DNA of 64,000 bases from Mobula hypostoma. Its lineage: Eukaryota. The stretch covers positions 127,040,001-127,104,000 of the forward strand of contig NC_086097.1 in assembly GCF_963921235.1 (NCBI RefSeq). The letters run 5' to 3'. Below are positions 1 through 64,000 of the stretch, piece by piece (position 1 is the stretch's first letter; each line of letters starts with the position of its first letter). Made by a program: the position numbers and the translations under genes. Below the pieces are notes generated by a model. That model was not told where the DNA came from, searched no databases, and saw nothing but the letters and a program-made list of their open reading frames with translations.

Positions 1-762
1 AATTGAGCTTTTCGACCATCAGACTAAACGCTATGTTTGGTGTAAGCCAAACACTGCAATTCATCAAAAACGCACCATCTCTATCGTGAAGCATGGTGGT
101 GGCTGTATCATGCTGTGGGGATGCTTCACTGCAGCAGGCTGTGGAAGGCTTGTGAAGATAGAGGGTAAAATGAATGCAACAAAATACAGGGAAATCCAAG
201 AGGAAAACCTGAAGCAGTCTACAAAAGAATTGTGACTTGGGAGAAGATTTGTTTTCCAGCAAGTCAATGAACCTAAGCATAAAGCCAAAGCTACACAGGA
301 ATAGCTTAAAAACAACAAAGTTAGTGTCCTGGAGTGGCCGAGTCCAGACCTCGATCCAATTGAGAATTTGAGGCTGGACTTGAAAGGAGCTGTTTATTCA
401 TGACCCCCATGCAATCTGACAGAGCTTGAGCAGTTTTGTGAAGAAGAATGGGGAAAAATTGCAGTGTCCAGATGTTTCAAAGCTGATTATAGACCTATCC
501 ACACAGACTCGAGGCTGTAATTTCTGCCAAAGGTACATCAACTAAATACTGACTTGAAGGGGGTGAATATTTATGCAATCAATTATTTTGTCTTTTATAT
601 TTGTAATTAATTTAGGTCATTTTGTAGAGATCTGTTTTCACTTTGACATGAAAGTCTTTTTCTGCTGATCATAAAAAGAACGGATTAAATCTACTATGAT
701 TCAGTGTTGTAAAATAATAAAACATGAAAACTTTCAAAGGGGTGAATACTTTTTATTGGCAC
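1..762 (+). mobile_element. Tc1-family DNA transposon remnant (3' part of transposase plus right IR/DR terminal repeat)
   Basis: Manual translation gives ...[14 protein letters not shown]...FQQVNEPKH...WPSPDLDPIENL..., with stops and frameshifts. The DR motif GGGGTGAATA occurs at about 559 and 739. Confidence 0.9.
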
Positions 763-2451
763 ATTATTTGAAGCTGTAATCCACTGGAGTAATTTACACC
801 TGGAGTAGATAAATCAGAGGTACAGCTCATGAATAAAATGCTTTGGAGTTGAAAGGACTCAAAGAATGGCTGAGAGAAATTGTTTCGCTGGCACTGGCAC
901 CTGAATAGGGAACAGAAGGAGTAGTTCTATTGGAATTGGCTTAATTTGAATTGGTGCCCTGCAAGTTGAATAACTAGGACTGAAGATGGTGTTTTAAATT
1001 GCATAGCAGGGAAAGGGTGTGAGCATTGAAGAGTAAATTGTGAAGGAATGACAACCCAGAGGAACAGAGCATTGGAGTGAAAAGCAAAAAGAACGTTAAA
1101 ATCATAAATGAAGGTGCTTTAGCAAGGTGAAATGATACAAGCATATATTTATTGGTGCATTATGATAGTCTTTGCAAACACGTGGTTGTTAGGAGAGCGA
1201 GGCTGAAAATTACATAGTGTGATTGGCTTTTAGAAGAGAGGGGTAAAATGCAAAAGGAGGTGGGTAACTAACCTTGATATCAAGAAATGAGATGAAAAGG
1301 ATCAAGAAGTACGGCCAGTTAGCTGAAGTGATGAATGGCAAAGTGCAGAAAGCACTTTTGGGAGTTGTCTATGGCCCCAAAAGCAGATAATTAAAAGCAC
1401 AAGTGACAAGGGGCCATTAATCCACACACACACAACACATCAAAGTAATTGTAAGTGTGAAACAGAAAATGATGAAGTATGTGAGAAATGACTTGCCAGG
1501 TCAGGTTGTTAAGGAGCCAATAGGGCAACACCGTGAGGCATCTAGCAGAGCTGCTGACTCAAATCTGGCAGCCCATGTTCAACCCCAACCACCTGTGCTG
1601 TCTCTATGGAGCTTGCTCTTCCACCATGACCAGGTGTTTTGGTTTCCTCCCACATCTGGAAGACATACTGGTTGATAGATTAATTTGTTCGTTATGTGCC
1701 GTGTCATGGTCTTTCCATGACCATGATAGTTTTCGGCATGACCATCCACCACCTGCTCCCATGGCTGCATGTGACCCTGATTGGTTGGGGGCTGGGGTTT
1801 AAGATGGTGCTACACCTTGCCCAAGGGTGACCTGCAGGCTAGCGGAGGGCAGGACCACCTTACACCTCCTTTAGTAGAGACGTATCTCCACCCCGCCGCC
1901 AGGTAGGCTAATTATCCATAGTAAATTACTCCTGGTGTGTAGATGAGTTGTAATATCTGGGAAGAAGAGTCAATGACAATGTGGGGAGAATAAAAACTAG
2001 GATTTATGCAAACAGTTAGTTAATGGTCAGTTCAAACAAGATGGGCCGAAGGGTCTGATTCCATACTGTATGACGTGACATTATTACAAGAAAACATAGT
2101 AATGTGAAAAGGCAAACTATTAATAACATTTGCAGTTAAGCAACCTTTGTAGAAGAATGATCTTGAATATAATAGAATTTAACATAAAGATTAAAAGTGA
2201 TTTAGTTCTTTCTATGTGAAGCCAATGTCCTATGAAGGTATGAGATTTGAGTTAGCTATGGTAGAGAGGGAAAGTACACAAAATGGTATGCCAGTGAAGA
2301 AGCAATGACTAAACAATACATAATTTGCAATAAGTGTATATCTCCTTAAGGGACGCCCCCCCAAAAAAAATACAAGAACATCACTCCATTCACCGTTGTC
2401 AAGAGAAATTAGGATACAGAAAAGATTTACAGTGATGTAAATGTAGAGGTT

Positions 2452-2665
2452 TGTCTGGCGGTGGTGTAGTGGCATCCGCACCGGACTTTGAGTTGAATGG
2501 TCCCGGGTTTGGATCCGGCCGGCTCCTTGCACGCTGTCCATCTGTTCAGGGTTGAGCGTTGAGCTAGCAACTCGGCCTCATAAAAAAACAAACAAAATTG
2601 CTAAAGGAAAGGCAAAGTTATCACCTGATGCGCCACAATGTGCAGAGAGGAACAACAGCAAAAAA
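2452..2665 (+). mobile_element. tRNA-derived SINE
   Basis: A-box-like TGGTGTAGTGG and B-box-like GGTTTGGATCC in a tRNA-like head, with an A-rich 3' end. Confidence 0.6.
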
Positions 2666-2759
2666 CCTAGGGACTGGGAATATCTTGGGATCCTGCAAAG
2701 GGAATGAAGGATATATTACAGCATTACCATCAAATCATGGATGAACCAGAATCTCCACT

Positions 2760-3243
2760 CCTTACAGAGATCTAGGAACTTCAGTATTCAAATCAGGTGA
2801 CCCTGACCTTTACAAGAAATTGAGTTATGACCTCTAAAGCTATTAGAGATGCTAAGATACATTTCCAATCCAAAACCAAGTCATGGCCATCATCTGTGGA
2901 AGGGCTAGTACAGGCTACAAAATGAAGTTGGACCGCATCGCTGTCTACAGCGCATTCCTTCCGGCGAGATTAATGTGTTCTATGCATGTTTTGAACAGCA
3001 GTATGTCACCAATCAGCCCGACAACCTCCAATGCACGTCAACCCATGCTCCCCGTTGAGGATGCAAGATCAGTCTTCCTGAGTGTGAATCTGCAGAAAAC
3101 ATTTGACCAGGATGGTGTCCCTGGCCATTTCCTTAGATCCTGCACTGAGCAGCTAGCAGGGATATTTGCAGGCATTTTATACCTCGCCCTGCTTCAATTT
3201 GAAGTTCCCACCTTCTTTAAGATGACTACCATCATCCTGGTAC
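2760..3243 (+). mobile_element. Degenerate Rex1/Babar-type LINE RT fragment
   Basis: ORF 2883-3485 contains DGVPGHFLRSCTEQLAGIF...EVPTFFKMTTII. It is homologous to the element at 54140-56720. Confidence 0.7.
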
Positions 3244-3408
3244 ACATGAGAGGCATTGACACAGTACACGCTCAGTATCTTTATCCAAGGGTTAAATTGT
3301 ACCATACTGTAAGGAAAACATTTAAGTTGAGAGGGCAATGTTCAAAGGAGATGTGCAGGGAAGTTTTTTTATATAGGAATGTGCTGCCAGTGATGATGGT
3401 AATTGCAA

Positions 3409-6400
3409 ATATCACAAGATCACAAGACAAAGGAGCAGAAGTAGGCCATTCGGCCCATCGAGTTTGCTCTGCAGCTCGCCCATGAGCTAAAATATTCACC
3501 CATCTAGTTCCAATTTCTGGCTTTTTCCCCATATCTCTTGATATCCTGACTAATTAGATACCTGTCAATCTCCTCCTTAAACACCCTCATTGGTTGGGCC
3601 TCCACAGCTGCATGTGGCAACGAATTCCACAAATCCACGACCCTCTGGCTAAAAAAATTTCTCCTCATCTCTGTTTTAACTGGGTACCCTCTAATTCTAA
3701 GACTATGGCCTCTTGTACTGGACTCACCCACCAAGGGAAACAACCTTTCCACATCTACTCTGTACAACCCTTTCAACATTTGAAATGTTTCTATGAGATC
3801 CCCTCTCATTCTTCTATAATCTAATGAATACAGTCCAAGAGCCGACAAACACTCCTCATATATTAGCCCCTGCATTCCAGGAATCATCCTTGTAAATCTT
3901 CTCTGAACTCTCTCCAACATCAGTACATCCTTTCTAAGAAAGGGGGCCCAAAACTGCACACAGTATTCCAAATGAGGTCTCACTAATGCCCCATACAGCC
4001 TCATCAACACCTCCTTACTCTTATACACTATTCCTCTTGAAATGAATGCCAACATAGCATTCGCTTTCCTTACCGCCAATCCAACTTGGTGGTTAACCTT
4101 TAGGGTATCCTGCACGAGGACCCCCAAGTCCCTTTGCACTTCCGATTTTTGAATTTTCTCCCCATCTAAATAATAATCTGCCCCATTATTTCTTCTTCCG
4201 AAATGTACAACTGTACATTTGTGAACATTGTATCTCATCTGCCATTTCTTTGCCCACTCTCCTAAACTGACTAAGTCTCTCTGCAACCTTTTCGTTTCTT
4301 CAACATTTCCTGCTCCTCCACCTATCTTGGTGTCATCCGCAAACTTAGCCACAAAACCATATAATCCATAATCCAAATCATCGATATACATCGTAAAAAG
4401 AAGTGGCCCCAACCCCGACCCCTGCGGAACACCACAAGTAACCGGCAACCAATCAGAATAGGATCCCTTTATTCCCACCCTTTGCTTTCTGCCTATCAGC
4501 CAATGCTCCACCCATTCCAATATCTTTCCTGTAATTCCATGGGCTCTCATCTTAATAAGCAGCCTCATATGCGGCACCATATCGAAGGCCTTTTGAAAAT
4601 CCAAATACACAACATCCACAGCCTCTCCCTTGTCAATCTTATTCGAGATTACCTCAAAAAATTCCAATAGGTTGGTGAGGCAAGATCTTCCCTTCATGAA
4701 ACCATGCTGGCTTCGGCCTATCTTGTCATGCACCTCGAGGTATTTCATAACCTCGTCCTTGAGGATTGACTCCAATATCTTTCCAACCACCGATGTCAGA
4801 CTAATAGGTCTGTAATTTTCTTTTTCCGGCCTCCTTCCTTTCTTAAATAGCGGAACTATATTTGCGACCTTCCAGTCCTCCAGAACCATGCCAGAGTCTA
4901 TTGATTCCTGGAAGATCATTTCCAATGCTTCCACAATCTCCAAAGCCACCCCCTTAAGAGCACTTGGGTGCACCTCATCCGGACCGGGAGACTTATCTAT
5001 TCTTAGTCCACTTAGCTTCCCAAGCACTTTCTCTCTAGTAATCTTGACTGTACCTAATTCTATTCCCTGATACCTCTGGCTATCAGGTATATTGCTCATG
5101 TCTTCCACTGTGAAGACTGATGCAAAATACTCATTCAGTTCCTCCGCCATCTCTTTGTTATCCATTATAATTTCTCCAGCATCATTTTCAATCGGTCCCG
5201 TATCTACCCTTGTCACTCTTTTACTCTTCATATATTTAAAAAAAACTCTTAGTACCCTTCTTTATAGTAATCGCCAACTTCCTTTCATAATTCATCTTTT
5301 CTTTCGTAATGACTTTCTTAGTTTCCTTCTGTAAGTTTTTAAAAGTCTTCCAGTCCTCATTTTTCCCACTAATTTTTGCTTCCTTGTACGCTGTTTCTTT
5401 TGCTTTTATTTTTGCCTTAACCTCTCTCGTTAGCCACATTTGTGCCATTTTTCCATTCATGATTTTCTTTTTTCTTGGAATATTTTTCCTGCATGTTCCT
5501 TATTTCTTGTAGGAATTTCATTCCAATTCTGCTCTGCTGTCCCTTCATTTAGCTTACTTTTCCAATCGACTTGGGCCAGTTCCTCTCTCATACCACTGTA
5601 ATTTCCCCTGTTCCACTGAAATATTGATACACCTGATACCAGCTTCTCCTTTTCAAATTTGAAACTGAACTCAATCATATTATGATCACTACTTCCAAGG
5701 GATTCCTTTACCTCCAGCTCCCTAATTGCCTCAGGTTCGTTACACAGCACCCAATCCAAAACAGCTGGTCCCCTGGTGGGCTTCTGGACAAGCTGCTCCA
5801 AAAAGCCATCCTGTAGGCATTCTACAAACTCCCTCTCCTGAGATCCATTACCTTCCTGACTTTCCCAATCCACTTTCATATTAAAATTCCCCATAATTAT
5901 CTTGACATTTTCCTTCTGACACGCTTTTTCTATTTTCAGCTGCAACTTGTAGTCCACATCCCGGCTGCTGTTTGGAGGCCTGTATATAACTGCTATTAGT
6001 GTCTTTTTACCCTTGCCATTTCTTAATTCTACCCATAAGGATTCTACCTCTTCTGATGCTATGTCCCTTCTTTCTATTGATTTGATATTGTTACTTACCA
6101 TCAGGGCCACGCCACCCCCTTTACCTACCTTCCTATCTTTCCTATACACTGTGTATCCTTGGATATTCAGCTCCCAATCACATCCATCATTTAGCCATGG
6201 CTCGGTGATGGCCACAATGTCATATCTTTTAACCTGCAGCTGTGGAGCAAGGTCAACCACTTTATTTCTAATGCTGCATGCATTTAAGTACAGTACATTT
6301 AGATCAGTATCTGTTGCCAATTTTGCTATATTTCTATTTTGCAGCAAATTATCCTGTATATTCACCGGCCTGTCCTTCTTGCCACCTTTGCTGCACAGTA

Positions 6401-6530
6401 TTTTTGACTTATTTCTATTTTCCTCTTCCTCGACCCTAACACCTTGGTTTCCTTCCCCTTGCCAACTTAGTTTAAACCCTCCCTGACAGCTATATTAAAC
6501 AATCCCGCCAGGATATTAGTACCTTTTGAG
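3409..6530 (-). mobile_element. CR1 LINE, 5'-truncated: end of ORF1 plus near-complete ORF2 (APE endonuclease + RT)
   Basis: ORF 5457-6365 is the endonuclease (NACSIRNK, ITEPWL, SSDHNMI). ORF 5236-5460 is a linker. ORF 3504-5231 is the RT (YLDFQKAFD, GVPQGS, KFADDTK). ORF1 ends ...VREGLN* near 6468. An (ATCACAAG)n tail lies at about 3410. Confidence 0.97.
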
Positions 6531-6844
6531 GATATGATAGAAGATTTTGAGAGAAAGGCACATGGGTGTGTAGAGAATGGAGCGACTTGTGTAATTATTT
6601 CTGCACAGCCATCCTGGGCTGAGGAGCCTATTCTTGTGTTGTACTGCTCTGTGTTCTACTACAGCAGCTTGAAGTTCATTGCCAAAGATACCTTTTCTGA
6701 GGTATTAAGCCGAAACATTTGGTATTTTAATGTGTTCACATGGGTGTGCATTTTGTTTATCACAACTGCAAAACACCATGTTTCCACTGGGGTCCGTTGT
6801 GCAAGTTTCAGTAATACTGGCAGCATATACACCATTTGGAGAGG

Positions 6845-7745
6845 ACAGAAGGCTATGGAAGAAAGAAAAGGGGGAGAGGAGTACCAGAGGGAGGCGATGG
6901 GCAGGCAAGGAGATAAGGTGAGAGAGGGAAAAGGGAATGGGGGTGGGGGGCATTACTGGAAATTCGAGAAATTGATGTTCATGCCACCAGATTGGAGGCT
7001 ACCCAAATGGAATATAAGGTGTTGCTCCTCCAACCCGAGTGTGGCCTCATTGCAACAGTCGAGGGGGTCATGGTTTGACATATCAGAATGGGAATGGGAA
7101 GCAGAATTAAAATGGTTGGCCACTGGGAGATCCCGTTTCTTTTGGTGGATGGAGTGTAGGTGCTCGGCGAAACAGTCTCCCAACATACATCAGGACTCGC
7201 CAATATAGAGGAGGCCACACCAGGTGCCCTGGACACAGTATATGACCCCAACAGACTCACAGGTGAAGTGTCGCCTCACCTGGAAGGACTGTTTGGGATC
7301 TGAATGGCAGTGAGGGAGGAGGTGTAGGGGCAGGTGTAGCACTTGTTCCACTTGCAAGGGTAAGTGCCAGGAGGGAGATCAGTGAGGAGGGATGAATGGA
7401 CAAGGGATTACTTACGGACTGATCCCTGTTTAAAGCAGGAAGTGTGTGGGGGGCGGGGGGTGGTATATGTGTTTGATTATGGAATCCCTTTGGAGATTGC
7501 AGAAGTTCCAGGGAATTATGTGCTGGTTGCGGAGGCTGATACCCTCAACTGCATCTCTTCCATTTCACACGCATCTGCTCTTACCCATCCTCTCGCCACC
7601 CTAACAGGGATAGGGTTCCTGTTGTCCTCATCTACCACCCCACCAGCCTCTGCGTCCAGCCCGAAACATCAACTGTACTTTTTTTTTCCATAGATGCTTC
7701 CCAGCCTGCTGAGTTCCTCCTGCAGTTTGTATGTGTTACTTGGGC
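6845..7745 (-). mobile_element. Penelope-like element fragment (GIY-YIG endonuclease C-terminus) with an inverted 5' piece
   Basis: ORF 6953-7186 reads FAEHLHSI...PVANHFNS...LEEQHLIFHLGSLQSGGMN, the typical Penelope-like GIY-YIG end. About 7530-7745 is in the opposite orientation. Confidence 0.85.
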
Positions 7746-8281
7746 ATTTTTATCTTTTTTGCTCTAAATCTTCTTGCATTTTCACTTAATGCTGAAATGT
7801 ACCTCTCCTCTGTAAAGCACAGTATGAATTAAAAGGCAAAGTATTTTGTGTAAGTAATTTTACAATAATTTTAATTTATCTCTTGTATTACTGTATAAAT
7901 TGCTTTTAAGTTCCTTTTCTTTGTTTTTCTACAAAGAACATTTTCATAGGAACAACTCTTTGCTTTCTCTACTGACATAATGAATACAAAGAACATCTGT
8001 TATCTCTTTTTCTGAATAGCACCCCTTCTGCTTTTAATTTTGCATATTATTTTCTTGAATTATGTTGTGCCAGTAATTACGTATGGATATAGCTTGAAAT
8101 TGTAGGTTATTAGTACCATATGAGAAATCATTTTCAATTTGTCATTATGAATTGAAACAATGAAATAGCTCTGGAAGAAGTCTTATCAATTTCATAATTA
8201 AATATGTATTTTATTAAACCAGCTTATTTCAATTACCATCGACGTTCAAAGTTGTACTAGAAGTATAAATTCAGGGTCATA

Positions 8282-9125
8282 CAGTGGCATGCAAAAGTTT
8301 GGGCGCCCCTGGTCAAAATTTCTGTTACTGTGAATAGCTAAACAAGTAAAAGATGAACTGATTTCCAAGAGGCAGAAAGTTAAAGATGATGCATTTCTTT
8401 AATATTTTAAGCAAGAAAACTTTTTTATTTCCATCTTTTACAGTTTTAAAATAACCAAAAAGGGAAAGAGCCTAAAGCAAAAGTTTGGGCACCCTGCATG
8501 GTCACTAGTTAGCAACACCCCCTTTGGCAAGTATCACAGCTTGTAAACGCTTTTTGTAGCCAGCTAAGAGTCTTTCAATTCTTGTTTGGGGGATTTTTGC
8601 CCATTCTTCCATGCAAAAGGCTTCTAGTTCTGTGAGATTCTTGGGCCGTCTTGCATGCACTGCTCTTTTGAGGTCTATCCACAGATTCTCAATGATGTTT
8701 AGGTCGGGGGACTGTGAGGGCCATGGCAAAACCTTCAGCTTGCACCTCTTGAGGTAGTCCAGTGTGGATTTTGAGGTGTGTTTAGGTTCATTATCCTGTT
8801 GTAGAAGCCATCCTCTTTTCATCTTTGTCTTTTTTTTACAGACAGTGTGATGTTTGCTTCCAGAATTTGCTGGTTTTTAATTGAATTCATTCTTCCCTCT
8901 ACCAGTGAAATGTTCCCCGTGCCACTGGCTGCAACACAAGCCCAAAGCATGATTGATCCACCCCTGTGCTTAACAGTTGGGGAGGTGTTCTTTTCAGGAA
9001 ATTCTGCACCCTTTTTTCTCTGAACATACCTTTGCTCATTGCGGCCATAAAGTTCTATTTTAACTTCATCATTCCCCAGGACTTGTTTCCAAAATGCATC
9101 AGGCTTGTTTAGATGTTCCTTTGAA
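8282..9125 (-). mobile_element. Tc1-family transposon, truncated
   Basis: TA|CAGTGGCATGCAAAAGTTTGGGC terminal repeat with an inner DR at about 8477. ORF 8505-8822 reads QQDNEPKH...WPSQSPDLNIIENLW...RLQAVILAKGG. Confidence 0.93.
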
Positions 9126-9129
9126 CCTT

Positions 9130-10534
9130 TTAAATAGAAGCCAAGCTCCTCCCCCGGAACTGCATTCTTGCCGGCTTTGCTTAAACGCGCCTGTGAGCAG
9201 CCGTTAGCAAGATGAGTTCCAAGGTATCAGAAAAGCCTAAAAGAGCTCGTAAGGGTGTTACACTTCGCGTAAAACTAGACATAATTAAGCGTTTCGATCG
9301 TGGTGAACGAAGCAAGGACAAAGTGAGTTTGGCTTGTGGAAGTTGACGAAGATGATGTTGAAGACGTTTTGGCATCCCATGACCAAGAACTGATAGATGA
9401 AGAGCTGATGCAATTGGAAGAGGAAAGGACAACAAACGAAACCGAATGCAGTAGTCAGCGGACCGAAAGTGAAGTCATCCAGGAACTGAACGTGAAGCAA
9501 CTGCGTGAGATTTTGGCTGCAATAATTGCAGAAAAGTACGACTTTAATTTTGAACAGGTACGTAGGTTTAGGGCATATTTGCAAGATGGTTTGAGTGCTT
9601 ACAAAGAACTGTATGATAGAAAAATGCATGAGGCTAAGCAGTCAAGCATACTGTTGTTTTTCAAGCCTTCCACACCAGCCACACAAACGACGAACCTCGA
9701 CCTTCGACATCAATGCAGGCAGACATAGAAGAAGATGACCTGCCTGCCCTGATGGAAACGGATGACGATGAGATGACACCCCAGTGTCCCACCACCCCAA
9801 CCCATGGGCCGCGGACTGATACATTGCCGCAGAGAATGCAGCGGTAGCCGGGACGCACCCAGCACATCTTTAAGAAAAAAGCCGAAATAAACAAGCTAAT
9901 TAACTAGGTGCTGCCCGGCACGTAATTAATTAACTTGTTTATTTCGGCTTTTTTTCTTAAAGATGTGCTGGGTGCGTCCCGGCTACCGCTGCATTCTCCG
10001 CAGATCAGTATCGGTTCACTGCCTGGAGGTTAGGGACCACTGCACCAACCCAACCTCCGACGACTCAGTCTAACACACCATCATTAGTGTGCTTGGCGCT
10101 GTCTTCCCAATTCCGGTAAGTGATAATACACTGTACATACATTATTTCTACTTTATATAAGCTGTGTATTTTATGTGTTATTTGGTATGATTTGGAGCTT
10201 CATAGCTTAAGGGTTACTGAAGAGAGTGTTTCTGCCAAGAGCGCTTGCGTGAGATTTTCGCTATGGAGAACAGTGCGGTAATGATTGTAAAAAAGTATTT
10301 CCAATTTGTATAGGCTGTGTATTTATCATATCATTCCTGCTTTTACTACATGCTACTGTTATTTTAGGTTTTATGTGTTATTTGGTATGATTTGGTTAGT
10401 TATTTTTTGAGTCTGCTAACGCTCATAAATTTTTCCCATATAAGTAAATGGTAATTGCTTCTTCACTTTACGACATTCCGGCTTACGAACCATTTCATAG
10501 GAACGCTCTACCTTCGGATGGCGGGGGAAACCTG
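9130..10534 (+). mobile_element. Internally deleted Tigger/pogo DNA transposon
   Basis: ATG at 9212 gives MSSKVSEKPKRARKGVTLRVKLDIIKRFDRGERSKD (Tigger N-terminal HTH). This joins directly to the acidic C-terminus in ORF 9336-9728 (DVEDVLASHDQELIDEELMQLE). The element ends ...GGGGGAAACCTG|TA. Confidence 0.85.
9832..9998. repeat. Near-perfect inverted repeat (about 72-bp arms, about 22-nt spacer)
   Basis: 9832-9903 is the reverse complement of 9926-9998, with one mismatch and one extra T. Confidence 0.95.
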
Positions 10535-10547
10535 TATTTGAAATCTA

Positions 10548-11042
10548 CAGTGGATTTTTTTAGTGAATTGAACACATCAGAACCAGTACCTTTTGCCCCA
10601 ATTAAGTGGCTGTCCTAATTGCCAAAGTTTCATGGATGTAATTAAAAAGTTATTTTAAAAAACTGATTAAAAAATGATGTATTTAAGTGAAATACAGAAC
10701 AAATTAGAACACTACCAATACTACTACAGTATGATAGAACTGTGTATTAGTTCCGAATAGTTGTCAGTGGAGAATTTATTGAGTGTACACTGCCATATTC
10801 TTTGGATTGACTGTAAATGAACAAAGTCAGTGCAGATATCTTGTGTAGATAATGGACAATCTTCATACAATGCTTTCAACAATTACATTAGCTAATTCTT
10901 CATTTTCATTGTAAGCTGCAAGATGATTGTTGATACCTTCAAATTTTTCGTAGTTCCTAACTTACTGAAGTAATGAACTCATTCTTTTTCACTGCCTGCT
11001 GTTCCTGGCACCTCTGATGACCCAATTTACCAAAATCCACTG
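10548..11042 (-). mobile_element. Non-autonomous TA-flanked DNA transposon (Tc1/mariner-pogo MITE)
   Basis: Termini are TA|CAGTGGATT...AATCCACTG|TA. The interior is homologous, in reverse orientation, to 61636-62662. Confidence 0.75.
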
Positions 11043-13619
11043 TATTTGTTTAAATGTCCTGACTATCAGAGATATTTGTACAAAGTTGTAAAGTTCTGTA
11101 TAAAAGAAAATGTCTTGACTATCCAAGGACATGTGCTGAAGACAGGGTATCCAAGGCCTGTTCAGTGCTCAGGCCTCTGCACTTCATGGGGCAGCTGATG
11201 GATGCAGAGGTATTAGTTTAACACACAGGAAATGGGGATTACAGGGAGGAGATCCTGGCAGTAGACTTGGGGCTGAGATTGTTTAGTGTCTCGGGGCCTG
11301 GACTCCATAAGGATGGGCTTCAGCAGGATGAGAGGGGGATATCATTAAACCTACTGGATCCTGAAAGACGTGGATTGAGTGGACATGGAGAGGGTGTTTC
11401 CATTAACAGGAGAGTTTAGGTTCACTTTGAAACAAATAAAGAGGAATTTCTGCAGCCAGAAGGTGCTAAATCTGTAATTTGGAGGTCAAGGAGGTCAAAT
11501 TATTGGGCATATTTAAGGTAGATATTGATAGGTTCGGGGATAAAGGTGAGAAGGTGAGAGAGTGGGATTTTAAAAGATCAGCCATGATTAAATGCCAGAA
11601 CAAATTTGGTGAGCTGAATGGCTTAGTTCTGCTCTGACTTTGTGTGGTTTTACAGATGATTTCAAAGGCACTAGAAATGGGGTCACATACACGGGCCAGG
11701 ATTAACCCTACCTCTAATGCAACAGCTACAACCACAGACAAATCCTCTCCCTCAGCACTGGCAGCTGTCAAAATCCTTCAATAGAAGTTGATGAGACAAA
11801 CACAGATAATGCTGAGGACCCCCAGCAGGCCAGGCAGCATCTGTGTGGAAAGGGAAGCAGACACTGGTTGAAGTTCCTTCATTTCTGACAAAGGATCCAT
11901 GACTTGTGATAATTGCTTCTCTCTCCAAGGGCCATTCAATGTCTCTGAGCCCCTGAGATGTTTAGAAGTGTACAACAGGTATTAATATCTATTATTGTTT
12001 ATTTTAAGAAATTGGTTTCCAAAAAACGTTTGAAATAATTGGTTAAAAATTACGCTAGATTTATTTTTTTTTAAAAAAACTACTTAATCCCTCTTGTTCT
12101 TCTTCACAAAATTAAATCTCAATGAATCAGTGAACAGATGGATGATGCAGCAGGTCTAGCCTGATGCACGATTTGTGAGCAGATTCCTCAGCCTAAGTGC
12201 TGGGCTCCCTCATCAGATTCACCCTCAGCTGCTGGGCTCTTGTGTGTAGCTGTGAAGCCTCAGGAGCAAGGACCCGTAAACATGTTTAGCTGCATGAGTG
12301 CCAAGTTTCCAAGCACTTTTGTTCATATTTGCCAGCAATTCACCGCAGAACGTGAAACTATCAACAGATACTGGCCTTCCATATGTGGTTTTTTTACAGA
12401 GAGTATCACTAACTGCTTTACATATGTGGCTCTCATTCAATGCTGTATGTTTTCATCCAGTTGACCTTTGACTTTATGGGGGCCTCCTATAACACAACAT
12501 GTCATTTGTTTGAAGGAAAATGTTAAAGGTGGGAGAGAATGGGACAATTACCATAACATTTTGCACAATAAACTTTATTATTTCAGAAAAGTCAGAGGTT
12601 TGATACTGAAGTTCAATGCCAAAGCATCAGAAGCACTGTGTTGCCAGATCAAACAATGCCAGTCACTAATTAGAAGTCACCAGTCAGCTCTTAAACATTT
12701 TACCATGAAATTCATGATTTTAGTAACCTTCCAAACATTTCTAATAGACAAAACAAATGAATGAACCTTTCTATGGAACCTGGTCAAAAAAAACGTGATA
12801 CTGCTATTCCTTTTATTTTAAGAGCCTCCTACTCATGTTAAATTGCAGAAGGTGGGTTTGCTAGTTTAAAGTTCAGGGTTCTTGCAGTGTCCTGGAGTGG
12901 GACCATCTCACCCCTTCCAAGGGTCAGTAAATGGTTGTCTTGTAGCATGCCAATAATTATTTTATTCGTGGAAGCTCCATGGAAAACTGAGCCCAAGCTC
13001 TGAGGCTTGTACACAGGGAAATCCCGTTGCCGTAAGTGCAGAGGGAAATGGGTGAGACCAGAGAGTGGCGAGGGATAGGGGCTCCAAGATCAGATCGAGG
13101 GGATTCGTGTCCGAGCAATGGGGATGGGGGTGATGGTGATTTTTCATCCCATTGTGAGCTGAAGTTTGTTGTAGCACAGAAGGGACTAGAAGAGAACTGA
13201 CCAGCAAAAAGGGGAATATAACTGAGCTGGGGTCCCAGTGATATAGTGCTATCCACTGATACAGATGTGCAGTGTTGCAGCATACACAGAATCAGATGTG
13301 CCCCACAGTGTTTTGTGGTGGTAGAGTTGTGAACTGTTTTTTGGCCATCGCAGAGGCATACTTTTCTGCAATTCTACTTGAAACATTTTAATATTCAGTT
13401 GACCATATATGCCATTTTACTGAACTGTAGACCTTTCTCTAGTAATTGTGAGTAGCAGTTTTAGAAGGCTCACAGCCCAGAATTTCAAAGTCAACATTGA
13501 GTTTATTGTTTCGTGTATGAAAGACTTATTACAACATATAAGCTGCATTCATAAAACGCAAACAAATTGTACACAGTTTTGACAAGAAAACACAACACAA
13601 ATAAGTCCATTTTGAAATA

Positions 13620-14145
13620 CAAGGAACTGAGGATCTGTATTCCCAAGTCTTTTTGTTCTACTAGACTCTTCAATATCCTACCATTCACTGTATAAGTTCT
13701 ACCCTCGTTTGTCCTGCCGAAGTGCAGCACCTCACACTCATCTGCATTAAATTCCATCTGTCATCTTTCAGCTCATTTTCCCAGCAGGTCTAGATCAGTT
13801 TGCGAGCTTTGATAGCATTTCCCCCTGCCCACTATGCCCGCAGTCTTGGTGTCATCTGCAAATTTGCTGACCTAATCTAAAAAATTCTCGTCCAAATCAT
13901 TAATGTGGATGATAAACAACAAAGGATCCATCATTAATCCCTGCTGCGTACCACAAGTCACCCGCCTCCAATCAGAGAGCCAACCATCTACTTCCACTCT
14001 GGCCTCTCCCACTAAGCCAATGTTGACTCCAGTTGGACTACTTCATTCTAAATGCCAAGCAACTGAACTTCTGAACCAGCCTCACATGTGGGACTTTGAC
14101 AAGGACCTTGCTAAACTCCATGCAGACACTATCCACTGCCTTCAG
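13620..14145 (-). mobile_element. Old CR1 RT fragment
   Basis: ORF 13503-13757 reads MEFNADECEVLHFGRTN, and a nearby frame gives FSKVLVKVPHVRLVQK. Confidence 0.8.
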
Positions 14146-14289
14146 CAACCTTATTGATAGCCTCCTGGGAGAAACTTGGCTGAGGGGCAATTTTTTCATC
14201 CAGAGGGTGGTCAGTAGAGGGAGTGAGCCACTGGAAGTACGGACATTCACAACATTTAAAGGGCACTTGTGTATGGCTAGGAAAGATTT

Positions 14290-14585
14290 ACTTTTTATTC
14301 TTTTAAATCTTATTGAGATATAGTGCAGGCCCTTCCAGCCCTTTGAGCCACGCTGCCCAGCAACCCCCGATTTAACCCTCGCCTAATCACGGGACAAATT
14401 ACAGTGACCAATTAACCTACCAACCAGTATGTCTTTGGACTGTGGGAAGAAACCGGAGCACCCGGAGGAAACCCATGTGGTCACAGGGAGAACGTACCAA
14501 CTTCCGACATGCAGCAGTGGGAATTGAACCCTGTTTGCTGTTACTGTAAAACATTGTGTTAACCACTGTGCTATCATGCCACCCC
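14290..14585 (-). mobile_element. tRNA-derived SINE; related copies at about 31505-31775 (+) and 60053-60330 (+)
   Basis: Shared core GTTCTCCC..TG...GGGTTTCCTCCGGGTGCTCCGGTTTC..CCCACAGTCCAAAGAC and an A/T-rich tail. Confidence 0.75.
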
Positions 14586-14694
14586 AGTGGGATTAGAGGG
14601 ATATAGGACAAACGTAAGGAAATGGGACTACTTTAGATAGAAATTGTAGTCAGCATGGACCAATTAGGTTTAAGGGCCTGTTTCCGTATATATA

Positions 14695-15559
14695 TGTAGC
14701 CTGGGGGAAAAGTACACACTCAGGACAACAAATACTTTTTCAGGTTTTAATTCCTTTATCTGTTTTAGATGTTTAAGTGCCAGAAGAGGGTCGCAAAATA
14801 AAATGAATGAATTTACAACCAGTTCTTGCCGTTACAATCTCAGTATAACTTTTGATCCACGCCCTTGTGTATGGACAGAATTGCGTATGCAGTATAAAAA
14901 TACCAGAACTAATATGGTAGTGGCAATTCTGAAGGAACACAACACAAACAACATGAGAATCCCACTCACACTACATCTTATAAATAACAGTGAAAAATGT
15001 AAGCAAATACATCTCATCTAAGACATACACACGTGCTGAACTTCCTGACAGAGACTAAACATTCACGTTACGCGGTTACATGCACAATCAGTCCTGATAC
15101 AATAAAGTTAGACAAGAGGTACACTTTGGCACAACTTTTACAAGATATTGCCTGGTAGTTAAATTACAGGAAGACCGACCTACTTGGTTGGTGAGGAACT
15201 TTGCCCAAGCCACGCCATCCAGCATTGAGTCGTTCACTGGAGAAAATCTAAAGCATCCACATGTAAAACATGTCAAACTACCGATATTCTCGATTTGCCA
15301 ACAAGAACAAACGAATTCACATGGATATCGTCTATTAATGCTCACCTTTCCTCACCATGCCCAGCACACTCTGGGAGGAACCGATTCCAACGCCCCAACA
15401 ACGTCTTAAGCAGAAAACAAAATGGTCTCCCCACTATCCCGCGCGTGCGTAATGACCGTCTCCCTTAAAGGCACAGACAACTATTCTAGCATTACCCTGG
15501 TGGATGCCTAAGTACAATTTTAACGATACTGAGTAAGATCTGACGGTCACCCGGTTACA
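14695..15559. mobile_element. Putative solo LTR (TG...CA termini) inserted in a (TA)n run
   Basis: Starts TGTAGCCTGGG and ends CCCGGTTACA, which are imperfect inverted termini. TATA flanks both sides. There is no coding signature. Confidence 0.65.
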
Positions 15560-15876
15560 TATATATATAAGTGTGCATCTGTTGGTCTCTTGAGACCATG
15601 GATTTGCGCCTTGCAAGGTTTCCAGGGCACAGGCCTGGGCAAGGTTGTATGGAAGACCAGCAGTTGCCCATGCTGCAAGTCTCCCCTCTCCACGCCACTG
15701 ATGTTGTCCAAGGGAAGGGCATTAGGACCCATACAGCTTGGCACCGGTGACATCGCAGAGCAAAGTGTGGTTAAGTGCTTTGCTCAAGGACACACACGCT
15801 GCCTCAGCCAAGGCTCAAACTAGTGACCTTCAGATCACTAGACGAATGCCTTAACCACTTGGCCACGTGCCAACAT
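15560..15876 (-). mobile_element. tRNA-headed SINE with (TA)n tail
   Basis: Minus strand begins GGCACGTGGCCAAGTGGTTAAGG...AGTTTGAGCC (A/B boxes). The target-site duplication GCCTGTTTCC occurs at 14676-14685 and 15877-15886. Confidence 0.7.
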
Positions 15877-17044
15877 GCCTGTTTCCATGCTGTGACTATT
15901 TCCCTCTACTTGTGCCTTCCCCACTCAGATCCATTGTAGTGAACAAGCCTTCACCAGCAGGCACAACCGTCACTTATGTTGTTCAGTCTATCTTTGTTCT
16001 CCCCCTTCTTTGCACCTTAAAGCATTTTAATTTATAATTTTTCCCATTCTGATGATTGGTCATCGATCTGAAATGTTAACTTTGACACTGCCTGGTCTGT
16101 GGATGTTTTCTTTATTTCTCTGCTGTCACTGTAAAATAGAAGTCAGGCTAGATCTTAGTGTGTGTTGGGAAATGGGCTCCAGACTTATAATATTCACCAT
16201 GTCACCAGCGGAGCATCAATCAGGCATCACAGTGTAAGCTGGCATTGGACTAGTATCTCCTGCTGAGTGTTCACACCGAAACAACTCAAATGCAATTCCT
16301 GCTCTTGAGCATGGAGGTAATACTCACGGACCGCTGCGTGGCATAAGCCTGTGTCATGATTGAATTTCATTTTGGCTTTAAAGTTAATCTGAATTTAAGC
16401 TACAGCTGGAAAGCTTTTGATCATGAAAAGGACATCTGAAAATAATAGAAAATATGTTCATGGGGAGATTCTCAAAATAAACATTAAAAAAATTGAGTCG
16501 AGTTAAACCACAGTAGCTCGATTCTAAAAATAATACAAACAAGTCACTCCCCAACACTTGCTTGCATCATTAATAGTAACAAATTTTATCAAAGTGCAAA
16601 TAAGTTGACGAAAGTTTTTGGACGTTTATGTAATTTAAACATACTTTCATTTATCAGTATATCTTTGGAGCAAAAGCTAGACTGAATCTGCAGATATTAT
16701 AAATCACAGTAATTTGGATAGCTTCAAAAGGTAACTGACTGGAAATTACTCCAGAACTGCCACATCTAGATTGTGATTGGCTGCTGGTGGTTGAGGGGGA
16801 ATAATTCTCAAATTGTCCATTAAATTAGAACTTTATACTGTACCCAATGACCCTGGCTGTTGTCTTAAAGAAAATAATAGTGGGCTAGTTATAAACCGAT
16901 CATTAACAACATAGAACAGTACAGCACTTGACAGACCAGTTGGCCCGCAATGTAGTGCTGATCTTAATGCTAATTTACACAAAAGGTCCTCTTCCTGTGC
17001 ATCCCTCCATTTCCTTTATATTCGTTTCTATTAAAAAGCTTCTT

Positions 17045-17520
17045 AAAATTCAGAGTATATTATTTTCAAAGTGCATATATGTCACCATATACAACCCTGA
17101 AACTCATTTTCTTGCAGGCATTCACAGTGAACACAAAGAAACACAACAGAATCAATGAAAAACTGCACACAAAGACAGACAAACAACCAATGTGTAAAAG
17201 ATAACAGATTGTGAAAATGCTAGAAGAAAAACAAAATAATAATAGATATAAAAAGTAAAAAAAATATTGAGATCATGCATTGTAGGGTCCTTGAGAGTGA
17301 GTCCATAGGTTGTGGAATCAGTTCAGTGTTGGGATGAGTGAAGTTATCCACTCTGGTTCGAGAGCTTGATAGTTGAGGAGTAAAAACTGTTCCTGAACCT
17401 TATGGTGTGGGACTTAAGGCTCCTGTACATCCTTCCTGATGGCAGCAATGAGAAGAGAGCATGGCTTGGATGGATGGTAGGGGTTCTTGATGATAGATGC
17501 TGGTTTTTTGCAATAACGCT
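17045..17520 (-). mobile_element. Rex1-type LINE 3' end fragment
   Basis: ORF 17344-17796 ends HPSHALFSLLPSGRMYRSLKSHTIRFRNSFY. Confidence 0.75.
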
Positions 17521-19759
17521 CCTTGTAGGTGGGCCCAGTGTTGCGGAGGTGTTTACCTGTGATGGATTAGATGTATCTCCTACTTCTGATAGGCTTTTCC
17601 TTTCAAAGGCATTAGTGATTACACAGCAGGTTTCAAACTCCACCAAACTACTTGTCACAGACCTCCAGCCAGAGTAATGGCCTTCCACCCTCTCTTCTAT
17701 GGGTAAGCCGATTCTGAATCGAACCTTGCAACACACCCCAATTTCCAGGTGTGAGGGTTGAGTGAAAATCTTCCCCCACCCCTCTTCCAACTCCACCTTA
17801 TCTGTATTATTACATGGCTAGCCATGCTCCGGTGCAAATGGAGCAGAAATCAGGAAATTTCTTAGGATGGAAATTTTCCTGGGAAGGATTCAATAGCAGG
17901 ATCGTTCCGTGTGTTTAAACATGTTGGCATAGCAAGTGATGGAGGAGCAGCTGAAACTATTTATTTGCAAACTGATTTGCTCTCCTATTCACTATGATCT
18001 TTCCTAGACCTCATCTCCCCTTCTGTGACAGTTCGCCATAGCCCTCAGTTCAATAATCTTTAAAAAAAAATGTATCTGCTTCCCCATTAAAGATCTACCT
18101 CCACACTCTGTTGGGGTAGGGAATTCCAAAGATTCACATTACCTGTGAGAAGTTCCTGTTCGCGTCAGTTTTAAGTGATCGCCCATTAATCTTGCAACTA
18201 GGTTCCCTTGTTCGAGACCTTTCCACTAGTAGAAACGTCTTAGTGTTTACCCTGCAGCACCCAGTAAGGAGCTGATGTACACACACAAAATGCTGGAGGA
18301 ACTCAGCAGGCCAGCCAGTTTCTATGGAAAGAAGTACAGTTGACGTTTTGGGCTGAAACCCTTCGGCAGGACTCTGTGTGTGTTGCTCAGATTTCCAGCA
18401 TCTGCAGATTTTCTCTTGTTTGTGAGGATCTGATGTTTCTTTAAGATCACCCCTATTCTAACCTGCAAGGAATAGACATTTGGTTTGTTTTCAGGTTTGA
18501 GTGATAAAAAATGATGAAGCAGAATAGTGTCCTGAAGAAGGGTCTCGGTCCGAAACGTCATTTGTTTATTCATTTCCGCAGATGCTGCCTGACCTACTGA
18601 GTTCCTCCAGCCTTTTTGTGTGTGTGTGTGTGTGTGTTGCTTCAGAACAGAGAAGTGTGCCTTGTAAGCAATGGATATGCTGAATGCTACACTTTTTTCC
18701 TGAAGCGTTTTTGAAATGTTAGTGATCTTGTTGTTCAGGTTTATCTTTTTGTTTATAACTACGCAGACAAAGAACCATCTTAAATTGATGCAGACCTAAC
18801 AAAATGAGCATTTGTAATTTTAGTGCAATGGTGTAATTCAGTAATATCAGCTCCCTTTATCATATGTGTGCAATATGTGGAGCTACTGAGCATAAAGTCA
18901 TGCAGCATAGGAACAGTTCCTTTAGCCCATTGAGTCACTGTTGATCATCCAGTATACACTAATTCTATATTGATCATCTTTTATTCACGTTATCTCCCAC
19001 CACCCCACTGGCAGATTCTTCCACTTACTCACACGCAAAGAGCAATTTACCGTGATCAACTATTCCACCTTCCCGCCTGTTTTGGGGATGAGGGGGCAAC
19101 CGGAGCACCTGAGGTCAAGGCTGTACTAAGGTTGCCGAAGCTATGAGACAGAAGTTCTACTAGTTGTGCCAATATGCTCTTCTCAAATATATAAAACCAC
19201 ACATTTCCCAAAGGAGTACAATATTCCTAGTAATTCCAAAAGACCAAGAATGATGCAAAAAAAATGATGAGGATGAGAGACTGCATCTTCCTGTATTCAG
19301 ACACGTGCTGGTAAGGTGGGATCTGTGAAACATGAAATCTAATATTCCCTGCTTTTCGAAAAACTGCACTATTGTATGACTGTCTTGACATTGAAAAATA
19401 TGGAATGTTATGTTATGGAGGTACTTGCATATATATGGAACATTGCGTTGTGGCAGATATTTGCCTATATATGGAATGTTCTGTTGTGGCAGATACCAAT
19501 GAAATTTAGAAGAAAATATTTGGGCACCCCCATTTCAGAGTAAACAAATTTTTAAATTGCATGGTAACAACCTCTCTGGAACTGACAAATACAATTTGCA
19601 AGTGATGTCAGAAGGTTACTGGTATATCTTTTAATGAAAATAATATTCTCAATTTTTCTTTCTTTTCTCAATTTTTTCTCCATATTTCTTATGAAATAAA
19701 TTCATTCTTTTAAAATCATTTTGTTAATTTTCCCAAAATTATAAACAAAATATCAATGT

Positions 19760-20200
19760 TGATGGAGAGAGATTCGAATAATCTTATTATTAATAAACAT
19801 ATGCAAAAAAAGATTTCAGATAACAGAGGTATAATAGACTTCTAAACTCATGATGTAATTAATCATAAAGAAAAAAAGAAATAAAAAGAAAAAAAATACA
19901 GAGAAAAGCCCCCCAAAAAAAGAAAAAGAAGAACTAAATACTAAACCCAAAAAAGCAAACGGAACAAACCAGGGCTAGACCAATATCTTATATCAAACAC
20001 ATTCAGTAATGTCGTCAACTCCACTCCTCTATTCATATATTTTAAGTTAATGAGAAGGATTCGGAAAGATCAAATTACATCATATGAAAATGTTGAATAA
20101 ATGGTTTCCAAGTTTCTTCAAATTTAACTGAAGGATCAGAAATATCACTTCTAATTTTTTCTAAATTTAAACATAAATATAGTTTGGGAAAACCATTAGA
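19760..20200 (-). mobile_element. L1/Tx1-like LINE 3' end
   Basis: ORF 20075-20266 ends LNLEKIRSDISDPSVKFEETWKPFIQHF (L1-type ORF2 C-terminus) and is followed by a T-rich 3' UTR on the minus strand. Confidence 0.6.
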
Positions 20201-21221
20201 ATGTAGTGAAATAAATTCAAAGAAAGTACTATGAGTAATGTGTAAAATTTGACAGGCAGAAGACAATCTAGCTAGTCATTCAGCCTTGTGGATTGAAATG
20301 CTGAAGGACCATTACAATGGGCTCTGTTTGGGGAAGGATGATGGTGAGGAGTCCAGGTAAATCTTTTCACCTCTTACCTGGATTATGCAGCTAAGTGCTA
20401 GTTATTGAGTGGTCACTGGAACAACCATCGAAAGACCCTGATAGCGCAAAGGCACAACTGTGGAACAACAGCAATGCACAATATTGTTCAATAACCCACA
20501 GTATGTTCTGGTACAGCTGGATGGAATCTAAGGGCATAAAAAGCTTGGAGATCTATAGTGCTATTTTTATAACATTGATGATATAGAGGGATAAAGTCAT
20601 TTCAGCAAAACTAGAGTGCATCTACAAGTTGTCAAAAACCTTTCGTTCACTAATTCTCTGATTTGGGTCTAAATCAAAATTGCCTTCCAACTTCAAACTG
20701 TCTGTAACCATTCAACAGTTTTTCAGCTGTTACATTATGCTCTTCCTCAGTTCATGTTGATAACATACTGACAGCAGTGAATAGAACAGTGCAGTCCAAC
20801 AAGAACATGAACTGTACTTTTGTACTTTAAAGCCCAGCTGTGAAAATCTTCCCACTGATGCAAGTGAAGCTGGGAATTTGCCATTCGTTGCTGTTTTACT
20901 TACATCAGGAGCTGTGCATGGTATCTCTGTGAAGTATCTGAATGATCATAATAGATTCAAAGAGTTAAACAGCCTGGAAGCAGGCCCTTTGGACTAGCAT
21001 CCGTGCCAACCTAGATGTCTGTCTAAGCGGGTCTCATTTACTTGTATTTGGCCCACATTGCTCGAACCCAGGGCTTCCTAACCTGGGCTCCACCCACCCC
21101 TTGCTTAATGGTATTGGTCCATGGCATAAAAAAGGGTTGGGATCCCCTGCTCTAACCTTTTCCATTCCATGCAACTGTCCAGTTGTTTCTTGAAAATGAC
21201 TGAAATTGTTCTTCTTTACAG

Positions 21222-21266
21222 GGCTTTCGAGGTCTTCCTGGGGCCCCAGGACCACAAGGACCTAAG
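21222..21266 (+). CDS. COL21A1: COL21A1-like FACIT collagen, exon (45 nt) GFRGLPGAPGPQGPK
   Basis: Polypyrimidine-CAG acceptor, GTAAAC donor, pure Gly-X-Y, phase 0. Confidence 0.9.
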
Positions 21267-22108
21267 GTAAACACAGATCCATGTTCAAGTTTGATTGTCC
21301 ATTTAACAGATGCGCACATTGGTGCCAAGACTGACACCCTCTGTTACATGAATCTGTAGTCCGATATACTGTCTGTTCCTCAGTGTGAGGTCAGTCATTC
21401 GTATGTTATTTTGGTACTTTTGGCACAGAACATTTCATAGAGTGGGCCAGTGGCTGAATAGGTTATTATAAGCCAACAACTCTTTAAACATTGCGGTCAG
21501 CCTCATTATAATTCTGCTTTCGAAAAAGGGAACAGCATTTGGAATGCAGATATCTAAGTGTGCAATGAAGCAGTTCATGAGGCCATAAAGACACCATTGA
21601 TCATTTAGAGATAAGAGATCATGGAATGATTAGAATATAGATGGAGAAAAACAAAAGCAAATTTTGCCTCAATTATAGACTTGAATGTAGGTACAGGTGA
21701 GGAAGAGATTTGTTTACATTTGGTTTAACTTTATCATAGAAGATATCTCAGCAACCCACATCATGGCCTCTGAGACGGGAATAAACTAGCAAATAATCAC
21801 ATTCCTTATGAATGTTCTGTGGCAGCTGTATATCCCTTGGCCTCTTCGAATTCCTGTTGATAAAAAAATTTGCTTCGTGAGATATCAAGTATGGCAAGTG
21901 AACAGGCATGGAAAAGAGGGATATAGACCACGTGCAAGCAGATGGGGATAGTTTAGATTGGCATCATGGTCAGTACAGACATCGTGGGTTGAATGGCCTC
22001 TTCCTGTGCTATATTGTTGAATGTTCTATTAATAATGTAATGGTACTGAAGACAATTGGATTTTAAAGTCTGGCAAGTTTCAATATGTAGGTTGTGTTAA
22101 GGTTGCAA

Positions 22109-22343
22109 TGTTATAAATCAACCTCCAGCACATTGGATGCATATGAAAAATAAATTATGTTCTGTTGTGAAGCACTCATGAAAGCAAAAGACCAGGTACC
22201 TTCAGCATGCTAGATTTATACTCCGTCATCAGCTGATGCAGTGCTACCAAATGGGCTGGAAAGCTCTTTAAATGGCCCAAACCCTAGCTGGCTTGGGGGA
22301 AGCAGCTTTCAATGATTTGGTAAATTTGACACTTAATGCAAAA
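22109..22343 (-). repeat. ERV 3' LTR
   Basis: Follows PPT-like AAGGGTGGTA (22344-22353, minus), contains GTATAAAT and ends TTATAACA. 22181-22343 aligns with 25030-25218. Confidence 0.75.
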
Positions 22344-22389
22344 TACCACCCTTGAAAGATACAACACCATGACACTTGGCCTGCAGGCT

Positions 22390-23490
22390 AGTATAACCCC
22401 CATGGACATCCCATTATACTACACACAAAACATAACACTCTGACACCAGAATTATCAGTCCACCAGTTGCTACTCACCAATCTTCCAACACCCCAGAATG
22501 CTTTCTCCTGGGGTGTAGTATCTATGGTGCTGGCCCCCTACATCCCTGATCTTATTTGCTGACCACTGGGTATGATCAGCCAGGTGAGTAATGTTCCCAG
22601 ACTCGTCGGGGATGTAGGTGCAGTGCTCTTGACCAATCGCAGCACAGATGCCACCTTTCTCTGCGCGCAGGTAGTCTAAGGTCTTCTGATTTTGTGAGGC
22701 CACCATCCATATAGGCATCATTCCAGCTGACACTCTGGTCAGTGCAGTCTCTGTATGTTTGAACACTGTGCCCGTCTTGTTGGCCAGTGCCTCCATCACA
22801 GAGGCCATGTGTATCATTTCTTAGGACAGTCTGGCCACACCATACAGGGGAAAGGCTATCATCCACAATCTTTCTGCCTCTGTAAAATGCCTCTTACTGC
22901 TTCAACGCTCATGGGTAGAGTGCTCATTCAGGCTATTCAGGTGATGTATGTATGGTACCATGTACCCTGGTTTGCAACAGCTGTAGCATCTGTCGGGAGC
23001 CCTGGGTAGGCCAGGGAGCCACTTAACATCCAGGGAATGCCAATCTTCACAGCTCTACTGACTGATTGGACCTGTGCTCGTCATATGGCCTGCATCAACA
23101 TCCCTTCCACTTCTCTGTTGACAGAGAGATTACTGTCAGAGTTGGGACCTTGGGATTGGACAGATCATAAATAGGGAGGTACCAGCCCTTCAAACACTTA
23201 CTCCACCAGTGTTTACCAAACCACAAGAATTTTTAAGGCCATTCCCCTACAATGGGGCAAAGTTGGCTGGAATGAACTATGTCCTCCAGGCTTTCTCCAA
23301 AACCAAATGTCAAAGCAGGAGAGCTGGACCAGTTCCTCCAACAGTCCTGTTCATTAAGGGGATTGGTATCAGTGGCATTCCCTCTGCAGTGTGGGTTGGC
23401 GCCCAGGATCTCTCACCAGCCTCCATCATTGCCACTCCCACCAGAATCCACCACTTTACTACTCTGTAGTGTAGGGAGACACACACACTC
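22390..23490 (-). pseudogene. env: Gamma-type retroviral env pseudogene (signal, SU remnant, TM with ISD)
   Basis: Signal-like WWILVGVAMMEA. SU motifs PTHTAEGMPLIPIPL and WMLSGSLAYPGLP...CCKPGYMVP. Cleavage and fusion region R*SSKR-HFTEAERLWMIAFPLYGVARL. ISD QNQKTLDYLRAEKGGIC-x6-HC at 22620-22694. Hydrophobic VATGGLIILVSELCFVC. Stops at about 22903 and 22822, plus frameshifts. Confidence 0.9.
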
Positions 23491-23499
23491 TGTCCCTCC

Positions 23500-23760
23500 T
23501 GGTGAGTGCCTGGGTATTTAGACAGACTATCCCCAGTTACTCTAGCAATGCTACCCGCCCCGCATTCCCGGGTCCACACTCCACAATCTTCCCCCTGCCC
23601 TGTGGGTGTTGCACCCAAACCTTCCCTAATTCCTCCTCCAACTCCACCTCTTCCACCTTTGGAGGATCTGATAGTGCCAAGTGCTGGGATAATGGGGACC
23701 TCCCCCAGGCCTGCTGGCTGTCCACTGCCTGCTGCAACACAATCAGCTGCCCCTGAAAGG
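23500..23760 (-). pseudogene. pol: Integrase C-terminal remnant, ERV-L-like
   Basis: ORF 23537-23740 reads LQQAV...GRSPL...LGKVWVQHPQGRGKIVECGPGNAGRV. This resembles the G-K-VWV..P.....G.G.T.WV C-terminal motif of class III integrases. Confidence 0.65.
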
Positions 23761-23783
23761 TGGGGGTGGGGGTGGGTCATCAT

Positions 23784-23965
23784 TGTTGTCATGTGGACAA
23801 AGTCACTGGAGAGAAGTACTGGTAAACATGAAGTAGTCTCTTTATTCGATAAAATGAGACACAGCAGACATCATATTGAGACCCCTTCTGGAGGAAGAGG
23901 CCTACTTGACCCACTAGTACATGAAATTTTATAGGTTAAAGATCTATATTTACAAGAATCTACAA
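23784..23965 (-). repeat. Unrelated LTR-like fragment (R/U5) inside the ERV
   Basis: On the minus strand: TATAAAA (23927-23933), AATAAA (23841-23846) and an end in ...CATGACAACA. Confidence 0.5.
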
Positions 23966-23974
23966 TACTTTTCC

Positions 23975-24373
23975 TTGAGGCTACTGGTTCAAGTCGCTAC
24001 CCTCGGAGGTGCCGATGGGTCCCAGTGCTCTCGGGGATGTTATCGAAATACTGAGATTTGTGGATTGGACTGTAGTTCATGTTGGCCTTTCAGTTCAATT
24101 TTTTTTTTGTTCCCATCCATTCCTTTCTTTTTGCCGATTGCCGGGCTGGGGATTGGGTGATCTGTTAGTTTTTGTGTGGGGGGGGGCATTGGGGATTGGA
24201 AGCTTTTGTTTCTTTTTCTTTTTCTACAGGGAGAATTACAACTAGTGGATGGGGGAGGGTTGACATCTTTCTTTCAACTACAGTGGTTTTCTGTATGTTA
24301 TGGCTATCTGGAGAAGACAAATCTCAGGGTTGTATTCTGCATGCATACTTTGGTAATAAAAAGAACCTTTGAA
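23975..24373 (+). mobile_element. SINE/LINE-tail insertion inside the ERV
   Basis: Ends ...CTCAGGGTTGTATTCTGCATGCATACTTTGGTAATAAAAAGAACCTTTGAAC, a tail type also seen reversed near 17050-17100. Confidence 0.55.
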
Positions 24374-24399
24374 CTGCCTTTAAGTCGGGAGCTGCTGCT

Positions 24400-25029
24400 T
24401 TAACTGGCCAAGGTTAATCTATGACCCTCCAGTGGATTGTTGCTTTTCTGATGGATCCCTGTGATCAGAGTCCACCAGTGAAGAGCTTTGGTCCCTTCCT
24501 CCTCTGTGTTCCACTCCTCCTGGGGCTTCAAATCCCACTCAGAGAGTGAGGGATACCTGACCTTCACTGCCACTATCACTCTGCCCCACAGCAATTCCTC
24601 TTCCCCCATGGGAAACAGATGGCATTCTCAGAGCATTGTTAATCATGTGGGGGGACAACAGCTCCCCTGTTAGATAAACTCACTCCAGCACACCCTCCAC
24701 GCAGGCAGAGTCTCCCCTGGCTTCTGCCTATACCTGTCTCCCAACACCACCAATTCCTTAATGGAGAATTCTCTGATGATAGTTATCTCAGTGAGACACA
24801 CTGTGTTATCCACCCCTGGTCCCTTGTCCTCATGCTATTCCTCTCCCCCGCCATGCTGCATTTACTCGCCCTGTTCCATGGAGGCTGGGGGGGGGGGTGG
24901 GGACAATGGGCTGGCAATCTCCTGCTGGACCTGGGGACTGCCGGGCCACTGGTCTGACTTTCCTCCCACTACAACAAACTTCCACAGTTCCTGCAGCACC
25001 TTTTGCAATCCAGATTGCCCAAAGCCCCC
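24400..25029 (-). pseudogene. gag: ERV-L-like (class III) gag remnant
   Basis: 24780 downward reads IIREFSIKELVVLGDRYRQKPGETLPAW. After frameshifts it continues LLWGRVIVAVKVRYPSLSEWDLKPQEEWNTEEEGTKALH (ORF 24400-24609). Both match recalled ERV-L capsid motifs (KEL...Y.QK.GE...W; AVK.RYP......W.T.EEGI..L). Confidence 0.72.
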
Positions 25030-25218
25030 AAAGCAAAAGACTGAGAGATTTCTGCCTGCTAGATTATATTCTGTCAGCACTGTGACATCATCAGCTGGGG
25101 CCGTGGTGTCAAATGGCAGCCAGTTGAAGGTCTGCAATGCTTCTTGAAAGAGCCAATCCCTAGCTGGCACTGGGGAGCAGCTTTTGAATGGCAGGTAAGA
25201 TTGACACTTACTACAACA
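25030..25218 (-). repeat. ERV 5' LTR (U3-R part; U5/PBS apparently deleted)
   Basis: TGTTGTAGTAAGTGTCAA...AAAGCTGCT...GCCAGCTAGGG...CAGCTGATGA...TATAATCTAGCA...GTCTTTTGCTTT is collinear with 22343-22181. Confidence 0.8.
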
Positions 25219-25444
25219 CCTGCTGGTAGGATCATCAGCATTTACTTCACACAAGAGTAGCCAGAGCATTAATAATGGATCAGGCATTGAGGGCACTTTC
25301 ATAATCCCAGCTATCTTGTGATAAGGTGACAGCTTCCTCACAAAAGCTACTTTAAGCCACCCTTGTTGATGTAGCCAATCAAACTACAAGCAGACACCTG
25401 GCCACACATCAATGGGAGGTCAAATCATAGAGTGGTGATCTGAA

Positions 25445-25765
25445 TTAGCAAGACACATCAAAGCTGCGGGTGAACGCAGCAGGCCAGGCAGCATCTCTAG
25501 AAAGAGGTACAGTAGACGTTTCGGGCCGAGACCCTTCGTCAGGACTAACTGAAGGAAGAACTAGTAAGAGATTTGAAAGTGGGAGGGGGGGGGATCCAAA
25601 ATGATAGGAGAAGACAGGAGGGGGAGGAATGGAGCCAAGAGCTGGACAGGTGATTGGCAAAAGGGGTATGAGAGGATCATGGAACAGGAGGCTCAGGGAG
25701 AAGGAAAGGGGGGGGGGAACCCAGAGGATGGGCAAGGGGTATAGTCAGAGGGACAGAGGGAGAAT
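25445..25765 (-). mobile_element. Penelope-like 3'/pseudo-LTR fragment carrying a hammerhead motif
   Basis: Purine-rich body. The reverse complement of 25511-25546 is AGTCCTGACGAAGGGTCTCGGCCCGAAACGTCTACT. Confidence 0.75.
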
Positions 25766-26176
25766 TAGCGTACGTTTCTCATTCAGTTGTCTGCCAGGGA
25801 ACTTGATTGGCTGGGTATCCCTGAAATGACATCTCAGAGGGCAGAGACCACATTAACATAACTCATTTGTAGAGAATGTTTACTTTGTGGTAAAGCGTGA
25901 AGAACAAAAATTAAAGTGCTGTTAAAAAAAAATTAATTATTATACCAACAAAAAATCTGAATGTGAAATATACGTTTTAATTTCAGGGAGATGGGTGTCC
26001 TGAATTCACATTTTCATTCTTTTTTTTGTCTGAGAATCAAAATCAGGTTTAATATCATTGCCATATGTTGTGAAATTTGTTGTTTTGTGGCAGCGGTATA
26101 TTGGAATACATGATGTAAAAACTATAATTTATAATCCAATTGCAGGAGGAGGTACAGAGGCCAAGATTTTATAAAA

Positions 26177-28200
26177 CATAGAACATAGAACATAGAATAG
26201 TACAGCACAGTACAGGCCCTTCGGCCCACAATGTTGTGTCAACCCTCAAACCCTGCCTCCCATATAAGCCCCCACCTTAAATTCACTAGTGTATCTGCCT
26301 CCACCACTGACTCAGGCAGTGCATTCCACGCACCAGCCACTCTCTGAGTAAAAAACCTTCCTCTAATATCCCCCTTGAACTTCCCACCCCTTACCTTAAA
26401 GCCATGTCCTCTTGTATTGAGCAGTAGTGCCCTGGGGAAGAGGCGCTGGCTATCTACTCTATCTATTCCTCTTATTATCTTGTACACCTCTATCATGTCT
26501 CCTCTCATCCTCCTTCTCTCCAAAGAGTAAAGCCCTAGCTCCCTTAATCTCTGATCATAATGCATACTTTCTAAACCAGGCAGCATCCTGGTAAATCTCC
26601 TCTGTACCCTTTCCAATGCTTCCACATCCTTCCTATAGTGAGGTGACCAGAACTGGACACAGTACTCCAAGTGTGGCCTAACCAGAGTTTTATAGAGCTG
26701 CATCATTACATCGCGACTCTTAAACTCTATCCCTCGACTTATGAAAGCTAACACCCCATAAGCTTTCTTAACTACCCTATCCACCTGTGAGGCAACTTTC
26801 AGGGATCTGTGGACATGTACCCCGAGATCTCTCTGCTCCTCCACACTACCAAGTATCCTACCATTTACTTTGTACTCTGCCTAGGAGTTTGTCCTTCCAA
26901 AGTGTACCACCTCACACTTCTCCGGGTTGAACTCCATCTGCCACTTCTCAGCCCACTCCTGCATCCTATCAATGTCTCTCTGCAATCTTTGACAATCCTC
27001 TACACTATCTACAACACCACCAACCTTTGTGTCGTCTGCAAACTTGCCAACCCACCCTTCTACCCCCACATCCAGGTCGTTAATAAAAATCACAAAAAGT
27101 AGAGGTCTCAGAACAGATCCTTTTGGGACACCACTAGTCACAATCCTCCAATCTGAATGTACTCCCTCCACCACCACCCTCTGCCTTCTGCAGGCAAGCC
27201 AATTCTGAATCCACCTGGCCAAACTTCCGTGGATCCCATGCCTTCTAACTTTCTGAATAAGCCTACCGTGTGGAACCTTGTCAAATGCCTTACTAAAATC
27301 CGTATAGATCACATCCACTGCACTACCCTCATCTATATGCCTGGTCACCTCCTCAAAGAACTCTATCAGGCTTGTTAGACACGATCTGCCCTTCACAATA
27401 CCATGCTGACTGTCCCTGATCAGACCATGATTCTCTACATGCCTATAGATCCTATCTCTAAGAATCTTTTCCAACAGCTTTTCCACCACAGACGTAAGGC
27501 TCACTGGTCTATAATTACCTGGACTATCCCTACTACCTTTTTTGAACAAGGGAACAACATTCGCCTCCCTCCAATCCTCCGGTACCATTCCCGTGGACAA
27601 CCAGGACATAAAGATCCTGGCCAGAGGCTCAGCAATCTCTTCCCTCGCCTCATGGAGCAGCCTGGGGAATATTCCGTCAGGCCCTGGGGACTTATCCGTC
27701 CTACTGTATTTTAACAACTCCAACACCTCCTCTTCCTTAATATCAACATGCTCCAGAACATCAAACTCACTCATATTGTCCTCACCATCATCAAGTTCCC
27801 TCTCATTGGTGAATACCGAAGAGAAGTATTCATTGAGGACCTCGCTCACTTCCATAGCCTCCAGGCACATCTTCCTACCTTTATCTCTAATCGGTCCTAC
27901 CTTCACTCCTGTCATCCTTTTTTCTTCACATAATTGAAGAATTCCTTGGGGTTTTCCTTTACCCTACTCGCCAAGGCTTTCTCATGCCCCCTTCTTGCTC
28001 TTCTCAGCCCCTTCTTAAGCTCCTTTCTTGCTTCCCTATATTCCTCAATGGGCCCATCTGATCCTTGCTTCCTAAACCTCATGTATGCTGCCTTCTTCCA
28101 CCTGACTAGATCTTCCATCTCACTTGTCACCCATGGTTCCTTCACCCTACCATTCTTTATCTTCCTCACTGGGACAAATTTATCTCTAACATTCCACAAG
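26177..28200 (-). mobile_element. CR1 LINE, 5'-truncated (RT plus C-terminal domain)
   Basis: ORFs 27912-28274, 26881-27915 (YTDFSKAFD, KFADDTK) and 26239-26844 (VRPHLEYC), with a (CATAGAA)n tail. Confidence 0.96.
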
Positions 28201-28660
28201 AGATCTTGTTGATTAGAACTGAGGGTGTGTTGTGTTGAACACTGAGCGGTAATCAATAAACAGCAGCCTGACACAGGTATACCTATTGTCCAGGTGGTCC
28301 AACGTTGAGTTGGACAGCCTGCGAATGTGCACCTGCTGGCACTAATTTCAATTTACTTGAGCTTAGTAGGCAGCAAATGTCGCTCCATCTCATGACTAAA
28401 ATATTTGATGAAAAATACTTGTGAAAAAGAATCCAGAGCAGAACAAAAGATAAAATTTAAAAATTTATCCTCTTATTATATGCCATATCTTGGACCTGGG
28501 AGAATTCGCATGAAATTCTGAGCGTATGGTGAACAAGTAACGCTGAATCCCTGTTGGGGGCTTGTTTAGAAGTTCAGAACTACTGAGAGTCTTATTGTAT
28601 CTAGCAGTTAGGATGAGGAAATCAAAAAATATCTCATCAAATCCTCTGATTTCTTTCTAG

Positions 28661-28714
28661 GGACAGAAAGGTCTGATTGGCCAAAAGGGAGCTGAAGGGC
28701 ATCCCGGGATACCG
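28661..28714 (+). CDS. COL21A1: COL21A1-like exon (54 nt) GQKGLIGQKGAEGHPGIP
   Basis: TTTCTAG acceptor, GTGAGT donor, Gly-X-Y. Confidence 0.93.
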
Positions 28715-28858
28715 GTGAGTGACACCAGTTTCATTACATCCAAAATCCTACTGTGTTCCACTCACTCTGTTTGCCGTATCAGGAGCATTTCTTTCCTAGA
28801 TGTCAGTACTTTTGAGCTGCACCATTCAGTGCAGAATGACTTGGGGAATAAATCTTTT

Positions 28859-29141
28859 GTTTGGATCTTCAAAGTGTGTGGTCGTGCAGTGTTTGGATCT
28901 TCAAAGTGTGTGGTCCTGGAATATTTGGATCTTCAATGTGTGTGGTCCTGGAATATTTGGATCTTCAAAGTGTATGGTCCTGGAGTGTTTGGATCTTCAA
29001 AGCGTATGGTACTGGAGTGTTTGGATCTTCAATGTGTGTGGTCCTGGAATATTTGGATCTTCAAAGTGTATGGTCCTGGAGTGTTTGGATCTTCAAAGTG
29101 TATGGTCCTGGAGTGTTTGGATCTTCAGTGTGTGTGGTCCT
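28859..29141. repeat. 32-bp minisatellite, about 9 copies
   Basis: Unit TTGGATCTTCAAAGTGT(G/A)TGGTCCTGGA(GTGT/ATAT). Confidence 0.95.
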
Positions 29142-30459
29142 GAAGCAGAATGGAGGGTGAATAAGTGTTACAGTGTTACCTTGTTGCTGCCCAGGTCTTT
29201 CCATCAAAAATCATCAGTTGAATTGTAAGACTCAGCTGGATCCTTGCTTAAGCCAAGAAAGAAATAATGAGAACTTGACAACATCTCAGACTTGAATCTC
29301 AAATGATGAATATTGAGCTCTGTGCTTCTATCAACTGAATGGCAAGGAAATTGACCCTTGTCCCTTGTCCCCTCTCTCCTCTGACCTGGCAGGTGTCATC
29401 AAATGAAATGCTTATGATACAATTACTGAAGCAGCCTTACATCCAATAGGTAGCGAAAGCGTGATTGAAGTTTGAATTGATCAATGGAGGGAGAAATGGT
29501 AGTTCGTCTTCAGATATGAGGCTGGATGGATCAATGTTGTCAGCTTTTGATTGAGTTTATCTTTTTATTTATAACAGGATCAATTCCTAGGTTTAGTTAA
29601 GTGACGCTTTGACAGGGCGAAGGTGGATGAAATAATGGTTGACCTAGTTTGCTTTATTTTTTAAACTTAATGTCAGTTTAATCCAAGAAAATACTCCTGT
29701 TCTGGTCCTAAGTTTCCTTACGGTGCAAAGTCTTGCAACTTTGATGGGGAGAGCCACTTTGAATAAGCAGGAGAAATGTTGCTGAGCAAATGATCCTACC
29801 CCTGAAGAATGTGGCATGCAGTCAGAGGTGGGTCAGTAAGGCCAGAAGCCACCTCCTCAACTAAGGTGTTTATTCAACACGTGAGAATGATGTGTGAATA
29901 ATGTATCCCTTCCGAAGTGTTCAGGTTTAAATTCCTGCCACACTGCTATAGTGTCACCTAAGACAGAACAGTTCCTTCAAGTACAGACCTAATGCTATCA
30001 ATTATAAGCCAAATTTTATTTACTGTTACAGAATATTAGCAACAGAAATTTGCTTTGGATTTACTTTTCCCTTTGGCAAACCAGAAAATCTCAAGTGCTT
30101 AGCATTCACTCTGCTATTTGAGCAGATACCTATCGCAAACTGTATGCCTATGATCTCCTGGTATGAGGTGTTTTGTAATTACGGCTCCTTACCTCCAGTG
30201 GGCAGGCAGACATACTTAAGCCTCATTTTCTCCTGACTGTGGAGCAGTCAACTTTAATGACTCACTGGTCATCTATGGTTCACTTAGTAGCACCCTTGTC
30301 TCTATGTCAGAGGGTTCAGGATTTGAGAGTCTTGAGAACTCAAATCCAGGCTGACATTTCAGTGCTGTGCTGAAGGAGTCTTGCACTAATGGATGTTATA
30401 GAGTCATTTTGCATGGAATCAAGCCATCGGGTACCTATGTGTACTAATGAAGACAGAAG

Positions 30460-31090
30460 AGATGCAGATGCCGGAATTTGAAGAATTCTGCCCTCAGCCC
30501 CCTCCACTGACAACGTGAGGACAAATACAAACTAGAAGAACTCCACTTCATATTCTGCCAGATGGTCTACAACCCATTGGCATGAATACTGAATGCTGTC
30601 CTCACGTACCCCTCCCTCACCACCGGACACTTCCTCTTTCCTTCTGATCTACCCAACCCTTGACTCCATTTATTCCCTTCCCCCACCTAATCCATCTGTC
30701 CATCACGCATATTCTACTCCCATTGGGTTCCCCTCCCAACACTGTACACATCAACCTACCCCACCTCCCTTATTTCATTCTTCTTCAACCTTCCTCTCCT
30801 ATCAGACTCCATAATCTGCAACCTTGCATTGCCTCCTATCACTTGCCAGCCTCTGATGCTATCTCCATTCTTCTCACCCCCCCCCCACCCCTCACCTGCC
30901 AGTCAACCTATCCTCACCTGGATCCACCTATTGGCTGCCAGCTCTCGCCACACCCTTCCCCTCTCCTCTTTATACTGGCTCTCTCTCCTCTACACTTTCA
31001 GTCCAGATGAAGGGTCATAACCTGAAATGCCAACTGTCCATTTCACTCCTCAAGTGATGCCTGACCTTTTGATTTCCACCAGCAGCACAT
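30460..31090 (+). mobile_element. Penelope-like 3' fragment (degenerate)
   Basis: KLEELHFIF..GLQPIGMN followed by a pyrimidine-rich UTR and a decayed hammerhead at about 31000. Confidence 0.65.
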
Positions 31091-33471
31091 TTTTTCCACC
31101 CATTTATACTAATCTACTTTATTCTCCTCGTATATCCATAAGATCTGCCCAGATTCTACATTCTGTGGGCTATTTACAGCAGCCAATCGGCCTATCAATC
31201 TCCATGAGTCTGGGATGTGGGTGGAATGAGAGCCTTCATGAGGAACATATAAACCTTGCACAGATAGTGCCCGAGGGCAGGATTGAACCAGGGTCACAGG
31301 AGCTGGGAGGCAGTAACTCTATTAGCTGCACTACTGTATCACTTTGGCATCTTGAAAATGAAATTACTCTCTATTTTATTGCTCAGTTGGATGTAGAAGA
31401 TCCCTGTGCTCTGTTTTGAAGAAGGGTAAGAAGAGTTCCCAGTAAGTGGCCACTCTTTTATCCCTCCTCAAATGCCACTAGAATCTATTATATGGAGATC
31501 AACAATTAGTGTAGCAGTTAGTGCAATGTTATTACAGCTCAGGGCATCAGAGGTTTGAGTTCGATCCCTGTTCTCTTTACGTTCTCCCCGTGGAATGTGT
31601 GGGTTTTCTCTGAGTGCTGTGGTTTCCTGCCACAGTCCACAGTGGGTAATTGGTCATTGTAGATTGTCCTGTGATTAGGCTAGGGTTAAATCAGGGGTTG
31701 TTGGGGGTTGCTGGGAGGTGAGGGTCGAAGAGCCTGCTCCATGCTGTATCTCTAAATAAAATAAAATAAATAAATTTGCTGTTTCTGTGGGGACTTCCTG
31801 TAGAGAAATTGTGATCGCAGTTAGAAATAAAATTAGTTGGCAGAAAGAGCCTAAAGTCTTCCTGATTCTGTGAAAGATGCAACCAAAATGTATGTAAATC
31901 TTCCTCATCTTCTGCTGGAGTTTCACCCTTCATTCACCATATCCAAACCTCTTGACCATGCAGAAGGACCCGAGCCCGATTTATATTCATGAGCAGGACT
32001 GGGTGAGAGATGGGCAGATATGGGGTGGGGAAGTTAGGCAGACTATAGGCATGGAAGGAAATAATGCAGGAGATGGGTTACACAAAAAAAAATAATTGCA
32101 TGCCATGTGAATTCTTCCCAGTTTAATTTCTGGATTGACATGATGTGACCCAAAACATTTATTTTTGTATTTCACTCTGAGAAAGCAATATTGCGCAGTT
32201 AAATTTCGTGGCATTGAAGGTGTTGCTAACACTACTCAGTGAGCCGCAATTTACTTGAGTTCACCTCTGAAGGAACATTTTGAAGCCAGCTGCTGTGTTT
32301 TTTTTGAACCCCTGTAGCTGTTAACTTAGGTTCTTAAATGGCCTTTGAAAATTAGAAATTATTTTGCCAGGGTATGTACTCCTCCCCTGAAAGATTCTTT
32401 ATCCTCTGTGAATTATAAACTTGGATTCAAGATGTTTCAATTCCCAAGCAAAAAACATACAGAAACTGGGTGAAAACAGATGTTTAGTGCATCTCTCTAT
32501 AGTTCTCTGGTTTAATGTTATTGCTGACCTTTTCTCTTGGACGTGAGAGTCAGGAGTGTACTGTTGAAGAGCTACAAGATCCAAGTCAGAGATTTCATGA
32601 AAGGGAAGGAACAAATTGTTGATTAAGAATGTATGAAGTTACCAAAATCGGATTGTGTTTGACATAATGAACTACCCTGCTAGCATAAGCCCAATAACCC
32701 ATATTCAGTCCTGATCTCTGTATTGTCCCTCTCTCTGGTCTTTGTAATTTCTCCCAGCGGCTGTGTGGGCTTCTTCCAGCTTCTGGCTTCCATCCACATC
32801 ATAAATCCATGTGCGTTGGCTGCTATAAGTGATCCCTAATGTGTATGTGAGTGATAGAAACTGGGAGAGGTTTGGGCAAAGATGATGGAAATACAGAGAG
32901 AATTAACTGGGATTTGTGTAGGATAGTGCAAGTGGGTGGCTGATGGCCACTACAGACTCAATGTGTTGAAGGGCCTCATTTCCCTGCTGTATGACTCTGA
33001 AAGCACTCATCATTGACTCCCATGACATTGGCAGATAATGAACAACGTATATGCGTTACTGTTGGTTGCCCCTGATAAAGTATAAGTGGTGGGGGGGCGG
33101 GATTGTGCTTTTTGGGTGAAGCACTGAAACATCACGATGCCTAGTCAGTGCCATGAAATTGCATCCATTGGTATATTTCATTAGTTTCTGTATTGGCAAA
33201 TAAAATGCACCAAACACAGCCTTTAGTCATATCTGGTTTCTTATAATAATCTTTCTTTTCTTAGAAATAAAAATGCTTACAAAGAAAAATATTTAAACAG
33301 CTTGTTTTTTGCACCATCTGGTCGTCTCTGGTCAACAGTAAGTTCATCCACGTTGCATGAAATGGATGAAAGGGAATAGATTGGTGTGTGGAGAGTTTGG
33401 GCACCTGGTGTTTCACTTATTAATCCACATCACACCACCTTACTTCCCGAGTAATTGTCCGCCAAACTCTC

Positions 33472-34325
33472 CCATAAGACCATAAGGCTATAAGACCATA
33501 AGACAAAGGAGCAGAAGTCGGCCATTCGGCCCATCGAGTCTGCTCTGCCATTTTATCATGAGCTGATCAATTTTATCCTATTTAGTCCCACTGCCCCGCC
33601 TTCTCACCATAACCTTTGATGCCCTGGCTACTCAGATACTTATCAATCTCTGCCTTAAAGACACCCAATGACTTGGCCTCCACTGCTGCCCGTGGCAACG
33701 AATTCCATAGATTCACCACCCTCTGACTAAAAAAATTTTTTCGCATTTCTGTTCTGAAAGGGCGCCCTTCAATCCTTAAGTCATGCCCTCTCGTACTAGA
33801 CTCCCCCACCATGGGAAACAACTTTGCCACATCCACTCTGTCCATGCCTTTTAACATTCGAAATGTTTCTATGAGGTCTCCCCTCATTCTTCTAAACTCC
33901 AAGGAATACAGTCCAAGAGCGGACAAATGTTCCTCATATGTTAATCCTCTCATTCCCAGAATCATTCTAGTGAATCTTCTCTGTACCCTCTCCAACGTCA
34001 GCACATCCTTTCTTAAATAAGGAGACCAAAACTGCCCACAGTACTCCAAGTGAGGTCTCACCAGTGCCTTATAGAGCCTCAACATCACATCCCTGCTCCT
34101 ATACTCTATTCCTCTAGAAATGAATGCCAACATTGCATTCGCCTTCTTCACTACTGACTCAACCTGGAGGTTAACTTTAAGGGAATCCTGTACGAGGACT
34201 CCCAAGTTCTGTTGCATCTCAGAACTTTGAATTCTTTCCCCATTTAAATAATAGTCTGCCCATTTATTTTTTCTGCCAAAGTGCATAACCATACACTTTC
34301 CAATATTGTACTTCATTTGCCACCT
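33472..34325 (-). mobile_element. CR1 LINE 3' fragment
   Basis: ORF 33582-34316 (VRPHLEYC, RMRGDLIE) with a (CATAAGAC)n tail. Confidence 0.95.
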
Positions 34326-34895
34326 CTTTCCTGCCCATCCCCAACCCTTTTCAGCTCTAAATTAACAGTTAACCACCTTTTACATTGTGTTTGGAGAATT
34401 CAGAACTCATATTATCTTAAAAGATCTTAAAGGGAGGAGTAGCTTAGGGATGGGGTGATAGAAATGGCCAAGAAGTCCATTTGTGTTTTCATTGGCACTG
34501 GGTTTAGACTGTGTTTTCAGTGCGTTATTGGGTATAAATCGATTTTCTTCCAGGTAGATGTGGATTGATTTTTCGATGGATCAGCAATGAGAAAGGCATT
34601 GAGGCTCCCTGCTCCAGATCTGTGTAGGCCTTCATCTCTTGCTCCCCTGCATCCACAACTGTCCCAAGTAGGCAGTACAGCAATATTTTGCTTCCTACCT
34701 TTGGAGTTAATTTTGTTATTGGGAAATATGGGCCAGAGAGAGACAGAAGTGTTATCTCCATGAAGATCCATCCAGTGTCAGGATGAGGGGATAGGAAATC
34801 TGAGGGGATGAGGAGGTCAAACTGTTGAAACGGGCCCGGTTGCACCAAAAAAAAAACACAACTTGGGGCTATTGATGATCTGTCTTTGTTTTTAG

Positions 34896-34949
34896 GGTAA
34901 GCAAGGATATCCAGGATTACCTGGGCATGATGGACATCCGGGACCCAAG
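34896..34949 (+). CDS. COL21A1: COL21A1-like exon (54 nt) GKQGYPGLPGHDGHPGPK
   Basis: TTTTTAG acceptor, GTAACG donor. Confidence 0.93.
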
Positions 34950-35419
34950 GTAACGTATAGTTCTTTGTGATACTCTGTTATCTGAAATGCTATAGACTGA
35001 AATAACAAATGCAGTTTGACAGTGGCAGTTGGTGGAAGGGGGGGGCGGGTGGGTGGGAAGCGGTTAACAGAAATTTCCTCAGAATAGGGGAGAAGAGCAA
35101 TGTAGATCTTAACTCTATTAAAACTTCCTCTATTAAGTCCTTCTGGAGGGGATTGAAAGCAGCATGAAACTAGGCTGGGATTTGGGGTAAAGCCAGCTTT
35201 AGGGTACAGTATCAGAAAGGAGTAAGGTGATCATATGCATCATACAATTATTTCGATAAGGTGGCATTGTTTTTTTTTAATGGAAGTCACAAAGGAAATA
35301 ATGCACATCCACTCCAGATATGGGAGAGTGGGTTTCACATTCTAAGCAGATAAAGAAATCTTGTAGAATTTCCTCTTTCATTTCTTGATGAATGGCTTCC
35401 TCTAGAGCCACAGTGGTTA

Positions 35420-35930
35420 GAGGAGCTACACCTTGTATTCTATCCTGGTAGCCTCCAACCTGGTGGTATGAACGTTGATTTCTCGAACTTCCAGCAATGC
35501 CCCCCCCCCTTATCATTCTCCATTCCCATTTCCCTCTCTCATCTTATCCACTTACCTGCCCATCACTTCCCTCTGGTGCTCCTCCCCTTCTCTTTCTTCC
35601 ATGGGCTTCTGTCCTCTCCTATCAGATTCCCCCTTCTCTAGCACTTCAGCTCTTTCACCAATCGACTTCCCAGCTCTTTACTTCACCCCTCCCCCTCTCT
35701 GAGTTTCACCTATCACCTACCACCTTGTACTTCTTCCTCCCCGCCCCCCCCCCACCTTCTTACTCTGACTCCTCATCTTTTTTTTCTCCAGTGCAGATGA
35801 AAGGTCCTGGTCTGAAATGTGGACTGCTTACTCTTTTCCATAGATGCTGCCTGGCCTACTGAGTTCCTCCAGAATTTTGTGTGTGTGTTGCTTGGATTTC
35901 CGGCCTTTGCAGATTTTCTCCTGTTTGTGA
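35420..35930 (+). mobile_element. Penelope-like 3' fragment
   Basis: HLVFYPGSLQPGGMNVDFSNFQ followed by a pyrimidine-rich UTR. Confidence 0.75.
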
Positions 35931-37599
35931 TTGAATCCTATGTTGCTAACTTCCAGTTTTGCATTAACCCAGGTGGAATACACTGCAACTATCAAAACTT
36001 TGCATAATTTTAAAAACATGTGTTAGGTCACCAGTATGTTCTTCTCTTTTTCCAAATCCAAGTCTGTTTATTCTTTTCTGAAAGGTTTAATCTTGGTATT
36101 TCTCTCTAAGGTTCTGGAAGATGATCTGTGGCTGAAATGAACAAGAAGAAAACTTATGTAAACATTATTAAATTTTCCAGTCTTGCTGTGTACTCCCACA
36201 TAGTCAAATTGGTTCTGTCCAATTCTGCACTGAAAGTGTACAGGGAGCAGCTGGTTACATGCTATAGTTGTTAAAAGCTACACACTTTGTGTTATATAAC
36301 CACGAGAAAGTCTGCCAATCCTGGAAATCCAAAGCAACACACACAAAATGCAGGAGGAACTCAGCAGGTCAGGCAGCATCAATGGAAATGAATGAACAGT
36401 CGATGCTTCAGGTGGAGACCCTTCTTTAGGAATTATTATATAAGCCACTTAGGTACTGTTGGTATAATTCTTTTACCAGAGTGTAGAGAAATGTTGAAAG
36501 TAAACCTTTCAGGAAGGGTTAGGGCTTTGGCAAGAGAGGAAGTCAGCATGGTCTAACAAAAGTTCATTGAAGTTATGATACACAGCAAGTCAGGAACTTC
36601 CATGAAGGAAGATAAACAATCAAAGTTTCCAGCATTTGCAGAAGCTTGTTTTTATGTTATTCTTGAAATTGTGATAGTTCATTTGTAGTTTTAAGCAAAA
36701 GCCAGGAGCAATCAATATGATATTAACCAGAAAATCAAATGGAGAATTCTTTATCCAAAGAATGTTGAGTGTGAAGCTCATTAGACTGAATAAGTGCTTT
36801 CTTTCCTTTATGATTATCTCCATTATATCTTCTTTTGTCCTCTGTTGCTTTTATATTGTTGGGCAGACATATTTACATCTTTTATTGATACTATTAAAAA
36901 GAACACTCAAAGACTTAACTTTAGAAAGAAGGCATGTTCTTCCACTGTTAAAGTTCACTGTTGGATGTGCAGTTTATTATAAACTTTAGCTAATTGATGC
37001 CACTATAATGTGTGGCAGGGCTATCCAAAACAAAATTAAGTAGTTTTCCCTCAGAATCCCACAGGAAAGGCAATTAACAAGCCTTCAAAGAAACAGCACC
37101 AGAAATAATTATCTAGTTCTCAGTGTAGTGGTCAGGAAATATCTCCGAGCTGGTTTTGTGTTTTTGGTGTTAGTTCACTTAATGTCCTGTTTATGTGTGG
37201 TGTTAAAGTTCTGCCATACTTCCAGTGAACTGCTCCAGGGAACAGGGGTAGTTCTTGGAATTTCTTGGGGCTGGGAATACAGTACAATATGCAAGAAATC
37301 AGCAACTATTTTTGACTCATTAAAATATTCAGCATGCAGTTAAATGTATCAGATATCACAGATGAATATCTTGTGAAGCAAATTTGCTATGGCCATCTGA
37401 ATGAAGAAAATCCATCTCCTATATCTTCACTCATTCCTCCATCTCTTTCCTTTCCCTGCCGGCTCTCTTTCCTTTGACTCTCTTCTTTCAGCTTCAGCTC
37501 GCCATCTCCTCCCTCACCTTCCTTCCCTACTTTGTCATATATTTTGCTAGAAATGTGTTCTCAGTCCTGACTCTGCATCTGTAACAGGACAGGGAATCA

Positions 37600-38325
37600 C
37601 CTGGTATCTTACACCGTCCTTATCTCTATAACCCCCTCTGGCTCCCCTTCAGACCCTACAGCCTTCTGTGTTTCTGTAACCCCTTCTAGCCTCAACATCC
37701 TTCCCTCTCTCTATTGTGCCTTCTAGCCCCCTGTACCCATTCCTATCTCTAAAAAACCCCTCTGGTCCTGCATTCCTCTCTATCTCTGTAAACATTCTTT
37801 TGCCCCTGCACCTCTCCCTATCTCTTTAACCCCCCCCCAGCCCATACACCCCTCCCAATCTCTGTAAACCTTCTTTGACCCCTTCACCCCTCCCTGTCTC
37901 TTTAACCCCCCTCTGGCCCATCAATCTCTGTGACTCCCTTCAGCCCCTGTCTCTGTAGCCACCTCTAACCTGTATCCCTGTCACCAAACCCCAATCCCTA
38001 TACAAACCCTGCACCCTTTCCTTGCTTTGTAACATTCTTCTGACCCCTGCACCCTATCTCTGAAACCCCTTCTGGCCCCTACATCGCTCCATATTTCTGT
38101 GCCTCTCTTCAGTCCCAAGTCATTCCTTGTCTTTATAGTCCCTTCCAGTCTCTACACAAATTCCCTGTGTCTGTAACCGGTCTAGCCCCCAACACACCTC
38201 ATTGTAACCTCGTCTGGCTCCTGGATCCCTCCCTATCACTGTAACCTTCTCTAACCCCCATATCCCCTCCCTAACTCTGTAACACCCTCTAGTCCCCTCA
38301 CCTCTCTCTATCTGTAACACACTAC
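37600..38325. repeat. Degenerate pyrimidine-rich tandem repeat (about 40-bp unit)
   Basis: The motif CCCTATCTCTGTAACCCC...(T/A)GCCCC recurs many times. Confidence 0.7.
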
Positions 38326-38397
38326 TCAGAACCACACTTGGGTGAGGCTGGGCTTGTGTATCTCACCACCTTTTGTCTTTGCTTGGTCTTTATTAAG

Positions 38398-38451
38398 GGG
38401 GACGTTGGTGAATGGGGACTGCCAGGACTCCCGGGACGTCCAGGTTCACCT
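38398..38451 (+). CDS. COL21A1: COL21A1-like exon (54 nt) GDVGEWGLPGLPGRPGSP
   Basis: TTATTAAG acceptor, GTGAGT donor. Confidence 0.92.
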
Positions 38452-39429
38452 GTGAGTAATATCAGTATCTCATGAGCTGTCTAAATTAATGCACTTGAGA
38501 CAATTATATTTCTTTAAGCCAGTACAGTGATTTGATGTCTGTTATGATGTTGATCTTCCAAGTCTGAATCTAAATTTATGAATGAACTTGGTTGGAATGT
38601 CTTTGAAGTAGGTAACAGTGGTCAGTTAGAGAGTCACTGCCTTATGGCTCTAGCAACCCATGTTCAACCCCGACCTTGGGTCTTATCTGTGAGGACAGCA
38701 TATTCTACCTGTGGCTGCATGGGTTCTCCCAAGTGCTCCAGTTTCCTCCAGCATCCCAAAGACATGAGGGTTGATTAATTAACTTCCTCAAATTAGCGTA
38801 GTTGTGTGATTGGGTAATCAGTGGTTGGGAGAGGGATTTATTAGACATGTTAGGCAGGTTACAGGGAAAATAATTTGCAGGGGGAGGAAGGAAAGTTTGA
38901 TAAGAGTGCTGTGAGAGTTAGCATAGGCTCAATGGCTAATTGGCTCCGTATGAACTTGTGATCAGCTGCTGTAAACAGATCAGTTGCTGTTTTCTTAGGA
39001 AACAACAATGTTAAATGGCATTCTAGGTAGTGATACATGTCAATTTAAATTCTGTGCTGATCCTTTTATGTTTAAGTCATAAAATCTAAATGTTTATAAA
39101 ATTACTGTCCTTGGTTTGATGGTGATTGTTGACATTAATTCTAAATGGAACTATTAAGCCATAGTTTACTGCTGAGAGGTAAACTGTTTGATCCATCAGG
39201 CTATTCCATCGACTGTGTAATCTCCCTGTTACCCACTATCAAACATTATCCCATTTCCACTTACTAGATGCACCTAGTCTCAGCCACTCCTGTAGTGAAA
39301 CACTCTATGGCAAGAAAAGGAAGAGCCCCATTAAGCATTATCCATGGCTTTGGGATATATCCTTGAGCTTCACAGATATTGAAGAGTGATTTAATTGTAT
39401 GCACTATTGTAATGAAACGAACCTGTTAG

Positions 39430-40065
39430 AAATGAATTACTGAAACGTTTATTCCCTTGAGTAAATAGAGCTTAAAACTCTGTTCTGTAACTTTATAAAA
39501 CATTGGTTAGACCATGGATGGGTCTCTGTGTACAGTTCTATAGGAAGCAGATAGGATACAATAGGAAGGATGTAATTGCACTATAAAGTTTACAGAGGAG
39601 ATTTGTCAGGATATTGCCTAAGGTGAAGTGTCTCTGTTAGAGGAAGAGAGTGGTTAGGGTGGGTTTGTTTACCTTTGAATGGAGAAGGCAGAAGGGAGAG
39701 CCTGATATTTGCATCCAAAATCCCATGAAACATTAAATAGGACAGATGGTAGGAAATATCCTCCTCGTTTAGAGGTGTCTAAGGCTAGAGGGCATAGACT
39801 TGTGGTCAGAGGTTGTAGCTTCAGTGCAGATCCAAGGAAGAACTTTTTCGCCCAGAGTATGGTTGGAATTTGGAATGCATTGCCTGAGTGGGTATTGAAG
39901 GCAAACATTCTGATAACAATCAAGTGTTTAGATAGGCACTTGAATTGCCAACAGGCTCTGGACCAGGTGCTGGTAAATGGCAATAATATAAATACAGCAG
40001 GTAGTTGATGGTTAGCATGGATATAGTGGGCCGAAGGGCCTGCTTCTGACCTATCTAACTCCATA
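39430..40065 (+). mobile_element. Old CR1 3' fragment
   Basis: ORF 39709-40008 reads ARGHRLVVRG...RKNFFAQSMVGIWNALP. Confidence 0.8.
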
Positions 40066-40634
40066 ATATTTTGAGTCTTTGGAAAATGGATGCAAATTCA
40101 AATGCTAATTGTAAATCTGATGTTGATTACCGGTGATATTGTGGATAAGGAACAAAGCAGGCAATATGGAGTTAGAAAACAAATCAGCTTTGATCTCATT
40201 CAATGGTGGAGCAAGTTTGAGGGGCGTAGTAATCTACTCCTGTGCCAGTGTACTTATGTTCAAATCCCAGCACACACCACATGTTGTAAAACAAATGTTG
40301 TACGTTACCATAGACACCCCTTAAGTTTAATGGAGATGAGAATCAGACTGTATAAAAGGCACAAAGCTGAGACCCAACCACATCCTTCGGCCAGCATTTT
40401 AATGCTTTACATACGTTCACTTCCCCACTCTAATTTTAAATTGTCTTCGGGATGGGAGGATAGTCTTCATGAATTACAATTCTAATGGGTGCCCACTAGA
40501 GTTTTGTTCCCCTAAAATTGATCAGGTCACTTATGGGGAAGAGAACATTATTTTGTCCGTCCTCTCTCCCTGAAATAACAAATGATGGAAAACGAATGCA
40601 AAGGAAATACACACTTTTTAAAAATTTCTTACAG

Positions 40635-40706
40635 GGTTTAAGAGGAGAGCCTGGAATACCAGGCCAGTCTGGATCTATTGGGATTCCTGGACCAAAGGGA
40701 AACAAG
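40635..40706 (+). CDS. COL21A1: COL21A1-like exon (72 nt) GLRGEPGIPGQSGSIGIPGPKGNK
   Basis: TTACAG acceptor, GTATGG donor. Confidence 0.93.
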
Positions 40707-40754
40707 GTATGGACTTGCATCCAAACTGAACTAAATAACCCCTCCATGTACCTA

Positions 40755-41890
40755 TCAAAGGTTCATTTTATTATCAAAGTATACAACTCTGTAACCAAGG
40801 AAGAAAAGAAAGGCAGCATGATAATCAACTCCCAAATACCACCTCCCCACAAAAAAAAGGAACAAAAGCAGAACAGGCACATCAACCCCCAAATCCCTTC
40901 TCATGCACAAAAAAAATGAACAAAATGGATCAGGCACATCGATCCCCAAATCATTCCTCCCACACAAAAAAAACTAACAAATCGGTCAGGCACATTGACC
41001 CCAAATCCCCCTCCCCGCACAAAAAATGAGAGGATTGGGTGAAAAACACAGAATATAAAAGACTATAAGACTGAAAAACAACAGGAATTCTGCAGATGCT
41101 GGAAATTCAAGCAACACACATCAAAGTTGCTGGTGAACGCAGCAGGCCAAGCAGCATCTATAGGAAGAGGTGCAGTCGACGTTTCAGGCCGAGACCCTTC
41201 GTCAGGACTAACGGACTGAAAAAACTGTTTTATGGTCCAAATCCATATCCCAAACACAGAAAGCACTTGGGCAACACTCTGTGCAGCGGCACGCTCTCCC
41301 CTCTGATAGCATAGCAGAGAGATCAAAAGACAGACAGTTGGTGCTTGCCCTCCACACTTGCTTCGATGTTTCAATCACCCTCATCGCTTTAGTCAGTGAA
41401 CAATGGAAGTTTTAATTGGTGAAATGGAGCCAAGCATGGGCTTGCACCCTGTCCTGCAGTCTGCCCACTACGAGGTTCGCACACACTGCTTCTGCCACTT
41501 GGAATCCTCTCGGAGACTGCAGAGTGCTGAACACCCAAACAATCTCCAAACTTTCACATTCGCTTTGACGTTTCAATTGCCCTCGTCGCTTTAAATGGCA
41601 AACAATGGAAGCTATAATCTGCGAAATAGGGTCAAACATCAACTTGCACACCATCCTGCAGCCTTCTCACCATGGCGTTCTGCCTCCTGGAATCTTGGAG
41701 ACTGCGGTGCGCTGAAGCACCCAAACGATCTCCAAACAGCAAAACACAGGCTTCAGCAGATCCAGAATCATATCCAAGACGAGAAACAAACGTAAAAGAC
41801 ATAAAAGAAGTGATCGAGATGGTTCTATGATCTATCCAGAATATGTCGACCAAAGGAGCATTGTACGCAGGCGCCATCTTGACTGGAAGA
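40755..41890 (-). mobile_element. Non-autonomous retroelement with internal tandem repeats and a nested Penelope-derived piece
   Basis: Minus strand begins CTTCCAGTCAAGATGGCGCC. About 4 imperfect AGGCACATCAACCCCCAAATCCC repeats lie at 40810-41015. A nested fragment at 41080-41212 carries a hammerhead. Confidence 0.55.
41174..41209 (-). ncRNA. Minimal type I hammerhead ribozyme motif
   Basis: Reverse complement is AGUC-CUGACGA-AGGGUCUCGGCCU-GAAA-CG-UC-GACU. It has an intact core, stem I AGUC/GACU, stem II, and a GUC cleavage triplet. Confidence 0.75.
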
Positions 41891-41899
41891 CGGATACAG

Positions 41900-44030
41900 G
41901 CCTATCCAAGAGCTTCTTAATTGAAACTATCGTGCTTGTATCAACCACTTCCTCTGGAGTCTTATTCCATATATGCACCACCCCCTGCATGAAAAAATGC
42001 CCCTCAGGTCCTGTTTTAAACCTTTCCCCTGTCACCCTAAACCTATGCCCTAGTTTTGAACTTCCAAACCCTGGCAAATAGACTGCTAATCATCATCATC
42101 ATCAGGTGCCATGCCCAGTTTGAGCTTTGACTGCCATGGCCCACACACTCCTGTTTCGGGTCAAGTGGATCAATTCATTGGTATTCATTTCCAGTTCTCT
42201 GGCTGCTGTCTCCATCATCATTTGTCTTTGCCTTGCTCTTGCTTTCTTCCCTTCAATCTTTCCCATAATTACTGTGCATTCTAACTCCTCTTTCCTAATC
42301 ACATGTCCAATGAAGTTACGTTGCCTTTTCATGATCTCGTACATTATTTCTCTTTTTGTGCTTGCTCTGTTCATGACATCCTCGCTAGATATTTGTTTCG
42401 TCCATGATATTCTTTGCATCCTCCTCAAAAACCATTAGTAACATGAGGAAATGAATTGAAACAGCAGAGATGTGGTTCTTGAGGAGGATGCAAAAAACAT
42501 CATGTACAAAACGAATATCTAACGAGGATGTCATGAACAGACTGCTAATAGCCACCTTATTTTCGCTGATGTTTGAGATGGATCTGGCAGGTAAGGTTAA
42601 GGAAAATCCCAAAAGGTTCTATAGCTATATTAAGAGTAGGAGTGTGGCTGTGGAGAGATCAGGTTCCCTAGAGATCAGCAGGCCACCCCACAATTTTATA
42701 AACCATTGTAAGGTCACCCCTTTCTCCTATAGTCCAAGAAATAAAGACCTAATCAGGCCAACTTCTCCCTTCAGCTCTGGCAGTTTAGTCTTGACAACAT
42801 CCTCATAAGTCCTTTCTGCACACTTTCCAGCGTAATCTCATCTTTCCTATAACAGGGTGACCAAATCTGTACACAGCATTCCAAGTGCAGCATCAACGAG
42901 TTATACAACCGCTCTCAATTCCTGTGCTCATTACTGATTATGGGCAGTATGTAAACAAGTTTGTGCCACCTTGTCTAACTGATGCCGCTTTCAACAAGCA
43001 ACACACTTGTGCTGTTAGGATTGACCCATTCATCACACTACTAGTCACTGGTCTCCATTCCAAGAAAAAAACCATCAGCCTCTGCTTCCCACCTACGAGC
43101 CATCTAACTAGCTCTGCATGGATTCCATGAGACCAACTGTCCAGGCCATCTACCATGGGGGACCTTGACAAAGGCTTTGCTAATGTCCAAATAGACAACG
43201 TCCACTATTCTACACTCATCTACCTTTTCGGCTACCTCTTCCAATAAAAACTCTACAACCTTCATTAAGCCTGACTTTCCATGCAAAAAGCTATGTTGAC
43301 TCCTCCTAATCAGATTCTATCAATCAAAATACTGGTAGACCTTCTCCCTCAAAATTCTCTTTAGTAACTTCCCCAATTCGGATATCAGGTGTGTCCTTGT
43401 TACACTTCTTCAATAATGGAAATAATAGCCACCTTCTAGACTTCAAGAAGTCAACCAGTGGCTAATAGTGAAGCAAATATCTCCTCAAAGGCCTCCTCAA
43501 GTTCTTCTGTAGCCTCCCACAAAGTCCAAGGATGCACTCTGTCAGGCCCTATCAGTCTTAATGCACTATAAATCTGCAAATACCTCCTCTGTAGTAATAT
43601 GGATGTCCTCCAAAACATGTCCACTTGTTTCCCTTGCTGCTTGATAAACTATGACTTTACCTCAGCAAAATATTCATGAAAAATATCTTACTCATCTCCT
43701 GCAGCTCAAGTCATGGTGGCTCTGCTGATCTCTAAGGGGACCTACTCACTTCATAGCCACCATTTTACTCCTAATTATAACTATAGAACCTCTTGGGATT
43801 TTCCTTAACCTTACCTGCCAGATCCATCTCATATCATCTGTTTGCCCTCTTGATTTCCCTCTTAAAATACCCTTAGTCTTTTTTTAGTCATTGAGGGATT
43901 CACTCGTCCCTGACCTCCTAAATCCAATGTATGCTTCCTTCTTGATCTTGACAAGAGACTCATTATCTCTTATCCAGGTTCTCTAATCTTGCCAGGATGA
44001 CCCTTCACCCGAACAGGAACATGTTGCTCT
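41900..44030 (-). mobile_element. Degenerate CR1 LINE, interrupted
   Basis: VDVVYLDISKAFVKVPHGR (ORF 43104-43286) and KLGHRFRVTGERFK (ORF 41832-42077). Confidence 0.8.
42091..42538 (-). mobile_element. RTE-clade LINE 3' fragment with 5' inversion
   Basis: ORF 42102-42428 reads RRMQRISWTK...FIGHVIR...GKIEGK. (CAT)n tail. The TSD AGACTGCTAAT occurs at 42080-42090 and 42539-42549. Confidence 0.88.
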
Positions 44031-44530
44031 TGGTCTGATCCACCTATTGCCTGTTGGCTCTTGCTCCACTACTTCCCGCACTACTTCTACTGGCTATCTG
44101 CCCTCTATCTTTCAGTCCAAATAAATTGTCTTACCCAAAATGGTGATTGTCTATTCCTTCCACAGATGCTGAATTCCTCTGGTTTTTTGAGTGTTGTTCC
44201 AAATTCTAACACCTCCAGCTCCTTGTGACTCCACTTTCATCCTAGCTTGTGAATAATGTGTGTTTTTTTAAATATTTGAAGAACATACAAAACATTACCA
44301 ATTGACAACCATCTTGATTTTGGCTTATTAAATTCTTCTGGTAAAAGTTCAATGAGCAACAATTCTACTAGCAAATTCATCATTGTTTCTAAAATTGCTG
44401 AAGTCACTAAGCAAAGCAGTGTTCCCTCATTGAACAGCAGATTATGATGAATGTCAATCTGGCAACTGAATGACTCACATTTAACAATATGTAATAATCC
44501 TTTACAGCATTCTGTACTAATATTTTTCAG

Positions 44531-44566
44531 GGGGAAGCAGGAAATCCTGGGAAGAAAGGCAGCCAG
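44531..44566 (+). CDS. COL21A1: COL21A1-like exon (36 nt) GEAGNPGKKGSQ
   Basis: TTTTTCAG acceptor, GTAATA donor. Confidence 0.9.
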
Positions 44567-45599
44567 GTAATAATTGCATCCTTCCCCATTTTTTGTTTCA
44601 AATGAACATCAATGACGTCAGTTTCTTACGAACGGAATAATTCTCAAGGCTCCAAGATGATACCCCACTTAATGTTATTTACTCAGTTATAGCCTTGCTT
44701 GTTGGTGAATGGGTAGTCCAATGTATCACACTCCCAAGATGTTTGGGAGTGTGATACATTGGACTATCCATTGTGATCCTGCAGAGTATTCCACTTCACT
44801 TCAACTTTCACACCTCTTTAAACATTTATCCATTTTCTCTTGGAAAGCTATTGCAGCAGACCTTCCCTTTAAAAGGGAAGCACAGTGGTGCAGCTTGTGG
44901 AGCTGCTGCCTCACACCTCCAGCAATGCGGGTTCAATCCTGATCTCCAGTACTGTGTCGGTCATCTTACACATTCTCCCTGTGACTCTGTGTGTGTTTCT
45001 TTTGGGTGTTCCAGTTTCTTCCCACATCCCAAAGGAGTCTGGCTTGGTTTAGTTGGCCACTGCAAGTGGCCTGCCCTCTTCTTATTACTACCACCAGGGA
45101 AGACGTGCAGGAGCCTGAAGATCTACGCTCAGTGATTCAGTGATCCCCTTCGCCATTAATTTCTGAATGGTCCATGATTCCATGAACACTGTCTCATTTT
45201 CCCTTTCTTTCTTTGCCCTACTTTTGTAATTCATAGTAATTTTATGCCTTTGCACTGTACAGTGCAAAACAACAAAGTTCAGGCCATTAAGTCAGTGATA
45301 ATAAATCCGAATCTAATTCTGCTGGGTGGTAGAATGTGGGGAGATTTAATGGGAGCATGGGGAAATTAAAATTAAGAACAGTGCAAGTGTGTGCTCATTG
45401 GACTGTTGGTCCATGCTGACCAAGTCTGATTGAACTTTTCTTTTGTGCATATGGTATGATAAAACTCTAAATAATTTCTGTGCTCATTGGTTTACACTGT
45501 GATCATTTGTAAGGACTCTGATGGTGGACAGTGGGATTCACAGGGCAGACGTGCTTTAGTGTGACATTGTATTTGTTTTGAATTTATTTTGTCATCTAG

Positions 45600-45644
45600 G
45601 CTGAGAGAGGTAGAGAAGGGCCACCTGGATCCCCAGGTCTGCAG
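45600..45644 (+). CDS. COL21A1: COL21A1-like exon (45 nt) AERGREGPPGSPGLQ
   Basis: CATCTAG acceptor, GTAATC donor. The first triplet starts with Ala. Confidence 0.9.
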
Positions 45645-45739
45645 GTAATCAACTAAGTATATTTCATAATCACTTAAAAATCACAGCGCTCTTTCAGTGA
45701 AGTTTTCATCAGTAATGTTCTGTGTTTCCATTTCTGCAG

Positions 45740-45772
45740 GGACTTACTGGTGCCAAAGGAGAAAAGGGAGAG
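45740..45772 (+). CDS. COL21A1: COL21A1-like exon (33 nt) GLTGAKGEKGE
   Basis: CTGCAG acceptor, GTAAAT donor. The last triplet is completed by K in the next exon. Confidence 0.92.
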
Positions 45773-48700
45773 GTAAATTTCTGACCAATAACACAAAGTA
45801 AAGCAAGGCAGAGAAAGCTGGGAAGAATCAGCAGGTTAGGCAGCATCTGTGGAGACGTGATTTTTCAGATCAATGGCCTGTCATCAGGACTGGGAAGAAA
45901 AAATGAAATTGTAGAGAAGGGGATGCGGTGGAGGAATTGATGTGGGCAGAGACGGAGAGAGATCGGGTGGCACGTGTGATGGTGTAGGTTGATGGGATTT
46001 GGGGAAAGCTTTATTAGCTGTTCTATCTGCTGTATGTAGAGGGAGATGAGTGAGGACAGAGGAGGGGGAACAGAAAGTAAAAGAATATGGGGAATTTGAT
46101 ACACAAATCACTAGAAATCTGAAAGAGAGGATTACTGGGACTACTCATAAAATTATGCCGAATGTTTAGGGACATAATAACTGAATTAATATTGCAGGGT
46201 GATAAACCTTGTTCAGAACTGTTCCACATACATACTAGGAAGGTTGGTTATTCACGTTACATTCAACGGAGTCCACAAGCCTGTAACCTGTCTAGTCAAA
46301 AGAACAGATGCAGTATCTTGAGCTCACATTGGAATAGTGTAAAAGGCCAGAGGCAGAGAAGTCAGAGTAAAGTTGCACTTAAACTGATGTGGGTTTTTTT
46401 TTGACATCTTACCTATAAGTAACATAAGGTGGCAGTTTCCTGTGCTTTCCTAGAGAAAACATGTCTAGATCTTATCAGCATTTGATTGTTGTGATGTAGG
46501 TAGAAAGCAAGGTACACATTGGCTTCCAGATATTACACCCCCTAGAATCTGGGACAGAAGAGAGGTCCCTTGGAGTAACTCAACTCATGAAGGGTTTGGT
46601 GAGAGGTTGGAAACTGTGTGGTTGGAGTGAGCATCTGAAACTGGCATTTGGAGCACCAGTGACCCGGCTGGTTATCAGTTCCAGAGAGTAAAGCACTAGA
46701 GATACTTAAAGAGGCAGTAGATAAACATTTGAAAGATCAGAGAATTGAAGGAATTGAGGCCTACGGTCTGTCAACCATATTGAATGACAGGATAGGATTG
46801 AAGGGCCAAGTGGGCCTACTCTTTGCTTCTGTTCACATATTGTCTCATAGAATGCAAACATCCTTGGCAAGGAATGGGGTAGATCCCCATCCCTATTTCT
46901 CCTGAAGAAATGCCCTTTCAGAAAGAATCATTTACTCTCTGTGGGTTAGGAGTCACATAAAGATTAGATAGCATAGGGCAGTACATTTCCTTACCCAAAT
47001 GACATGAGTTAAACAGATTATAGTTTTCCAATAATACATTAGTCCAGTAATTCCAATAATCTCAGGTGCCTTAACACTTAGAAGGAGAATTATGCAATTC
47101 AGCCGACTGAGTCTGCTTCACTGTTCAAGCATGGCGAAGATTGTGTCAAATCCCACTCTCCTGATTTCTCCCCTTAACCAATCAATCATCTATTAATTTC
47201 TGCCTTAAGTAGAAATGCCTCCACAATCCTCTGTGGCAACAAATCCCATTGATTTACCACTTCCTGGTTGAAGAAATTTCTCTTCACCTCAGTTCTAAAG
47301 GGGCAACTGGTTATTCTGAGGTTATGCCCTCAGATCCTGGACATCCCCACAAATGGAAACATCTTGTCCACATTCACTCGATCCATGCATTTCCGTATTC
47401 AGTATATTTCACTTACCCTTCTAAACACCAGTGAGTACAGGCCTAGAGCCATCAAACATTCCTCATACATTAACTCTTTCTTTCTAGAGTCATTCTTGAA
47501 AACCTCCTCTGGACCCTCTCATTTTTTTTGTCCTTAGATACAGGGCCCAGAACTGCTCACAATGCAGATTGTTTACTAAACCGAAAATAAATTCCCCACC
47601 TGCCCTAACAGAAGTGGAATTTTTTTCCTGGGATCATTGATGGATCTGAGTTACTAGGCAATTAACCTAAACACTAACCACTGTAACAGCTCACAGTGAC
47701 GGCCCCACCAGCCCTAGTGGAAGTGGAAGTTCTTTCCTGGGATCATTAGTCTGGATCTGAGTTACTAAGCAGGTCACAATTAACCACTGTAACGGCTTGC
47801 AATCCCTCCCTATCCTGCAAAGAAGTAAACACAAGCAAAGCTCCTGCAACTGGACCTCCAATTGATAGAGGGTATGTGAAGTGAAGGGAGAGAATAAATA
47901 ACAACCATTGTTATTAATAGGTGATTGATTCTGAATAAAGGCAAGAGATATGAGTACAGTTTGGGATATAGAACAGGGGAAACCATTTTGCTAACAGAGG
48001 TTGTGACATTGTGCAAGGCAGGTGACTGAGACAGAGCATTTTGTGCATTGAAGAATGGTAGATGGTTGAATGGATAGAGTGAGAAGGGTTGTAGGAATTG
48101 TTGTGGGAGGATAAATGAGGGGAAAACCGTGTTTGCAATTTCAAATTAGCAAACTAAGAACTGGAGAGTGTGGTTGAGACTCTCCAAGATGAATAATGGA
48201 AGATTATATCAAAATTAGCAAAACCACTCCCCCTCTGCAAAAAAAAAAGGATGAGGAGTAGGCTAAAAGTGCATTGGTTTATGTCAGTTGTTGATAAATG
48301 TTACTCTCGATGACTGACGTTGAAATTACTGAGCACATGAAAAATGTGCGTTTATTCAGCCCAAAAGCTTAGAGGCATAAGTTGGGCTCAATGAGTTGTA
48401 TATGATTTGTTGAAGGAATGACTGAGAATGCAGGTTCAAAGCAGATTTTCAAAAGGATCCCTGAAAGTCTCACATTGGACATTTATGGCACATGCAATGC
48501 ATGAGAAATTAAAAAGAATATGGTCAAACCAGTTGGGATGTTTAGTGGAAGAAAGATGACAGAATGGAAGAATGGGAAATTCCCTGAACCCCCAATATGT
48601 GAATGCAATTTTTTTTGTTCCAAAACAAAATTATTTAAATTTCGGAAATAAATTATATTTACTCATGAAGCCGAATTGTAACAAGGTCTGTGAACCCAGC

Positions 48701-49191
48701 AGGATGAATAGCTGATCTTGTTCAGTGTGGAAAAATATAACAACAAAATGTCATGGAAGTAATCTGCAAATGTTAAGATTTTAAATTAAATGGGGGATCT
48801 GGGAATCTGAATGAACGTCATCAGAGCTGACTTTAAATAAATTCAATTTGTATCTCAAATATGCAAAATATTAAATAAGCTAGCTAATTAATATGTTTGA
48901 AGTTTCAACTAGGTATGCCTTGTTGGAAAAGTATAAAGAAAGTGGTAAAGGAAAATTAACTTAGAGGGATGTAAGTGTTGGATTCCTGTATCCAGAGGCT
49001 TGTGGATATTTAGAATCCCAGAATTTTAGATATAGAGACAGGACAAAAATGTTCAGATGACACTAAAGATCAAATGTGAAAATACTGTGCAATGGAGCAT
49101 TTTAGAGGTACTGTATTCCCGCTGCATATCTTCTAATCTCGTGGTTTATCTTTACAGGTAATGCACATTGTTTTTCTGTTTTGATTTTTAG

Positions 49192-49338
49192 AAAGGGAAC
49201 ACGGGACCATCCGGTGAGAGAGGGATCAAGGGCAGGAATGGTGAACCCGGCACAATGGGCCCTGTAGGACCTCGTGGACCATCAGGGCATAATGGCCCAT
49301 CTGGACCGCCTGGTGTCCCTGGACTTCCTGGGAAACCT
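49192..49338 (+). CDS. COL21A1: COL21A1-like exon (147 nt) KGNTGPS...GLPGKP
   Basis: TTTTTAG acceptor, GTAGGT donor. 16 Gly-X-Y triplets in register with the previous exon. Confidence 0.93.
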
Positions 49339-49423
49339 GTAGGTGTTATTGGAAATCTGCTCCCAAGTTGTTTCTCACGTCGGCAAAGCCACACTGAAAA
49401 TAACTCTGATTTGTTCCAATTAG

Positions 49424-49478
49424 GCAACGCCTATCACAGACGAGCATGTGATGAAATTATGCAACAACATACTTCGCA
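49424..49478 (+). CDS. COL21A1: COL21A1-like NC2 exon (55 nt) [18 protein letters not shown]
   Basis: 85-nt intron, AG/GTGAGT boundaries. It resembles the recalled FSEQFIRQVCTDVIR of COL21A1 and its phase-1 end matches the next exon. Confidence 0.85.
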
Positions 49479-50057
49479 GTGAGTACTGACAATTTCCCAT
49501 GTTGAATGGTAGCAACACCAAAGCAATACAGTGAACGTGTTTTCCCACAGCCCTTTGCACTGTTTCCATGTACTAGCTATGCAGCCCCAAATGTGATTTC
49601 TGGTTTTGTTGCCTGTAACTAATAATCTCTGCATTCTTTTCATTATGAATTGGATGATCTTTAGGTTAAAATAGAAGTGGAAAACTCTCTCCACTGTTAT
49701 TGCACTGTAACAGCAGTGTATGTAATCTACAAAATGCATTGCAATTCATCACCTAGGCTACTTTGACAGCATCTCTAAAGCCATCAAAGAAGGTCTAGTG
49801 CAGCAGGCAGAAGGGAATTAATTGTACCCCCTGCAGATTCACCATCACCCTAATTTGGAAATACATCACTGTCTAGATCCTGAAACACACTTCCTGCTTT
49901 TTAATCGCCTTCATGAGATGGTTCAGTGCTGTTTTCTCAAGGGAAATTAGCAATGGGCAGAAAACACCAGTGTCTTGAAAACAAGTAAATACATTTAAAC
50001 TACTTATTAGAAGACCAAGAGGGAAAAATTTAAACTTCAATCAACATTTCTAAAATG

Positions 50058-50059
<2 letters not shown>

Positions 50060-50103
<44 letters not shown>

Positions 50104-50165
50104 ACTCACACACTCACACACACACACACACACACCCACACCCTCTCACGCTCTCACACTCACAC
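50060..50165. repeat. (CA)n microsatellite
   Basis: Seen directly. Confidence 0.95.
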
Positions 50166-51398
50166 TCTGCTGGAGGAACTTGGGCAGTATCCATGAAAAT
50201 GAACAAACAGTTAACATTTCATGCTGAGACCCTTCCCCGGGACTGTAGCTAAAATGGTGATTTGTGGGAGCTCCCTGTTGACCAAATAAACTACTGAGTT
50301 TTCCACATGACAACAATGACCTCAGGAGTACCTTTAAAGAATTCCTTACAGGACACAGTTACTGGGTTGTGTTGTAACAGCATATGCCAGTTCAGCTGCC
50401 TCTTCTAATGCTCCTCACTCTGTATGCTCATTAATACGAGCAGAAGCAAAGATGTTTCTCCTGGAGTATGGAGGCAAAATAATCTCAATTCACTTAAATT
50501 TATTTACAGCTTATTTAGCAGTGTTGTCAGAAATACAATATTACATTGTCAATTTACCTTCTACCACTGAAAAATGGGGACCCTTGTCACGAGAAGCCAT
50601 TGGGACTGTATACTTGAATTTATTATTATTGTGCTGTTACTACAGCAATCCTGCCTTTCAGTTATCAATATATAATGTTGTGGCTCAATAAAGTTCTGTC
50701 AAAATTATTGGCAAAGGCTGCAGGGAGACCTGATACAAGTTTATAAGGTTATGTGAAGCATAGACAGCCAGCCAGTATCTTTGTCCCAGGGTTGAAAATA
50801 CTAGATGGCATGCCTCTAAGGTAAGAGGGAGTAAGTTCAAAGGAGATGTGTGGGGCAAGTTTTTAACATGAAGAGTGGTGGGTAACTGGAATGTGCTCCC
50901 AGGCGTGGTGATGGAAGCAAACATGGTTGAGGTATTTAGAGATTATAGATAAGCATATGAATGTGCAGGGAATGGAAGGATAATGATATTCTCTAGGCAG
51001 AAGTGATTAGTTTAATTAGGCATTTAGTAGCCAGTTTAATTAGCTCAGCACAACATCATGGATCAAAAGGCCTGTTCGTGTTGTACTGTTGGCACCCAGT
51101 ACCTCACCCAGGGGCTGCTCGTCATTTCTGAGGCTGGAGAATGTGGATGAGAAGATTGCCCGATCAAGAAGCACGTTGGAATGGATTGCCCTCATTGGTG
51201 AATTTCATGCAGGAGATGTATATGTAATCAGGCCAAGGCTGGTCTTGGCCTGTGACTGATTGGAAGACCCCTATCGACACGTTCCTTGAGATTTTTTTTA
51301 TGCATAGTGAAACATTAAAACTGATTTCACCTTTACAGAATAGTAGATGCCTGTGAAATATTAAGAAATGCCAATTTTACATCCTTCCTATTACACAG

Positions 51399-51584
51399 CT
51401 CAGTTGCCATCACTGCTTCAAAGCATGAGACCAAGTTGCCAGTGTGAAGGAATTCAAGGAGCTCCTGGACAACCTGGTGCTCCGGGGCAGCCAGGACAGA
51501 GGGGATTACCTGGATACCCAGGCCGAACAGCCAAGCGAGGATACAGAGGGCTACCTGGTATGCCTGGACTACCAGGAATGAAAG
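51399..51584 (+). CDS. COL21A1: COL21A1-like exon (186 nt) (T)QLPSLLQSMRPSCQCEGIQGAP...GLPGMK(G)
   Basis: ACACAG acceptor, GTACAC donor. QLP.LLQS...C.C matches the recalled COL21A1 NC2 AQLPVLLQSG...CDHC. Confidence 0.93.
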
Positions 51585-51724
51585 GTACACAGAAAAGAAA
51601 ATTCCTAGAAGGTGTGGTTGGGAACATTGGAACAGTATTAAACTAAACAATAATATCAAAGCAGTAAGACTCCAACAGTCCACTTTCCAACCATTTGGAA
51701 AATTCTAATGGTTCAGCGTCTAGC

Positions 51725-52287
51725 TTACCTGGTAACGTTTGCAAACACCACTCACCCAGTCCTGTTACACATACCCTCTCGTCCAGTCACCTGATCATGT
51801 TTACCATCACCACTCTCTGAGCCCTGTTACACACATTCTTGTCCACTCACCAGGTAACGTTTGCAAACACCACTCACCCAGTCCTGTTACACATACCCTC
51901 TCGTCCAGTCACCTGATCATGTTTACTATCACCACTCTCTGAGCCCTGTTACACACATTCTTGTCCACTCACCTGGTAACCTTTACAAACACCACTCACC
52001 GAGCCCTGTTACTCACACCCTCTCGTCCAGTCACCCGATCATGTTTACCATCACCACTCTCTGAGCTCTGTTACACACACTCTTGTCCACTCACCTGGTA
52101 ACGTTTACAATCACCACTCACCCAGCCCTGTTACACACACACTCGTCCACTCACCAGGTAACGTTTGCAATCACCTGTCTGTCTGTATCTTGTTTTATGG
52201 CGGTTGGCATCCAGCTTAATGGTGCATTACCGCCACCCTCTGCTCCAGAATGTGCACTAGACATACATTCTAAATCCCTTCACCCAA

Positions 52288-52328
<41 letters not shown>

Positions 52329-53683
52329 AACAAACCTACACTTCACCCTCCCATCTTTGACCATCCTAGTATCCTATTCCTGTTTATTCGTCATATTCTA
52401 TAAAAAACCCCTGTACCCCTTAAAAACGCTAAAAATACCCGGACTTGTGCTCTCTCACCCATGCCCAGCAACCCTTTTAATGTGAATTCCTGCATCTCCA
52501 ACTCCCTTAATTTATTTCTCATCATCTCTCTCTGTATCCCATACTTCCTGCAACACAAAACTACATGTTCTACTGATTCCTCTTCCTGACATTCCTCACA
52601 CAATCCTGTCTGGTGTTTCTTTATCATTTTCAATGTTTTGTTTAATGCACAATGCCCCAGCCTTAACCTAGTCCACACAATTTCCTTTCTTCTGTTTCCA
52701 TTACCTACCCTAGTAACTGCAATACTCTTTTGTATTTGATATAAATGCCTCCCTTTCCCCTCCCTGTCCCATCTTTCTTGCCACATTCGGTTGACTTTTT
52801 CCCAGATTACACACTTAACCTCTGCTTTACTGATACTAATGTGCATTTCCACATTTTCTTTCTTTAACGCCCTCTTTGCCAACTCATCCACCCCCTCATT
52901 CCCCTTCACCCCTACTTGTGCTGGAACCCATAGAAATTTTACCTGACCTCCCTGATTTGCAATTCTTGTAACTAACTGAAGGACTTCATAAAGTACATCT
53001 TGCCGACTGTTTGTGTGAAAAGACCTTAAACTTGCTAGAACTGAGGATGAATCTGAACATATCAATGCTTTGGCTTGTCTGGCTTTCTGCACCCATTGTA
53101 ACGCAACCAACACTGCCAGCATCTCCACTGTAAACACCCCTAACGTTTGCAATCACCGCTCACCGAGCCCTGTTACACACACTCTTGTCCACTCACCTGA
53201 TAATGTTTGCAATCACTCACTCACCCAGCCCTGTTACACACACACTTGTCCACTCACCAGGTAACGTTTGCAATCACCGCTCACTCAGCCCTGTTACACA
53301 CACTCTTGTCCACTAAGCAGGTAACGTTTGCAATCACCACTCACCCAGCCCTATTACACACATTTGTATCCACTCACCTGATAATGTTTACAATCACTCA
53401 CTCACCGAGCCCTGTTACACACATTCGTGTCCACTCACCTGATAATGCTTGCAATCACTCACTCACCGAGCCCTGTTACACACACACTTGTCCACTCACC
53501 AGGTAATGTTTGCAATCACTGCTGACCCAGCCCTGTTACACACATTCGTATCCACTCACCTGATAATGTTTACAATCACTCACTCACCCAGCCCTGTTAC
53601 ACACACACTCGTCCACTCACCAGGTAACGTTTGCAATCACCACTCACCGAGCCCTGTTACACACACTCTTGTCCACTAACCAG
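51725..53683. repeat. Tandem satellite array, about 61-bp monomer, split by a LINE insertion
   Basis: Unit CTCACC(C/G)AGCCCTGTTACACACACTCTTGTCCACTCACC(A/T)GGTAACGTTTGCAATCACCA on both sides of 52176-53140. Confidence 0.92.
52176..53140 (-). mobile_element. Nimb/I-group LINE 3' fragment (RNase H plus CCHC finger)
   Basis: ORF 52391-53152 reads ICSDSSS...WVPAQVGVKGNEGVDELAK...RLRLGH...CEEC..EESVEHVVLCC. 3' UTR GGCGGTAATGCACC...CAACCGCC and an (ACAG)n tail. Flanked by TAACGTTTGCAATCACC. Confidence 0.9.
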
Positions 53684-54139
53684 GTTCCCAGTTTCAGCTT
53701 TCCCAACCATTTGCAGGGTCCTAGGTTCCTGCTCTCCCCTTGCCAGAGCACCAGTTCCTGAGTTCCCTTTAAACTCACCTGATTGTATTAACTGTGCTCC
53801 CTTGAAACTTACCGGCTTCACTGAAATGTTACTGTCTAATACAAATTAAAAGTGTGTTAAAGGAATAATAAAATAGCATCCAATAGACAAAAAAATCTTA
53901 GGCCAGCCCCTCGACGTTTCAAGCATGCTAGAGTAATGGAGTTTTAATCACTATCCCTGATTTAAGGTTAATAATTGTGTATTAAATTTTGTTGTGGATC
54001 AGTGTTACAAATTTCTACCACCTGAGGAGGGCTGAAAATCATTAAAATAGTAGTTCCTGGAAACATTCAGCAGTTCAGCCGGCATCTCTGAAAAGAGAAG
54101 CAGTTATTGTTTTAGACCAAGGACCTCGATGAAAGAAAG

Positions 54140-56720
54140 ACCAGAGATGGTAGCATGGATCATAATGGAGACTCCTTGTGGTGTACAAACACGGCGGCGC
54201 CATCCCAGTCCTGTTCACCAGACCTGGAACACCTCGCGATCAAGTGTCGTCCATTTTATCTGTTGCAGAAGATTTTAACGATCAGCTTGGTAGTGGAATA
54301 CATCCTACTTCAGGCTAGTGTAAAACAGGCTCTTGATGAACCAAACACTGTAATCAACAGGCATGAAACAGCACATCCGGAAGCCTTCCTCATCATTTTG
54401 GGGGGTCTTAACAAGGCCAGCTTGAAAGAGTCTCCAAATAATTATTACCAACAAATCGCTCGAAGTGCTAGAGGGTCCAACACACTGGACCACCGTTACA
54501 CCACCATCAAAAGTGCTTACCATGCGATCCCACGGCCAACTTTGAAAAGTCTGATCGCCTGACTGTACTTCCACTCCCTGAATATAGGCAAAGACTGAAG
54601 GCTACAGCACCAGTAGTGAGGACCAAGAAGGTATGGCCAAGGGAGGTGCAGGAGTGCTTACAGGAGCACTTTCAATCGATGACTGGACTGTATTCAGGGA
54701 TTCATCTTCGAGTCTGAATGAGAATGCCACAGCTGTCACTGACTTCATTAAAGTTTGTGTGGAGGAGTGTGTGCCAATGAGAACTTACTGTACATTCCCA
54801 AAGCAAAAGCCGTGGGTGAACCAGGAGGTTCATAGTCTGCTGAATGCTAGATCTGTGGCATTCAAGTCTGGTCAACCCAAATCTGTACAAGAAGACAAGG
54901 GGAGGGGGGAGCTATTTCAAGAGCTAAGGAACAATTCCAAGCGAGGTTGGAGGCGACATCAGATGCACATCAACTCTGGCAGGGTTTGCAAGGCATTACT
55001 TCCTACAAAGCGAATGCAACATCATGAATGGTAGTGTTGCTTCACTCTCCGAGGAGTTCAACTCCTTTTATGCTCACTTTGAATAAAACCAAAATTGTGA
55101 AGATCTCTGCTGCACCCAGTGAACTGTGATCTCTGTCTTGGAGGTCGATCTCAGGCTGTCTTTCAAGAGAGAGAACCCTCACAAGGTTCTCTCTCTCCAA
55201 TAGGGTTCCTAGGAAGGCTCTGATAACTTGTTCCAAACAACTGGTGCGTGTGTTAAAAGAAATTTTCAATCTCTCATTGGTGCAGTCGGAAGTTCCCACC
55301 TGCTTCAGAAGGGTAACTATTATACCAGTGTCGAAGAAGAGTAGTTGAGCTGCCTTAATGAAGACTGTTCAGTAGCTCTCACATCTAAAGTGATGAAGTA
55401 CTTTCAGAGGTTGGTTATGGCCAGAATTAACTCTTGTCTCAGCAAGGACCTGGACTCTGTGCAATTTGCCTATTGGCACTCTAGGTCTATGGTGATCATG
55501 ATCTCGTTGCCTCTTCTCGTGGTCTTGAATCACTTGGACAATGCAAATACCCATTGTCTACAGCTCAGCATTTAACATATAATTTCTACAATCAATTGTT
55601 TAATACAATCATTCTCCAGAACCTGGGCCTCTGTACCTCCCTCTGCAACTGGATCCTCAACTTCCTAACTGGAAGATCACAATCTCTGCAGATTGGAAAT
55701 AACATCTCCACCTCGCTGACAAACAACACTGGTGCACCTCAGGGATGTGTGCTTAGCCCACTGCTCTACTCTTCCTACACTCAGGACTGTGAGACTAGGT
55801 GCAGCTCAAATGCCATCTGTAAATTTGCTGACAATACAACTATTGTTGGCAGACTCTCAGATAGTGACGAGAGAGCATACAGTAGCGAGATATATCAGCT
55901 GGTTAAGTGATGTCACAACAACAACCTTGCACTCAACATCAGTAAGACCAACGAATAGATTGTGGATTTCAGAAAGGGTAAGACAAGAGAACGCACATCA
56001 GTCCTCATAGAGGGATCAGAAGTGGAGAGAGTGAACAATTTCATGTTTTTGGGTGTCAACATCTCTAAGGATCTATCCTGGGCCCAACGTATCAATGTAG
56101 TTACAAAAAAGGCACAACAGTGGCCATATTTCATTAGGATTTTGAGGAAATTTGGTTTGTTACCTAAAACACTCACAAATTTCTACAGATGTACCATGGA
56201 GAGCATTCTAACTGGCTGCATCACTGTCTGGTATAAGGGTGGGGGGTGGGGGGGTTGGGTGGCTACGACACAGGATCGAAGTAAGCTGCAGTGAGTTGTA
56301 AACTCAGTCAGCTCCATCATGGGCACTAGTCTTTGTAGTATCGAGGCCATCTTCAAGGGGTGATGCTCAAAAAGGCAGCATCCATCATTAAGGTCCCCCA
56401 TCACCCAGGACATGCCTTGTTCTCATTGCTACCAGCAGGAAGGAGATACAGAAGCCTGAAGACATATTCTCAATGATTCAGGAACAGCTTCTTCACCTCT
56501 GCCGTCCAATTTCTGAATGGACATTGAACCCATCAACACTACCTCTCTCCTTTATTTCCATATTTGCATTACATATTTAATTTAATTATTTAATGTTTAT
56601 ATAGTTACTGTATTTCACAGGTTTTTTTCTTTTCTATTATCATGTATTGCATTGTACTGCTGCTGGAAAGTTAACAAATTTCACAACAAATGCCGGTGAA
56701 AATAAAACTTGATTCTAATT
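54140..56720 (+). mobile_element. Rex1/Babar LINE, degenerate endonuclease-RT
   Basis: [65 protein letters not shown]. Many stops and frameshifts. Confidence 0.92.
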
Positions 56721-57408
56721 TCGCATGTGGTGTGATTACATCCAGAAATAATTACTACTGTGGGTTACTCCAGGTGAAATAAAGATTGGAAACACAACAG
56801 ACTGCAGAATCTGAAGGAACTCAGCCACTTGCGCAAAATCTCGGGGGGGAGGGTTGATGGGGGAGTATTGTCGACATTTTGGGTCAAATCCTTGCATCAG
56901 AAATAGAAGAAATAGAGATTGGATTGGATTGCACTGACTCTTATCAGTAGTAAGCCATCAATTTATAGACACAACCAATGGACTTTCCAGAAGGACATGT
57001 ATGGACGAGATTACTGGGTTAATTCCACCAGTGAGCCTGTAGCATCTGCTATGAAGTCTTCTTCAACCATTTACTCTGGATAAAATCACTGGATTAAGGT
57101 CAGTCACATCTGAAGTGCCAATGTGCACTAAAAACTAGGTACAATAAATTATCTTCCTCAGTTTTTATAATTGACTTTCAGATGTTGAAACATTCAAGTG
57201 AATATCGGAGAGTGTTTTGCTTTGGAACCAAAGCATTATGCAAATGAGATGTTCCAATTTTCATCACCAATGCCAATTACTATCATTTTGCCTTCTTGGC
57301 TAGTAAATTTAATGGAAGTGTTGTTCTGAAAAAGCAAGGCTTAAAATTGAACAAGGTACCTGACACTTATGTGCTTTCTTCTCTATGACAATTCTCAATT
57401 TTTTTTAG

Positions 57409-57486
57409 GCGAGCAGGGGATAAAGGGAGACAAAGGTATGAAGGGTGAAGAACACCTAGGGTTACCAGGTCCACCTGGACAAGCAG
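57409..57486 (+). CDS. COL21A1: COL21A1-like exon (78 nt) (G)EQGIKGDKGMKGEEHLGLPGPPGQA(G)
   Basis: T8-AG acceptor, GTAAGA donor, phase 1-1. Confidence 0.93.
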
Positions 57487-59939
57487 GTAAGATGCAGGGA
57501 GTCTTCAACGACATTCCTATAAGTTGACACAGGGTTTTTTGTGTTCCATGTGTTGTGCAGTGAGTTTGTAATCAAAAGGAGATGCGGTATACTGTACTCA
57601 GGGTCAGCCTCAGGGTGTCAATTAAAGGAGATGGGGATGATTGTTGAAACATGCTGGCATTGTAAACTGGAGCTCTCTCAATAATGCCACTGAGGATCTG
57701 GAAATTTTGTAAGCTGGTTCATTATTGTCACATGTACAGAGTTATCGTGAGACGCTGTGTTTTGCATGCCGTCACGTCAGTACATCAAAGTAGTACAAGA
57801 GAAAACCAGTCACAGAATGAAGAACCTAGTGTTAATGTTACAGAGAAAATGCAATGCAGGTAAACAATCAGGTGCACGGGCCATGACAAAGTAAGATTGC
57901 AAGGTCAGAAGTTCATACAAGAGTTATGTTCAATAGTCTGATGACTGTGGGACAGAAGCTCTCCTTAAGCCTAATGACACATGCTTGCAGGCTTTTGTAT
58001 CATCTGCTTGATGGGAGGGGTTCCTGGAGAAGAGAGAATAAAACAACTTTTAATTTTATTGATTTATTCCCATGGCTGGATTCTAAAATCATGCCAGCAG
58101 TAGTGCTTTAATAATAGGGAAGCTACTGCCAAACTTGGAATAGCAAACAAATTTACTTGTCTCATTCAATGTTGATTTGAAGAGAACCATGGTTCCATTT
58201 GAAGAACAACTTTGCTTCAACTTTTCTTGAACCTACTGTTATCAATGGTAACCATGAAGCTACTAGATTTTCTTACAAACCTACTTTGTTCACAGAAGTT
58301 CTCACCTCCTTAGGTTTGTACGTAACCCCAGACTCATGACAGTGTGAATGGTTTTTTATGTTCTTTCTCACAACAATGAAACAAAGAGAACTGTGTGGTT
58401 GAAAGCTGGTTGAACTTGAAGTGGAAAAAAAATTGTACCCATTTGCACTGGGTGGGAATTTTATTCCTTTAACACTAAAAATATTACTTTGGTATGAAAC
58501 TTCCCCAAATGCTATTTCAACAATAATACAGAGCCCAGTATTTGTCCCTAGCATGACCTTCAGTTCCATTGGCTAAATAATGATGCTTCCTGGTACTAAC
58601 TCTATTCCCTCTATAACTATGCCAAGTAAGGGGCAATGTTCAAGCTTCATTCTCAGTTTTTCTCATCTCCACACTCGTCAACCCCACTTCTCATTTCATA
58701 CACGGCTCATGATTAAGGCTGACCCTTTCTTACATTCTCAATAGGCTTTACGGCCTCCGGGCCATCTTCTAGTGGGAAGATGTCCCCTATTAATAATCCT
58801 GTTGCTGGATGGCGTGGAGGATGACAGTAGGTGAAAGAGAATCACAGGCAGTCACTAGGACCATAGAGGGCTGATAAACCAAGAGCCTTTCCACCCGGAG
58901 ATGATAGCAGTTCATGCAGAAAGCCAGACTTCTATGAAGAACGATGTCAATCAGCTTAAGCTCTACCAAGGTACTTCTCACTGTGAGTAGTAATACTGTC
59001 CTCACACATGAGTCAGCATTACTTTACCCATAGAAATCAAGGTTGAGAATTAACCTGAGATTCCCAAGCAGCAGGAGTATTCTAAGCTGCCACTTCTGAT
59101 CTCTACCACACTTAAAGTTTGTTGCTGGGAGGACACCCTTTCTTCATACTCAAGGTGTGAAGACGTCATCTATTCCTGCTTAAGTCCATAGGAGTACAAA
59201 TGGGAATAGGAATAGTGAGCATAGAGATTTGTTATCGTTATGCGTTTCCTAAAAGTACAGGAAATCATGGGCTGGATTCATGTAATATTATTCCTTATAG
59301 AGATCTCCCAACAACCTCCTGCCAGGAGGACCTGGCTGTTGCCATGTACAAAGAACATGTCCCTTATAGGTACTAATCTCTGCCAGCATGCTAAGAGTCC
59401 CTCTTAGCCCTTGGTAGCACTCCCTTCCTCTCTCCCACAGTAGAAGCATCCAACCATAACAGGAAGAGTGTTGCTTGTGTTGTGCATATCCCTTTAGGGT
59501 CCAGCCCCCCAGATAGTAGCTATGAGGCCAAATGTGATTCAACATAATAATGCAGACTAAAATAGATTTTCTGAACTGGATGAGACTGTCCCGGGAATGT
59601 TGCAATCATTAAGGATATGTGTAAGTGCAGGGCTGACACTTGATACTGTTTTGAGGGCAGTAAAAAGTGGGTAAAGAATTTCTTAGCTGTTGACCCTTGA
59701 AAGCCTATGAAATAACTGAGCAAGTGGCTCATTGGCTAAGAACAATTAAAGGTGAGCAATAAAGGCCACAGCTGAGTTAAAAAGAGAAGGAAGTCATAGA
59801 GATTACATGTTAGTTATATTATCCTCTGTACACTGACAAATGCCACTAATATGGTTATCCACCCTGGGTAGGTAAAGGAACAAGTAAGGATGGTATTCAA
59901 ATGGTGAATAATTTGGAAACGTGTGTCCTTTTTTACACT

Positions 59940-60790
59940 AGTCACTGAAAGAAAATGCAGGTGTATTAAGTAACTAAGAAGGCAAATAATATATTAGCCT
60001 TCATTGCAAGAAGCTTTCAATATAGGAAAAACAATGTATTAATTAAGACATTGGCACCGTGGTAGCATGGTGGATAACGCGATGCTATTACAGCTTAGGG
60101 CATTTCCAGAGTTCGCAGTTCAATTGCAGTACCGTTCTGTAAGTAATCTGTGCATGTGGAATGGATAGGTTTTCTCCACAGTCCAGACAGGTACCGGATA
60201 GGTTCACCGGTCGTTGTAAATTGTCCCATGATTAGGTTAGAGTTAATTGAGTTTGTTAGGGGTTGCTGGGGCGGCGTGGCTCAAAAGGCCAGAAGGGCCT
60301 ACTCTGCGCTGTATTGCTAAAATAAAAAATAGTTATACAGGTCACACATTTTAGTCGCCTTACCTAAAAAAAAAGGATGTACATGTGGCAGATGGGGTGC
60401 AGCAAAAGTTCTCCAGGCTGATTACTGGGATGAATGTTCATACAAGGGGAGATTGGTTTGGCAGGACTGGCAGTCATGAGAATTTGGAAGAATGAGAGTG
60501 GAACTCCCTAAAATATACAAAGTCCTGGCAAGGCTTTATACATTTGATGATCCTTCTGATTGGAGAGCAAGCTCCACCATAAAGGATCACAGGCTCGGAA
60601 CAGAGTGTAAGGCATTGAAGACGTAAAGTGAGGAGAAAGTTTTTCACACGGTGGATGAAGAAGCTGTAGAACTCTACACAGAAGGTGGTGGTGACAAAGA
60701 TACCAAATATATTGAAGGAGGGGAATAGACACAAAAGGCATCAAAGGGTTTAGGAAGAGGGATGGAATTTACAATGGAGATAGAAAATTA
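59940..60790 (+). mobile_element. Old CR1 3' fragment with nested SINE (about 60053-60330)
   Basis: KKANNILAFIAR...VQQKFSRLITG...KFFTR fragments. Confidence 0.7.
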
Positions 60791-60957
60791 ATCACAATGG
60801 TAGAAGAGACTGAGTAGCCAGTTCCTGCTCCTGTACTCTGTTTCTGTTCTTCTGCCTTTTGTCTATATTTGCCTGTGTAATGAGTCCAAAAAGCTTACAA
60901 GGATTATCCCTTTCACGTCTACCATACATTACATAACAGCATTGGTCAACATTCCAG

Positions 60958-61148
60958 GGCTTCCCGGGCTACCAGGTCCTCCTGGTCACGGATTTCCAGG
61001 GGTGGATGGGGAGCCAGGGAGAAATGGAGCACCAGGAAATCCAGGGAAGCGTGGTCCACCAGGAATGCCAGGCATCTGCGATGTATCCAGCTGCTACAAT
61101 TCCTATGACAGTAACCAAAATCCATACATCAAAGGACCCAACTTCTGA
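60958..61148 (+). CDS. COL21A1: COL21A1-like last coding exon, COL1 end and NC1 ...[25 protein letters not shown]
   Basis: FACIT hallmark G-x-C-x4-C. The C-terminus resembles the recalled COL21A1 CDPSLC...DPFRKGPNY. TGA at 61146-61148. Confidence 0.93.
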
Positions 61149-61381
61149 GGGTGAGGAATAGTTTGGTGTCTGTGAGCTGAATCTCAAAGTGTCATCTCAT
61201 GTGCTGCCGAAGAGGAGGAACCAGTCTCAGGAAACAAAACAACCATCACAATACCAGTCAGCCAGTTATTAGAGGTTCCATCTTTCATCTTGGTTTGCTA
61301 CTGATTTCAGAATATTTCAATATAAACATTTTAAACACATGGCGTGCTGTGCATGTATGTTTATCTTCTGGCATTTTTAAA

Positions 61382-61387
61382 AATAAA
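61382..61387 (+). promoter_or_regulatory. Candidate polyadenylation signal of the collagen gene
   Basis: AATAAA about 235 nt after the stop, followed by T-rich sequence. Confidence 0.5.
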
Positions 61388-61635
61388 TTTTGATAACAGC
61401 TTTATTATTATCTGTGTACATCATTTTTGCAGATTTAAGTGGAGTGTCTACAATGTGCAGATTTTCAGGGGGTAACTTTGATCTTGGCAAGTTGAGCCTA
61501 ATGGTTCACCACAGTAGAACTCACTGATTATCATCTTATTAAAACCAATGGACAACTGATCCAGTAATAAATGAGTCATGATATTGAATGTACCCATTCT
61601 AGATTCCCAAACTTAAATCTTATTACTTTGAAATA

Positions 61636-62662
61636 CGATGAATTCTGGTTAATTAGGCCATTCGGTTTATCAGGGCAGCTGGTTATTTGGGACAACTCTT
61701 AAAGAGCAAAAACAAATGGAGAAAATTGCTGAGATTCCCTTCATTTATTTGGGACACTATGCTGCTTGATTGGGACAGGAGACTTGCTGAACAGGTTCTA
61801 AATAGCATCAATGTGTGACCGTTAGACGTTATACCATGCTTAGAGCAAACTGTTTTAAATAGTGTCAGTTGCCTGTGTTTGTGTTCTAAAGAGCACTGAT
61901 CTTTATCATTGATAGTTGGTGAGAAATAAGCAATAAGACAATTCAGAGCTGTTTTGCCCACTGCGGTTTCAAGCATTGAGGCTTGGGGATGCCAGAAATG
62001 GCCGGGAGTGAAAATGTAACAATTTCACTACTTCAACAGTTTAGAAACTATGAAGAATTCTAAGGCATTGACAATCATCTTGAATGTTACCTTTAGTCCC
62101 ATCAGGCACTCAAGTCTCACCTGTGGGTTCAAGTAGTGGCCACACCCCAATATACCGCTTCAACAGGTGGGCTAAACCAGGTCTCATAGTCTGTGAGATA
62201 GGGACATGCCTGTCCTAGCATGTGAAGTCAGCTCTGGCGGACTGGGCAGATGAGATTTAGAGTGAGATTCAACAGCCAGAAAGGCAGTTCTGCAACATTA
62301 CTTGGAGAGTGAAGGGCATGATCATCCACTGCATCTGGGAAGACCCCAGCCCCACTGGACCTGGATCTTCAAGGTCAAGAGAGTGGAACTGTCCCAGTGC
62401 AACAGCGTTTCGACTTTAAAGATGCCCGCACAGGTTTCCTGTGATTGTCGAGACACAATGGACAATCACCAGTAGTATTGGTAGAGTTCTAATTTGTTCT
62501 GTATTTTGTGTAAATAAATAATTTGTTGCTCAGTTAAATAGTAGCTTGATTTTCTTTTATACTTCTTTACCTATTTCCATGAAACTTTGGCTAATTGGGG
62601 CAGCCGCTTAATTGGGCCAAAATGTCCTGGACCTGATGTGTCTTAATTATCGGAATCCACTG
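61636..62662 (+). mobile_element. Non-autonomous TA-flanked DNA transposon (same family as 10548-11042) with an insertion at about 62091-62470
   Basis: Ends ...CGGAATCCACTG|TA. 61985-62090 is homologous to the reverse complement of about 10910-11015. Confidence 0.72.
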
Positions 62663-64000
62663 TATTTACTTGAGGGGGATTATATGGTATCAATCGATGT
62701 TCAAAAGACAAAATTACTTAACTACTTTAGTCTCTTTTACAAAAGGGTTTTGGTGTCAATAATCACTATTTCAAATAGCGTTACCCCCACCACCCACCCC
62801 CAAACAAGGAAGAGATGCAACAAATGAAGCACAATAAGCACAGGAATATTATTTTACATGAAGCTCATTTTATCATAACAAAGGCTATAATTCTGAAAAG
62901 GATTTGCTAAACACACTACAACTCTTAAAAACTAGGAAAGCATACCAGTGAGTTGCAGACGGACAAATTGTCTGTTACAGAAGGATGCCTCTGGGGAGAG
63001 ATCCTTCCTGGACTGAGGGTGGGGGGTGGATTCTACTTTCTCTCATCTTTAACTCCCAACACTTACTTTATTCTAATTATACTGCTTTTTATCATTCATC
63101 TAGTACTGACGTAATCTGCAGGTGATGTTTCATAACTGTATTAAGTCAAGTGGATGGAGCTCCTTGATTAGGTTAACATAGACAATTCCGATGACAGTGG
63201 CCAAAATCCTCACAACAAAAGAACCAACGTACTGTAGTTGTTTCTGCTCATTAGGTTATAGGTCTAGCTAGGTCAACATGATCAGTGTTGTTTTTCGTCA
63301 TCAGGTTAAGAGGCTCAGCAAAGACTACTAGTTATAAATTTAAACTATTTAATAGTAAGCATTTTGAACCTTGGGCGGTGCCTTCTGCTGTGCTAGAAAG
63401 CAATAAGCATCCTGGGCCTGGAGAATGAAGATCCATCACAAATGAAGATCAATCAAAAAAGCTGTGGATGCTGGAAACTCGAGATGAAAACCAAAAATGC
63501 TGGAAACTTTCGGCTGGTCAGGCAGCATCTGCGAGAAAAGTAACAGTTAATGCTTTAGATCAAAGACCATTCACCGGTATTGAGCAAGGGTCTGGTACCT
63601 GAAGCATTAACTTGGTTTCCGTTTGTCTGACATGCTGAGTGCTTCCAGCATTTTCTGTTTTCCTTTAAGCTATCTCAATTACTTTCTGACCATCATGGTA
63701 TGGATTACAACACAGAAGCAGGCCTTTTTACCCATCATGTCCAATCTGTATTCTATGACAGCAATTTTCTAGTTCCATCCATTGGGTCTTTCTCTGTAGT
63801 CTTTACATTTCCATCAGAAAGGTGACATCTCACTTCCAGCACATCTGTAGGAAATGCATTCCAATTCCAAATGTGCTGTGTAGAAGAATGGTTTCAGTGT
63901 CTTACTGTTTCTAGTTTAATATTTTAAAAAATGGTACTTAAAAGTATCTGAAGCTTACAAATAATTTCCCCTTAAGGGCTCAGAAGGCCTGCCATGCATT

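Follow-up and report, generated by a model that had tools for sequence, protein, structure and literature searches.

Endogenous retroviruses (ERVs) that join a class III gag-pol to a class I- or gamma-type envelope have already been described. The pairing has been published for HERV-S, HERVL32 and HERVL66 (PMC4724089), for XtERV-S (PMC8278194), for ERV-S.1-Dbi (10.1101/2024.03.17.585361) and for one anamniote ERV whose pol is of class III and whose env is of class I (10.1101/2021.11.23.469661), and so the novelty that a sequence-only reading of the present locus implied for this combination is not supported. ERVs whose env is of the gamma type are listed for six cartilaginous fishes (10.1101/2021.11.23.469661), and most chondrichthyan ERV reverse transcriptases (RTs) have been placed in clade III (PMC11089739). 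According to the relevant part of PMC4977317, HERVS/L-like elements are reported for tetrapods, and SnRV- and epsilon-like elements for the elephant shark. No published account of the family described here was found in the accessible text of the literature covered, including PMC6001957 and PMC10699275, with subscription journals, preprint supplements and Dfam/Repbase outside the scope. The architecture is known, and the likely ray host, the age and a pol-less gag+env form are the added part.

The window, which is the whole stretch of 64,000 nucleotides analysed, very probably carries one decayed member, with internal deletions, of a multi-copy ERV family whose gag-pol is of class III (ERV-S/ERV-L-like), whose primer-binding site (PBS) matches tRNA-Ser(CGA) and whose env is of the gamma type. 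A single ancient burst likely brought this family into the germ line of an ancestral ray, and it is now likely inert. The decayed provirus lies on the minus strand within 22100-25300 in the order of partial 5' LTR, gag remnant, foreign insert, integrase (IN) tail, env, polypurine tract and partial 3' LTR. Proviral order on the minus strand had been proposed from the sequence alone, and every peptide then quoted is present in the order stated. Alignment against full-length natural copies, by which the losses of the window copy were mapped, has shown that the 5' LTR piece (24950..25218, minus strand) is the first ~270 nt of a ~400-440-nt LTR starting with TGT, and that ~800 nt comprising the LTR 3' end, the PBS, the leader and the gag 5' part are deleted at about 24950. 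The earlier 5' LTR call was therefore right about the start, TGTTGT at exactly 25218, and has to be amended in that the retained piece reaches 24950 and the LTR is truncated. The frameshifted gag remnant (24360..24950, minus strand) is the middle to 3' part of the gene, and class III-type proteins match its pieces in their gag regions. Non-retroviral high-copy repeat insertions (23775..24375, unstranded), recognized by genome matches and the depth table, place ~600 nt of foreign sequence at the site of the missing pro-RT-RNaseH-IN core, gag ending at ~24360 and the IN tail resuming at 23773. The C-terminal tail of IN (23490..23773, minus strand) is continuous with the IN core in paralogs. It is followed by the env signal region and SU remnant (22899..23500, minus strand), from which, in comparison with paralogs, the CWxC stretch is deleted, and by the TM remnant (22400..22898, minus strand). 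The predicted polypurine tract is indeed found on the minus strand at about 22344..22354, and the same tract adjoins the 3' LTRs of paralogs.

The 3' LTR (22175..22343, minus strand), delimited by alignment to natural LTRs, retains the first ~170 nt and has lost the remainder. An element end at 22109, as given previously, is unsupported, since the stretch 22185-22000 matches 8/8 natural LTRs no better than shuffles do, and 22109 is thus not an LTR end. The two LTR pieces of the window align with a score of 115, where 300 shuffles reach at most 35 and unrelated tiles of the window 43, and the direct-repeat segments lie 2.85-2.88 kb apart. Reading of Gly-X-Y repeats identifies host collagen exons on the plus strand at 21222..21266, on the 5' side of the intron, and at 28661..28714, the next exon detected on the 3' side; the Atlas also names the last exon as collagen, with a recognition too low to fix the collagen type. 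Since these plus-strand exons flank a minus-strand element, the provirus is antisense in an intron, in agreement with the collagen intron proposed before.

The envelope of the window copy is of the gamma type. The window frame 22473-22820 (116 aa) matches the Pfam family TLV_coat (PF00429) at 1.1e-6, the TM of the same frame matches syncytin-1 (6.5e-6), syncytin-2 and MLV TM chains, and the TM is assigned to TLV_coat clusters in the Atlas. The TM remnant, delimited by Pfam and profile matches, contains an SKR cleavage-like site, a fusion-peptide-like stretch, an NKT sequon (22773-22781), the ISD (~22647-22697) and a mutated CX6CC motif (22620-22646), all on the minus strand. The previous description of a gamma-type env with ISD plus CX6CC stands for the TM type and the ISD, whereas the CX6CC motif is mutated and reads C-x6-H-C. 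Strict patterns detect an intact CX6CC in 6/61 loci and the SU CWxC in 9/61. The NKT sequon lies in the first heptad, and N-x-T is present there in 4/9 aligned copies. A TM profile search, in which 8000 candidates were scored, has yielded one protein, the 518-aa 'syncytin-2-like' protein of Scyliorhinus torazame (46%), which has an intact frame and is related to the family in SU as well. No env frame longer than 376 aa is present among the 150 scored TM matches (1602 candidates). Related TMs in the same genome adjoin class I-type RT at loci L137, L139 and, less surely, L132, and class III RT at L088 and L144, suggesting that env exchange between the classes is likely to have occurred in this lineage. 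An unrooted TM tree (31 rows, no outgroup) separates the class I-linked TMs from the side of the family by a split with support of 100/98, and being unrooted it leaves the direction of such an exchange aside.

A search of the host's own genome (3.48 Gb) has given at least 82 matches, mostly 63-83% identical (40 scored candidates). The loci examined comprised 20 env-anchored, 20 gag-anchored and 20 RT-anchored ones in 10-kb windows each, plus L093, and the presence of gag, RT and env was judged against the natural copy L104. Gag is found in 9/20 env-anchored loci, while env is found in 12/20 gag-anchored and 13/20 RT-anchored loci; gag, RT and env are collinear in six of the 20 RT-anchored loci, L104 itself counted. 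The full order of the family in paralogs is LTR-PBS-leader-gag-pro-RT-RNaseH-IN-env-PPT-LTR. Because paralogs carry gag-pol and env in one collinear order, env is native to the family. In agreement with this, a check for a separate env insertion has shown that collinear gag-env recurs at many dispersed loci, which bears out the linkage of env to gag assumed at the outset. The 40 env- and gag-anchored loci held 14 candidates for a short form, and eight copies picked from these, on eight contigs, have a single junction in common (8/8 aligned), at which ~2.7 kb between the beginning of pro and the mid-part of the IN core is deleted. Splicing was considered as the source of this deletion and rejected, the junction lying at a short microhomology and not at GT/AG. 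Since dispersed copies carry one identical ~2.7-kb deletion, the deleted genome itself would have been copied, and this gag+env form is likely to have been non-autonomous. Diagnostic columns do not separate the short and long forms (4 columns, against a permutation mean of 1.6 and maximum of 7). For this reason, and because both flanks of the common junction are lost in the window copy, that copy is assignable to neither form.

The gag and pol parts point to class III. Gag pieces of the window match gag regions of proteins from the set of RT relatives (best 3.8e-6); Pfam gives no relevant match for the gag and IN peptides of the window, and direct peptide comparison of the window IN tail with that of P0016 does not rise above shuffles. 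IN core, IN tail and env start run uninterrupted in paralogs, whose single-frame pieces give weak Pfam RVP, RVT_1 and rve matches, all below the curated cut-offs. A homolog search with the IN piece of L037 found nothing. An RT profile built from 11 natural RT pieces finds its best match among 1.84 billion representatives in the protein XP_072911374 of the stingray Hemitrygon akajei (5.8e-55), followed by proteins of crane, bichir, caecilian (XP_033785733) and toadfish, names having been assigned to 30 of the 150 matches. An earlier RT search had returned 11 matches, the 10 named ones all avian and from a more distant class III clade. Related RTs are already present in the public annotation of stingray, bichir and toadfish. 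With a stingray protein as the best RT match and a catshark protein as the one env match, a cartilaginous-fish host has indirect support.

A quick RT tree (138 rows, 163 columns, SH-aLRT only) groups six family pieces, the stingray protein, L098 and P0088 in a nine-row clade (SH-aLRT 96), which is nested with caecilian, toadfish, bichir, turtle and bat proteins (support 90) and is separate from the clade of the MLV-like P0152. Its anchors are XP_033785733 and avian and turtle proteins; HERV-S, MuERV-L, XtERV-S, SnRV and foamy virus by name, proteins with fewer than 125 RT residues, the cluster members P0163-P0173 and family pieces beyond the six single-frame ones were left out. The RT references for ERV-S.1-Dbi include XP_033785733, and the closest homologues of ERV-S.1-Dbi are described as muERV-L-related (10.1101/2024.03.17.585361). 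Among PDB chains, the RT profile ranks foamy RT first (5e-23 versus 3e-12 for MLV), whereas with P0013, the longer stingray relative, MLV-type chains come out on top (1e-42 versus 1e-35), and so PDB rank alone is not decisive. No dUTPase was detected with the caecilian dUTPase as query in 81 sequences (the window and 80 loci), whereas that query protein's IN core, used as a control, matched 40 loci. The CCHC zinc knuckle pattern occurs in 4/61 loci and in none of them within the gag-homologous stretch, the decay of the copies limiting the sensitivity of this search. The family thus shows the marks of class III, namely an RT grouping apart from class I, no gag CCHC knuckle and TGT...ACA LTR ends. 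Every ERV-S trait tested is present: a tRNA-Ser PBS, a gamma-type TM and no dUTPase. ERV-L proper, defined by no env and a dUTPase 3' of IN, does not describe it. Both halves of the original label, ERV-L-like class III with a gamma env, hold at the level of class, but the Ser PBS together with env and the lack of dUTPase follows the ERV-S pattern rather than that of ERV-L proper. These observations point to a class III, ERV-S-like family, in which ERV-S is told from ERV-L by traits and published descriptions rather than by the tree or by comparison with named ERV-S sequences.

Paralogs supply the terminal features that the window copy has lost. Their LTRs are ~400-440 nt long, start with TGT and end with ACA, of which the window retains only the 5' TGT. 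The PBS, located 3' of the 5' LTR and deleted in the window, is complementary to the genome's own tRNA-Ser(CGA); that of L114 matches genomic tRNA-Ser(CGA)+CCA at 18/18 positions, and 18/59 LTR-end matches have four or fewer PBS mismatches. Nine pattern matches for the tRNA exist in the genome, and the six that were scanned are five Ser(CGA) and one Ser(TGA). In 3/12 of these decayed paralogs, 4-5 of 5 letters of a target-site duplication agree. From what holds for retroviruses in general, the ancestral virus would have been primed by tRNA-Ser, would have integrated with a target duplication of ~5 bp and would have entered cells by means of an envelope whose SU and TM were linked via CWxC and CX6CC. 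Full-length copies likely provided in trans the RT and integrase by which the short gag+env form was copied. The window copy would have inserted antisense in the collagen intron, afterwards losing its PBS, pol and LTR ends, acquiring repeats and drifting neutrally.

LTR pairs differ by a K2P distance of 0.22-0.36 in 12 paralogs, some of the alignments being partial, and by 0.28 over 187 sites in the window. A K of 0.276 corresponds to ~63 My at 2.2e-9 and to an impossible ~630 My at 2.2e-10, both rates being given in PMC4422223; nothing usable as a better elasmobranch substitution rate was found in the literature. An age above ~60 My is safe, and a much greater one is likely. Four other runs, labelled as other organisms, contain this insertion too (four of the 24 listed runs were covered); their contigs cross the 5' LTR/host junction with ~2.7-6.8% differences; contigs from two of the four also cross the 3' host junction. 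Because this host junction is shared, the insertion should be older than the splits from those four labelled organisms, roughly fourfold by simple ratio, and orthologous insertions of the family can set a minimum age. The copies are 69-76% identical to one another, and TM mismatch is flat over the three codon positions (0.243/0.230/0.240), suggesting one burst from near-identical templates followed by neutral decay. Stops and frameshifts interrupt the window env, whose cysteine motifs are lost, and the window copy is likely inert, without sign of function. It is possible, though doubtful, that an env-bearing ERV-S/L-like retrovirus reached the germ line of batoids well over 100 My ago and gave rise there to a pol-less gag+env satellite. 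If so, the family would rank with the oldest env-carrying class III proviruses that can be dated, and a class III core with a gamma-type envelope would seem to have circulated in cartilaginous fishes well ahead of the loss of env from mammalian ERV-L.

Three other explanations deserve consideration. The family could be related to SnRV, a class III group known with env in the elephant shark and anamniotes, rather than ERV-S/L-like. In the parts of PMC4422223 and 10.1101/2021.11.23.469661 that bear on this, no env-carrying class III ERVs other than SnRV-related ones are reported for the fish screened, and the RT tree contains no named SnRV. This relationship is nevertheless unlikely, as the PBS of the family is Ser, the nearest named RTs are those of stingray, the muERV-L-related caecilian protein, bichir, turtle and bat, and no CCHC knuckle lies inside the family element, whereas SnRV is described with one (PMC1224870). 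The window element could instead be a chance mosaic, in which a class I env was inserted or recombined beside a class III gag at one locus. Such an origin would fit the absence of pol, replaced by foreign repeats, between the window gag and env, and the related TMs beside class I-type RT elsewhere in the genome (L137, L139, less surely L132). The order of gag, IN tail, env and LTR is, however, repeated at many dispersed loci, several with RT, paralogs show no break from the IN core through the IN tail to the env start, and the family TM stands opposite the class I-linked TMs across the 100/98 split; a mosaic is largely refuted by the collinear full-length paralogs and is the least probable of the three.

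Co-option of the window copy, as an env-derived gene or as an LTR-derived regulatory element of the collagen gene, would account for an insertion kept at the same place in four other labelled runs, and the catshark relative with its intact 518-aa syncytin-2-like frame shows an env of this kind that is open. Its probability is only slightly greater than that of a mosaic: the window env is interrupted and lacks its cysteine motifs, mismatch is even over codon positions, and both window LTRs are without the polyadenylation half. The copy also lies antisense in an intron, which is the usual pattern for tolerated neutral ERV copies. The reading as a likely dead copy of an ERV-S-like family with its own env is preferred.

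MuERV-L and HERV-L, which have a Leu PBS, resemble the family in gag and pol type. ERV-L differs in being without env and with dUTPase (PMC4724089, PMC8278194). The SnRV-related class III pol ascribed to anamniote ERVs with gamma-type env, ERV-SA.a-Ppe included, and to CmiERV lineage I sets these apart from the family (10.1101/2021.11.23.469661, PMC4422223), and the LTR divergence of CmiERV in the elephant shark, 0.024-0.033, is about a tenth of that found here (PMC4422223). The HERV-S group (HERV-S/ERV-S, that is HERV18 with LTR18, HERVL32 and HERVL66) shares with the family a class III pol, a class I-type env, no dUTPase 3' of IN, no gag zinc finger and high LTR divergence (PMC4724089). Compared by description only, it differs in its mammalian hosts and in an env that groups with PRIMA41/PABL (PMC4724089). 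ERV-S.1-Dbi of the black rhinoceros is like the family in its tRNA-Ser(CGA) PBS, muERV-L-related gag/pol and gamma-type env; it has a 5-nt direct repeat, of which 3/12 copies of the family show 4-5/5 letters, and the family RT has a close neighbour in XP_033785733, the caecilian RT of the ERV-S.1-Dbi tree (10.1101/2024.03.17.585361). This mammalian element is recent and intact, its LTR measures 792 bp and its SU has captured a SIRP-like domain (10.1101/2024.03.17.585361), whereas the family is dead and its LTR is ~400-440 nt long. If the family is ERV-S-like, the ERV-S-type architecture extends to cartilaginous fishes, where the reports, as far as their accessible text goes, mention no env-bearing lineages besides SnRV-like and epsilon-like ones. 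XtERV-S of Xenopus has a Ser PBS, TGT...ACA LTR ends, ERV-L-like gag/pol and an env with CWxC near the SU start, ISD, CX6CC and a first-heptad (stutter) sequon, all as in the family, and differs in being intact and young, in its Ser(AGA/TGA) primer and in a dUTPase 3' of IN, which is not detected in the family (PMC8278194). The family therefore bears on the question, raised for XtERV-S, of whether class III viruses had a gamma-type env early or took it repeatedly (PMC8278194). Both elements also have internally deleted relatives, those of XtERV-S retaining mainly gag 5' ends (PMC8278194), whereas those of the present family retain gag plus env.

The collagen gene that hosts the focal insertion occupies positions 21222-61145 of the window on the plus strand and consists of short Gly-X-Y exons, located at 21222, 28661, 34896, 38398, 40635, 44531, ~49195, ~51449 and ~60954, with a cysteine-bearing tail at its end. 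The gene is possibly of a FACIT-like type. Tandem arrays of 60-61-bp units are located at 51727-52175 and 53141-53683, near a collagen exon. Long minus-strand frames at 3507-6494, 26884-27963, 33585-34361 and 52394-53152 look like ORFs of non-LTR retrotransposons; they are presumably CR1-like, and the frame at 52394-53152 is putatively RNase H-like.

Elsewhere in the genome, one paralog of the focal family, a decayed ERV-S-like class III ERV with a gamma-type env, has a 36-bp unit within its gag that has multiplied to form about 2.6 kb of tandem repeats (L047:6400-9040). At L049:1364-6500, two env pieces of the focal family lie in opposite orientation with about 3.5 kb between them. Another class III family in the same genome (loci L083-L092 and L100) is better preserved than the focal family.

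This second family is a neighbour of the focal family in the RT tree, and the transmembrane env subunit (TM) of two of its members, L087 and L088, is related to that of the focal family. No match to a tRNA-Ser primer-binding site was found in the fetched stretches of the second family. Two further loci (L137 and L139), and perhaps a third (L132), carry a class I-type RT upstream and a related gamma-type TM downstream, so within one genome this envelope type accompanies class I as well as class III backbones. A relative also occurs in the catshark Scyliorhinus torazame, in which an intact env frame of 518 aa (P0012), annotated as syncytin-2-like, shares 46% identity with the window TM and is also related in the surface subunit. 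This frame could represent a provirus of recent origin or a gene that has been co-opted.
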